Origin: Octopus sinensis
Lineage: Eukaryota
Assembly: GCF_006345805.1 (NCBI RefSeq)
Contig: NC_042998.1
Location: 12,648,001-12,712,000 of the forward strand
Direction: 5' to 3'
Length of the DNA stretch: 64,000 nucleotides
Shown here: piece by piece, positions 1-64,000 of the stretch
Layout: every line of letters begins with the position of its first letter
Numbering within the stretch: the stretch's first letter is position 1
Position numbers and translations under genes: made by a program
The notes under the pieces: generated by a model
Databases searched by the model: none
The model's input: the letters and a program-made list of their open reading frames with translations, nothing else
Told to the model about the DNA's origin: nothing

Positions 1-472
1 ATTTTGCTTCTCTGATGCTAGAGAAAGCGGCAAAAATGTTGATTAACGGACAATATCACGAATATATCACCATATTCACCATAATTCCAAAATTTAAGAA
101 TTCGGAAGATCATATTGAGAATACTATATTCGGAATATATAGCATAGTCTCGTTCTTGTAATCAACATAGTAGATACATGTATGCCATTAGTGCATATTA
201 GACCTACTGTTAAATTTCAATTTACGTTATGAATCTTTATAAAACCGTGTATATCACGCACATACATCGCAGTCTTTCATCGAGATTGCCTTTTCTATAA
301 ATCATATGTGGCACATACATCAATTAAAAGTATATTTTGTATTGTCTTTTTAAAATTTATTTTTCTTGCTTCTTTTGTACACCTGTCTGCTTATTAGCCA
401 ACCTACGCATCGAATGCATATACTTTTAGACAGAAAATCTTTCTTTCTTTCTGCTCGTCTATCAGTCGGTTC

Positions 473-509
<37 letters not shown>

Positions 510-589
510 GTTAGCTAGCTATCTACACATTTATCTAACTGTTCATTGCTTAAAATATCTCTCTCGTTCCCCTCATACACACACGCATA

Positions 590-628
<39 letters not shown>

Positions 629-763
629 TATTATATATATATATATAATATATATACATACAGACATACACACACACACACATATATATATATGTCTGTA
701 TGTGTATGTCTGTATTCATATATTTATGTATATATGCATATGCGTATAGATATATATGTATAT

Positions 764-796
<33 letters not shown>

Positions 797-812
797 TATA
801 TACATATATATA

Positions 813-2101
813 CGAGGGGCGTTCTATAAGTAATGCCCCTGACCCACTTCCCACAGCAGTAGAGCAACGAAACTTGGCACAGTTATTAGTCTTTTTCTAC
901 ATAGGAATCACCCAGAGTTACGCATTTCTCCCATTGCTTGATGCAGCTCTGGAGATCATTTTTGTAGAAGACTTCAGCTTGGTCCTCCAACCACGACGTG
1001 ACTTCAGAAATCAAGGCTGCATCATCTGGGAAAGGCTTTCCTTTCCAAAACAAATTCATGACTGGGAAGAGGTGAAAATCAGAGGGTGCAAGGTCAGGAA
1101 AGTAGGAGGATGGGGGAGGAGTTCATAGCCATACGCCTGTGCTTCTGATCTGGCGACAAGCGAGTTGTGGACCGGAGCGTTGTCCTGCAGAAGGAGGATG
1201 CCTTTGCTGATCTTGCCCCGCCTCTTGATTTTGATAACTTCTCTTAATTTCCTCAGAAGTAAAGCATAATAGGCTCCTGCAATTGTGGTACACTTTGCCA
1301 GGAAATCTGTCATCACTACTCCGTCCTGTTCCCAGAAGACTGTGAGCATGACCTTGCCAGCAGAGGGCTGCACCCTTGCCTTCTTTGGAGGGGTTGAGTC
1401 ACTGTGCTTCCACTGCATTGACTGGCTTTGGTCTCTGGATCATCGTGATGGACCCAGGTTTCATCCTGTGTAATCAGTCTTTTGAAAACCTTTGACTCAT
1501 CTTCTTGGCACATCTCCAAATTCACCCTCGAGCACTCGACGCGTTCTTGCTTCTGGAAAGGCGTGAGCAACCTGGGAATCCCTCTGGCAGACACCCTTTG
1601 CATATGCAAATGGTCATGAATGATGGTTTCCACAGATCCGGTACTAAACTTGACCTCATGGGCTATTTGGCGAATAATTATGCGTCGATTTTCCAAAATG
1701 GCAGCCTCAACTTGACAGACAGATGCCTCATCAATGGCAGAAGGGGCGACCAGATCTGGGAGCTGTTTCCACAGAGCTCCGACCATGTTTGAATTCACGA
1801 TGCCAGCGTTTTACAAGGTCATATGATGGGGCATCATCACCATAAGTTACTTTCATTTCATCAAAAGTCTCCCGTGGTGTGCGTCCTTTCAAATACAAAA
1901 ACCGGATCACTGCTCGGCACTCAATAGGCTCCATTTCACACTTGACTCAGTTCAAACGCCTGTAAATAAGAAACCCCAATTAATTCAGAGCTGTAATTTG
2001 CCACTTACTCTATAGAGATATACATGATTGCACATGCAAACTTTCGGCTAGATCAAACAACGGCAAGTGGGTCAGAGACATTACTTATTGAACGTCCCTC
2101 G
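813..2101 (-). mobile_element. Full-length Tc1/mariner DNA transposon (irritans-like TIR start), inactive
   Basis: 37-bp TIRs: CGAGGGGCGTTCTATAAGTAATGCCCCTGACCCACTT at 813-849 and its inverse ending at 2101, with 4 mismatches. TA on both sides, 1289 bp long, inserted in a (TA)n tract. Confidence 0.97.
886..1934 (-). pseudogene. Mariner DD34D transposase, frameshifted
   Basis: Overlapping ORF pieces MEPIECRAVIRFL..PRSGRP / SARGIPRLL..ITQDETWVHH / KVMLTVFW..LLQDNAPVH..LLPHPP / C-terminus [15 protein letters not shown] (TAA at 886-888). At least 3 frameshifts. Confidence 0.95.
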
Positions 2102-2116
2102 TATATATATATATAT

Positions 2117-2163
<47 letters not shown>

Positions 2164-2248
2164 TATATACATATTATATATATACATATATATATATACA
2201 TATATCTATATATACATATATATATTATATACATATATCTATATATAC

Positions 2249-2285
<37 letters not shown>

Positions 2286-2301
2286 CATATATAATATATA
2301 C

Positions 2302-2341
<40 letters not shown>

Positions 2342-2342
2342 G

Positions 2343-2383
<41 letters not shown>

Positions 2384-2384
2384 C

Positions 2385-2432
<48 letters not shown>

Positions 2433-2447
2433 CATATATATACATAC

Positions 2448-2530
<83 letters not shown>

Positions 2531-2540
2531 CATATATATA
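2102..2540. repeat. (TA)n/(TACA) compound microsatellite
   Basis: Directly visible; continues the tract at about 575-812 that the mariner interrupts. Confidence 0.95.
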
Positions 2541-3698
2541 CACATCATTTTTACAAGACATATACCAATTCATCTATTTGCATCATTTGCACAGCGAGGT
2601 TCCTCTGTACCTAATCAGATATATCACCGTGTAATATATGACCTGAAATAAATTTAGTTTACAGTGAACTCCATGGAAATGTAGATGTTGCAATGGCTAT
2701 AAATAGCAAATAGTCATCTGGGATTCAATATAAAGTAATATTAACTTACAATGGGAATGAAGATATTCATAAAATATCATTTATTATGAAGTGTTAACAA
2801 TTCTTCCTGAGAGCACTTTAATTATATTAAATTAGAAAATTTAAAAAAATCCTGAGAAAAACTTATGAAGTACATATGACCTCTCATATCCAATTCATAT
2901 AATTGATTGCTTGAGAGATATGTTGAATAAATCTGATATTAGTTGCTGCAAAGAACAACGTCGATGCCAATTAAATAGACAGCGAGATATAATCCTGCTT
3001 GAATATAAAGCAAAAAATGTGCATTTATTTACGTATGTAGATATATACATATATACATATATTCATATATACACACACACTTATATCTTAGGCAGGTCAT
3101 TTCAGTGTTTGTGTGAATTCCTTGTCATTATGTGAAAGAAATACAAGAATAAATAAAATCAAAAATTATTCGACATGATGTTTAAATGAACCATACTACA
3201 TCGGTCATGGTTTTTAATTGTATTATTAATATCCGCTTAATCGGAATGATATTGGACAACATTGTAAGCTTTAATTGTAATTGAAGAGCATTATATACCA
3301 TTAACTTGCTGTTGATATGTGTTTTGACATAGAAAGTACTTCGAGAATGACATGTGTCAAAGCAAAAAAAAAAAAAAAAAAAAAAAATTAAAAATCAAAA
3401 TTGCTATATTTTTCGTAAAATACTTGATAGAAAGTGCTTCTAGCCAGATTAATTATGCTGTAGATAATACTGATATGTTATATTGTGTGTCATTCAATTT
3501 ATAATTATAGCTTACATTGATATTTCCGACTTATTTGACAAAAACTTCACTTGATTACACACTGAGAATATAAACAGCGTATACATATTTTCAGTATTTA
3601 GCACAATATTTATAATTTAATTCCTTGTCGTAATCATCAAATTCCATATCGTCAACAATAGTTGTCCATATAATATGATTAATTCGATGCTGCTTAGT

Positions 3699-3739
<41 letters not shown>

Positions 3740-3845
3740 ACACACACACACACATACACACACACATATATATATATATATCTGTGTGCGTGCGAGTATT
3801 TCTTCATGCACAAACACATACATACATAATACAGTGGTTTATATA

Positions 3846-4064
3846 CTCTCTCTTTTACTCTGTTACTTGTTTCAGTCATTTGACTGCGGCCATGCTGCAG
3901 CACCGCCTTTAATCGAGCAACCCGACTCCGGGACTTATTCTTTTGTAAGCCCAGTGCTTATTCTATCTCTTTTGCCGAACCGCTAAGTAACGGGGACATA
4001 AACACACCAGCATCGGTTGTCAAGCAATGCTAGCGGGACAAACACAGACACACAAACACACACA

Positions 4065-4120
<56 letters not shown>

Positions 4121-4283
4121 TACGACGCGCTTCTTTCAGTTTCCGTCTACCAAATCCACTCACAAGGCTTTGGCCGGCCCGAGGCTATAGTACAAGACAC
4201 TTGCCCAAGGTGCCACGCAGTGGGACTGAACCTGGAAACATGTGGTTGGTAAACAAGCTACTTACCACACAGCCACTCCTGCG

Positions 4284-4286
<3 letters not shown>
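3846..4286 (-). mobile_element. tRNA-derived SINE group A
   Basis: Minus-strand head GGCGCAGGAGTGGCTGTGTGGTAAG..GGTTCAGTCCC (A/B boxes), CORE-like ACCTTGGGCAAGT, internal (TA)/(TG) tract, and tail GCATGGCCGCAGTCAAATGACTGAAAC plus (AAAAGAGT)n. Confidence 0.9.
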
Positions 4287-4332
<46 letters not shown>

Positions 4333-4377
4333 GTGTGTGTGCAACTATTTCTACATGCACAAACACGTACATAATAC

Positions 4378-4594
4378 GGTGGTTTCAAGTTTTGGCACAA
4401 AGCCAGTGATTTCGGAGAACAGGTTAAATCGATTATATCGACCCCAGTACTCAACTGGTGCTTATTTCATCGGCCCCGAAAAGATGAAAAGCAAGCTCGA
4501 CTTCGGTGGGACTTGAACTCAGATTGTAGAGACGGACAAAATTCTGCTAAGCAGTTTGTCCGGCGTGCTGACGATTCTGGCAGCTCACCACCTT
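4378..4594 (-). mobile_element. SINE group B
   Basis: Head GGTGGTGAGCTGCCAGAATCG..GAGTTCAAGTCC and central TTTCATCTTTTCGGGGCCGATGAAATAAGCACCAG; duplicated at 5658-5874. Confidence 0.85.
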
Positions 4595-4623
4595 ACACAC
4601 ATATGTAACATACTGATATATAA

Positions 4624-4883
4624 TCTTTTACTCTTTTACTTGTTTCAGCCATTTGACTGCGGCCATGCTGGAGCACCGCCTTTAGTCGAGCAAATTGACT
4701 CCAGGACTAATTCTTTGCAAGCCTAGTAGTTATTCTATCAGTCTCTTTTGCCGAACCGCTGTGTTCGGGGACGTAAACACACCAGCATCGGTTGTCAAAC
4801 GATGTTGGTGGGGAACAAACACAAACACACATATACTCACATACATACATCCATCTTTACATACATACACACATACACACATG

Positions 4884-4916
<33 letters not shown>

Positions 4917-5081
4917 TCGTCGGGCTTCTTTTAGCTTCACTCTACCAAGTCCACTCACAAGGCTTGGGTCGGCCTGAAGCTGCAGTAGGAAACACTTGTT
5001 CAAGGTGCTACGAAGTGGGACTGAACATGGAACCATGTGGTTGGTAAGCAATCTACTTACCACACAGGCTCTCCTGCGCCT
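4624..5081 (-). mobile_element. SINE group A
   Basis: Same head, core and tail as 3846-4286; near-identical to 5904-6355. Confidence 0.9.
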
Positions 5082-5084
5082 ATA

Positions 5085-5308
5085 CTCTTTTACTCTTTTA
5101 CTTGTTTCAGTCATTTGACTGCGGCCATGCTGGAGCACCGCCTTTAATCGAGCAACTCGACCCCGGGACTTATTCTTTGTAAGCCTAGTACTTATTCTAT
5201 CGGTCTCTTTTGCCGAACCGCTAAGTGACGGGGACATAAACACACCAGCATCGTTGTCAAGCAATGCTAGCGGGACAAACACAGACACACAAACACACAC
5301 ACGCACAT

Positions 5309-5373
<65 letters not shown>

Positions 5374-5548
5374 ATATATATATATATACGACGGCTTCTT
5401 TCAGTTTCCGTCTACCAAATCCACTCACAAGGCTTTGGCCGGCCCGAGGCTATAGTACAAGACACTTGCCCAAGGTGCCACGCAGTGGGACTGAACCTGG
5501 AAACATGTGGTTGGTAAACAAGCTACTTACCACACAGCCACTCCTGCG

Positions 5549-5551
<3 letters not shown>
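5085..5551 (-). mobile_element. SINE group A (chimeric copy at the duplication junction)
   Basis: Left part matches the 6359 copy; right part matches the 3846 copy. Confidence 0.88.
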
Positions 5552-5608
<57 letters not shown>

Positions 5609-5657
5609 ATCTGTGTGTGTGCAACTATTTCTACATGCACAAACACGTACATAATAC

Positions 5658-5874
5658 GGTGGTTTCAAGTTTTGGCACAAAGCCAGTGATTTCGGAGAAC
5701 AGGTTAAATCGATTATATCGACCCCAGTACTCAACTGGTGCTTATTTCATCGGCCCCGAAAAGATGAAAAGCAAGCTCGACTTCGGTGGGACTTGAACTC
5801 AGATTGTAGAGACGGACAAAATTCTGCTAAGCAGTTTGTCCGGCGTGCTGACGATTCTGGCAGCTCACCACCTT
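5658..5874 (-). mobile_element. SINE group B (duplicate of 4378-4594)
   Basis: Same sequence at an offset of 1280 bp. Confidence 0.85.
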
Positions 5875-5903
5875 ACACACATATGTAACATACTGATATA
5901 TAA

Positions 5904-6355
5904 TCTTTTACTCTTTTACTTGTTTCAGCCATTTGACTGCGGCCATGCTGGAGCACCGCCTTTAGTCGAGCAAATTGACTCCAGGACTTATTCTTTGCAA
6001 GCCTAGTAGTTATTCTATCAGTCTCTTTTGCCGAACCGCTATGTTCGGGGACGTAAACACACCAGCATCGGTTGTCAAACGATGTTGGTGGGGAACAAAC
6101 ACAAACACACATATACTCACATACATACATCCATCTTTACATACATACACACATACACACATGTATAAATATATATATATATATATATATTCGTCGGGCT
6201 TCTTTTAGCTTCACTCTACCAAGTCCACTCACAAGGCTTGGGTCGGCCTGAAGCTGCAGTAGGAAACACTTGTTCAAGGTGCTACGAAGTGGGAGTGAAC
6301 ATGGAACCATGTGGTTGGTAAGCAATCTACTTACCACACAGTCTCTCCTGCGCCT
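5904..6355 (-). mobile_element. SINE group A
   Basis: Near-identical to 4624-5081. Confidence 0.9.
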
Positions 6356-6358
6356 ATA

Positions 6359-6581
6359 CTCTTTTACTCTTTTACTTGTTTCAGTCATTTGACTGCGGCC
6401 ATGCTGGAGCACCGCCTTTAATCGAGCAACTCGACCCCGGGACTTATTCTTTGTAAGCCTAGTACTTATTCTATCGGTCTCTTTTGCCGAACCGCTAAGT
6501 GACGGGGACATAAACACACCAGCATCGGTTGTCAAGCAATGCTAGGGGGACAAACACAAACATACACGCACACATGCATAT

Positions 6582-6637
<56 letters not shown>

Positions 6638-6798
6638 GACGGGCTTCTTTCAGTTTCCGTCTACCAAATCCACTCACAAGGCTTTGGTCGGCCCGAAGCT
6701 ATAGTAGAAGACACTTGCCCAAGGTGCCAAGCAGTGGGACTGAACCCGGTACCTTGTGGTTGGTAAGCAATCTACTTACCACAATTTCTCCAGCGCCT
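6359..6798 (-). mobile_element. SINE group A
   Basis: Family head, core and tail motifs. Confidence 0.9.
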
Positions 6799-7721
6799 AT
6801 ATTGAAATTTCTGTATGGTTGGCGCCATTCATACATTTTATTCTAATATATTTCATCAGGCGTTCATCTTACATTCCAAAGAGTTTATGTAAATGTACAC
6901 ATCTACGAAACGCAGATTTATTCGCCATCGATGAGTGTGATAGGCATCTGCTGATTGGAAACCTTGTGCTTCTGATCTAGAAAGCGACTAAAGTTCTTTA
7001 TTCTATTACTGGTATGCTGTTTACTTCTGAAACTGTTTACTCAGATGATGGTTATTACCCAGACACTTTACTCGTCTGTTGATTGGAATATTCGCCTGTA
7101 GCTTGTAGACGTTACACAATAAACATATCGAGATATTGTTCCTCAAGTCGCGTTTGTCTCTATTTATTTGTATAGTAGTTTAAAACGCTCTTCTCTGTTA
7201 TCACAATTTCGACAAGTTTTCTAAATTTAGTTTTCTAAAATACCAGTTTATTATTACACTTTCCCGAGTAAACTAATTAGAATCCACGAATTCACTTCAT
7301 ATTCGATGATTTACTTTAAAATAAACATAATTTTCTTCTTTTCTAGTGAAATGATGAAGCACTGAAAATTGTCGCATCTTATCAATTTAAAAGATAGTTC
7401 AGAGTGAACTTCCTAAAATACTGAAAAACAACTAACATATAGAACCTGAAATATAAGTGCTTACATCTAAAAAATATTTCTCAAAATATTTTTATTAGTA
7501 ATATATAGTTCAATTTTTAATGCTGTGCTTTGGGGTATATATTATTTTAGCTTATTCTGGGAAGATCTAAAAAGAATAAATTTCACTAAAGACTCATAGC
7601 TGAAGGCAATCACATTGAAAACAAGTAACACTAAGCAATACTTCACCCAGCAAATTGTTATACAGTAGCTAACAACTAACAAATTACATACCTACTGGCT
7701 TTTAGTTTCCCATGCACACAG

Positions 7722-8730
7722 ACAGTCACTCACTCACTCACCCACTCACTCACCCACTTAGTCGCTCACTCATACTCACTCACTCATTCACTCACTCAGT
7801 TACTCACTCACTAGATCACTCACTCACTCACTCACTGAACCACCCACCCAGTCACCCACTCAGTCGCTCACTCACACTAACTCACTCACTCAACAATCCA
7901 CTCACTCACCCATTCATTCACTCACTTACCCACTCACTCACTCACTCGCTCACTCACCCACTCACTCACCCACTTAGTCGCTCACTCACACTCACTCACT
8001 CACTCATTCACTCACTCAGTTACTCACTCACTAGATTACTCATTCATTCACGTATTCCCTCATTCAGTTACTCACTCACTAGATCACTCACTCACTCACT
8101 CAACCACCCACCCAGTCACCCACTCAGTCGCTCAGTCACACTAACTCATTCACTCAACAACCCACTCACTCACCCATTCATTAACTCACTCACCCACACA
8201 CTCACACACTCGCTCACTCACTCACGCACTCAGTCATTCACTCACTCACCCACTTAGTGGCTCACTCACACTCGCTCACTCACTCACTCATTCACTCACT
8301 CAGTTACTCACTCACTAGATCACTCACTCACTCACTCACTCACTGAACCACCCACCCAGTCACCCATTCAGTCGCTCACTCACACTAACTCACTCACTCA
8401 ACAACCCACTCACTCACCCATTCATTCACTCACTCCCCCACACACTCACTCACTCACTCACTCGTTCACTCACGCACTCACCCGTTCACTCACTCAACAA
8501 CCCACTCACTCACCCATTCACTCACTCACCCACTCACTCGTTCACTCATTTAGTCAGTCACTCAATCACTCACACACTCACTAACACACTCACCCATTCA
8601 CTCACTCACCCACTCAGTCGCTCACTCACGCTCATTCACTCAACAACCCACCCACTACCCCACTCACTCACTCACTCACTCACTCCGTCACTTACTCACT
8701 AGATCACTCACACACTCACTCACTCACTCA
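7722..8730. repeat. (CACT)n-derived compound repeat with higher-order unit
   Basis: CACT/CACC/CATT variants; the block CTAGATCACTCAC..AACCACCCACCCAGTCACCCA recurs near 7811, 8079 and 8315. Confidence 0.9.
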
Positions 8731-9261
8731 CAAAGAAACTGGAATACACAGCAATAAACCTATGTGTGTGTGCATCGATCACCGAGCCGGCCTAACAAAA
8801 CCGTGGATTAAAATATTCCTAAACCTGAGTTGGTCCGAAGGTAGTAGAACACAATCTTTAATTAATAAAAAAATATTTTAATACAGACATATTATTTTGT
8901 GCCCACCTGTGCATTAAAGTAATATAATCGTAACTATAATGTTAAAACATACGAGCAAATTATCGAAATATTTAGGACTTGTAAGTACCAGTTCCAGGAA
9001 TGCATTTAATATATCCAATAACTACACACCACTAGATACGGTGGGTATTTAAGCAATGTGTTCGAGGATGATTAATGGGTGAGACGGATGCTGATGAAGG
9101 GGAAAACACCCTGCAATATGGCATATACACTCATTATCTGATTTTCATGTTTAATATCATGGTTTGTTTTCATCTGACGCCTGGTATACGAAAAGTCGTT
9201 GCAAAAATCAGTGGCGGGTATAATTTCTATAGTATATCGATAAATATAATTAAAAAAATGA

Positions 9262-9510
9262 ATGCGCCTTTTTTAAAGCCTAGCCAGGATCATGGGCTCG
9301 GTTTCCCGGTTTCTATGGCGAATGTGTTCCCCAGCTGCACATGATGCCTGTCCATCGCAGCGTTACTCATTTTTGCTAGCTGAGTGGGTTAGAGCAACGT
9401 GAAACGAAGTGTTTTGCTCAAGAACACAACGCATCGCCCGGTCCAGGAATCGAAACCACAACTTTACGATCATGGTGCTGACACCCTAACCACTAAGCCG
9501 CGTGCCTCCA
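9262..9510 (-). mobile_element. tRNA-derived SINE group C, body type d
   Basis: Head GTGGAGGCACGCGGCTTAGTGGTTAGGG..GTTTCGATTCC, CORE-like TGTGTTCTTGAGCAAAACAC and tail GAAACCGGGAAACCG; related copy at 37632-37877. Confidence 0.85.
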
Positions 9511-9806
9511 CATATCGATAAAGATAACCTAAATAAATTATCGAAATATATAACAATAAACAAGTTTGCAAGTTTGACAACTTTAGAATTTTCTGTATCT
9601 ATAAAAGGGATAAATCGGAATATGATCAACATGCAATTTAAATTTTGGGATTTATTTCGTGTTATTTGTTTTTTTTTTCAATTTGTCATAAATGCTTTCC
9701 ATCTCACTAACTTGCATGTATTTCTTTCAATAATTTTTTATGAATGTACTCCTCTTACTGCTTTGTTTTTCCATCATTCTTTCGAACTGTATTAAGAAAC
9801 ACTAAC

Positions 9807-9861
9807 TTCCAGGCAAATTTTCGTTCGTATTTAAATTGGAGACTGCTTGCTGACGTATTCT
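9807..9861 (-). CDS. Candidate internal exon of an unidentified gene (RIRQQAVSNLNTNENLPG)
   Basis: Acceptor tattactttacag, donor GAA|gttagt, 55 nt; phase-compatible with 10025-10067. No homology recognised. Confidence 0.4.
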
Positions 9862-10024
9862 CTGTAAAGTAATATATCAATATTAGAAAAAGAAGGTTTA
9901 TACGAGAATACCGACACAGTAATTTAATAAAATTTGCTTAGCAGAAATTTATGTAATTAAAAATAAATTATGATTCTCAACGCAGATGCGCCCTCGTACA
10001 ATTGTATGCAGCTGCAGTACTCAC

Positions 10025-10067
10025 TTCGTGATAAAGATTTTCAGATATTCGCCCGAGGGTGATGCAT
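10025..10067 (-). CDS. Candidate internal exon (CITLGRISENLYHE)
   Basis: Strong acceptor tatttttcag and donor GAA|gtgagt; 43 nt with an open frame. Confidence 0.5.
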
Positions 10068-10916
10068 CTGAAAAATATAGTCGAATAATTATTTTTGCTT
10101 AAATCATTAACAAATTTATAGGCTGATAGAAATATATTTAATAGTACAAAATACTAAACCTGAAATTTGTGTAGTAGTTTCTGCGTGGTTGTGAGGGTGG
10201 GCCAGAAGGAAGAGTTAACTTCAGTGAGACAGGTATGAAATAACAATGTAATATTTTTCAAAGTTAATTAAATAGAAATAAGATGTGCGCGTGTATGTTT
10301 TACACCCTAGTTCACACTGTTAGCAAGCCGAAGAATATCTTGCGTAAATCTGCCAAACAATCGCTGAGTTAAATTAGTGTTCCCTCTCTGCCACTATATC
10401 TGCACTATATGGTGCACTAGTCATGTCATGCTCATCAAATACTTCAAATGTTCCTTGGTCATGTATATGTAACTAATTTATAAAGATAAACGCTTTTGTC
10501 ACTCAATCCCTGGAAGAGCAACCGATCGACTAGCTGAAAGGAAATTGACAGATTCAAACGCCATATCATTTATAAAGTCGATCATTTGTGTACTTTGTAG
10601 GTAAAAGTATCCTTTGGGGATAAAGAAATTTATTGATTGAATATTTCCTACTATGTCGGATAAGGTTGTCAGTGTGAATTTTATGGCGTATAATTTCAGG
10701 AAACCTCTTTTGATTCTAACCTACTTATCCCGGTTTTCTTTTAGATTGAAAGTTCCTTTTCTGTGTGCTTTATTTAAGAATTTATCAGGCTTTCATCGGT
10801 AACTCATATACTATAAGACACATTTCAGGATTCAGAAATGTCTACTTCGTATATAATTCACTATATTATCTGAATTGATACTATACACTCAATAACACAA
10901 ATAATCATTCATTTAC

Positions 10917-10966
10917 CTTTGATATACATGGACAAGTGACATAAAAGCTCCATTTTCAAGTATGCT
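10917..10966 (-). CDS. Candidate internal exon (SILENGAFMSLVHVYQR)
   Basis: Acceptor atgtttgcag, donor AAG|gtaaat, 50 nt; joins in frame to the next two candidates. Confidence 0.42.
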
Positions 10967-11350
10967 CTGCAAACATCTTGAATACACTGTACTATACAGT
11001 TAAACACAATTTACAACGCCAAAACTAGACAACATTTTAATAAAAATAAACTGGAATGAGAACAGAAACTGAATTTACAAACATGCTTCAATCACTAAGG
11101 TAATAACAAGCGATGTACCTTTTTTTTGATACTATAAAAGCACTGACGCTTGAATATAATCGACTGAGTATAGTGTGATAATCATCTTTGTTTAGCGTGT
11201 CACTGCAATAACTTTCTTATTAGTCCGTCACAGTTTTTACCGTCTATCCAGGTTTCTTCGTTTTTGTGTAGTGCAATGGGTCACCTTTCCTTCTAAGTTA
11301 TTTAATACTCATATATCAATAATGATAATAATGATTGTGATGATGATGAC

Positions 11351-11394
<44 letters not shown>

Positions 11395-11395
<1 letters not shown>

Positions 11396-11604
11396 CTCTA
11401 CTATAAGCACAAGACCTGATATTTTAAGCAAGGGAACTAGTCGATTACGTCCACCACAGTACTCGACTGTACTTATTCTATCGACACTGAAAGGATAAAA
11501 AGCAGTGTCGACCCCGAAGAATTTGAACTCAGAAAGTAATGACGGACGAAGTACTGCAAAACATTTAGCCCGGCGTCCTAACGATTCTCCCAAATCGCCG
11601 CCTT
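11395..11604 (-). mobile_element. SINE group B, diverged, within an (AAT)n tract
   Basis: Head GGCGGCGATTTGGGAGAATCGTTAG..GAGTTCAAATTC; flanked by AAT/GAT repeats. Confidence 0.8.
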
Positions 11605-11633
11605 ATGATGATGATGATGATAACAATACTAAT

Positions 11634-11684
<51 letters not shown>

Positions 11685-11689
11685 TTATA

Positions 11690-11824
11690 AATTTTTAAAT
11701 ACATATTTCATCTATGAATTTGCGCGTGTAATCTGGGAATGCATACAATGAGCTTCTCTGCCCTAGGTGTATGGAAAACACTCGGCGAGAAACGGAAGAA
11801 AATTTGAAGAAAGAAGGAAAAAAC

Positions 11825-11857
<33 letters not shown>

Positions 11858-11858
11858 T
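11690..11858 (+). mobile_element. Probable 3' end of an (AAT)n-tailed non-LTR element (Dong/R4-like)
   Basis: About 130 bp of complex sequence between two (AAT)n tracts, ending A-rich before the repeat. Assignment is by analogy with 34234-34580. Confidence 0.4.
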
Positions 11859-13235
11859 TAAATATGCATAGGATCCTTCGAGTAGCGACAAAATGATCTT
11901 TCTGTAGGGTCATAGGTGGAAGGCCATTTAACAATATAATGGAGAATGAAAGAATTTAATAAAACATTTTTTTTTTATTAAAAGTCACACAGTTCAAAAT
12001 GGCCCAGGGAATGTAAGTATATTCAAATGGGAGGTGTTTCAAAATTAAATATCACTTTAGATTATTTTTTAATTGGAAATGAAAACTTTTATTTTCTTTT
12101 TCTGTTGCGTTCAGTCTCTCTGATGATGAAAAGAGGCACCTCGTTTCACCTCTAACCAAACACTGTCTGGAAAGATAATGCCGTAGTGCCACCATACGGA
12201 AAATTACGAGCTTGCATATGGAAGATACAATGCATTTGTTCTCGAATATTTATCTTTTTCGCACACGTTATTTAGAACAAAGTATCGACGGACTTTTGTT
12301 TACGTTTTTTTTTCAAATTACACTGTAAATAGATGAAAATACTATTAAATAATGACAGTATTCATTCTATGTAATAACAAAAAAAAAAATGCTTCTATAT
12401 CTTCAGACGGCCATTCAGGTTTCAGCAAACGTGTTCATTCAGTGAAGTCTTATTTTTAAATAAAAATTATATTATAGTTCTACTTTTAAAAACATTTCAA
12501 GAAAACGAAATTGCGTTTGATTCAAAACGTGAGAAGTGCGTTTACTTTAATAAAGAGTGGAATAAAACTAAAAAAATGCACTAATATTAATTGCAAACAA
12601 CATTCTGCCCTTCGGCGCTTAGAAACAGTGATATATTTAGAGACAACATGAGTCTGTTCGAAGAAACAAAATAGCGAGAAAATTTCTGGTATCTAATAGA
12701 ACGACTCTAATAATATTGCTACATAGGAATGACAGTTTTATATACGTATATATATATAAAATTGATATTGGAAATAACTCTGTTCAGCGATTGTTTTCTA
12801 TATTACAATTAAAACCAGACTTACAAATTACGTATAATTGAATAGGGAGGATAAGTTTAATTTTCCTTGACAATAGCAAGAAATTTAGCAATGCGAGTTC
12901 TTTATATCATTTTGTTCTATACGTGACGAAAATAATGAGATACTGATATATATTATTCATATAGAAGAACATGAAATGGTGAAGAAGGGCACTGGGAGAC
13001 GAAATAGGATTGCTGAACCCTTATAAGATCGTGGAAGAAACAAAATATAGGAGATTAAGACAATAATAGCCTCTAATGTTTTATCGGCTGCTTCGATTCG
13101 CAGAACCTTAGAAAGGGAAATTGTAATAATTCTCTATAGTCCTTACTGCAGCTATCTTGATATTTTCTGTCAAGGACATAGTATGTGTTATTAAATGATT
13201 GGTATTCGTGTTGTACATGCGCCTTCAATACAATA

Positions 13236-13787
13236 TTGGGTTGTCCGGAAAGTTCGTGCCGATTTATAGTAGCTTACCTTTCGACTTGTTTTAGAAAATG
13301 GTTGAGTCCATAAAATAGAATTTGACTACACCTCCATTTAGAGCACAGTTTATGGAAGAAGGTTTATGTTCCTATAACCTGTGTTAATTTTGTAACCCTT
13401 TAAAATGGAAGATAAGAAAGTTTATTTGCGGCACTTGATGCTTTGAGAACCAAACAAAAATTGCTACAGCTCGGCTGGGATGTGTTACCACACCCTCCAT
13501 ATTCACCCGATATTGCTCCTTCGGATTTCCACTTATTCAGGTCTCTGCACAATAGTCTTAATGGTACAAATTTCAATTTCTTGGATGACATAAAAAGATA
13601 CCTTGATGAAATCTTTGCCATGAAACCACCTCAATTCTGGGAAGAGGGTATTTTCAAGTTAAAGGAAAATGGAGACGCATTGTGCAACAAACTGGTTTAT
13701 ATTTGGCTGATTAAAAATGTAATGGCATGTATTTATTGACCTTTTTCTTTCCTTTAAAAATCGGCACAAACTTTCCGGACAACCCAA
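13236..13787 (+). mobile_element. Internally deleted mariner (mellifera/cecropia-like TIR)
   Basis: 30-bp TIRs TTGGGTTGTCCGGAAAGTTCGTGCCGATTT with 1 mismatch and TA flanks. N-terminus MEDKKVYLRHLML (ATG at 13405) is joined near 13444 to C-terminal [26 protein letters not shown]. Confidence 0.95.
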
Positions 13788-14452
13788 TATTTACGAGCTA
13801 TAGTTACTTTCAACACGCCATAGTTCCTTATGCTTCTCGTAACTAGTACTATCCAACATCAAAGAATTATAGGAATAATTGAATAAAATAATGAGTTTTA
13901 CTAATATGATACTTCGAAGATTTTACTAGAGGTACCTGGCAACATATTTAGAATAGACGTATTAGAAGCATACAGTCACAAAACTGCACATAAAGCTCTT
14001 AACCGTTTTCTGCCCTCCTTGGAAGTTAGAACAGATATGTGGAAGTCACAGTGGCTGAGCAGTCTCATCTCAGAAGAACATTATTGGTATAGCTATTAGA
14101 AAAGAGCCCAAACACTATCTGCTCCACAAATCGGACAGTTTATTGCCACTTAAAACTATCCAATTTGACCAGGACAAAAACTAAAATAAAAAAAATTAAA
14201 AAGGTGACGTATGCTTCTAAAAATGCGTTGTTCGAATTATGAAAACTTGAAAACTTGCTGCATTGTGAAAAACCTAACAGTCCTAACAACCGTGCCGCTT
14301 TTATTGAAGTAAATGTTAACAGATATTTTTTTTTATAATTGCTCCTTCTGAGATGTGATTGTCACGCGAAGTTAATCCAGCTGATATAGACTATGGAAGG
14401 ATAGGAAAATATTAGGTTTATAAGCTCTAAAATTCACTTCATAACTGTTCAC

Positions 14453-14705
14453 GGGTATATAGCGTAGTGGTTAAGACTGGGCCTACTAACCCCAAGATTC
14501 CGAGCTTGATTCCAGCCAGTGACATGAATATTATTATTATTATTATCATTTCTATTATTATAATCGAAAAATGCCTTAGGAATGAGAGCCCAGGTTCGAA
14601 ATTTCACCAATACATCTGATGGAGGCTGGAGTGTATATTAGCCGAAACGTTGTGTTAACAACAAATAAGATGAGGGAAACTATCCGTCAAATGTAAGCAA
14701 TGTAC
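14453..14705 (+). mobile_element. tRNA-headed short element carrying a PLE-type hammerhead motif
   Basis: A box TAGCGTAGTGG (14460-70), degenerate B box (14504-13), (TAT)n, then ACAT-CTGATGG-A-GGCTG..TAGCC-GAAA-CG-TT-GTGT (14612-14655). Confidence 0.65.
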
Positions 14706-14719
14706 TATTTACTATGTAG

Positions 14720-15501
14720 ATGAAAGCCGACGTATAAGAAACAAGATTGCGTCATCTGTTTTCCGATCAATAATAGATTAGAAGAGCTGCCACGCACTTC
14801 GAGTTATGGCATCATTAAACTTTGCTTATTGCTGCCTTCAGTTAATTTAAGAAAAGAGGATCTTATAAATATCATCCTTTCCACACCAAATGGCAACTAA
14901 TTCAGTTTAAACTGTGACATTAATTGCAACGTAAATCGCCGCTGTAATACGTGGTATAGTTTGGGAACCGACAAAGAATAGTAGTAGCCTTCGCCTACTG
15001 TAACATCTTTTCAAGCTGGCTTTGCGATGGGAAATATGCTCTTCCACCAAAAATAGTAGGAATGAAACTTCTGCAGCCACGTCAGGTCGAGATAATCCTT
15101 TTGTTGGCTTCTTCGTATTAGGTAAGCTCAACATTTGTAGATCTGTTTAGAATTAGAATTTGCAAGCGTCTACCCATTGAATGGACCTCGATCTAGTCTG
15201 AGTTGGGGTGCAGTTTTTTGAAAAACCGATTTACAATAAATTCCAGAACAATCCACATCGGCAGTTTGTTTACGAACTCCGAGTCGAGCACTATGGCCAT
15301 CTGTTTGCAGGTGGCCATAGTGGAATCGCATTTTGCCTGGCATGCTAAAGTTTCTGCTAGATCGCCGCACTCTTGTAGGCAAATATTAAAAACCGAATAG
15401 CTTTTAGAGGCTATTACGCCATCTGGTCTTTTTTTCTCTTCTGCATACATTTTTTGTAACAATAAGAAACTTCTGTTACATATTTTTATCTTATTTTCCA
15501 T
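14720..15501 (-). pseudogene. pogo/Tigger-type (DDE_1) transposase fossil
   Basis: VIASKSYSVFNICLQECGDLAETLAC resembles VIAxKG..ERGExxTVLAC; LLFLVEEHISH resembles LLILDGHSSH; LLFFVGSQTIPRITAAIYVAIN resembles LPSHTTHxLQPLDVAV. Correct order, with stops and frameshifts; recognised by eye. Confidence 0.5.
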
Positions 15502-15835
15502 AGCACTTAACGATATTCAACTAATATATGCTATAACATTTTGTCGATGATTATCTACGGCGTATTTTAACAGAATATAGTAATTCATTATTGTTTATGG
15601 TATACAGAATAGTAAGTCAAAGAAATAACCAATATTTAACGAAAAACAAACATTGTCATTCTCACTTTCTAATCGATAATACTGCTAAGAGTTCAAATAC
15701 ATATATTCATCAGCACATATATAGATAAATTAATAGATAAACAAGTAGATAGATGGATATATTGAAACGTCTGTTGCCGATATATGTGTGGCATAAATAT
15801 ATAGAGATATTTAAGTATGTACAGTCACACACGGA

Positions 15836-15901
<66 letters not shown>

Positions 15902-15919
15902 TGTGTGTGTGTATGTATA

Positions 15920-16105
15920 GGGAGAGTTTACGAAAAAAACAAAAGACGAAGACCGGTGGTGTACAAAACAAACAGATGTATTAGTATGACGCTCAGGAAT
16001 AGAAAAATGTCTTTTACGTTTCGAGCCTACGCTTTTCTACAAAAAGGGACACAGAAAAAAACAAGGTGAGAAAAAAATGTGTGTTGTGGCTAACGATCAT
16101 GGCGA
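15920..16105 (-). mobile_element. Short PLE-like hammerhead element, family H2
   Basis: Homologous to 17712-17900 and 54375-54565; contains AGCGTAGGCTCGAAACGTAAAAGAC and abuts a (TG)/(TA) tract. Confidence 0.7.
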
Positions 16106-16972
16106 GGCATAGTGAACACTGAAGATGCTGCAGTAGTTACTGACGCGTTGATACGTTGCATAGTATATATTTTGGAATTGAAACACATATCTGATCAAAA
16201 TATTATCATGAAAGTGCTGTGAATTCATTAGAGAGAAATACACGAACTCCGATATGTACTTGAATTTCAAATATCATACATATCTGACAAAATACAATTA
16301 TATCCTATATTTTTATTCATGGAAATAATACTTATATATCGATTTATAAGTCGATTCAATTACTTGCAGTTCATTGGACAGATAACGCAATAATTCTATG
16401 GAATCCTGAATCGATTGTCGCTCTGATGGCCAAATGACGATGAGATATTATCGGAAAACTATTGTCACATCACTTTCCAAGTAATAATATGTTCGTAGCT
16501 ACATTGGTTTATTCGGCCTATTCATTCTTGAAAATAAATTAAAATGGGAATACAGTCTGACAATTCCAGTGGCAACAGCGATTTAATATATCTTAGCGCT
16601 ATCAATTGTAATCTCAAATACTTCGGCAGATTTAAAATTAGTCAATTGTAATATCATGACAATAACGGAAGAAAAACGTTGATCACTCCTCTAAATACAT
16701 TACATATATTAGTTCGACACACTGAAGTAGAATTCAGACAATGTCACATTTTATTTCCTGCCTCTAAACATAACTTCCCCAATTATGTAGTGATATTCCT
16801 GGTATTCCGTATTCAGTGAAAACAATACCGTTTGGGGATGTGAAAATAAATGGACAGCATGATCGTTGAAATGAAAAAATTTGATATATTGGATGATTAA
16901 ATGTTTATTTGGGGATCTCAACAGTACATATTTTACTGTGAATAAAAACTATATTCACACACACAGAGCCAG

Positions 16973-17010
<38 letters not shown>

Positions 17011-17049
17011 AACACACACATATCCTCATTTGTAATGACTCTGAATGCT

Positions 17050-17651
17050 TATTCCTTTACTGCCCACAAGGGGATACACACAGAGGGGACAAACAAGGAC
17101 AGACAAACTGATTAAGTCGATTATATAGACCCCCAGTGCGTAACTGGTACTTATTTAATCGATCCCGAAAGGATGAAAGGCAAAGTCGACCTCGGCGGAA
17201 TTCGAACTCAGAACGTAACGGCAGACGAAATACCTGTTTCTTTACTACCCACAAGGGGCTAAACATAGAGGGGACAAACAAGGACAGATAGACGGATTAA
17301 GTCGATAATATCGACCCCAGTGCGTAACTGGTACTTATTTAATCGACCCCGTAAGGATGAAAGGCAAAGTCGACCTCGGCGGCATTTGAACTCAGAACGT
17401 AACGGCAGACGAAATACCTATTTCTTTACTACCCACAACGTGCTAAACACAGAGGGGACAAACAAGGACAGACAGACGGATTAAGTCGATTATATCGACC
17501 CCAGTGCGTAACTGGTACTTACTTAAAGGACCCCGAAAGGATGAAAGGCAAAGTTGACCACGGCGGAATTTGAACTCAGAACGTAGCGGCAGATGAAACA
17601 CCGCTAAGCATTTCGCCCGGCGTGCTAACGATTCTGCCAGCTCGCCGCCTT
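17050..17651 (-). mobile_element. SINE group B head-to-tail trimer
   Basis: One full head at the right end and three core-plus-tail units of about 180 bp, joined at GTAAAGAAA(T/C)AG|GTATTTCGTCTGCC. Confidence 0.9.
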
Positions 17652-17711
17652 GTATTGTCTCTGAATTCTATTGCTCCATTCATTTACATTGTAGAATATT
17701 GTCGACAGCCT

Positions 17712-17900
17712 CTGCACGCATTTTTTTCTCTCTCCTTGTTTCACTCCGTGTTTCTTTTCAGTGTATCTTTCTGTTGAAGAGCGTAGGCTCGAAACGTAAA
17801 AGACTTGTTTTATTTATATTCCTGAGCGCCATACTAATACAATTGTTTGTTTGTACTCCACCTGCCTTCGTCTTTTGTTTATTTTCATAAAGCTTCCCGT
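17712..17900 (+). mobile_element. Short PLE-like hammerhead element, family H2
   Basis: TCTTT-CTGTTGA-A-GAGC-GTAG-GCTC-GAAA-CG-TA-AAAGA at 17766-17803. Confidence 0.7.
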
Positions 17901-18666
17901 TATATATTTTGCAAATCAGTTTGTCGTATGATATTTAACTAAAATAATAGATTTAAAAAAAAATGGAATGTAACTGAAGACATTCTTTGAATAAATCTGG
18001 AAGAAAAGTATCCGAATTAATCAACGATAATTAGACTAAGCAAACCTGGGTGTTGAAAATACTATCCATCAAATTCGAAGGACAAGTTGTAACTCAAATT
18101 CGGCGAATAAGTTTTAATGTCAAATGTTTAGTTTGCCGTGAAGGGTGTTGAAGCATTTCATTGAAAGCTAGGGAAGCAAGGAAAATCCATTCTCTCTTGA
18201 AATACATTTTCCTCAGGAAATGGATTTGAAGAATAGCACTAGAAGTTGAGAGCGATGTGAAAGTGTATGGAGCGGTGAGAGAGAGAGATGGGGAGAAAGA
18301 GTAGTTTTATGATTGGTTCAGAAGTTTAAGTGCCAAGTGGAAAGGTAAAATGAACTGGAAACAACGTCAAAGGTAAACTATATGAAGGATTCATGTAAAA
18401 TGCGTAGAGAAGGGAGAAGTAGGCAACAAAGTGAATTAAAAATAGGTTCACATAAAGCAATCCACAGTGTACGGCACGGTTATTTTCAACTTGACTGTAA
18501 AGCATATCGGTGATCTTCAATGAACAAAGCCGAAAAGTAATGTTCCGTTTTCATGACGAAATATATCTATAAACTCGGCCGCATGCACGAATGCAACAAT
18601 AGCTGAAAGGACGCACACTCATATATACATACATATATACATGCATACGTACATATATATATATAT

Positions 18667-18723
<57 letters not shown>

Positions 18724-18823
18724 ATATATAAGGAGAGAGAGATAGTGGGAGAAAGAGAAATGCATGATTTTAATGCATGCTGACAGAGACATACATAAGA
18801 ACTCCTTTTACGACTATACACGC

Positions 18824-18891
<68 letters not shown>

Positions 18892-19199
18892 CTATATCCA
18901 TATACATGTATATATGAGTGTGAGTGTATGTATTTATACATGAATGTGTGTATATTCATAACATATTCAAGCACCAGTGTGCACAGATTTGTACGTCTAA
19001 CTGTCTCAATATATGAACTTACGCAGAAGTACGTATACAAAGTCAGAATGTAGATCTACGAAAATAAACTAAACTAAACCATGTGTATAAATTCAAAAAC
19101 GTCATATGGAAGGTCACCTCTGGGTAGTGAGCAGTGAGCGATGGCAAATTATGAAAAACTAAATCTATATATTTGTATTTGTAGAAACATATCTTGCAT

Positions 19200-21070
19200 A
19201 GCAGTTCTGCTTTCGAAGATACGCTTTTACTTTTCGGATATCAGGTGTAACAGTTTGCATGAAACTTCATTGATATGGAGGTCGTTATTTTAGTTGCTGG
19301 CTATCTTAGGGTGATGGGTTATGGTTTTCCAGCTCTGCTAATATTGAAGTATCATTTGAATAAGTATTTATTTGATGATCTTTGAACTACTTTCCAACCT
19401 CACTTCTGAACAGAATACTTACGAATTTCAATTCCGTACAGTATTATATAAAAATGTGGGATACTTATTGAATGTGGCATACTGACAGCATTAAGTGGAA
19501 TATATAGGACAATAAAAGCATTCAATATCTAAGTGTAGAAATGGTAAGTTACGAAGACGAACGATAAACGAACTGAATACGTTAATTTCAGGTGAATTTA
19601 TGCGTGGCATGAATGCAGTTGGAATGTGGGTCTTGATGAGAGTAGCGTTAACCAATGGATGGTATTAAAAGCAGGACAAATATTTGATGCGGGTGTCGCA
19701 GTAGGTTGTTGCTAAATTTTTGAAATATTTTCGCTTGTCTCTTCTTAATTGCTTTTTAACTTTCTTATTTTCTTGGTTGTAATTTCCCTGACATCTATTT
19801 ATCTCTACTTCTAAGCTTGCCGATAGTAATTTTTCCTTTAGCTTCTTTCTTACTTCTATGGCTGTTAGTGTCTCTTGTGACATCCACGTCTTACTCTTTT
19901 TGTTTACACACCCTATGCATTCTTCTAATAATGAAATAAAAGCATCCTTAATATTCGACCAAGTGTTCTCTATTGTGTTGCCTTGCATCCTTTTTATTTG
20001 CATTAATTTGCATGATAACGCTTTTCTGTATTTGATTTGGGTAATGCAGCAGGTAATGCAAAAATGGCAGATTTCAGTGTTGAGGACGCGAGAAAGAGAA
20101 AACCATAAAGTAGGAAGAGCATCTGGGCTGAAGTTAAACTGAATGTCAATAAGGAATGATATGTGGAGAAAATTAATCGACTTATTTGGCATAGGTCATA
20201 TATGTGAAGTATAATGTGCATTGGACGTTTTTAAGATACGAAAATAGACAATTACTATTAGTAAATCTCATAACGAGGGATATTCAGCAACAGTACTTTG
20301 GATTCTCCTAGGACTAAATTACAGCAACATTCGTCCTAAGCCAGACATCCATGTTACGTTGGTAAACAATCTTTACTATGAAAACAGACAGTTGTCGCAT
20401 CTTCTTGTAAATAGGTTGGTACCGATGCTCTCATCGATATATCAATCAAACATCTCTGCGATGTACTCATCTACTGACTTAATATTTGGATTCGATGTTG
20501 CATAATAAAACCCATTCTGATATCCACGACTATTTTTTTAGGAATCCCTGATAAAGAAAGAACAAATTTGAAGAGAAGGACGAATTCAGCGATGGACCAT
20601 ATGAGGTTCTGTGTTAAAGTGTGCGCCGAGGTTAAAAAGTAATCTATGCCTTATAATGTCTAAAATTTAGATTGTATAATTCTTATTTTAATGTGGATAT
20701 TGGGAGAATCAACGAGCGATGTAAGTTTGTCAGAGAGCTTGAGATAAATTCTGTGGGATTATATGAGTATGATATCTACCCTCGAGAGCATAGTGCGACC
20801 GGTTTTGTTAGGATAATGAAGTTTAGGGAGCAAGGATATGCTTGGCGTTCGATATATTTGAATGATGAAGTCAGTATCTGTATGTGAGTGTACATGAGCG
20901 CACAAAAGTTTTGGGTGGTGAGGTAGACAATTGGATATATTAAGAGAGAACATTATTGATGGAGCGATTTCTTTCATACAAATCTATGCCAAAAATTCCT
21001 TCTCAGCTGTTTTAATTTTGCCTTGTCGGCTGCAAAGATGGCCCGGCATTTGGGAGTTAAAAAATGATAG
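19200..21070 (-). mobile_element. Penelope-like element fossil (RT region), interrupted by an RTE fragment
   Basis: LLPKLHYPNKTGRTMLS resembles LLPKIHKPNNPGRPIVS; YNPTEFISSSL resembles CPTELISSYL; IAEFVL resembles LAELVL; YIDESIG resembles YIDDCIG. All in order; the left boundary is uncertain. Confidence 0.65.
19705..20040 (-). mobile_element. RTE-clade LINE fragment (endonuclease-RT linker)
   Basis: IENTWSNIKDAF..CIG..KKSKTWMSQETLTAIEVRKKLK..NKKVKKQLRRDKRKYF is typical of RTE ORFs. Confidence 0.8.
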
Positions 21071-21317
21071 GATTGGAGTAGTTTGAGATGTAAAGTTCTG
21101 CTTTATGTTCCATGTCGTAGAAGAATAATTTCATTTGAACTTACGTAAAAGAAAGTTTTGATGCTGGTGCTGGTGTGAAACTCGGCCACTTAAAAGATGA
21201 CGAAAGTGAAAAGAAAAAATGTGTTTGAATAGATATTTTGTGAAATACTGATAAAACGCTCACGAACTGAATGCCTCTAAAACAGTTCAGCAAATTCTTC
21301 ACATATATTCACGTACA

Positions 21318-21550
21318 GAAGGCGGTGAGCTGGCAGAAACGTTAGCACACCGGGCGAAATGCGTAGCTGTATTTCGTCTGTCGTTACGGTCCGAGTTCAA
21401 ATTCCACCGAGGTCGACTTTGCCTTCCATCCTTTTGGGGTCGATAAATTAAGTACCAGTTACGCACTGGGGTCGATGGAATCGATTTAATCCGTTTGTCT
21501 GTCCTTGTTTGTCCCCTCTGTGTTTAGCCCCTTGTGGCTAGTAAAGAAAT
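21318..21550 (+). mobile_element. SINE group B with target-site duplication
   Basis: Full head, core and tail; 15-bp TSD ATATATTCACGTACA (21303-21317 and 21551-21565). Confidence 0.92.
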
Positions 21551-22662
21551 ATATATTCACGTACATACACCAAAATGCATGCTAATACACAAACATAAAC
21601 GCACAAAGAAGCAATCAATTGTGCTTATGTAAACTCTCGAGATAGTCATATCAGTTCAATTCGATAGAGCAGATAGATAGCAGGCAAATATTTTTTTTAT
21701 CAGAATATAAGTAAACTGGCATCGCTAGATAAACAAAAGGATTTTAAGCTATCCCTTTAAAGCTAGTTAACGTCTGGACAGTTTTACAGATCTGTCGCAA
21801 CTCTTTGATGTATTGGTTATATTTTCAGCTTAGAGAACTGGGAAAATTGAGAATTATGTATCTTGTCTGCAAACTCAACTTAGTTATAAGAACCACAAAC
21901 TGCAAGATGTCTGTTGGTATTCAACTGATGTGGACATCAATTACATAATATACTGAATAAGGATACAATTATCAATGGCAATGAACGTTGTCTTTTCTTT
22001 TGGTGATAAAACATATCAGATAATAAAGATGGCGCAGTTATAAGCTAATACGGGAAAAGTTTCGTATTATAAAACTGGGTTGGCCATTCTAGAAAATCAA
22101 ATTTTGATCTGAATAGAATTATTTGTCTCAGAGACACAAAGAACTGGTATTTATGACTTTATTGCTCCGTACTGGAAGGCTAACAAACCAGAATACAGCT
22201 CGTTGCAATAGAAACCTATGTTTAAACTGGAATAGAAGTAATTAACTTGAAATAAATCCTTCTCCCATCGCCATTACATTGCTTGCTATTTGGTGTTTGG
22301 AATGCAGTACGAATAATTCGTTACATCTTAACGCCATGAATACTTTCTTGATTAGCTATATATTAACCAATACTGTAGAATATATTTGCTAAAGAGACAT
22401 TGGTACAACCTTACAAAGCTTAAATCTATATACTAATTAGCTTCAGTTCTCTAGTAATTGGCGCCGTAAACATGTCAAATACATTAACGATTCTCTGTTA
22501 TTAGTTTATACACCGCATAAATGTGCGCCGAGTTACTAGGACCTAAACACATAAAAATGCGTATATGTATACATACACATATAAGCATGGAACTTCAGAT
22601 ACTTGTGGCATGTATAAATGCCCACGCATACACAAACACACACACACATCAACATGCACATA

Positions 22663-22727
<65 letters not shown>

Positions 22728-22784
22728 GTATGATATAACATTATCTCTGTGTGTGTGTGTGTAATATAATATTGTGTGTGTGGT

Positions 22785-22823
<39 letters not shown>

Positions 22824-22922
22824 TGACAGGGCAAGACTGCTAGGTAGTCGGCCGCATGCTAGAAATAGATCATGGTTTTAAATCGATATTAAAATTAATA
22901 TTAATTTATCTCCCTCATTATT

Positions 22923-22978
<56 letters not shown>

Positions 22979-24307
22979 ATGCACACATATATAGATAGAT
23001 AGATTAACAGTCATACATGTGCATAGAGAAAGGGAGACAGCAAGAGAGAAGGAGGGTCAGAGAGAGAGAGAGGGGGGTGAGTGTGTGTTATTAAAGGAAA
23101 TCTTACGGAGACAGAAGAATGTGAAACGTAATAAGCACAGGGAGATAAACTTGATCATGGCTGTGCATATTTTACGTCAATGTAAAAATGTGCATGCAGA
23201 CACACACAAACAATCACACACGCACACACACGGAAATGCACACACACACAGACAAACACACACACACACAAACTCAGATTCGTATATAAAGCAGCAGAAG
23301 GGAAGTATATGCTGCATTGTAACTATTTTGTCAATATCAGATTTCAATAGAGTAGTGATTTTCTCTGATAAGTCATTTAGTACTTTAGTACAAGTATTTT
23401 AAGGAAATTCCGAGCAGAGACAATAAGCTGACTCTAATTGAAATTTTAAAGGAAATCAGATCTACAATGCAAAACAAATGATGATAGGAACTGGATAAGT
23501 ATACAACAGATTTTCAACTGTACTTCAAACGTGTCACATATTTGGCTTGCTTCAGTTCTCTTTTATTTTCATAGCTTTGTGTTTATCTTTTTACCATTTT
23601 AAAATTCATTTCTTTCCTTACCTGACAAAAAGAATGATTGTTTGGCGTATTTATCTTCCTCTTCATCTTAAACATTGCATATGATAAAAGTCTCCGTATC
23701 ATTTTTATCAGTGTTTAGCCTAGCGTTATTGGAAAGCACATCGAAAAAGTTCAAAAATCCACTACGCTATCTCATTATTATACGGTTGCAGTGTACCAGG
23801 TGATTCGTCCTAGCTAGAAATTAATCGACATATCGACCGCCAAACGTCTGACACAGCTCTATTTTTGGCACCGCAACTGACAATCAGGTAAACAAAGGTA
23901 AGCGGCATACTGAATAAAAATAAGATAAAACTGTTAGAGACATTGCTTATTTGAATTACAAAAGCACGCTTGCATTGTTTACAAGCTTTTGTATTCATTC
24001 ACTGATTTTCAGAGCACAGTATCCCTCCTAGGGCAGATTTATACAAGTGTATGGTACAACATTTGTTCAATGAAAACGTATAAATCACACTACAAATCAC
24101 TAATGTATACGATGTGTTTTGAACAAAAATCAAAACAAGTACGAAAATAACAAACAAAAACAAAGAACAGGCATAGCGTGCATATACGTACTGGGACATA
24201 GAAATACACATCGCGCAGGCACATACGTACATAGTCACATACGCGTAGGTATAAACAGGTATTATAATATACACAGAGAACAATATATTACAAATGTATA
24301 TACATAC

Positions 24308-24368
24308 AGGCGCAAGTGTGGCAGAGTGGTAATGCATTTGCTTCCCAACCACAGGGTTCCGGGTTCAT
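24308..24368 (+). mobile_element. SINE group A head fragment
   Basis: GGCGCAAGTGTGGCAGAGTGGTAA..GGTTCCGGGTTCA, then (TA)n. Confidence 0.7.
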
Positions 24369-24519
24369 ATATATATATATACACACTCACATATACAATT
24401 GCACAAATATGTGAATGTATTCATATATATGATCTACCAATCAATCTTTCACCATTTCTCTCTATGTATTTATCTATATATATATGTATACACACACACA
24501 CATATATGTATATATATAG

Positions 24520-24564
<45 letters not shown>

Positions 24565-24739
24565 TATATACATTAGGTGCGAATGTTTTTTTTTAATACG
24601 GCGTCGGGTTTTACAATCCTATAAATAATAATAATGGTATTTATATAAGCCTAAATCTTATAGCAAGCGCCGTGCAATGACTTGGAAAAATAACTAATAA
24701 TGGGGCATATAAGCCATCGACAGAAAAAAATTGGGCTTT

Positions 24740-24799
24740 CCTATCCGCGTGGGACACGAACCCACATCCCTTTGTTAGCGCGAATAAGTGTGTTACCAT

Positions 24800-24800
<1 letters not shown>
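24740..24800 (-). other. tRNA-like fragment (pseudo-tRNA or SINE head)
   Basis: AATGGTAACAC..GTGGG-TTCGTGT-CCCAC T-arm; the 5' end is lost in (TA)n. Confidence 0.4.
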
Positions 24801-24831
<31 letters not shown>

Positions 24832-24833
<2 letters not shown>

Positions 24834-25187
24834 AAGTATACAATGAGTTTTCGTTAGGTGGCTCAAACTGATAGGTGTGCACTCTAAGTGCTCAATTTGG
24901 TATGTCACTAAAACTCCAGTTAGAACTGCAGTTGTACATATGATGTTGAGATTGCCTTTCCGAAGCAGGGAGGAGCAGTTTTTCCTTGAGTGGGCAGGCA
25001 TAAATTAAAGTATAAATGAAAAGGCAAAGCGTTTGACAAGTTTTGACGGGAACATTTAATTTAGAAATTTAAATTTCCTCGTATGTCCGCGGTGCCCCAG
25101 CAAAATGGCGGTGCCCCAGCAAAATGTCGGTGCCCCAGCATGGCCACAGCTCGTGAGCTGAAACTAGAATCAATCAATCAATCAATC
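24832..25187 (+). mobile_element. 3' end of a retroelement sharing the SINE-A-type tail
   Basis: Ends CGGTGCCCCAGCATGGCCACAGCTCGTGAGCTGAAACTAG(AATC)n, with a 19-bp stutter at 25090, 25109 and 25128. The left boundary is assumed at (TA)n. Confidence 0.6.
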
Positions 25188-25257
25188 GTCGAATCTTGCT
25201 AAATGTTTTGCCTTTTCTTTTTTAACACACACCCCCGCACAAACACGTATATATATT

Positions 25258-25652
25258 CTTTTCTTCTCTAGACTCAAGGCCCGAAATCTTTTGGGAGAGC
25301 CCAGTCGATTAGATCGACTCCACTATCCATCTGGTACTTAATTTATAGACCCCGAAAGGATGAAAAGCAAAGTCGACCTCGGCGGAATTAGAACTCAGAA
25401 ACAGGCGAAATACCAATTTCTATTTCTTTACTACCCACAAGGGGCTAAACACAGAGGGGAGAAACAAGGACTGATAAACGGATTAAGTCGATTATATCGA
25501 CCCCAGTGCGTAACTGGTACTTATTTAATCGACCCCGAAAGAATGAAAAGCAAAGTCGACCTCAGCGGAATTTGAACTCAGAACGTAGAAAGAGACGAAA
25601 TAACGCTTAGCGTTTCGCCCTGCATGCTAATGGTTCTGTCAACTCACTGCTT
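25258..25652 (-). mobile_element. SINE group B dimer with two different tails
   Basis: Head, core and tail 1, then a restart at GGTATTTCG, core and tail 2. Confidence 0.85.
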
Positions 25653-26188
25653 TCACAAACATATATATATTATTACTTTTATGAGCAGTCGTTCGTGAAA
25701 ATAAATCCATAATGTCTTTATGTCGCAATTAGTTTTCTATACAAAATAGTTTAAGTTGCAATCCTCACTTAACGCTTCTTCTTTTATGTATTTCAGAGAT
25801 TTCCATCTCCTCGAGGTATTGTTTTCCCTACGACTAGTGAGCACCATCTACACTTGAATTACTGGATGACTGTTGACTCTCATGAGCTCCTCCACCCTTT
25901 CACAGGTCTTGTTTTTCATTCATCTGGATGACGTCAAGAAACGTCACTACGCTTGCCGGTTTATTCGCCGACGATCCGACCTTATAACAGATTGTACTGT
26001 GTTACATGCTACCAGAAGCGCATAGACGTCTTCATCTATGTATGTATGCGTGTGCGCGTCGGTGGTTACCTGTGTGTGCGTGTGCGTGAGTACAATAACG
26101 CCTGTTTATTTCGATATCAAATTTTCCACGAGGTAAACAATACAAGAAATTCATAAATGCTGGTGTAAGATTAATGCATATTTTACTT

Positions 26189-26264
<76 letters not shown>

Positions 26265-26353
26265 ATATATATATATTATATATATATATAATATATATAT
26301 ATATATATAATATAATATATATATATATATATATATAATATCTATATATATAT

Positions 26354-26390
<37 letters not shown>

Positions 26391-26393
<3 letters not shown>

Positions 26394-26633
26394 GAGGCGC
26401 AATGGCCAGTAGTTAGGGCAGCGGACTCGCGGTCTTAGGATCGCGGTTTCGATTCCCAGACGGGCGTTGTGAGTGTTTATGAGCGACAACACCTGAAGCT
26501 CCACGAGCTCTTTCTTCTGTTGGCCTGCTCGCTTAGTCAGCGGGGTGGCGTCATTTGAAGGCTAAAACAATGCGAAGCGCATTATGACCAGCGATGTGTA
26601 GCAACATCTGATAGCCTGGTCGGTCACGGTGAT
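26391..26633 (+). mobile_element. SINE group C, tail type c
   Basis: Head GTGGAGGCGCAATGGCCAGTAGTTAGGGCAGCGGACTCGCGG..GTTTCGATTCCC; tail GACCAGCGATGTGTAGCAACATCTGATAGCCTGGTCGGTCAC. Confidence 0.85.
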
Positions 26634-27829
26634 ATCTATATATCTATTTCTTCAGTACAGGAAGTGGTTTTCCAAAAAAGACAGATACACTTTCAAGTTA
26701 CAACTAAAAGTAATATCCGTTATATCATGCTTTCCGTCCTTTAATTTCAATATATTTAATCATACGGGTTTAGTGAAAAATATAAAATATTTTTACGCAT
26801 ACTTCTAGAAGGATGCATGTTGTGAGGTGTTAGAAAGTGTGTTTTTATGTACATACGCATACATAAACATACAGTGATATACATCAACTCATATACATTA
26901 TATCTATGTATGAGAGTGTATATGTGTATTCGCTTGTTTGTAATTAAAAATGTAACTGAGAAACATGCTATCTGAAAGCGACATTAAGATGAAGCAAATT
27001 TACCAGGATTAAACGTAGAGACACAGACATAGGCTCTGAATGTAAGGCATTTGTCCACAATCACCGATGCGAAGATACAGGTTTAGAGGACACAACTAAA
27101 ATACAAAAAGTAAGTGAAAGAGAAAGTTAAGAAAGAATAGCATTGAAGAATTTGACTAGTATCCAATACTGAGCAGAGCATGCTAAAGATAAGGTAATAG
27201 GCATAAATATGCAACCCATACTATTTATAAATTACAGTTTCAATATAATAAACAAGTTGCCAAGTGAACTAGAAAATATATATAGAGAGAAAGAAAACAG
27301 GAAATAAATGACAGCTTACTGAAGTCACAACACCGAAGCAGTTACATACAGAAGGTTCCTACCACGCACACTAGGAAGACATAACCAGACACAAATAGAA
27401 AAACTTATAAAATCAACAGCAAACGGAATAGAAAAAATACTTAGAACAAAGAGCGGAGGTAAGATAAATGTAACATAAAAAAAACAAGCAAACAGATAAA
27501 AAATATCGAAAGATCTCTTTACACAAGAAAGCGATAAAGAACAAAGGGTAAATAAACTAACTAACTTAGACAATAAATTTAACAGCAACGCAACAGTTAT
27601 GCTTAGATGTACAAAAACAACATGGGAACAAATTTACATAACAAAAACAAAGTGGAGGAAAAAACGATTCCATGGCCAATATCATGTAAGACGCGACAGA
27701 GAAAGAGTGAGCCAAAGGTAAGCTTAAAATAACTCGATGGTTCAGATTAAAATGAGAAACAGAAAGTCCCATGTTCTTTGCACACGTCGCTTGCCATATC
27801 GAATACATTCATATGACAAAATTACAGGA

Positions 27830-28068
27830 AGAAATACCTATTTCTTTACTACCCACAAGGAGTTAAAAACAGAGAGAACAAACAAGGACTGACAAACGGA
27901 TTAAGTCGATTATATCGACCCCAGTGCGTAACTGGTACTTATTTAATCGACCCCGAAAGGATGAAAGGCAAAGTCGACCTTGGCGGAATTTGAACTCTGA
28001 ACGTAACGGGAGACGAAATACGGCTACGCATTTCGCCCGGCGTGCTAACGTTTCTGCCAGCTCGCCGC
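27830..28068 (-). mobile_element. SINE group B
   Basis: Full head, core and tail 1, followed by the GGTATTTC restart. Confidence 0.9.
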
Positions 28069-28606
28069 GTTATTTAAAGGAAGAGTACCATAAGATGAAT
28101 TGCAGCATGTGCAAACAAAACAATCCTTCGGGTGCAACCACATCTCTGACTAGGTTTAGGTAGGTACTGGGTGTTAGCTACTCGCTAATTCTGAATATAA
28201 ACACAGTCAAGATTGAGTGAACATCTATGTCTATCTGGCAATATACCAACATTTCGATGTGAAAATATGAAAGAATTGGTGTTAAATTATGCCGAATACA
28301 GTATAGGACAACGACCCGGCTACGATGATTTCGAATATGCCCAATAAACTGAAAAAGAAACCAATATAAACCTTAGACATAATAATCAATGATTAGAAAA
28401 ATACACATGGCCACTGATAGACTATACAATCCACTTTTGACGTAAATACTATCCTAAATGCTGTTGTAAAAACGTCATAACACAGCGAACTTGAATTCGA
28501 AATATTTGAAATGTGGTGAATGTAAGGGTTTGCGGTACCAATATCACTTTCAGCATTTAAATTATGATATCAAGAAAAAAGAATCATTAACAAAATATAC
28601 AATTAT

Positions 28607-29025
28607 AGGCGTAGGAGTGGCTGTGTTGTAAGTAGCTTGATTACGAACCACATGGTTCCGGGTTCAGTCTCACTGCGTGGCACTTGGGCAAAGTTTCTTC
28701 TACTATAGCCTCGGGCCGACCAAAGCCTTGTGAGTGGATTTGATAGACCGAAACTGAAAGTATCCCGTCGTATATATGTATATATATATATGTGTGTATG
28801 TATGTTTGTATATGTTTGTGTGTCTGTGTTTGACCCCCTCCAACATCGCTTGACAACCGATGCTGGTGTGTTTACGTTCCCGTAACTTCGCGGTTCGGCA
28901 AAAGAGACCAATAGAATAAGTACTAGCTTACAAAGAATAAGTCCTGGGGTCGATTTGCTCGAATAAAGGTGGTGCTCCACCATGGCCACAGTAAAATGAC
29001 TGAAAAAAGGAAAAGATAAAAGAGT
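28607..29025 (+). mobile_element. SINE group A
   Basis: Family head, core and tail motifs. Confidence 0.9.
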
Positions 29026-29268
29026 AATCCTACCGGGACATAAAACAGTACAAAATCTTCAAAAATTTGCTCTAGTAGGTAAAGCCCATATCCAACGCAT
29101 GACATTTTCGTTTCAATAGCACAGGCCAATAAGAACAATCTTCACACACAAACGCAATCAGCACCCAGTAAAATAATTATGACTACCCAATAATATAACC
29201 CAATTGATATCACACACACAGTACACACTAGGGAGCAAACACTAATACAACAGAAATAGTAACGAACT

Positions 29269-29592
29269 AAACAATTGCAGCGTGGAAGGTGTTTGTAAGC
29301 CATTTAAGAAAGACACAAAAGCCGTTCGATTCACTTCAACATTTAAGTTTAATTTTGTCAAAATATTTTCGTTGCTATAAGATCGCGACCTGTTCACTGA
29401 CAAAACAGTGAACAGGTCACGGTCTTAAAGCGACGAAAATATTTTGACAAATTAAACTTAAATGTTGTAGTGAATCGAACGGCTTTTGTGTGTTTCTTAA
29501 ATGGCTTACAAACACCTTCCACGCTGCAATTGTTTTCGTTTCAGCACATGATCGCAGATCAAATCACTTGCTATGCAAGTACATCTCCGTAA
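29269..29592. mobile_element. PLE-type insertion with inverted pseudo-LTR arms and TSD
   Basis: Inverted arms of about 130 bp (29269-29399 and 29406-29535), a right-side extension, a 16-bp direct repeat AGTAACGAACTAAACA (29258-73 and 29593-608), and a hammerhead-like motif in the arms. Confidence 0.8.
29354..29404 (-). ncRNA. Putative minimal type I hammerhead ribozyme with G3:C8 core
   Basis: TTTGTCA-GTGAACA-G-GTCGC-GATCTTATA-GCAAC-GAAA-ATAT-TT-TGACAAA: 7-bp helix I and palindromic helix III (AATATT). Confidence 0.6.
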
Positions 29593-29939
29593 AGTAACGA
29601 ACTAAACACCATACAAAGATAATCCACTGCATTAAACTACGAAGAATCCTCTAAACATTTTGAGCACCCAAGAAAAGATTAAATATTTTGAGCAGATCCC
29701 TCGGAAACCAACAATCTACGAGGTTCAAAATATTATGCTGACATCACCCGCCCACATTCTCAGGAAGTTTCTCTCCACCTAATAAATACCTGCTTTTGGT
29801 CTCTGGTTGAGACCCAGTCGGAAGATGAAATGAAATGCAAATAAATTAGAAAATATCAATAAGTAAAATAATAATAACAGTAATAATGATGATGGTGGTC
29901 GTCGTTGTCGTGGTGGTGGAGGTGATGTGATGATTGAAA

Positions 29940-31560
29940 CAAATATATTAGCATTCCAAAAAATGAGCGTAGTTCACATAGAGAAGAAGAAATTATTCAG
30001 AGTATTTATATCATGTGCGATAAAGAAATATACATAATTTAATCAAACATAGACATACAAATACTTAGGAGTCAATGAACTAGACAGTCTACAACACAAG
30101 GAGGAAATAGGAGAAAAAGTTTATGAAGGAATATTATAGACGCATACGATTAATATTTAAAATATAATAAAACACATACACACACAAAAAGCAATAAGTA
30201 ACAATACTCCTGTCCTCTCATTAATAGTTTATACTTATATTGTTTAATTGGATACTGAAATAACTTAGGCTAAGTAGGAAAACAAGACAGCTAATAATTC
30301 TGTTTTCTTTACACTACGCAAAAGCAGAGACAGAAAGATTATATTTATCTAAACACAAGGATAAAAGTGCCTTAAAGAGTCGGAAAACATATGAAACCAT
30401 AGGACTAATAATAATACCGAGATAATTATGTAACATACGTAGAGATATTTACAAACCATGAACGAAGCAATAAAGTGTTTGCTGTCTTACTTGAGGCTAT
30501 CAAATATATAACGGTGAATGAAATGAAAAATTCGGTAACAACTTGAAGAAACAAGAAGAGACATTTTCGAAAAGAATAACCTCTACATACTAATAATTGG
30601 AATTGTTGAATAGTAAAGAGAAGAAAATTACTATGCTGTTTGAAAAGTACAGGTTTAATGCTAAAATTGAAGGTTCCCTGAGTTCAGCACAGTGACACTT
30701 CGCTCTTTGCCAGAACCATTAACAGCGTACAATAAGGCAGAATACAGTGGGAGAGCGACGAATCTATGTAAACGGAGAAGACTCAGCTTATCGCATTATC
30801 TCTGGTTGATCAGTCTCGGCCAGCTGAGAGTATAACGACAAGTACGGTAGAGTTGGGTCTTATAATATCACAAGATATACCAGTATTACAAAACGCCTAT
30901 GGTATAGAAATTGCAAAGGGTATGGTCTGAAAATTATCTCAGTGAAGGACTGTACTACAGGATATACGAATAAACACAACTAAAGCTAATTGATTTCACA
31001 AACATTTCTGCAAATATAATTCCATTCTAAAATGAGGCATCAACTCTAAGAGCTGAGAGCATATCTTTCTAAGAAATTGATATATTATTCAAATATAAAG
31101 ATCTGAAAATATATATTACCTTAGTGCGGAGACAGAAAAGTGTAACAAGCGCTACTTGGTTAGTGGAGTGTATCGTCCTGTTTGAACTACCACCATCTAG
31201 CAGCCAAGATTATCTAGGAGAGTCCAGTCTGCCAGGAGGATTAGATTCGTGTAATTAGTTTGGGGATAAATTCCTTCCTCTCAAAAGTTACAGGAACATA
31301 TAAAGACGGATAACCTTGCATAAATAAGAAATCCCAATGACGCGAGCATGACCGAGAATCGCATAAATATATTATAAAATTACCATAACTTACAAATATT
31401 CACAATGTACATAAATAACTGAGGTAACCACTGCAGAGAATAAGAACAGTTAGGTGCACAAGATTAGAAAAAGTTTAGTCAAACCTAAATAATTTACATA
31501 CCCAAGACACCAGGAGCTGTGCTCGATAATGCAAGGAACAAACACAATAAATTAAGCGTG
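29940..31560 (+). mobile_element. R4/Dong-clade LINE fossil
   Basis: TYKYLGVNE, KEYYRRIRLI, LHYAKAETERLYL, IEGSLSSAQ, RIISG and FKYKDLKI motifs in the expected order. Confidence 0.75.
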
Positions 31561-32347
31561 TAAATGATAATGGATCCTGTTTTAGGAAAAAGGGCAATAA
31601 TTTTGAAAGGAGGGTTAGACAATACCATTGGCCGCAATAGTTGAATCGTAATTTGTTTTATTGACAGAGAAACGTTGACTGTTTCGTAGTTGGTTGTTGG
31701 ACGATACATGAAAATAGAACTTGACAGGATTAGAATTCGAAACGTAAAGAGTCAGAACTTATACACGAAGCAATATTCCATACTCGCTAACGACTCTGCC
31801 AAATGGTCGCCTTAAAAAATTGACTTCGCGCACTGTGAGGTTTAGAACCAAGACCCGATATGCGGTAGAAATCTGATACGTCATCAGTCAAGATCTAGTT
31901 TGTAACCCACAATCTACGCTGTGCTATATCAGGTGGGAGGCATCATTGATAATTCAAGCACCATTGACACCAGGCTTGTATTGTTTTCGTTTCTATGAGC
32001 AACTTTTTGTCTTCTTTAGAGTCATGTAAGTCAAGATGGACAAGAACGCCCAAAACCGTCACCTCTCTATCGGTGAACAGAAAGCATCTCAATTCTGCCT
32101 GGAAAGTAGAACACACACGAAAAACGTATATGTCCCTGTACGTCAGATCATCAGAGTTTGAATTTTGACTTTCTTGCAACGTCAGGCGTCTGTCACACGG
32201 TTAAATCTCACAACGTTTTGTTCTCTAGTCTTGAAGACCACTCTCTTCCCACATCATTAAAGCACTTGAAAGTGTGGTAAGACGGCATGCCAGTTTTTTA
32301 TGCTTGTATGTGCGTGTATAAAGATACAATTAAAAATACGTACACAT

Positions 32348-32383
<36 letters not shown>

Positions 32384-34233
32384 CAAAGCCTAATTGTGTG
32401 AATTTTCTAAAACTCCTTTAGGAGTAAACGCTTTTCACGATGAATTCCAATTTAATCGGAATCTACATTATCTGAAGCATAGTAGTAGAAAAGAAATTTT
32501 ATTTTCTCAAGGTTATGAAGACGCAAATCTTTGTGTATACCAAAAGATTTATATATATATATAAGGATGTATATAAAACTCTGTAAAAATGTATGTGTGT
32601 GTGTATATATTTGTATGTTTCTGTATGCATTTATACATGTATACATGTGTATTGTAAGTTTCAGAAAATATTAGAAAAATGGAATAAAAGTCAGTCATAA
32701 TAAGAGATCTCTAAAAATCTATTTACTTAAGTTTTAACCACTGTTTCTGCCATACATATTTACACAATCTTGATTTTGAAGTATTTGGAAATTATAAAAA
32801 GGAACGGAGGGAAGATTCGGACTGTTCATATTTTAAAACCATGAATTAAAAAGAATTGCGTGTGTCAAATTTTTTCTCCATAAATTTTTACTCTTACGGC
32901 TTCATAGCATTAAGCGTGGAAAACTGCATCACGATAACCAATTTTCAGATTTTTTACTTCTTTTTAAAAAATGCAGATTTTGTGAATGAAACTAAATAGA
33001 TCTTGAAGAAGAAATGAATGCTTAACATAACAATTTTTCTGATTTGTTACGTAATTTTAAAAGGAGGATAATGTTGTGACTCAAACTAACTAAATCCAAG
33101 TAGAATGAATACCATCCTCCACAATTTGTTACTCATATGAAGTACACATGTATTTCAACAATTTCTAATCAAGCATACTTTCTTTCTTGGGCATAAAAAA
33201 TCCTCTCTCTGGGTGACAAATTACCAAACTTTTAATTAGATATTTCGTTTTTGGTTTTGCATTTCAATTTGTACATCTGTACTCCCGAATGCGTACAAGC
33301 GCATATGTAAAACGACGTCCTTTATTTTTTAATCATTCTCTGCTGATATCAAAATATATTGAAAAGTAAAAATATTTTCTAGGTGTGTGTGTGGGGGGGG
33401 CACATTTGTGATTTTAAGGGTCAAAGGGTGACCTTTGGCCAAAATGGGTTGAGAACCTTTGTTTTAGATGAAGACAATGTTGTTGCGCTTGTTCTCCGTA
33501 GAACTTCTACATTAGGTTTTCCGTCTTTGCGGCAGTTACTCTGTCCAGCCTCATCAAATGACAAACCCTGCCGTTTATAGAAAATTAAACAACCAGCACG
33601 CGCAATGGTATCTGCAAATATGTTAAGAGTTTGGTTCATTATGCCAGTAGCTGATGAGTTCAAAAGAAATTGTGTAAGAAATTAGTTTCTGATAATTTAA
33701 ATCTATTTGGTCATAGCAAGGCGGATTTGTTAATTTGTTCGGTGAATTACGTTCCATAAAACAAGCTTCTGCACACAAGTGTTCACACCCATTGTGCGAA
33801 CACTTCGGGATAGGGAACAAAAACAGTAAATATCATCAGAAGCGAGAAATATATTCTACAAATCAAATGAATGAATACATTATTCCACAGAGACACAATA
33901 CAAAGATGCAAATGTATCAGGGATGATGATGTATTGATGTTGTTGAAATAGAAGAATCATACTAGTAATCACAAATATAATAAATGTTTATTTGCAATCT
34001 AAAAAGTATCTTTGTGTACTAATACGCATAAGCCAAAAATTAGAGACATGGCGAAAAAGATTTACTCGTGATTCTTCTTAACCGAACAATATCTATAGAA
34101 ACGTCTTGTTAAAAACAGAGAGGGGTTCCAGTTTCTCTTCAAAGAATAGTTAAAGATATGTACAGTGTTGTTGTGTGTATAAAACGTAATGTCCAAAGAT
34201 GGAGAGAAGCAATAATAATAATAATAAGAAGAA

Positions 34234-34580
34234 GAAATTCAAAAGATAGTACTCATGGGAAATGCTCATGTCCTACGCAAAATACTTTCTATGTAATCTC
34301 AAGGTTTAAAACAAATATAGTTTTCGTTTTTCTTTTCTTTTTTTTTTAGACATTCACTAGTACAACACCAAAAACCCCCCAAATATATGGCACACTAGGT
34401 ATAACAACAACATTAACTTCCAATCTGTTGTCTCTTGAGGTCTCTGGGTGAGACTTGGAGCCAACTTGTACAAATATAAAGCAAAAGTCAAACATAGAAT
34501 AATAATAATAATAATAATGATAATAATAATAATAATAATAATAATGATAATAATAATGATAATAATAATAATAATAATAA
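34234..34580 (+). mobile_element. 5'-truncated Dong/R4 3' end with (AAT)n tail
   Basis: EIQKIVLMGNAHVLRKILSM* (stop at 34294-96), a 3' UTR of about 200 bp and (AAT)n from 34498; (AAT)n also precedes it. Confidence 0.85.
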
Positions 34581-35227
34581 TGTTACCGTCATGCACATTA
34601 CTAACATTAAGAATTGATAAGTTTATATATGTTTTGTTACATGGTTGTTCTAGGCTCTGTATTTCACAAAACTTAAACTGCAAGAAAGTACAATTTTCTT
34701 TTCATAAATATTCAGAGAGGCTGGATTGGAGTGTTTTGTACTCTTGTCCTTATCTTTTATATTTTTACCTATATTTATTTAAGATCACATAAAGAAGGAG
34801 TGATTATTAGACAAATGTCTTTGTATTTCTATTTTGTCTACGTACTTGGAGACTGTAGAAACGTATAACTTCGAGAAATTAAATTCCATCGACTGTTATT
34901 GCAGGTAAGATTTTCCAACAAAATATGCGATTTGGCCAAATGCAAAACAAAACAAAAAAAAAAAAAAAAAAAAATGAGGACAGTGCCAATAGTGTTAATA
35001 TAGAAAGAAAGATCGAGAGCACAAATATTTCTAGCTTGCTCGCGCTCTACCCCCAAATATTTCTTGTGGGTGTGCAGGTTTGTTATCAATTTAACAGGAA
35101 CCTCACATTAGTCGTTTTTCAGATTCCCCTGCGAGACTCGATTTTTAAATACTGAACAATACGTTGTATTAAAAAATATAGTTGTATTTTTAAGTGACCC
35201 TTTTATCATATTGAATTGTGTTTATAT

Positions 35228-35539
35228 GTGGAAGCACGTGGCCTAGCGGTTAGAGCAGCGGACTCGCGGTCGAGGGATCGCGGATTCGAATTTCAGACCG
35301 GGCAATGTGTGTGTTTATAAGCGAAACACCTAAGCTCCACGCGGCTTTGGCAGAAGGTAATGTCGAACTTCTGCTGACTCTTTCGCCACAACTTTCTCTC
35401 ACTCTTTCCTTCTGCATCTTGCAGCTCACCTGTGACGGAACGGCGTCCCGTCCTGGTGGGGAACCTATACACCAAGGAAACCAGGATGCCGGGAAACCGT
35501 CCTTTATGAGCCAGGCGTGGCTCGAAAAGGAACAAACAA
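35228..35539 (+). mobile_element. SINE group C, tail type b
   Basis: tRNA-like head with GCGGACTCGCGG; tail CCGGGAAACCGTCCTTTATGAGCCAGGCGTGGCTCG. Confidence 0.88.
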
Positions 35540-36064
35540 ATTGTGTTTATATATTAAATCATTTTAAGTTTTCCCATTTAGCTTAAACAATTTTTAATAA
35601 GTAAAAAAAAAACAATAGTAAAATGACTGTTTCTCTCCGAACAATTTTTATATTATTACTAAATACAATAATTTTGTTCTTGGTAACTTTTGTCAAAATC
35701 CCTTTTCCGAACTTTATGCATCAGATTTGGTGGCAAATATATGTAATCATTATGATTATAGTTATTGAAATTACATGGTGGATGGTTCCTGATAAAGACA
35801 CAAAATCAAAACATTTATTGAAAATCATTAGTCAATACTATCGATTCTCGTGCTTGAATTTTACTTGAATTTATCAACACCAGGGAGAAGAAAGGCAAAA
35901 TTTACCACGGTGGAGTTTCAAAGCATGCAGGATTAATACTAATACGTAAGCTTTTAGCGTCGTACAATATACTTTGTATTGAGATCCGATCGAAGTTGCA
36001 TTGTGGGCAATTGTGTCGGGCAATTAAGATTTTTAAATAACACTACGAAAAATTTTCTGAAGAG

Positions 36065-36250
36065 AGGCATGGATGAGTGGCTGTCTGGTAAGTAGCTTGC
36101 TTACCAACCATATAGCTTCAGGTTCAATCCCACTACGTGGCACCTTGGGCAAGTGTCTTCTACTTTAGCCTCGGGCCGACCAAAGCCTTGTGAGTGGATT
36201 TGGTAGACGGATACTGAAAGAAGCCCGTCGTATATATGTATATGTATGTG

Positions 36251-36312
<62 letters not shown>

Positions 36313-36527
36313 TGCGTATGTTTGTGTGTCTGTGTTTGTCCCCCCCAACATCGCTTGTCAACCAATGGTAGTGTGTTTACGTCCCGTCACTTAGCGGTTC
36401 GGCAACAGAGACCAATAAAATAAGTACTAGGCTTACAAAGAATAAATGCTGGGGTCGATTTGCTCGACTAAAGGCGGTGCTCCAGCATTGCCGCAGTCAA
36501 ACGACTGAAACAAATAAAAGTAAAAGT
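36065..36527 (+). mobile_element. SINE group A
   Basis: Family motifs. Confidence 0.9.
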
Positions 36528-37631
36528 TAATTCATATCTATAGAGTCGCTGTTATTTTATAAAGTAACATCGTATATGTTATGCTGAAATTGTAGGCTTC
36601 TGTACAGTTGACGCTGTTTCTATTTCTGTCTATTCATTAAGCAACCGATTATGTCGTGAATACAATAATTTTAACGTGATTGTATATTCTATACAAAAAA
36701 CAAAAGAAGAAAATGTAAGCGTATAAAATATCGAACTAACTTTGTGTGTTTCCTATATAAATTCGACGGATAATGAGGGGAAAATTTTGACCCGACCGGA
36801 TTTATATAAATACTCAAACGGGACGATATTAATTGTCAACGCTCTGCTGTTCTTTTCACTCCCACCGCTCTTCCGTGATAATGAAATTAAAGTATGTTTC
36901 TACTGAATTATTGATTATTCGCGTGCAGAAATGTTATAAATAGATATCTAGTTAAAGATCTAGATTTTCACCTTTCGAAAAATAAAACAAACACAACATT
37001 TATTATTCTTCCTTGTGCAACGAAGCAAAGATGAATCAACTTTTATATATATTTTTTCATCCACCATCGATTGATTTCTGTCTGAAAAGTATTGTAGAGT
37101 TAAAACTTGTGTTTGTTGAAATAGTGACATAATAAGTGTTTCTTACATTGGCACAGAGCCTGAGAAATCTGTTTTGGGGCAAAATATATCTGAAGTATGA
37201 TATTAATGTTTTTATTTTTTTTTTCGTCTCAAAGACAATTTGAGTTATGAATGAAATGAAATAACTATACTCCTAGAAATTGAAACCTGACAGGGAATTA
37301 TTTAGCATTTGTCTCTTATTACCCCTATTCTATTTAGTTCGTAATGAGAGAATAATTAGTGAGAATTCAGCTTTTGTTTCATTACTGTTTAGTTGATATA
37401 TATACTTTCGTATGTAAATGTAGGGAAAGAAATCGAAACAGCTCCATGAACACGTTCCAAGGTACTGTTATTTTCATCTTTGCTCTTTAAACCACGTCAC
37501 TAACTAGGGTTTAGTATTATTCATTACATTTAGGTGACCGATACTAGTTGTGCCCAACTGGTGATCTATGAATAAATTATTCTGCAGACCGCAGAAATGG
37601 TCAGTATTAGTATTAAATAAAATAATAAATA

Positions 37632-37877
37632 TGTCCTTTTAAGGCCTAACCATGCTCATTGGCCCGGTTTCCCGGTTTCAATGGCGTATGTGTTCCCCAG
37701 CTGGACGGGACGCCAGTCCATCGCAGCGTTACTCATTTTTGCCAGCTGAGTGGACTGGAGCAACGTAAAATGAAGTGTTTTGCTCAAGAACACAACGCGT
37801 CGCTCATTCCAGGAAAGGAAATCACAATCTTACGATCATCATGCTGACACCCTTACCACTAAGCCTCGCTTCTCCAC
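37632..37877 (-). mobile_element. SINE group C, body type d
   Basis: Homologous to 9262-9510. Confidence 0.85.
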
Positions 37878-38945
37878 AGTATATGTAATACATTCCGAAT
37901 AACAGAGAAGGAAAACTGCGGACACGTGCCTTCTTTCTGCTTACACAGATGATTGTAAATATAACAGTGGATGTAACTTCTAAGGTTTAAAATTCAAAAT
38001 TTCTAAGAACATAGCATCATTTAACTTAGATAAATTTTAATGCAATTATAATGAGAAGAAAATTGTTTTAAATGTCCATCGTAGAAACTTCACTTCAGAA
38101 TTAAATTTGACGTATGAAAAAATATAATGAAGTAAACTTTGTATACACATTGTATATGACCCTGATACAAACCCTGTAAGCCTAGTAGACTGGTAGAAGG
38201 AAGAGAAAAATTTACCCTTGTAGCAGAATCACTGCTTAGATACGTTCACCAGGATGGATTCCGTAAAAATACTTTCAAGTGCCGGGGGGAGATGGCGGTG
38301 CGAAACTGATCTATGGATTAGTTCTAAATCATAAAATAGGAATGTTTTCTGGAGAAAAATTGACACAATTACCATTTCTTAAATTTTACTAAAATGGTTT
38401 TAGTCGCCGCGAGGTATGACAGGTTCCACAACGTCACCATACAATTTTGAAGTTAAAATTTTAATAACATCATATGGCCATTATTAGACCAACGGTCTGA
38501 AGGAGACGACTAACGTATGCGATATGAAATGTCATTGGTGAGAAATAAAATCACCAGAAAGTGGTAGTCTGCCTAGTGACTATAAAGGTTTGATTGCGTC
38601 AGGCTTCCTTGGAGCATATAGGTGATTGGTGCAATTAAGCCTTCAATGCCCCGTGCACGCTTTGGCGTCTGGAACTTCGCTCGGCTTTTCTCTCAGAAAC
38701 AGGCGACTATATGGTTTTATTCTAACGTTTGAAAATAATGACGTTTATGCACATTTGCTAAGCGTATACACACAACGCTCTGGTTGCCTGATTTTTCATC
38801 TTCCAGAGGCATAATCACACGATATCATCCCCGTTATAGAGTGCTTGTGATTTCAAAACGTTCGCTTCCACGTATTAAATAGAATCTTACAATAATTCCA
38901 CACGTGTACTCTATGTACTGCCTTTATGGCAAATGTTATGAAATA

Positions 38946-39084
38946 AAGTAGCTTACCAACAACATGGTTCTGGGTTCAGTCCCGCTGTGTGACACCTAGG
39001 GCAAGTGTCTTCTACTATAGCCACGGGACGACCAAAGCCTTGTGAGTGGATTTGGTAGACGGAAACTGAAAGAAGCCCGTCATA

Positions 39085-39158
<74 letters not shown>

Positions 39159-39391
39159 CATATGTATGTGTGCGTATATGTTTGTGTGTCTGGGTTTGTC
39201 AACCCAACATCACTTGACAACCGATGCTGGTGTGTTTAAGTTCCCGTAACTTAGTGGTTCGGCAAAAAAAACCGATAGAATAAGTACTTTAGCTTACAAA
39301 GAATAAGTCCTGGGGGCGATTTGATTCGACTAAAGGCGGTGCTCCAGCATGGTCACAGTCAAATGACTGAAACAATTTAAAGAGTAAAAGT
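38946..39391 (+). mobile_element. SINE group A, 5'-truncated
   Basis: Starts at AAGTAGCTTACCAA; core and tail present. Confidence 0.88.
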
Positions 39392-39463
39392 GTATGTGTA
39401 TGAACAACATTGAGGACTTGGATGAGAACTGATGTGCTTATGTTCACTGAAAACACGGGTGAT

Positions 39464-39783
39464 GGATGGAAGCACTCCGTCGGTTACGACGACGAGGGTT
39501 CCGGTTGATCCGAATCAACGGAACAGCCTGCTCGTGAAATTAACGTGTAAGTGGCTGAGCACTCCACAGACACGTGTACCCTTAACGTAATTCTCGGGGA
39601 TATTCAGCGTGACACAGAGAGTGACAAGGCCGACCCTTTGAAATACAGGTACAACAGAAACAGGAAGTAAGAGTGAGAGAAAGTTGTGAAAGAGTACAGC
39701 AGGGATCACCACCATCCCCTGCCGGAGCCTCGTGGAGCTTTAGATGTTTTCGCTCAATAAATACTTACATCGCCCGGTCTGGG
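39464..39783 (-). mobile_element. SINE group C, tail type a, 5'-truncated with TSD
   Basis: Homologous to 43378-43763; 13-bp TSD AAACACGGGTGAT (39451-63 and 39784-96). Confidence 0.9.
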
Positions 39784-40042
39784 AAACACGGGTGATAATG
39801 ACATTGAAGATGATGCAGAAGACTTTGATGGTGCATGAAAGTTTAAAGAACTACTGCATCTTGAAGATATTTGATGAGCGACTGGAAAACGAATAAACTT
39901 AATGAACTGTGGAAGCGAGAATGATCATAATAACTTGGTGTCGTTATCACATGAATCAATCTTGGCGATTAGTGAGAGTGAACTATTCTTACGCTCAGAT
40001 ATCAATTTCGAAGACAAAATTAGAAAGTGGGATGTAGTTAGT

Positions 40043-40466
40043 CTTTACTCTTTACTCTTTTACTTGTTTCAGACATTTGACTGCGGCCATGCTGGAGCAC
40101 TGCCTTTAGTCATGCAAATCGACCCCAGCATTTATTCTTTGTAAGCTTAGTACTTATTCTATCGGTCTCTTTTGTCGAACTGCTAAGTTACGGGGACGTA
40201 AACACACCAGCATCGGTTGTCAAGCGATGCTGGGGGGACAAATACAGACACACAAACGTATACACACACACACACACATATATACATATATAAATATATG
40301 CGATGGGCTTCTTTCAGTTTCCGTCTCACAAATCCACTCACAAGGCTTTGGTCGGCCCGAGGCTATAGTAGAAAACACTTGCCCAAGGTGCCATGCAGTG
40401 GGAAGGAATCCCAGAACCTTGTGGTTGGTAAGCAATCAACTTACTACACAGCCACTCCTGCGCCTA
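40043..40466 (-). mobile_element. SINE group A
   Basis: Family motifs. Confidence 0.9.
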
Positions 40467-40502
40467 GTTGAGAGAAAAATGAACTCAACTATGAATGACG
40501 TT

Positions 40503-41204
40503 AAGATATTTGTCATAGATTTTGTGGTTCATATTAATGTAAATGAAGCAAGATATTTGTCATAGATTTTGTGGTTCATATTAATGTAAATGAAGCAAGA
40601 TATTTGTCATAGATTTTGTGTTCATATTAATGTAAATGAAGCAAGATATTTGTCATAGATTTTGTGGTTCATATTAATGTAAATGAAGCAAGATATTGTC
40701 ATAGATTTTGTGGTTCATATTAATGTAAATGAAGCAAGATATTTGTCATAGATTTTGTGGTTCATATTAATGTAAAAGAAGCAAGATATTTGTCATAGAT
40801 TTTGTGGCTCATATTAATGTAAATGAAGCAAGATATTTGTCATAGATTTTGTGGTTCATATTAATGTAAATGAAGCAAGATATTTGTCATAGATTTTGTG
40901 GTTCATATTAATGTAAATGAAGCAAGATATTTGTCATAGATTTTGTGGTTCATATTAATGTAAATGAAGCAAGATATTTGTCATAGATTTTGTGGTTCAT
41001 ATTAATGTAAATGAAGCAAGATATTTGTCATAGATTTTGTGGTTCATATTAATGTAAATGAAGCAAGATATTTGTCATAGATTTTGTGGTTCATATTAAT
41101 GTAAATGAAGCAAGATATTTGTCATAGATTTTGTGGTTCATATTAATGTAAATGAAGCAAGATATTTGTCATAGATTGTGCGGCTACATTAGCGTAAATG
41201 AAGC
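40503..41204. repeat. 47-bp minisatellite, 15 copies
   Basis: Unit AAGATATTTGTCATAGATTTTGTGGTTCATATTAATGTAAATGAAGC; 14 near-identical copies plus a diverged last copy; no spacers. Confidence 0.97.
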
Positions 41205-42732
41205 AAACAAAAACCGCTTCAGAAGAGCAGGGGACATAACTCTTGGTCTAAAACTCATACAAGATACGGACAAACTGGTCTACAATTTTCTTAAGATATC
41301 TAGATATAGGGGCACTTTAGAAGAAAAATAGGATGTTATGATGTACATGACTATTTTGGACACAAAAAATAGCATTATGGTGATGAAAGAAACGAAAAGT
41401 AGTGATGAAGTGTCGTATTAGTCTCTCGATATCGGGATATCATAAACGTCATCAAGAAATATGATTACAGAATTCATCTCACATTATATACAATAACTAG
41501 AGCTGATTATTTCTCTCTGTGAATATCAAAAATATTCAAAGAAAAACTGAAAAACTAGAAATTAAGTACGACAAGGGATTTAATATAGCGGTATATGTAT
41601 TGATGGGGCTAAATTTGAGTGATGACACCTTCATTATTCATTCTGAAAAGAGATTGGCTTCCTGTGTACACTTGAGATACGCATGACACTTCAGTTTGTC
41701 TTCTAAAATATACAGTTCGTTTCAGACTTGTTACTTCCGAGTTATTTCAGCTGGCGTGATTTGAGCTGAGTTATAGGAAATGGCAAAACTAAACTAGGGA
41801 ATAAAATATTTATCAGCTGTATTTCATTTTGACAAGATACGTTATTTAGCGTTGGATATAGCGCATATGTCGACTGGGAAAGACCTCAGCATCTGTACCA
41901 TATCAAAATTATATTCGACAATATGAGTAGCGCTTCTTCAGCCGTGTCTTAATTTCGTTGTAAAGATACTAGGCCTGAAGCCGTTAGATTTAGCCCAGTA
42001 TATTTAGTTCGAACTGTGTATAACAAAGGAGAATGTTTTAACTCTAAAATGAAGTGTTTGTGTTTTAATGACAGCCTCAACTATAATAAAATTGTTAACC
42101 ACAAAGACAGCACTTCGATTCTATTAATATTACACCGGATGGATTTACAGAAAGATTAAATATCACATAACTCTTAAGCATTTATACTCCATCAAATAGG
42201 GATGTCCTCTATAACTTTGTTATCATCAGACGATTAGGTTTTAACGCATAAATGAACAAATTCTGCCCAATTTACTTTGAAATGATAAATGAAAAAGACA
42301 TACGTCAAATTATAGTGCGATACAGAGACATAGCTTCAGGGAGATTAACTTTCTTTTTGATGCACCAACCAAACATAATATAATCACTAGTTTAGAGCTA
42401 TTGGTAAAATTGCACAAGGTTTGGCTGCCTGAATCTCTTCACGATTGCTCTTTTCTATTCATCACTTATCTATTTTATTATCAATCGATGAAACTATCTA
42501 GATACAATTGTGATGCGACTTTCGGACTGTCCAGAGGCAATTTCTCAAGTCGCTTGCTAGCAATTTAACCGAACAACCACGAAAGTTTCTCTTATTTTGA
42601 ATCCTCTATCTCTAAGTTTTGGGAATTTTGGGGTTATTTTGTACCGTATACATACAAAGTCCTATCGACAAATATTCGTAACTGCACAATATATCTATTA
42701 ACAAATATACACAATATTTTAACCAAGTTTTC

Positions 42733-43136
42733 AAGGAGTGGCTATGTGGTAAGTAGCTTGCTAACCAACCACATGGTTGCGGGTTCAGTCCCACTGCGTG
42801 GCATCTTGGGCAAGTGTCTTCTGCTATAGCCTCGGGCAGACCAATGCTTTGTGAGTGGATTTAGTAGACGGAAATTGAAAGAAGCCTGTCGTATATATGT
42901 ATATATATATATGTGTATGTGTGTGTTTGTGTGTCTGTGTTTGTCCCCCAAGCATTGCTTGACAACTGATGCTGGTATGTTTACGTCACCGTCACTTAAC
43001 GGTTCGGCAAAAGAGACCGATAGAATAAGTACTGGGCTTACAAAGAATAAGTACCGGGTCGATTTACTCGACTAAAGGCGGTGCTCCAGCATGGCCGCAG
43101 TCAAATGACTGAAACAAGTAAAAGAGTAAAAGAGTA
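42733..43136 (+). mobile_element. SINE group A
   Basis: Family motifs; a tail fragment is repeated at about 43182-43211. Confidence 0.9.
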
Positions 43137-43377
43137 ACTAAAGTACAGCAATATTCTTCTCTATTTTCATATGATACTCCACAAATGACTGAAACGAGTA
43201 AAAGAGTAAAGTGAAGCAAATTACAACTTCATGTCGTACCATGATTAAGCACGTGGATAAACTCACTCAAATCTTTTTATCGACCGCAGCCGACTATGAA
43301 CAGCAACGGCAACTACACCAAGAAGCAAATCAGTAGCCAAAATGACAACAATTACAATGACTACCACAACAATGGGG

Positions 43378-43763
43378 ATGGAAGCACTTCGTCGGTTACG
43401 ACGACGAGGTTTCCGGTTGATCCGATCAACGGAACAGCCTGCTCGTGAAATTAACGTGTAAGAGGCTGAGCACTCCACAGACAAGTGTACCCTTTAACCT
43501 AGTCCTCGGGGATATTCAGCGTGACACAGAGAGTGACAAGGCCAGCTCTTTGAAATACAGGTACAACAGAAACAGGAAGTAAGAGTGAGAGAAAGTTGTG
43601 GTGAAAGAGTACAGCAGAGATCACCACCATCCCCTGCCGGAGCTCGTGGAGCTTTTAGGTGTTTTCGCTCAATAAACACTCACAACGCCTGGTCTGGGAA
43701 TCGAAACCGCGATCCCACGACCGCGAGTCCGCTGCCCTAACCACTGGGCCATTGCGCCTCCAC
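43378..43763 (-). mobile_element. SINE group C, tail type a, full length
   Basis: Head GTGGAGGCGCAATGGCCCAGTGGTTAGGGCAGCGGACTCGCGG; tail CACGAGCAGGCTGTTCCG..CTCGTCGTCGTAACCGACGAAGTGCTTCCA. Confidence 0.9.
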
Positions 43764-43812
43764 ACCACAACAATAACCTCTAAGCCACAGTCGACTCACC
43801 ACCATCTCTTTA

Positions 43813-44224
43813 ACTCTTTTACTTGTTTCAGTCATTTGACTGTAGCCATGCTGACGCACTGCCTTTAGTCGAGCAAATAGACCCCAGGACTTATATCGTT
43901 GCAAGCCTAGTATTTATTCTATCGGTCGCTTGTGCCGAACCGCTAATTTACGGGGAGGTAAACACATCAGCATCGGTTGTCAAGTGATGTTGGTGGGGGG
44001 GGACAAATACAGATACACAAACATACACACACACACATACATATATAAATATATATATATATACATATATACGACGGGCTTTCTTCAGTTTCCGTGTACC
44101 AAATCCACTCCCAAGGCTTTGGTCGGCCCGAAAGAAGACACTTGCCCAAGGTGCTACGCAGTGGGACTGAACCCAGAATATGGTTGGTAAGCAAGCTACT
44201 TACCATGCAGCTACTCCTGCGCCT
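43813..44224 (-). mobile_element. SINE group A
   Basis: Family motifs; the 5' end is partly duplicated at 44225-44247. Confidence 0.88.
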
Positions 44225-44559
44225 ATCCACACAGCCACTCCCGCACCAATGATATTTTCATTACTGCTGTTGTCTTCCATTAAACTACTAAAAATTACTA
44301 CTACTACTACTACTACTACTAACTTCAACCACTCCTTATTTCACCGTCCCCAACGACGCTGCCCCAAAGTCAACGCTACCAGACAAAACTTCAACTGTTA
44401 CCGCTCCCGCTGCCAGTGACCAATCTCCCACCACTCTTTTCTCCCTCTCCCACCACAACTCTTGGCAAAATTGGAATCAAGCCTGTTGATTTTGTTTTTG
44501 CTCTCGCTGGGTGCTTTCTTATAACCCTGAGTTGTGAGATGAGTACGTATTGGTACTGC

Positions 44560-45480
44560 TGCAACAGAGTAAGTTTATATTGAGATCTTGCCGTTTGCTG
44601 GTAGCATTGATTTTAATAGTACGGAGAGTCCTGGGTGAGATACGTGAACATACGATCTTACCGTGGATGCAAATCAATACAGTCGGCAAAACTCTGTGTA
44701 AACATAACCTCAGCCACCAAATAATCCTTGATCAGTTAAATTATTTTTTATCCGCGCGGAACCTGGCAAAATTATTTCAGAAAACTAAAGTACCTTGGCT
44801 ATCATAAAGCACCAATCCCTGTCATTACCTCAGTACAAAAGCTACCCTCCTCGCTGCTATTAAGCCATCAGTCTGTTTCGTAACCCTTAAAAACGTGTAA
44901 TCAAACCACTTTTCTAGTCTCAACAATTCTCTGAATGCACGAGGCATCAGTCTGTCCTACACTGCAAAATGATAGAAAATTCAATTCAGTGAATATTGTA
45001 TTGTCGATCACCCTCATCGCACTTCTTTCTTTATCCTTTTAAAGAACTTCTTTGACAAGTACCATTTGGAAGCTGAAATAAGAGTGAGGTATTCGAGCGG
45101 AGCACATTGGTAGAAGAAAGAGAGTTGTCTTTTCTTACCCAACTTATATGCTGCTGATAAAAATTTCTCATTCTCCAATATCTTTTGCGAGTCAGTGTTA
45201 ATGTATGAAACAAACTAATAACAGCAATAATTGTGCTCTAAGCGTTGCTTCAAGCGCCACTACTGTGTTTCAAAGATTGTCACTTGAACACGTCTTCCAT
45301 CACACGGTGTCAGTCAAATAAAATTTTAATGATGAGCGACATCAGTTTCTCATGTGTTGATTGGTCTACTCATATCTTGAAATCAAATGCGTGCGCATTT
45401 CAACCGAAGACAAATCAACAGTGAAATCACTATTAAAATTCGTAGAATCTTTCCTGTCCCAACTCGCACGCGTGCAAACG
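44560..45480 (-). pseudogene. Tigger/jerky-type (pogo) transposase fossil
   Basis: Weak CENP-B HTH-like segment. ILENEKFLSAAYKLGKKRQL resembles EKxAxGYKxxKxRLT; KWFDYTFL resembles EWFxxxFVP; ILPGSARIKNNLTDQGLF resembles FLPPNxTSxIQPMDQGVI. All in order. Confidence 0.55.
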
Positions 45481-45504
45481 AAGTTTAACAAAAATAAATT
45501 AGTC

Positions 45505-45808
45505 TTGTTTGTTCCTCCTCGAGCCATGCGTGGCTCATTAGAGCCGGTTTCCCGGTTTCCTTGGCGTATAGGTTCTCCACTTGGACGAGACGCCGGTCCG
45601 TCGCAGGTGAGCGGCAAGATGCAGGAGGAAAGAGTGAGAGAAAGTTGTGGCGAAAGAATCAGCAGAAGTTCGCCATTACCTTCTGCCGGAGTCGCATGGA
45701 GCTTAGGTGTTTCGCTCATAAACACACACATCGCCCGGTCTGAGATTCGAACCCGCGATCCCTCAACCGCGAGTCCGCTGCTCTAATCACAAGGCCATGT
45801 ACCTCCAC
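45505..45808 (-). mobile_element. SINE group C, tail type b
   Basis: Homologous to 35228-35539. Confidence 0.88.
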
Positions 45809-45809
45809 G

Positions 45810-45942
45810 TTGGTACTTAATTTATCGACCCCGAAAGGATGAAAGGCAAAATCGGCTTCGGCGGAATTTGAACTCAGAACGTAAGACACGAAATACCGCT
45901 AAGCATTTCGTCCAGCGTGCTAACGATTCCGCCAGCTCGCCG
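45810..45942 (-). mobile_element. SINE group B, 3'-truncated
   Basis: Head and core up to AAGTACCA, directly followed on the minus strand by the SINE-C head. Confidence 0.82.
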
Positions 45943-45959
45943 CTCTACATTAGACTTAG

Positions 45960-46770
45960 TGTTAAGTAAACAGACTAACACTCTTCTCAATATTGCAGTG
46001 GCCAGAAAAAAAAATAGAAAAGAAAAGCTCTTCTTTCCGATCACAATATAATTCTCTGCTGCCAAAAGTGATACATGATCTCACTCCAGCCATAGACTTT
46101 TGACCTTATTGATCTTCACTTTGCTAACTGGAATGCAATCACCCACGACCTTTTACTTGCTAGATGGTCTTTCACACTCTCGCATACCAAGCAGCATCTA
46201 TTCATCATCGCAGTTATTTATGGTCATTTTCATAAATATATGTTCACACCACACTCCACTATTGTCCACGAACAAAACTAAATACAAGCAACCACTTAGA
46301 AAGATAAATTCTTTAGAATTCGCGGTTTAGAGACGTTTCTATCAATATCAGTCTCTTTTCTACCGTCATTAGTCCTTACTCTGAAAACTGTAGTACAATG
46401 CGATCTCCTTATAGAAAACAAAATGTTATAAAAACTGAAGCACCCAAAGATTAATCTTACACAGAAAAACAATAGACGACATGATAAATCTTGATTACCA
46501 GGATCAGTTCAAGAAGCTCATATTTATTTCCTCCAACACTACAATGAGTGCTATATCATTTGTATCATGTAGAGAACTTTCTAACAGTATTTCCAAAATG
46601 GTATTGGCATGAACTTTAAAATTTTCCGAAGGCATGTTCTCCATAAACTCCGTCCTCTACAAAAATGAAGCTCACTCCGCATCACAATACTATGACAATT
46701 ATTTCACCTCAACACTCTGCAAAAATAATTCACTATTTCAATAGGCAGTGAGGTCCAAAGAATGACTGCA
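45960..46770 (+). mobile_element. CR1-clade LINE fossil, internally deleted
   Basis: LIDLHFANWNAITHDL resembles LNFHKADWxxIxxDL, and INICSHHTP is present; otherwise very degenerate. Confidence 0.4.
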
Positions 46771-46783
46771 ATATGGAAAATCA

Positions 46784-46999
46784 TTAAGGCAGCGAGCTGG
46801 CAGAATCGTTAGCACGCCGAGCGAAATGCTTAGCAGTATTTCGTCTGTCTTTACGTTCTGAGTTCAAATTCCGCCGAGGTTGACTTCGCCTTTCATCCTT
46901 TCGGGGTCAATAAATTAAGTACCGGTTGCGTATTGGGATCGATATAATCAACTTGCTTCCTCCACCAATATTTCGGGCCTTGTGCCTAAGGTAGAAAAG
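46784..46999 (+). mobile_element. SINE group B (tail 2) with TSD
   Basis: 14-bp TSD AATATGGAAAATCA (46770-83 and 47000-13). Confidence 0.9.
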
Positions 47000-47767
47000 A
47001 ATATGGAAAATCACTAAATGACTTTTCCAGAGAGTGCTATTAATTTAGTCATGACCGGAACCAATACTGTTGGAAACTTATCTAAGTGTCTACGTATAGA
47101 TGTACAACAGTATTTCTTTCCGCTTATTATGACGAATATTATTTTGTAAGTGTAAATGTTAAATCCTGCATCCTACTGACGAAACGGATAAATTTAAGCA
47201 ATACAAAATAATCAGTTCATCACTCTATTACCTCTCTACTTTATCAGTTCTGCTGATTGTTGCTTCTGTTTCATATATCTATTAACAGATATATATAAAA
47301 TTATAATAGATAATATGAAACTGATAGATAGAAAATATCGAACTGCATAGGATTTCCAACGCTTATCTTCAAGTAAAAATATTTATAAAAGAAACACCTG
47401 CGCTAAAACTTTTGCTTATTCATCATAGTATATTCTAGATTATAAACATTTAAATTATTTTTTGTACACATACAAGTTTATGAGAGAACAATAAAAAAAA
47501 ACTGCAGTGATATACATAATATAAAATGTAATTCATAGTAGTAAACGATTAGATCTATTAAAACAGGTGTATGAAACTATATGTTAACCGTATGCCAATG
47601 AGAAAATGTCAGAAAATTATATTTATTCGGTGCAAAGTCTGTTTCGGAAAAAATATTAAATATCGAGTTAATATTACATTTGCAAAACGATATCGTATTA
47701 AGTGTTATGTAGGTAATGTAGTCGATAAATATTCCAAGTAAGAATCTGATGTTTTCGAAATTCTAAT

Positions 47768-47901
47768 TATATATATAACTTTTTTTGAGAATGAGATAAA
47801 AACCAACGCTGTGAAGATTTTAGAAGATTTATAAATGTTCTTAAATCTTCACAGCCTTGGTTTTTTTTTACCTCATTCTGAAAAAAAGAATTATGTATAT
47901 A
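47768..47901. repeat. Imperfect palindrome of about 130 bp
   Basis: AGAATGAGATAAAAACCAACGCTGTGAAGATTT..TTTA|TAAA..AAATCTTCACAGCCTTGGTTTTT..ACCTCATTCT. Confidence 0.85.
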
Positions 47902-48041
47902 CACGCTGATATATGACCTACATTGGACTCCTTATTCGCATAATCACCGAACCTGGAGCTTAACTATGATCTATCCATAGCACTTACTCAGCATTACCTG
48001 ATAACTTTAAGTCTTACTGACACCATTACCTCTCATAACCT

Positions 48042-48079
<38 letters not shown>

Positions 48080-48214
48080 GAGTTATATATGCAAAAAAGT
48101 AAGCGTATATACAGTTAAAATGAAGAAAGAATTTCATTGCGAGGCGTAACACTGATTAAATAAAATAAGTATTGAAAAGATTTCACAAAAACTAATATTA
48201 ATCGATTTGATAAC

Positions 48215-48643
48215 CTTTTCTACTATAGGTGCAAAGCCTGATATTTGGGAAGAGGTGGGGTTTATTGAATTATATCCATCACAGTGCTCAACTTGTGATT
48301 ATTTCATCGACCGTGAAAGGATGAAAACTTAAGTCAACCTTGGGAAAATTTGAACGCAAAGCGTAAAGACGGGAGAAATCCTGCTAATGGTTTTGTCTGG
48401 CGTGCTAACGATTCTGTCTAGTCGTTGCCTTTATATTCAAATTTTGACACAACACCATCAGTTTTAGGGAGAGAGTCAAATCGATTACATCGATCCCAGT
48501 ACTCAACTGGTGCTGATTTTATCGAACCCGCAAAGATGAAAGGCAAAAATCAACTTCGAATTTCAACTGGGAATATAAAGTCGGAAGAAACGTTGCGAAA
48601 CAATTTATCCGGCGAGCTAACGATTCTGCAAACTCACCGCCTT
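48215..48643 (-). mobile_element. Two adjacent diverged SINE group B copies
   Basis: Two heads (about 48428 and 48643) and two cores, with different tails. Confidence 0.75.
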
Positions 48644-49537
48644 TAATCAATTTAATAGAAATAATGACGATTCGTTGATTATTTTTTGCTGCAGTAGAAC
48701 TATAAGTCTACTTAAGCGACCATAGGGAATTCCTGGAATACAAAACATCGAATGACTATCCAATAATCTGAGGACGGGGTAATGTTTATTACTAGGAAAT
48801 TGAGATGTTGTGTAAATACATTCTGATTAACTAGTGTTATATTTAGAATGGGGTCCATGTCACCAGTTGTCAACTTTCTCAAATGTATATTTTGTATGAC
48901 CCAGGGAACCCCTAAAGGTTTAGCATGAAAAATATTCTCATTAACTATATTTATGAATATAGAAATGATATTTATCTACTCAGATATATATCACATCAGT
49001 TGATTGAATAGAACTTTACTAGTTGATGAATATCTGGTTCTGATATTTACTATAAGATTATGAAGACAAAATATATTTCCTGTGTTTTAATAAATGCGTA
49101 AGTAATAAATATTGTGAAAAAGACCTACATATAGTCATTAACATTTCAAACGCAAAATAAGGAATAAAAGATATCTGAAGAAGAAAAAAAAAACGTGTAA
49201 CGAAGTAAGAAATATATTTGTGAATATATAGTCGCTTTCCAAATACATAGACATTTCATACGTGACCACATGCGGCTGCGTACATAGACTAAAAAAGAAA
49301 AAGAGAGAAAAACAAAACGGTAAAGAAGCACAAATATAAAAACACTATAGATGTATACAGGCGTACATATATGTGTGTGTGTGAGCATGCGTGTTTGTTT
49401 GTGTGTGTGTGAGTGTGTGTATGCGTTTGTGTTTGTGTATACGTATGTTGGTTGAAAAAGTAAATTTATGAGAATAGACACGTATAAAGATACATCTGTC
49501 TATATATATCCGACTTTGTATGATTGTGTATAGAAGA

Positions 49538-49863
49538 ATATATTAATCAATGAAATTCCAACTTGGTCTGATTTGCACAATTTATTATTTGCAATGTTTA
49601 ACATTTTAAAATTTTACTATTTTACAATATTGAAATATACTAGTACTTTCATGCATTACACAATCATCAGGTTTATGTAGGGACAGTCGTGTTCCACAAC
49701 TGACGACTGTTGTCTGATGACTGCGTAACGGATGAAATTACTGGTTCGATTCAATATTACATAATTGCAAAAGTTTAAATTTGTAAAAGTTTAAAATTGA
49801 AAAAATTTGCAAATAATAAAACGTGCATATCAGACTATTTTGGAACTTCATTGATTAATATAT
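49538..49863. mobile_element. Old PLE-type inverted repeat with a degenerate hammerhead in each arm
   Basis: Arms ATATTAATCAATGAAATTCCA.. and ..TGGAACTTCATTGATTAATAT. CTGATGA..GAAA-GTAC-TA on minus (about 49636-70) and CTGATGA..GAAA-TTAC-TG on plus (49714-45). Confidence 0.7.
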
Positions 49864-49865
49864 GT

Positions 49866-49929
<64 letters not shown>

Positions 49930-50039
49930 TGAGTGTTTGTGCGTATGTGAGTGTGTGTAAGTGTGCCTTTCTATGTATAAGTAATGCTATCTACATATCT
50001 ATCTTTACGTTAATAAATAGTTATATTTGATATAAACAA

Positions 50040-52450
50040 ACATTAGAAGCAGCCATTTTGATCCATGATTTCTTTACCATGGATGCCAAGGACATATTTC
50101 CCATTGGCTACAGGAAATCCATATTACTATTCAACAAATCAACGACATAACCAATATCGCCCGCTACAGGCCTCCCCAAACTCCTCTACAGTTCTTTGAA
50201 GAGTGCCTCAACAAAATCAAGTCCTACTCCAAAAGTACCACTCCTCGAACGTATTGATGATGGGTGATTATTACCTCCTTTATACGAGCTGGGTTACAAA
50301 TACACTGAAGCTAGGTAACTGCACTATATCAGACAAGCTGCAGCGGAATTACTATTTAATTTAAAGTATGAAGTTTTACTAACCCAACTTCTACTTGAAA
50401 CAAGGCAAAACAAAGGTATACTGGATCAAATATTAACAAACCACTCTAGCTCCATCCATGACATTTTAGTTGGAAAAACAATTCTCTTTAACCACGACAT
50501 ACTACTCCACAACCTTCGTTTCCTGCATGCTAAATCCAAAGCAGTCAGTCTCGTTTCATTGCATCAATTTTTGCTAAGCAGACTGGAGAGTTATAAAAAA
50601 AAAGATCTGTCACTTATCGACTGTTCCTACACTCACAGTTATTCTGACACTGAAGCAATATGGCAGCACTTTCAGAACATTGTCATTTGCACATGCACAA
50701 AACATGATCCGACGAAATTCACAAGTACCAACAGAAATAATTTTCTAAGAGAGAGAAAAAAAATCTCTCATTAGGAGAATAAAAAGAATGAATAAAAAAA
50801 ACAAAAATACTCCCAGTAACGGCGTTGAGCTTGGAGGACCATTAGCACTCTGGTAAAAGTGCTTAACGGTATTTCGTCAGCCTCTACGTTCTGAGTTGAA
50901 ATTCCGCTGAGGTCGACTTTACCATTCATCCTTTCGGGTCGATTATATAAGTACCAGTTACGCACTGGGGTCGATATAATCCGTTTGTCTGTCCTTGTTT
51001 GTGCTCTCTGTGTTTAGCACCTTGTGGGTAGTAAAGAAATAGGTATTTCGTCCGTCTTTACGTTCAAGCTCATATTTCGCCTGGGTCAAATTTGCTTTAA
51101 CAGGCGGACTTAAGCATGGCTTCAGAATATGGTTGAAACCTGTAAAAGCTAAACAGCATCGATATTCAATAGCAATAACAAGGTTTGAATTGGAAAAACG
51201 TCAACTGCAGAAAAACATAAAAGCCGACATCAACAATTAAAGAACTGTAGAGGAAAACTGCGTAGTGAAAAATATCAAACTAAACATGAAAGTGTTCTAT
51301 TCATATGCCAACAAGCATAGGGCCACTGTCTCAACTGTTGTTCCACTGATAGATTATAACAGCATTCTCCACCACAACAGTAAAGAAATAACATAAGTAC
51401 TGCAGAAACAACACCGCTCTGTCTTAATTGAGCCCACTGATATTCACGCAAGGATCTGAACTAACTTAATCACCAACATATTATCTGTTTTGGGGAACTG
51501 TTTTGGGACCGCATATCTTTATAATATGTATAAACAAGATCTCAAGTGTCATCAGACACTTCAAAATAAAAATATTTACAGATGACTCAAAGCTTCAGAA
51601 AACTATCAATGGAGAAGTCCGAACTTGACTCTAATCTGATCTACATGTGATAAAATGAATAGACAAAAACAACGTGGTTAAGTGATTGAAAATTTGATCT
51701 CATGCACTTCGGAAAAAAGAATGCGCTCAAAAAACATTCCAACCCTTCAGGGGAAATACTTACAGTATTCAACGATATCAGTAACGTAAGAGAGATTGCT
51801 CAAAACTATTTCGGATGGAGTGCTAATGTCAACTATAAAGTCGATATTTCTTGCTGGACGAGGTCCCAGATCACCAGAACTTATCGGTCCAGAGAGCAAG
51901 ATCTCATCATTCCCTTCTCCCCTTCCTTCGTATTGAGTAACCTCAGATAGCATTCACTAAAATGATAAAGGCTTCATTGATCTTGATTATTGGGGTCATC
52001 TTAAAACATTGAATCTGTATTCACCTTTGTGTCATCTTGAGTGCTACATCATTTGCAAAATGTAGACAATATGCCATCAGCATTGGCTAATGGCCTAAAC
52101 ATTAGATTCAGAATTTATCCAAGGCTGAAGTCACGTGTCACATGCCCCCAGAAAATTCAGGCTCATAGCGCTTACATTTATTGTAACACTTTCTTTTGCC
52201 CAAGAGGCCTTGTTGTATTTAATATTTACCCAAAACAAATCAGAGAAACGTAGACAAATTTTTTAAAGGGACAGCAGATAAGTTACCTGTAGCTGGTTAC
52301 ATCTCAGTTAAAAACTCACTACATGAATGAGTCATACCACTAAAATGGTCTTTAAAATGACTTAACAGATCCTACCAGGTGGTACTATTATCTTAAACAT
52401 GGGCTGGACCAACCTTTGGCCAAAATATTTCTAAGTTATCTAAGTTATCT
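50040..52450 (+). mobile_element. CR1-clade LINE fossil (APE + RT), interrupted by SINE-B
   Basis: YRPPQTPLQFFEECL, LMMGDY, ILDQILTN, KNIKLNMKVFYSYA, GTVLGPHIFIICIN..IFTDDSKL and KFDLMHFGK; short (CTAAGTTAT) tail repeat. Confidence 0.85.
50820..51098 (+). mobile_element. SINE group B with partial second unit
   Basis: Tail 1 followed by AAAGAAATAG|GTATTTCGTCC. Confidence 0.85.
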
Positions 52451-53197
52451 TACTTAGCTGTAACTCTATTAATTCACGTACATATGGCTATCGTTTTGTC
52501 TGACTGGAAATATTCCCCCCTCGCCACCCAGTAATCAGCTCAAAGTTGGACATACTCAGCTTAACTTTTTCCCTACTCCTTAAGATCCCTGAAATCATTG
52601 CTATTATCATCCACATCTGAATCTCTGTTTACATAAAACTTACACTGAAGTAGTTGTTACAAAGCCATCTGCAAAACGTCTCCGAACAGACGGTTAACGT
52701 TCTAGGATAATTTCCTCTACTTACACTAGATTATTTTCCAATATAAATGACACTTTTCAATAATAAGTAACAATTTGCGCATTTTAAATGATTCTTCTCC
52801 AGGCTAACAGAAGTGAGTATATAGTATATAATGATAACGACTTAATATACATTGTATGTACAAAGACACACAGATACGCACATATATATATATATATAAA
52901 AAAAAAAATATATATATATATGGATCTATATATACAATGCGTATACATACATATGTAAATATACGTATAGACATCTATATACATGTATATGTATAGGTAT
53001 TATACGCCTGTTCGTGTGAGTGTGTGTGTGTATGTGTGTGTATGCCTGTGTGTATAGGTGTTAGTGTGCGCACGCGCTCTGTCTTCTTTCGTGAGCCTGT
53101 TGTTTCCTGTTTTGTATGTAACTCAATTACTGGGGAAGTAATATTAATCTCGCACTTACAATGGGCTAATTTATGATAATCTATGCTCTATCTTGTA

Positions 53198-53622
53198 ATA
53201 CATACATACACACACATACATTCATACATACATACATATATACATTCATACATACATGCATACATATATTCATACATACATACATACATTCATACATACG
53301 TACATATATTCATACATACATACATACATTCATACATACATTCATACATACATACATTCATACATACATTCATACATGCATACACACATACATTCATACA
53401 TACATACATTCATACATACATACATTCATTCATACATACATACATACATTCTTACATACATACATACGTTCATACATACATACATACGTTCATACATACA
53501 TTCATACATACATACATATATTCATACAAACATTCATACATACGTACATTCATTAATTCATACATACATTCATACATACATGTGTGTGTGTGTTTGTGTG
53601 TGTGTGTTTGTGTGTGTGTGTG
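53198..53622. repeat. (CATA/CATT)n compound microsatellite plus (TG)n
   Basis: Directly visible. Confidence 0.95.
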
Positions 53623-54078
53623 TCTATTCACTTACTGCAAGATGTCGATCTACTGTTTAGAAGTTATAGCAGCTATTTAAGCATCACTATCAAGACAATT
53701 GACACAATATATTTAAATGATTCGTATTGTTTATATTATTTTTACCACATAGATTGATGAGATGTTTGTTTTCATTGTGGGTATATAAAAATATTGTAGA
53801 ATTATATTGGTTTTTCACGTGATTATCACTACTTTTCTGCACATAGATCTATTGGAGGGAACCGATTACTGTCACCGGCATATAATTGGTCAATGTCTGT
53901 ATTTGGTTTGTCAAGTTATTTGATAAATATATATACTCCGGCTATATTTCAGTTCTTAATTGAATTTTCACAGATGTAAATCTATATCTAACACACTTAT
54001 CCATAAGAACTGGGAGGAGCATTCAATCTATCTATATATATATATATATATATATATACATACTTACATAAACAAACT

Positions 54079-54143
<65 letters not shown>

Positions 54144-54192
54144 TGTGTGTGTGTGTGTACTTACGCATCCATCATATAACTATGTTAAAAAT

Positions 54193-54562
54193 GTTGTGGC
54201 TAATTGATAAGAAATTAGATTCTGAGCCACATAGTTTCCGGTTCAGTTCTACTGCGTAGCACCTTGAGCAGGTGCCATCTACTGTTAGTCGTTAGAGTGT
54301 AGATTTGGTAGGCGGCAATTGACGAAGCCTGCCCTGTAAGTGTGTGTACGCAAATATATATATATATATATATAGGGAGAGTTTACGAAAAAAACAAAAA
54401 ACGAAGACATGTGGTGTACAAAGCAAACAGATGTATTAGTATAACGCTCAGGAATAGAAAAAGTATTTTACGTTTCGAGCCTACGCTCTTCTAAAGAAAG
54501 GTACACAGAAAAAAACAAGGAGAGAAAAAATGAGTGCAGTGGCCAACGATCTATCATGGCGA

Positions 54563-54610
<48 letters not shown>

Positions 54611-54795
54611 TGTGTGTGTGTGTGTGTGTTGTTGTGTTTGTGATTGTCCCCCACCACCTTAGCGGTACGGCATAGAGAGTGCGGTAGAATAAATAATAGG
54701 TTTAAATAAATATGCTGGGCTCATTTTCTGTAACTAAACTCTTGAAGGCAATGTTGTAACATAGCCGCGGTCTAATGACTGAAACATGTAAAGAT
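54193..54795 (+). mobile_element. Old SINE group A copy split by an H2 element
   Basis: Degenerate head and core at 54193-54345; tail GCCGCGGTCTAATGACTGAAAC near 54765-54785. Confidence 0.7.
54375..54565 (-). mobile_element. Short PLE-like hammerhead element, family H2
   Basis: Homologous to 15920-16105; flanked by (TA)n on both sides. Confidence 0.72.
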
Positions 54796-55189
54796 GATAA
54801 TATATACATACAAACATATATATATGTGTGTGTGTGTATGTGTGTGGTGTGTGTGTGTGTGTGTATGTATGCGTGCGTGCGTGTGTATGTGTCTGTCGCT
54901 GTTCCATTTCTAGCGTGATGGAAAACCACTTAGTGGCTTTCCCTCGGTGTATAACTCTTATACACGCATATAATGTAATAATGTTTATTTATGTACATAT
55001 TATAAATGTATGCTCGTATATAAACGTGTGTGCATATATGTGTATATATTATAAGTAAATTACTTCCCTATATGTTGCACTCATGGTTATTCGTAGCTAT
55101 AAATCCTCTGCAACTGATTAATCAAAGCTTACTTATCTGTATTCATATAAATAATGTATGTAATTAGTATATTGTATCACCCTGTCAGA

Positions 55190-55385
55190 CTACAGTGATC
55201 TGACAGGAACTTTAGCGGCATTCCTTTTGTCGTTAGTTTCTGAGTTCAGAGTCCGCCGAGGTCGACTTTGCCTCCCAGATTTTTAGGGTTGGGAAAATGA
55301 GTAGCGATTGAGCTCTGTTGATCAATATAAGCGACTTATCCTCTCCCACTAAATTGCTGACCTTGTGCAAAAATTGAAATCAATG
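55190..55385 (+). mobile_element. SINE group B, degenerate
   Basis: CTGAGTTCAGAGTCCGCCGAGGTCGACTTTGCC and tail CCTTGTGCAAAAATTGAAA. Confidence 0.65.
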
Positions 55386-57099
55386 TATTTCCATATTCAT
55401 GTTTTAGTGCATCTCAATTGTTCTGTTAGTATTTGTCGTATACAAAGGAAAATTTTAAATAATTTTATTCATGTTTGTGGTCAATTTTCTGGCATTGGCC
55501 GATCAATCTTCTACTGGATTTTGTACGCATATTATGAAAATATTCATATGCATGTTGCTTTCAAACATTTAGACAGCAGACTTGGAAATAATAGATTCCA
55601 CTCCTACTAGTATGGTTAATTGGCGTATTTAATCAATAAATTTCTATGGAAATAACAACTATAGACGCCCACATACATAGCACATGTTTTTATCAATTTA
55701 ATAAAGAAAGCGGAAGACTGATTTAGAACGACACATATCCATGTATAAGCATCCTATATTTTGGAATATATGTCAACTTGTGCGTAATAATTTCCCAGCC
55801 AGTCTGTCTCTCCTATAATAGGGACTCTGTTATATCTGAATGCGTGCCATCGAATGCAGAGCCTTAACTGTGCGTTCAGTATTTTTCAACCCCATTTCCA
55901 ACACATCCTTGTTCCAGATGTACATTCTCGTAGCGACTGATTTTCCACCAACTGGACAATATAATGTTGGCGATGCTAGTTTTTCAAGCTATTAAAAAGA
56001 TATTTTTTAAAACTTAGCTCTATATTCACCTTTCCATTAACTATGATTAATGACTGTGTAACTCGTTAGAGAAGACACAACTTCAGAAAACAGCAGTGGC
56101 TGGTGAACAAATCCCTAACCGAAGTTACCCATGGGCGTATATTACAGATGCACATTTGGCTGAAATAAAAGCATAAGATCACGTAATTGAAGCGGAGAGG
56201 TTAGAATATGGGAGTAGTTAAAATTCGAAGGTGTATGATTAGGAATCTCTTGCCAATAGCGGTGTTCCATCTGTTCTAAATATATGTTTGTCTATATCTT
56301 GCAATTACACAGATATTTTCCGTGTTCCGTGTGCTTATCGATGTATCGATATATTTCTATGGATTTTATTATTTCAGAAAGTATGAAACATAGTTCTAAT
56401 CCCAACTATACTTTCTCGTGACTTGTCGCTACTGTATAAACATTAACAGTTTTCGAGTAATGTTAATTTTAGAGAAAGTGATAAATGGCACTTTTAGCAT
56501 ATTATATGCAAGTTTCTCAGAGCCTGTACTTAAGCTTCCGCATACAACATCTACCATCAATAAAAGAAACTTCGCAAAAATGAAGCAATATTGTGTAACG
56601 TTGCAATAAATCTTTCAATGATTTCTGAATTACGGTAAAGTAACTAGTTTAAAAACAAATGATTTTAAATATTTCAGGCAAATACGGAAACAATATTATT
56701 TGAAAATAATTTTTGACGAGCTATTCAATATAGTTTTATATTTACGATGCACCATCTTATATAGAGTAAAATACAATGTATTTCACATAGGCTACACTCG
56801 CAGAGGAAATCTACGACAACAAATGGAGTAGGAGTGAGTGTTAATCATAAATAGTAAATGCAGATGAGCTGTCGAGAGAGGGTTTTCTGTGAGGTCTCTA
56901 GAATTTTAGTCACAATATTTGCAATTTCTTTTAACGTAAGATATATACTTTAATTTTACACAGGCACCTAGGCATTTATGCCTATGTTTCAAACAGAAAA
57001 TAGAAATTACACGTGGGTAAGATATGGGGAAAGTAGAAAAGAAAAAGCGAACATGCTCATTGACTATCAAGAAAAATAAAGGCTATTTAATGAAAAGTA

Positions 57100-57665
57100 G
57101 CGATAAATAAATACAATTAGGTGAACTGAGGAAGAATTAAGAGGAATTAAATTCCTTATTTTGAATTGTTAAAGAGATTCAAAGTCAAACCGGTATCATC
57201 ATTACTGTTCACTGGCTTTGATTATCACACGGTGCTGGGTCTCATAGTTCCTGAGTAAAAAGATTGTGTAAGGGAGGTAAATAGTTCTGAACGTGGTACA
57301 ATTAAGGTCGATATAATACTGTAATATGAATGGTATAAGGAATGTATGGGTGTTAGTGGCATTATTTGTAAGGTTAGTAATGTACTGTATTATGTTGTGT
57401 TCATGTTAAGTTGTGGATGATATTTAATGATGAAAGTTGCTTCTTTATTCAATCATTGCCGTACTGATGTGTTCTGTGAACATTGATAGAAGGGGAAAAT
57501 TAGGAAATTAGGATTGATGTTCCTAGCACACCTATCTATGTGTTCACTGACCTGTATCTGTCTGTATTGTAGTTGGCGGAATGGTTCTTTGTGAAGAGAG
57601 GTTCTCCGACGGAGCGATATTCCTGTTTGGCCAATATATTGATAACCGCACCGTATATATATATT
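57100..57665 (-). mobile_element. Penelope-like element 3' end: GIY-YIG endonuclease remnant and pseudo-LTR region
   Basis: RCGYQYIGQTGISLRRRTSLHKE..QIQVSEHIDRCA..FLIFPFYQ..*LNKEATFIIKYHPQLN (stop at 57390-92); hammerhead remnant at 57180-57220. Confidence 0.85.
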
Positions 57666-57759
57666 TCCAAATCTGAATTAGAAGCACCGCGAGTTTTGTA
57701 GACTTTATCGAACAAACATACAAAATGTATGTGCACTGGTTGTTTTCCGGTCGGCTGCA

Positions 57760-58600
57760 GTTTGACATGGAGGTGATGACTCTCGAAGCGGCAAGTGTTA
57801 AACACCTGAAAGTCATAGTCATAAACATCTCACCCGAAGTCGAATTCAGGAGTGATGAACCTCAGTTTTTTACCATTGTTGTGGCCTATCAACATCACGT
57901 ACGTGAACCGAACCGGAGGCAAATTGAACATCCTGTCCATGACTATATGCAACATGGTGTGAAGAACAACTATTCAATTTGAAATGAGTACGGCGGCAAA
58001 CTGATATAACGTTATAGTAGGAAGAAATGCAATGCCTAAACAAGAAATCCCATTTGCTTCATATCAATTCTAACTGAAATTATAGAATAAGCATAAAATC
58101 ATCGATCGATAGGTCAGTGTTGAGCAAACAGCTTGCTCTCTGTAGATTGTCACAACTGATCATTTCTGTTTGTTTCATTCTTCGCATACAAGAAGTTGCC
58201 ATAATAGTCCTTCATACTTAAAACTTTATTTCTATTACTGTATATGAAGTAAATAAGCACAAAATCAAGGTTGCTTCGTCTTGTTCTATGGTACAGAAAT
58301 CATCTTTCTATTTGTGGGTAATGAAAGAGCATGACTTACATTTTTTCTCAAGATTAAATCCATCATCGTATTTGTATTGAATCCTAACATGTTTTTTCCT
58401 ATAGAATTTGTTTTTTCTATCAAAGCCTTCAAATTAGCAAGGATTTCAAAGTCTACCTTTTGATTCGATAAAATGAATGCCAGTACTGATATTGAGTCGT
58501 TCTTGAATGCAACGTAGGTATATTTTTCAAGACTATATAAATAACTCATTATAAAGTCTATTAACTGAAGATCAAAAAACATATCTTAAACACCCCTTTA
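57760..58600 (-). mobile_element. Probable Ty1/Copia pol fossil (integrase core)
   Basis: YTYVAFKNDSISVLAFILSNQKVDFEILANLKALIEKTNSIGKNML resembles YFVTFIDDFSRxVWVYFLKxKSEVFxxFKALVEKQTGKxIKxL; weak RT-like sequence further downstream. Confidence 0.5.
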
Positions 58601-58869
58601 TTCAGAGCAAGATATTTCTATTTCTCATATAGATATTTCTGAGAGACACCTACCGTCTGTAAATATTATATAATACACCGATTCTTTAAACGCAGTTTGA
58701 TATAGACAGTTGAAAGCAAACCGCTTTTCAATTCATTAGTCAGATATCCGTGAAATTTTGCTTTCCAAAATCGAAATCGCTTTCCCGTATATTCCAATTT
58801 ACACTACTCGACATAAGCATATATACAAAGGAAAAGGAATGCAACATCTTCAGTATTGAAGCAATATGC

Positions 58870-59266
58870 AGAGCTGGAAGAAACGTTGGCACGCCGGGCG
58901 AAATGCGTAGCAGTATTTCCTCTGCCTTTACGTTCTGAGTTCACATTCCGCCAACGTCGACTTTGCCTTTCAGCCTTTCGGGGTCGATAAATTAAGTACC
59001 AGTTACGCACTGGGGTTGATGCAATCGACTTAATCCGTTTGTCTGTTCTTGTTTGTCCCCGCTGTGTTTAGCCCCTTGTGGGTAGTAAATAAATCGGTAT
59101 TTCGTGTGTCTTTACGTTCTGGGTTCAAATTCTGCCGCGGTCGACTTTGACTTTCATCCTTTTGGGGTCGATAAGCTAAGTACCAGCTGCGAACTGGTGT
59201 AAATCTAATCGACTGCCCCACCCAAAAAAAAAAAATTGGGCCTTGTGCTTAGAGTAGAAAAGAATA
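58870..59266 (+). mobile_element. SINE group B dimer (tail 1 then tail 2)
   Basis: Junction GGGTAGTAAATAAATC|GGTATTTCG near 59095. Confidence 0.87.
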
Positions 59267-59581
59267 TGAAAAACTCTATCAAATCCTCCAAATAACAATT
59301 TCCCATAGATATATTGAGCATTGCCACAACCGCTGTTTTCATAAGTTGCTTTCAAACGTAACAAATAGCTAATCCAATTTCGAAGGATAGCGGTAACATT
59401 GAAAATTCTTCAATAAGAAGATAACTCACAGTTAATACTCTTCTGTCGATAAATTCTCTATCTTGAGAAACCATATGCTTTATTTGTCTTATGACAATTA
59501 TTTAAAATAGGTTTGCTTACATTATGCAGTACATGATGCATTAACTGCTAATATATATATATTTTAATTATTGGGATATTA

Positions 59582-59800
59582 AAGGCAGTGACTTGGCAGT
59601 ATCGTTAGCACACCGAACGAAATGCATAGCGTTCCTTCCGTCATCACCTTGGTTCAATTCCCGCAGAGGTTGATTATGCCTTTCGTCCTACCGCATCCAT
59701 AAAATAAGTACCTGTTGACTACTGGGGTCGATGCGATCGACTAGAGCCTTCTCCCAATATTTCAGGCTTTATGCCTAATGTAGAAAGGGTTATTATTATT
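59582..59800 (+). mobile_element. SINE group B, diverged, (TTA) tail
   Basis: Head, core and tail 2 recognisable. Confidence 0.75.
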
Positions 59801-59804
59801 AAGG

Positions 59805-61405
59805 GTATAGTATGTCTCTATTTTTACACTTTTTTCTAAACTATTCGCGGTGAAAGGGGAATATAGCATCAATTATAGAGCTCATGAAATTCACCTTGTT
59901 CATCAACACTAAGTCCGCTTGTGCTCAAGCTCCTGCCCTGTTCGGAATGCGAAACCCAACAGAACTTTCTAGGTCTACTACATGGTTTGTACTCATAATG
60001 TGTCTTGTCTCTCTCTAGCCCAAACTTTTCACACAATTTCCAATGCAGTAATTCATTCCAATGAACACTTCCACTATCTCACCTTATCGCCACAACTGTT
60101 TTGGTTTTGAACAAGACGAGAGCATTCGTTCGCAATATGGACAATGGTTTCATTAAATATTAGATTAAACACAATAGAGACGGTTGCATATTTCTAAAGT
60201 TGACCCTTCAAGTTGTGGCCAAAGATTAGCCTTCGGCCTCAAGTATATTTCTCTCAGTTTCCTTTTCAATGTTCCTTTCTTTAACCAGTCTCACCCATAA
60301 TCTCCATCAACTTTGGTTGTGGCTACATGGAATTGATTGTGTAGTTTGTTACTGAGCGCTTCTTCGTATATTTCTTCTAGTTCGTGTTTCGTTCTTTTCT
60401 TTTTTCATGCTTTCAATATGCACACAACTCTAACTGCCATTAAGGTGTCCTGAAATTGGGTTAGATATTTCAGTAAGTTCAATATGCACATACTCTTACA
60501 CATTATTCAGTTCGCTTCCTCCATGTTCTCTTCAAGTATAGGTGATCAATTTCTGCACATGGATGATGAGCCCCATGCATGGTTTAGAAGCTTCCTTGTC
60601 TCCCTATCCAACTTCTTAAGCTCATCATCTGTCTACTGCAGAATTCCAGCTCTATACCGAACCACTCCAACTACGCATCGAAAATATTTCTGACATTCAT
60701 CTTTGAATCCAGAATCTTTCGCAATCGCCTGAGATACTGTTCCTTTCGCTCAATTCCATCTCCTTCAGGTAATCCCACGCTATTTATATCCGAATTCAGA
60801 TTCAATTTCCTTCATCATTTCACCACTTTGTATACATATCCAGTCTGTTCTGATAAACTTCCTTCGTTCAATCACCATCAGAGCACAGCTTTAAATTTCA
60901 AATTCCTATCTTGATATCATTCGAGAAAATCTGCACAGAATGGGCTAGACTGTTCCATTCTGCTTTACTGTATGTGAAAAACTTCAAATCATCCATAAAC
61001 ATCAGGTAATTAAGCTTCCCTTTACCACTTCTCAGATCATACTTTAAATTTTGTCTTCCGCTGTATTTCATTCAAGTGTACCATTCACAGAACAAAGGTC
61101 AATGCGTATACACTATTCCTCTGGATATTAACTTTCATAATTTTCGCTTCCCCTAACACCTGATTCCGTACTTTCAATTCCGTCCTTCAATACTTCATAC
61201 TGTTCCGTGTAAGGCCCCTCGTGTTTTCTGCTACAATATACAGTTTCATAGTCCTCATTACCGAAGGGCGTGGTATCAAATCATATGCCTTACGATAATC
61301 CATCCATGCCACGCTCAAAACTTTGCCTTCTCTTGCAATTACTGATGATTAGTTCTTTTTCTAGTTTCCTTGGTTTTAGAAAAGACTGGAAGTTCGAAAG
61401 TACAA
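59805..61405 (-). mobile_element. R4/Dong-clade LINE fossil (RT to REL endonuclease)
   Basis: LSVAWMDYRKAYDLIP, GKLNYLMFMDDLKFF, SVQIFSNDI, LHWKLCEKFGL and DLVLMNK..IID; the 5' end abuts (TAA)n. Confidence 0.88.
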
Positions 61406-61409
61406 AAGA

Positions 61410-61540
<131 letters not shown>

Positions 61541-62082
61541 GTGTGAGAGATTAGTGCATGCCATCAAAGTGATACTGGGGTAAAATATAGAAAGCCCAGT
61601 ATACCCATCAAGACTACCCGGCTGATAAGGGTACACTAGGAACATGCATCACACCGAAATGTGCGCAACATGGTGACCTCATATCAAGATAAACAGCGCC
61701 TGACCCTGCAAGTGGGGCCCAGTTAGAATTTTCTTCTGGTCGACTAACCCATTCCGCTCAAAAGGTCCCTGAATAAGGATTTTTTAAGGATGTTGAACGA
61801 ACCACCCATGTTTCCAAAGGTGAATTATCCAAACCTCCAAGAATTCCTATGATGTTCCCCCACTACTTCTGCTCGTGATCAGAGATGCACATATCGTCAG
61901 CCACAAAGAGACATGGTTAAATGGTTATGGTCAAACAACTGACAAGCAAATCTGTGGTATTGAGCAGAATATTTGCTGTAGTCCATCTTTTATACCAAGA
62001 CAAAACAATGTACATGATAACACTTCCAATCAGTTAAGATCAGCAGCCATGAGAGCCACTGCCTGGTACTGCATCAGGACAT
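61541..62082 (-). mobile_element. Non-coding interspersed element with (AAT)n tail
   Basis: About 540 bp of GC-richer sequence ending on the minus strand in GATGGCATGCACTAATCTCTCAC(AAT)n. Single copy here; repeat status is from recall. Confidence 0.55.
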
Positions 62083-62095
62083 GGAAATGTGTGAC

Positions 62096-62212
62096 GCTTA
62101 CAGCACCTAGGTTTCCCAAGCGGTCGCCCACATAAGTACTGACTAGTCTCGACGTTGCTTAACTTCGGTTACGGGACGAGAACCGGTGCTTTCAACTTGA
62201 TAAGGCCGAAGA
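62096..62212 (-). pseudogene. 5S rRNA-derived sequence (pseudogene or SINE3 head)
   Basis: TCTTCGGCCTTATCAAGTTGAAAGCACCGGTTCTCGTCCCGTAACCGAAGTTAAGCAACGTCGAG..AGTACTTATGTGGGCGACCGCTTGGGAAACCTAGGTGCTGTAAGC matches animal 5S over nearly its full length, with substitutions and no oligo-T terminator. Confidence 0.92.
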
Positions 62213-62245
62213 TTATTATTACTATTATCATTATTATTATTATTT

Positions 62246-62410
62246 AAGGTGGCGAGCTCGCAGAATTGTTAGCACGTTGGACAAGATCGACTTTGCTTTT
62301 CCCCCTTTCAGGTTCGATAAATTAAGTACCAGTGAAAAACTGTGGGGGCGATGTATTCGATTTATCCCCTTCCCCCAAAATGGCTGCCCTTGTGGCAAAA
62401 TTTGAAACCA
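62246..62410 (+). mobile_element. SINE group B, internally deleted, within a (TTA)/(TCA) tract
   Basis: Head GGTGGCGAGCTCGCAGAATTGTTAGCAC, core, and tail CCCTTGTGGCAAAATTTGAAACCA; a second degenerate copy at about 62510-62678. Confidence 0.75.
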
Positions 62411-62415
62411 TTATT

Positions 62416-62490
<75 letters not shown>

Positions 62491-63123
62491 GTTGTTGTTA
62501 TTGTTATTATTTCGTCCGTCATTATGTTCACCGAGTTTGGCTTTACCTTCTATCAACTAGAGTTGATATTATAGACTTATGTCTTGGCTTTGTAACTGTT
62601 GCATTCTGGGATTGATGTAATCGAATAAACGCCTCCCTCAAATTTTAGGTTTTGTGCCTACGGTAGAAATGATTATTAAGCAATTAAAATTGTTCTGTGA
62701 TTTTTTTTCAATGTAATATAGTAATAGAGAATTGGGTATAGATCTTAGAAGATTTAAACTTCATTTTCAAATTAAAAATACCTCGTAGATATAACTTCAA
62801 TCATAAAAGAAAAGGTTGCTTTGAAGACAGGTACAGCAATCAATAATATTCATAAAATGCCACAAACAGATAATTTCCTATTTCTTGTCAATGTTGATTA
62901 GGAATTAGAGATGTGGTAATAAAAAGACAAAACATATTTGGAATCAGCGCTTCAAATTTAGCCTGAATCAAATTCGGTTTTGAAAATGAAGTGCAAAATC
63001 ATTGGAGTCCAGCGAAATAAGTGCACATACATTTGTTCACGCGTGCATGTGCGCTTGCGTGTGCGCGTGAGTGTGTGTACGTATGTCATATATGTTCGTC
63101 TACAGATCTGTATTGAATCTCTT

Positions 63124-63213
63124 ACATTTTTGATACTGAAATAATACACGCAAATATATATGTGTGTACGTGTGAGTGTATGTGTTTCGGTATATACATA
63201 CATACATACATAC

Positions 63214-63261
<48 letters not shown>

Positions 63262-63345
63262 AATACATATGTATATGTGCACATTATATATATATATAAT
63301 ATATATATATAATATATATATATATTATATATATATATATATATA

Positions 63346-63376
<31 letters not shown>

Positions 63377-63738
63377 CTCATATATATATTATATATGTAT
63401 GTGTGTGTGTATAAATATATCAATCTATCTATCTGTATATCTATATGCATACACACATATGTATATATGTAGCGATATACATTTTTGATACTGAAATAAT
63501 ACACGCAAATATATATGTGTGTACGTGTGAGTGTATGTGTTTCGGTATATACATACATGCATACATACATACATACATACATATATATATATATAAATAC
63601 ATATGTATATGTGCACATTATATATATATATATATATATATACTCATATATATATTATATATGTATGTGTGTATAAATATATCAATCTATCTATCTGTAT
63701 ATCTATATGCATACACACATATGTATATATGTAGCGAT

Positions 63739-63742
<4 letters not shown>
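63124..63742. repeat. Local tandem duplication of a microsatellite-rich unit
   Basis: ACATTTTTGATACTGAAATAATACACGC at 63124 and 63479; GTAGCGATATAC ends both copies. Confidence 0.85.
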
Positions 63743-63801
<59 letters not shown>

Positions 63802-64000
63802 TGTGTCTGTGTGTGTGTATACATACTTAATCAAAATATACCTTTAATCCGGAGTGTTCAAAGAGAATTGTCGCTTTTGTAACTTCTCTGGTTACATTAA
63901 ATTCGTACTTTCAAGTATAATCACCAAAGTAGTTACTTTGTGATACTCAACTTAATTAATTGTCAAATTAATTGGCAATTATTGTAGGTTTATAACTCAT

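What the first reader, a model, noticed from the sequence alone, without database searches (positions are those of the whole stretch)
29354..29450. Hammerhead motif with a swapped G3:C8 catalytic-core pair in a PLE-type insert
Seen: on the minus strand, helix I TTTGTCA/TGACAAA encloses core GTGAACA, helix II GTCGC/GC(A/G)AC, GAAA and a palindromic helix III AATATT. The opposite arm repeats GTGAACA. Established: the canonical core is CUGANGA, C3 pairs with G8, and PLE hammerheads are minimal type I motifs with palindromic helix III that can act as dimers. Inference: GUGAACA is a compensatory swap, so this may be an active variant that CUGANGA-based searches miss. I cannot confirm that it is undescribed.
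Basis: partly seen in the sequence, partly recalled or inferred. Interest (0 to 1): 0.8.

Follow-up and report, generated by a model that had tools for sequence, protein, structure and literature searches.

The report
Natural swapped-core hammerhead in octopus retrotransposon
A jumping-gene family with over 6,000 copies in this octopus-like genome carries a small hammerhead RNA motif whose key core base pair is flipped (G-C instead of C-G), a form found here only as a laboratory mutant in the papers read; it likely still cuts itself slowly, but this is untested.

Summary
The motif is real and family-wide. The window holds a short, inverted insertion of a Penelope-like element (PLE). A complete copy (L198) has the same hammerhead in both flanking repeats of an RT + GIY-YIG reading frame. 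6,233 of 7,004 genomic pattern matches read G3:C8. All 11 C3:G8 matches fetched lie outside the family. Related PLE families in the same genome carry C3:G8, U3:A8 or U3-G8 at the same place, some with identical helices I and II, so the swap is compensatory.

New: 64 of 97 copies begin 43-64 nt before the predicted cut, and 31 of 46 that stop at -60 carry an extra G. They were likely copied from capped, uncut RNA, with the hammerhead 15 nt from the cap.

Cleavage is untested. The window copy itself is damaged and would fold as one long hairpin. A sister family spread with an uncompensated A9C core, so catalysis may be dispensable. Nine literature searches found only engineered G3:C8 (partial rescue) and natural U3:A8; four key papers were not held. 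The scan noted an unsettled G3:C8-like motif in another genome before.

The parts
29258..29273 (+). Left copy of a 16-bp direct repeat, probable target-site duplication (last bases shared with the element arm)
   Evidence: Exact repeat at 29258 and 29593; no empty site was found to confirm it
29269..29404 (-). Inverted arm of the PLE insertion: hammerhead through the ORF start, ending at the family's first 3' end (...GCAATTGT)
   Evidence: Inverted repeat I1/I18; 92-93% identical to L198; 37 of 228 alignment ends fall at this site
29354..29404 (-). Minimal type I hammerhead motif with G3:C8 core, extra G at 9.1, palindromic helix III AAUAUU, U17; one helix II mismatch in this copy
   Evidence: Sequence; family comparison; alignment and pair counts
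29391..29397 (-). Core G3 U4 G5 A6 A7 C8 A9
   Evidence: family counts
29360..29361 (-). Predicted scissile bond, between U17 (29361) and nucleotide 1.1 (29360)
   Evidence: Inferred from hammerhead numbering; not tested
29406..29595 (+). Direct arm of the insertion: 5'-clipped hammerhead, 5' leader, ORF start and tail, ending at the family's second 3' end (...CATCTCCGTAA)
   Evidence: 93.6% identical over 187 bp to the 5' repeat and ORF start of L198; sharp shared 3' end; 46 of 228 alignment ends at this site
29408..29451 (+). Second, incomplete hammerhead copy (core 29408-29414; helix I 5' strand mostly missing; helix II mismatch)
29501..29593 (+). First 31 codons of the PLE ORF (MAYKHLPRC...), with a stop at codon 17 in this copy
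   Evidence: Same start opens a 608-aa frame in L198 and a 597-aa frame in L200
29593..29608 (+). Right copy of the 16-bp direct repeat

Best explanation
This is the hammerhead motif of a Penelope-like retrotransposon family in which the core C3:G8 pair is naturally swapped to G3:C8, and it likely still self-cleaves slowly, as a dimer or with protein help. Shown: the motif sits in both flanking repeats of a complete element, 92 nt before the start codon; related families carry other Watson-Crick pairs at the same two positions. Inferred: transcription starts at a capped A 15 nt before helix I, so a cut after U17 would remove the cap and the first 58-60 nt. Reverse transcription starts at two sites just inside the ORF and runs to the cap of uncut RNA, which gives thousands of 150-250-bp copies, often as inverted pairs like this one. 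Two RNAs would pair their AAUAUU palindromes to build helix III. U17 rather than C17 would avoid a G3:C17 mispair. The window copy is a decayed product and would fold as one long hairpin.
For: Family-wide core, also without listed variants at core positions in public contigs of four organism labels. Complete element L198 with two motifs 4,361 nt apart; 1,042-aa open frame in L197 with RT and GIY-YIG motifs. Homologous families: B CTGATGA (RT-EN 54% identical), F CTGAAGA and E YTGAWGA with the same TGTCA/GTCGC helices, D TTGAAAA; all share the ORF start. Column 3:8 pairs in 22 of 23 hand-picked rows: CG 9, GC 6, UA 4, UG 3. Subfamily differences fall in loop II and flanks; the one inside a helix is U-A to U-G. 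Helices I and II fold with probability above 0.9 in the natural context. Engineered C3G/G8C partly restores cleavage of an Anolis PLE hammerhead, which needs protein (PMC11167929, passages). Cap signature: G at -61 in 31 of 46 copies that stop there, 0 of 38 that continue.
Against: No cleavage data. Only 3 of 97 copies begin within 4 nt of the predicted cut, so insertions come from uncut RNA. A subfamily of sister family B, including its long-ORF copies, has A9C (25 of the 44 or so family motifs tallied), so core changes can spread without compensation. About 220 family copies have the mismatch G3-G8, against about 85 G3-A8 (estimated from the first 100 of 305). Folding predicts a G3-U17 wobble that extends helix I (P about 0.67). 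The AAUAUU duplex alone is worth only -0.2 kcal/mol, and the double hammerhead (-27.2) is less stable than the best co-fold (-31.3). In the Anolis element, cleavage was not needed for insertion in vitro (PMC11167929). The pair counts rest on about five related families, not 23 independent events.
Confidence: 0.6

Rival explanations
1. The motif is a true hammerhead homolog but no longer cuts. The fold is kept as a promoter or protein-binding element at the RNA 5' end, and the 3:8 pair is kept for structure or was restored under weak selection.
For: Copies derive from uncut RNA. A9C spread in family B. G3-G8 copies are in excess. The predicted G3-U17 trap. Cleavage is dispensable for insertion in vitro in PMC11167929.
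Against: Exactly two core positions differ from the consensus and they restore the one Watson-Crick pair; G5, A6, A9, G12-A14, A15.1:U16.1, H17 and the palindrome are all kept across subfamilies. Cut RNA may simply be degraded and so be missing from insertions.
Confidence: 0.33
2. A chance look-alike: a hairpin at the centre of an inverted repeat that happens to resemble a hammerhead.
For: No Rfam hammerhead match at this place. The window copy folds poorly alone (z -1.15).
Against: No hammerhead family appeared among the 150 of 159 matches listed for L198, L108, L242 and L141, two of which have canonical cores, so the Rfam miss says nothing about the swap. 0 descriptor hits in 200 shuffles. 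Position in both repeats of a complete PLE and canonical cores at the same slot in relatives.
Confidence: 0.02
3. What matters at this locus is the 267-bp inverted repeat, as a source of double-stranded or small RNA, not the ribozyme.
For: Either strand folds as one hairpin of about -220 kcal/mol. 39 of 60 sampled loci hold both orientations. Sub-threshold miRNA-family matches.
Against: Inverted truncated copies are a normal PLE by-product (PMC8557442). No evidence that this locus is transcribed. It does not explain the conserved core.
Confidence: 0.05

Closest known systems
Minimal type I hammerheads of metazoan PLEs (Cervera and de la Pena 2014, PMC4209133), especially the D. virilis/Aedes type with a short palindromic helix III
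   Same: Position in both flanking repeats; U-rich 5' side; extra nucleotide between 9 and 10.1; G10.1:C11.1; palindromic helix III; U17 common; inverted pairs of motifs
   Different: Core is GUGAACA. None of the 56 rows of their Fig. S3 has G3 or C8; they show CUGANGA, UUGANAA and one UUGAAGA. The extra nucleotide is G, where their consensus has H.
Natural U3:A8 hammerhead variants (Perreault et al. 2011, PMC3088659; S. mansoni Cercyon PLEs, PMC4209133)
   Same: Compensatory change at the 3:8 pair; U3:A8 also occurs here in family D
   Different: G3:C8 needs two transversions from C3:G8 and has no wobble-only path; it is not among the natural variants in the passages read
Engineered C3G/G8C rescue mutant (Anolis PAc hammerhead, PMC11167929; review PMC8495972)
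   Same: Same two core bases; partial activity in a PLE hammerhead
   Different: Made in the laboratory; here it is the fixed state of a family with over 6,000 genomic matches
EN+ PLEs with a C-terminal GIY-YIG and CX2-5CxxC linker (Neptune and Nematis clades, PMC8557442)
   Same: Domain order, linker CxxxCxxC, repeats, inverted truncated copies, two 3' ends (tail), insertion beside (TA)n in many copies
   Different: Short EN linker as in the Nematis rows, but the RT motif GGAIGVGIAGDVANLFM matches neither clade's rows by eye; tail about 57 nt rather than 30-40; clade not assigned

Membership tests
Hammerhead ribozyme (type I) | Core C3 U4 G5 A6 N7 G8 A9 by letter | tested here: not met
   G3 and C8; the other core letters are canonical
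Hammerhead ribozyme (type I) | Watson-Crick pair between positions 3 and 8 | tested here: met
   G3:C8; CG, GC, UA and UG across five related families
Hammerhead ribozyme (type I) | G12 A13 A14, A15.1:U16.1, H17, G10.1:C11.1 | tested here: met
Hammerhead ribozyme (type I) | Helices I and II around the core | tested here: met
   7 bp and 5 bp in the family, P above 0.9 for most pairs; the window copy has one helix II mismatch
Hammerhead ribozyme (type I) | Site-specific self-cleavage after H17 | not testable with these tools
   No assay; only contigs, no raw RNA reads, were available
PLE minimal hammerhead | Extra nucleotide between 9 and 10.1 | tested here: met
   G in 62 of 65 sampled copies
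PLE minimal hammerhead | Short palindromic helix III for dimers | tested here: met
   AAUAUU conserved; dimer formation itself not shown, and not favoured by nearest-neighbour energy
PLE minimal hammerhead | Located in both flanking repeats of a PLE | tested here: met
   L198 positions 2565 and 6926
EN+ Penelope-like element | Single ORF with RT and C-terminal GIY-YIG endonuclease | tested here: met
   Motifs read by eye in the 1,042-aa frame of L197. Pfam gave no significant hit for it; homologs P0001 and P0096 have weak RVT_1 and GIY-YIG hits below cut-off
EN+ Penelope-like element | Flanking repeats, inverted truncated copies, tail between two 3' ends | tested here: met
Neptune or Nematis clade | CX2-5CxxC linker before the EN | tested here: met
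   CQSNCAVC (definition from PMC8557442)
Neptune or Nematis clade | RT phylogeny with clade references | not tested

The most novel reading that the evidence does not exclude
First natural, active G3:C8 hammerhead: the laboratory rescue mutant is the working ribozyme of a successful octopus PLE family, reached through a G3-G8 intermediate that still lingers in old copies. It sits 15 nt from the cap and decaps the element's own RNA when two transcripts meet, a dose-dependent brake on transposition. Canonical-core searches then undercount PLE hammerheads, and some PLEs called hammerhead-free may carry swapped cores.
Probability: 0.3. Interest if true: 0.72.

Novelty: new variant of a known kind. 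Interest (0 to 1): 0.55.

Why it matters
The 3:8 pair positions the general acid of the hammerhead (own knowledge). In the papers read, G3:C8 appears only as an engineered, partly active mutant. A natural family fixed for it, beside relatives with C3:G8, U3:A8 and U3-G8, gives a ready-made natural series to test how much catalysis a PLE needs. The cap signature places the ribozyme at the very 5' end of the transposition template and shows that insertions come from uncut RNA, which bears on the open question of what PLE hammerheads do. Descriptors built on CUGANGA (as in PMC8557442 and PMC3088659) would miss over 6,000 motifs in this genome.

Tried and rejected
Rfam: no hammerhead match at the locus or among the listed matches for canonical relatives; uninformative.

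The ORF just after the motif in L027 was first taken as the family's ORF; it belongs to another element, with a separate repeat between.

A canonical-core subfamily inside family A: none found. All 11 C3:G8 matches were fetched; 10 belong to other families and 1 (L246) looks unrelated. One further C3:G8 match was not fetched.

G3-G8 copies as one ancestral clade: not supported; 19 changes among 93 labelled rows on a tree with 72 of 92 inner branches unresolved (2 of 97 rows dropped for gaps).

5' ends at the cut site: 3 of 97.

RNA evidence: no RNA holder on record was listed; contigs cannot show ends.

G3:C8 motifs outside this genome: 54 metagenome and 80 of 120+ viral matches were screened; 4 of 134 passed a loose structure filter, singletons in GC-rich DNA, not followed and probably chance.

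Empty target site: not found. PDB sequence search of the ORF: 0 hits.

Papers not held: Lunse 2017, Przybilski and Hammann 2007, Martick and Scott 2006, Hammann 2012.

Full report
Observation. The minus strand reads helix I TTTGTCA, core GTGAACA, an extra G, helix II GTCGC/GCAAC, GAA, AATATT, U17, TGACAAA. The motif is the centre of a 267-bp inverted repeat flanked by a 16-bp direct repeat. The minus copy has a helix II mismatch and the plus copy lacks most of helix I. A transcript across the locus folds as one hairpin of about -220 kcal/mol. A full descriptor finds 1 hit in the window and 0 in 200 shuffles.

Family. The genome is 2.72 Gb; the closest named proteins to the element's RT are labelled Octopus vulgaris. 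The pattern TGTCA-N-TGA-N-N-A-N-GTCGC has 7,004 matches against 6 controls; 6,233 are G3:C8, 305 are G3 with a purine at 8 and 85 differ at both positions. In 97 copies picked by an ORF-start pattern, 65 have an intact G3:C8 core, 4 are G3-G8, none is CTGANGA, 20 have no readable core and 8 carry other changes. In 60 loci taken in order along contig 1, 44 of 67 motifs are fully intact and 39 loci hold both orientations. Public contigs under four organism labels hold the family, with no variant listed at the core positions; these tables are cut to the best-supported rows.

It is a PLE. The motif lies about 0.9-1.3 kb after an ORF end with GIY-YIG motifs in many loci. L198 is complete: motif at 2565, ATG at 2657, RT-EN with one frameshift, motif again at 6926. 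L197 has a 1,042-aa open frame with DKSG, SMDVVSLYPSI, YVDD, CxxxCxxC and VYQIKC...YIGET motifs, read by eye; Pfam does not score it. The window's plus arm equals the L198 5' repeat plus the first 31 codons. Its two arms stop at the family's two 3' ends (46 and 37 of 228 alignment ends), like the two reverse-transcription starts that define the PLE tail in PMC11167929 (passages).

The swap is compensatory. Four related families share the motif's place and the ORF start. Family B (54% identical over 806 aa) has CTGATGA. Families E and F, found through the 85 double variants, keep TGTCA and GTCGC around CTGAWGA or TTGAWGA; some differ from this family only at positions 3 and 8 over 18 nt. Family D has TTGAAAA (19 motifs printed from 30 loci). 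On 23 hand-picked rows the 3:8 column pairs in 22 (CG 9, GC 6, UA 4, UG 3); the whole structure is 91.7% paired against 27-53% when slid. These rows stand for five families, so this is a handful of events. Within the family, high-frequency differences lie in loop II and the flanks, and the one in a helix is U-A to U-G (positions -5 to +12 were fixed by the sampling pattern there).

Where the ribozyme sits in the RNA. Of 97 copies, 64 begin 43-64 nt before the predicted cut, with a peak at -60, and 3 begin within 4 nt of it. Among copies that stop at -60, 31 of 46 have G at -61; the 38 that continue have C or T, never G (Fisher p 7e-12). An untemplated G is the usual trace of a copied cap (own knowledge). 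So the template is probably a capped RNA starting 15 nt before helix I and is mostly uncut when copied. D. virilis Penelope also has an internal promoter in its repeat (PMC2377424, passages). One search found no paper on such a G in PLEs among the 25 listed of 291.

Mechanism. Helices I and II form with P above 0.9. Helix III can only form between two RNAs; minimal PLE hammerheads cleave weakly and only as dimers (PMC4209133, parts 1-2 of 4; PMC6765202, passages). G8C alone cuts the rate 10^5-fold and C3G partly restores it (PMC8495972, passage); the same holds for the Anolis PLE motif, which needs protein. PMC3884650 (passages) notes, as data not shown, that G3-C8 works worse with C17 than with G17; this family has U17, as does family E, while B and F mostly have C17. 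I infer slow, assisted cleavage that decaps the RNA.

Against. No cleavage was measured. Family B's long-ORF copies carry A9C. G3-G8 copies are about 2.6 times more common than G3-A8, although C-to-G and C-to-A background rates are alike; they are scattered on an unresolved tree, so neither a relic intermediate nor a hotspot is shown. Folding predicts a G3-U17 wobble, and the dimer is not the lowest-energy form.

What is known. Nine searches found no natural G3:C8 hammerhead. PMC3088659 (passages) and PMC4209133 report U3:A8 only; the 56-row alignment of the latter (supplement 2, parts 1-2 of 3; file 1 not searchable) has no G3:C8. PMC8557442 (passages and supplement rows) searched with cuganga strings. 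Also seen without a G3:C8 report: bioRxiv 10.64898/2026.07.22.740005 (part 1 of 5 and passages; supplements closed), PMC6155905 and PMC11014351 (passages). Lunse 2017, the paper most likely to hold such a variant, and three others were not held, so novelty is provisional. The scan's note e1-7353390 describes a G3:C8 core with an insertion behind a PLE in another genome, unsettled and not tested here.

Verdict. A real, family-wide variant of a known ribozyme kind in a known kind of element. It works like a PLE minimal hammerhead; catalytic membership is untested. Interest 0.55.

Noticed in passing
L031:250-1818 (-): A 522-aa open frame with a parvoviral phospholipase A2-like domain (PF08398, E 7e-13), probably an endogenous densovirus-like capsid gene. 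Observed only.
   Followed up: no
L204-L207, L210, L211, L216; L109-L128: A subfamily of PLE family B has the core CTGATGC (A9C), including its long-ORF copies; others have canonical CTGATGA.
   Followed up: partly
L006:2428 (-), L137-L166: PLE family D, about 1,500 candidates, with a U3:A8 minimal hammerhead and 4-nt palindrome AATT, mostly as inverted pairs.
   Followed up: partly
L259-L288: Excess of G3-G8 copies in family A (about 220 against about 85 G3-A8), in old and young subfamilies; unexplained.
   Followed up: partly
L043:2901 (+), L100:8721 and 8139 (-), L040:1227 (+), L104:1269 (-), L105:3159 (+), L216:1068 (+): Further hammerhead-like motifs with palindromic helix III and C3:G8 or U3:A8 cores, probably other PLE families.
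   Followed up: no
L032:527-1300 (-): A PLE copy whose endonuclease region holds about seven tandem 99-bp repeats in frame.
   Followed up: no
window 29680-29900: Part of another dispersed repeat (271 candidates, 80-87% identical) just right of the insertion.
   Followed up: no
window 1056-1810 (-) and 13416-13739 (-): Broken frames that look like mariner-type transposase (recalled motif).
   Followed up: no
window 25303-25653, 27833-28071: Copies of a SINE-like repeat.
   Followed up: no
L359, L389, L438: Single metagenome and viral-contig stretches that fit a G3:C8 hammerhead descriptor loosely; probably chance.
   Followed up: no
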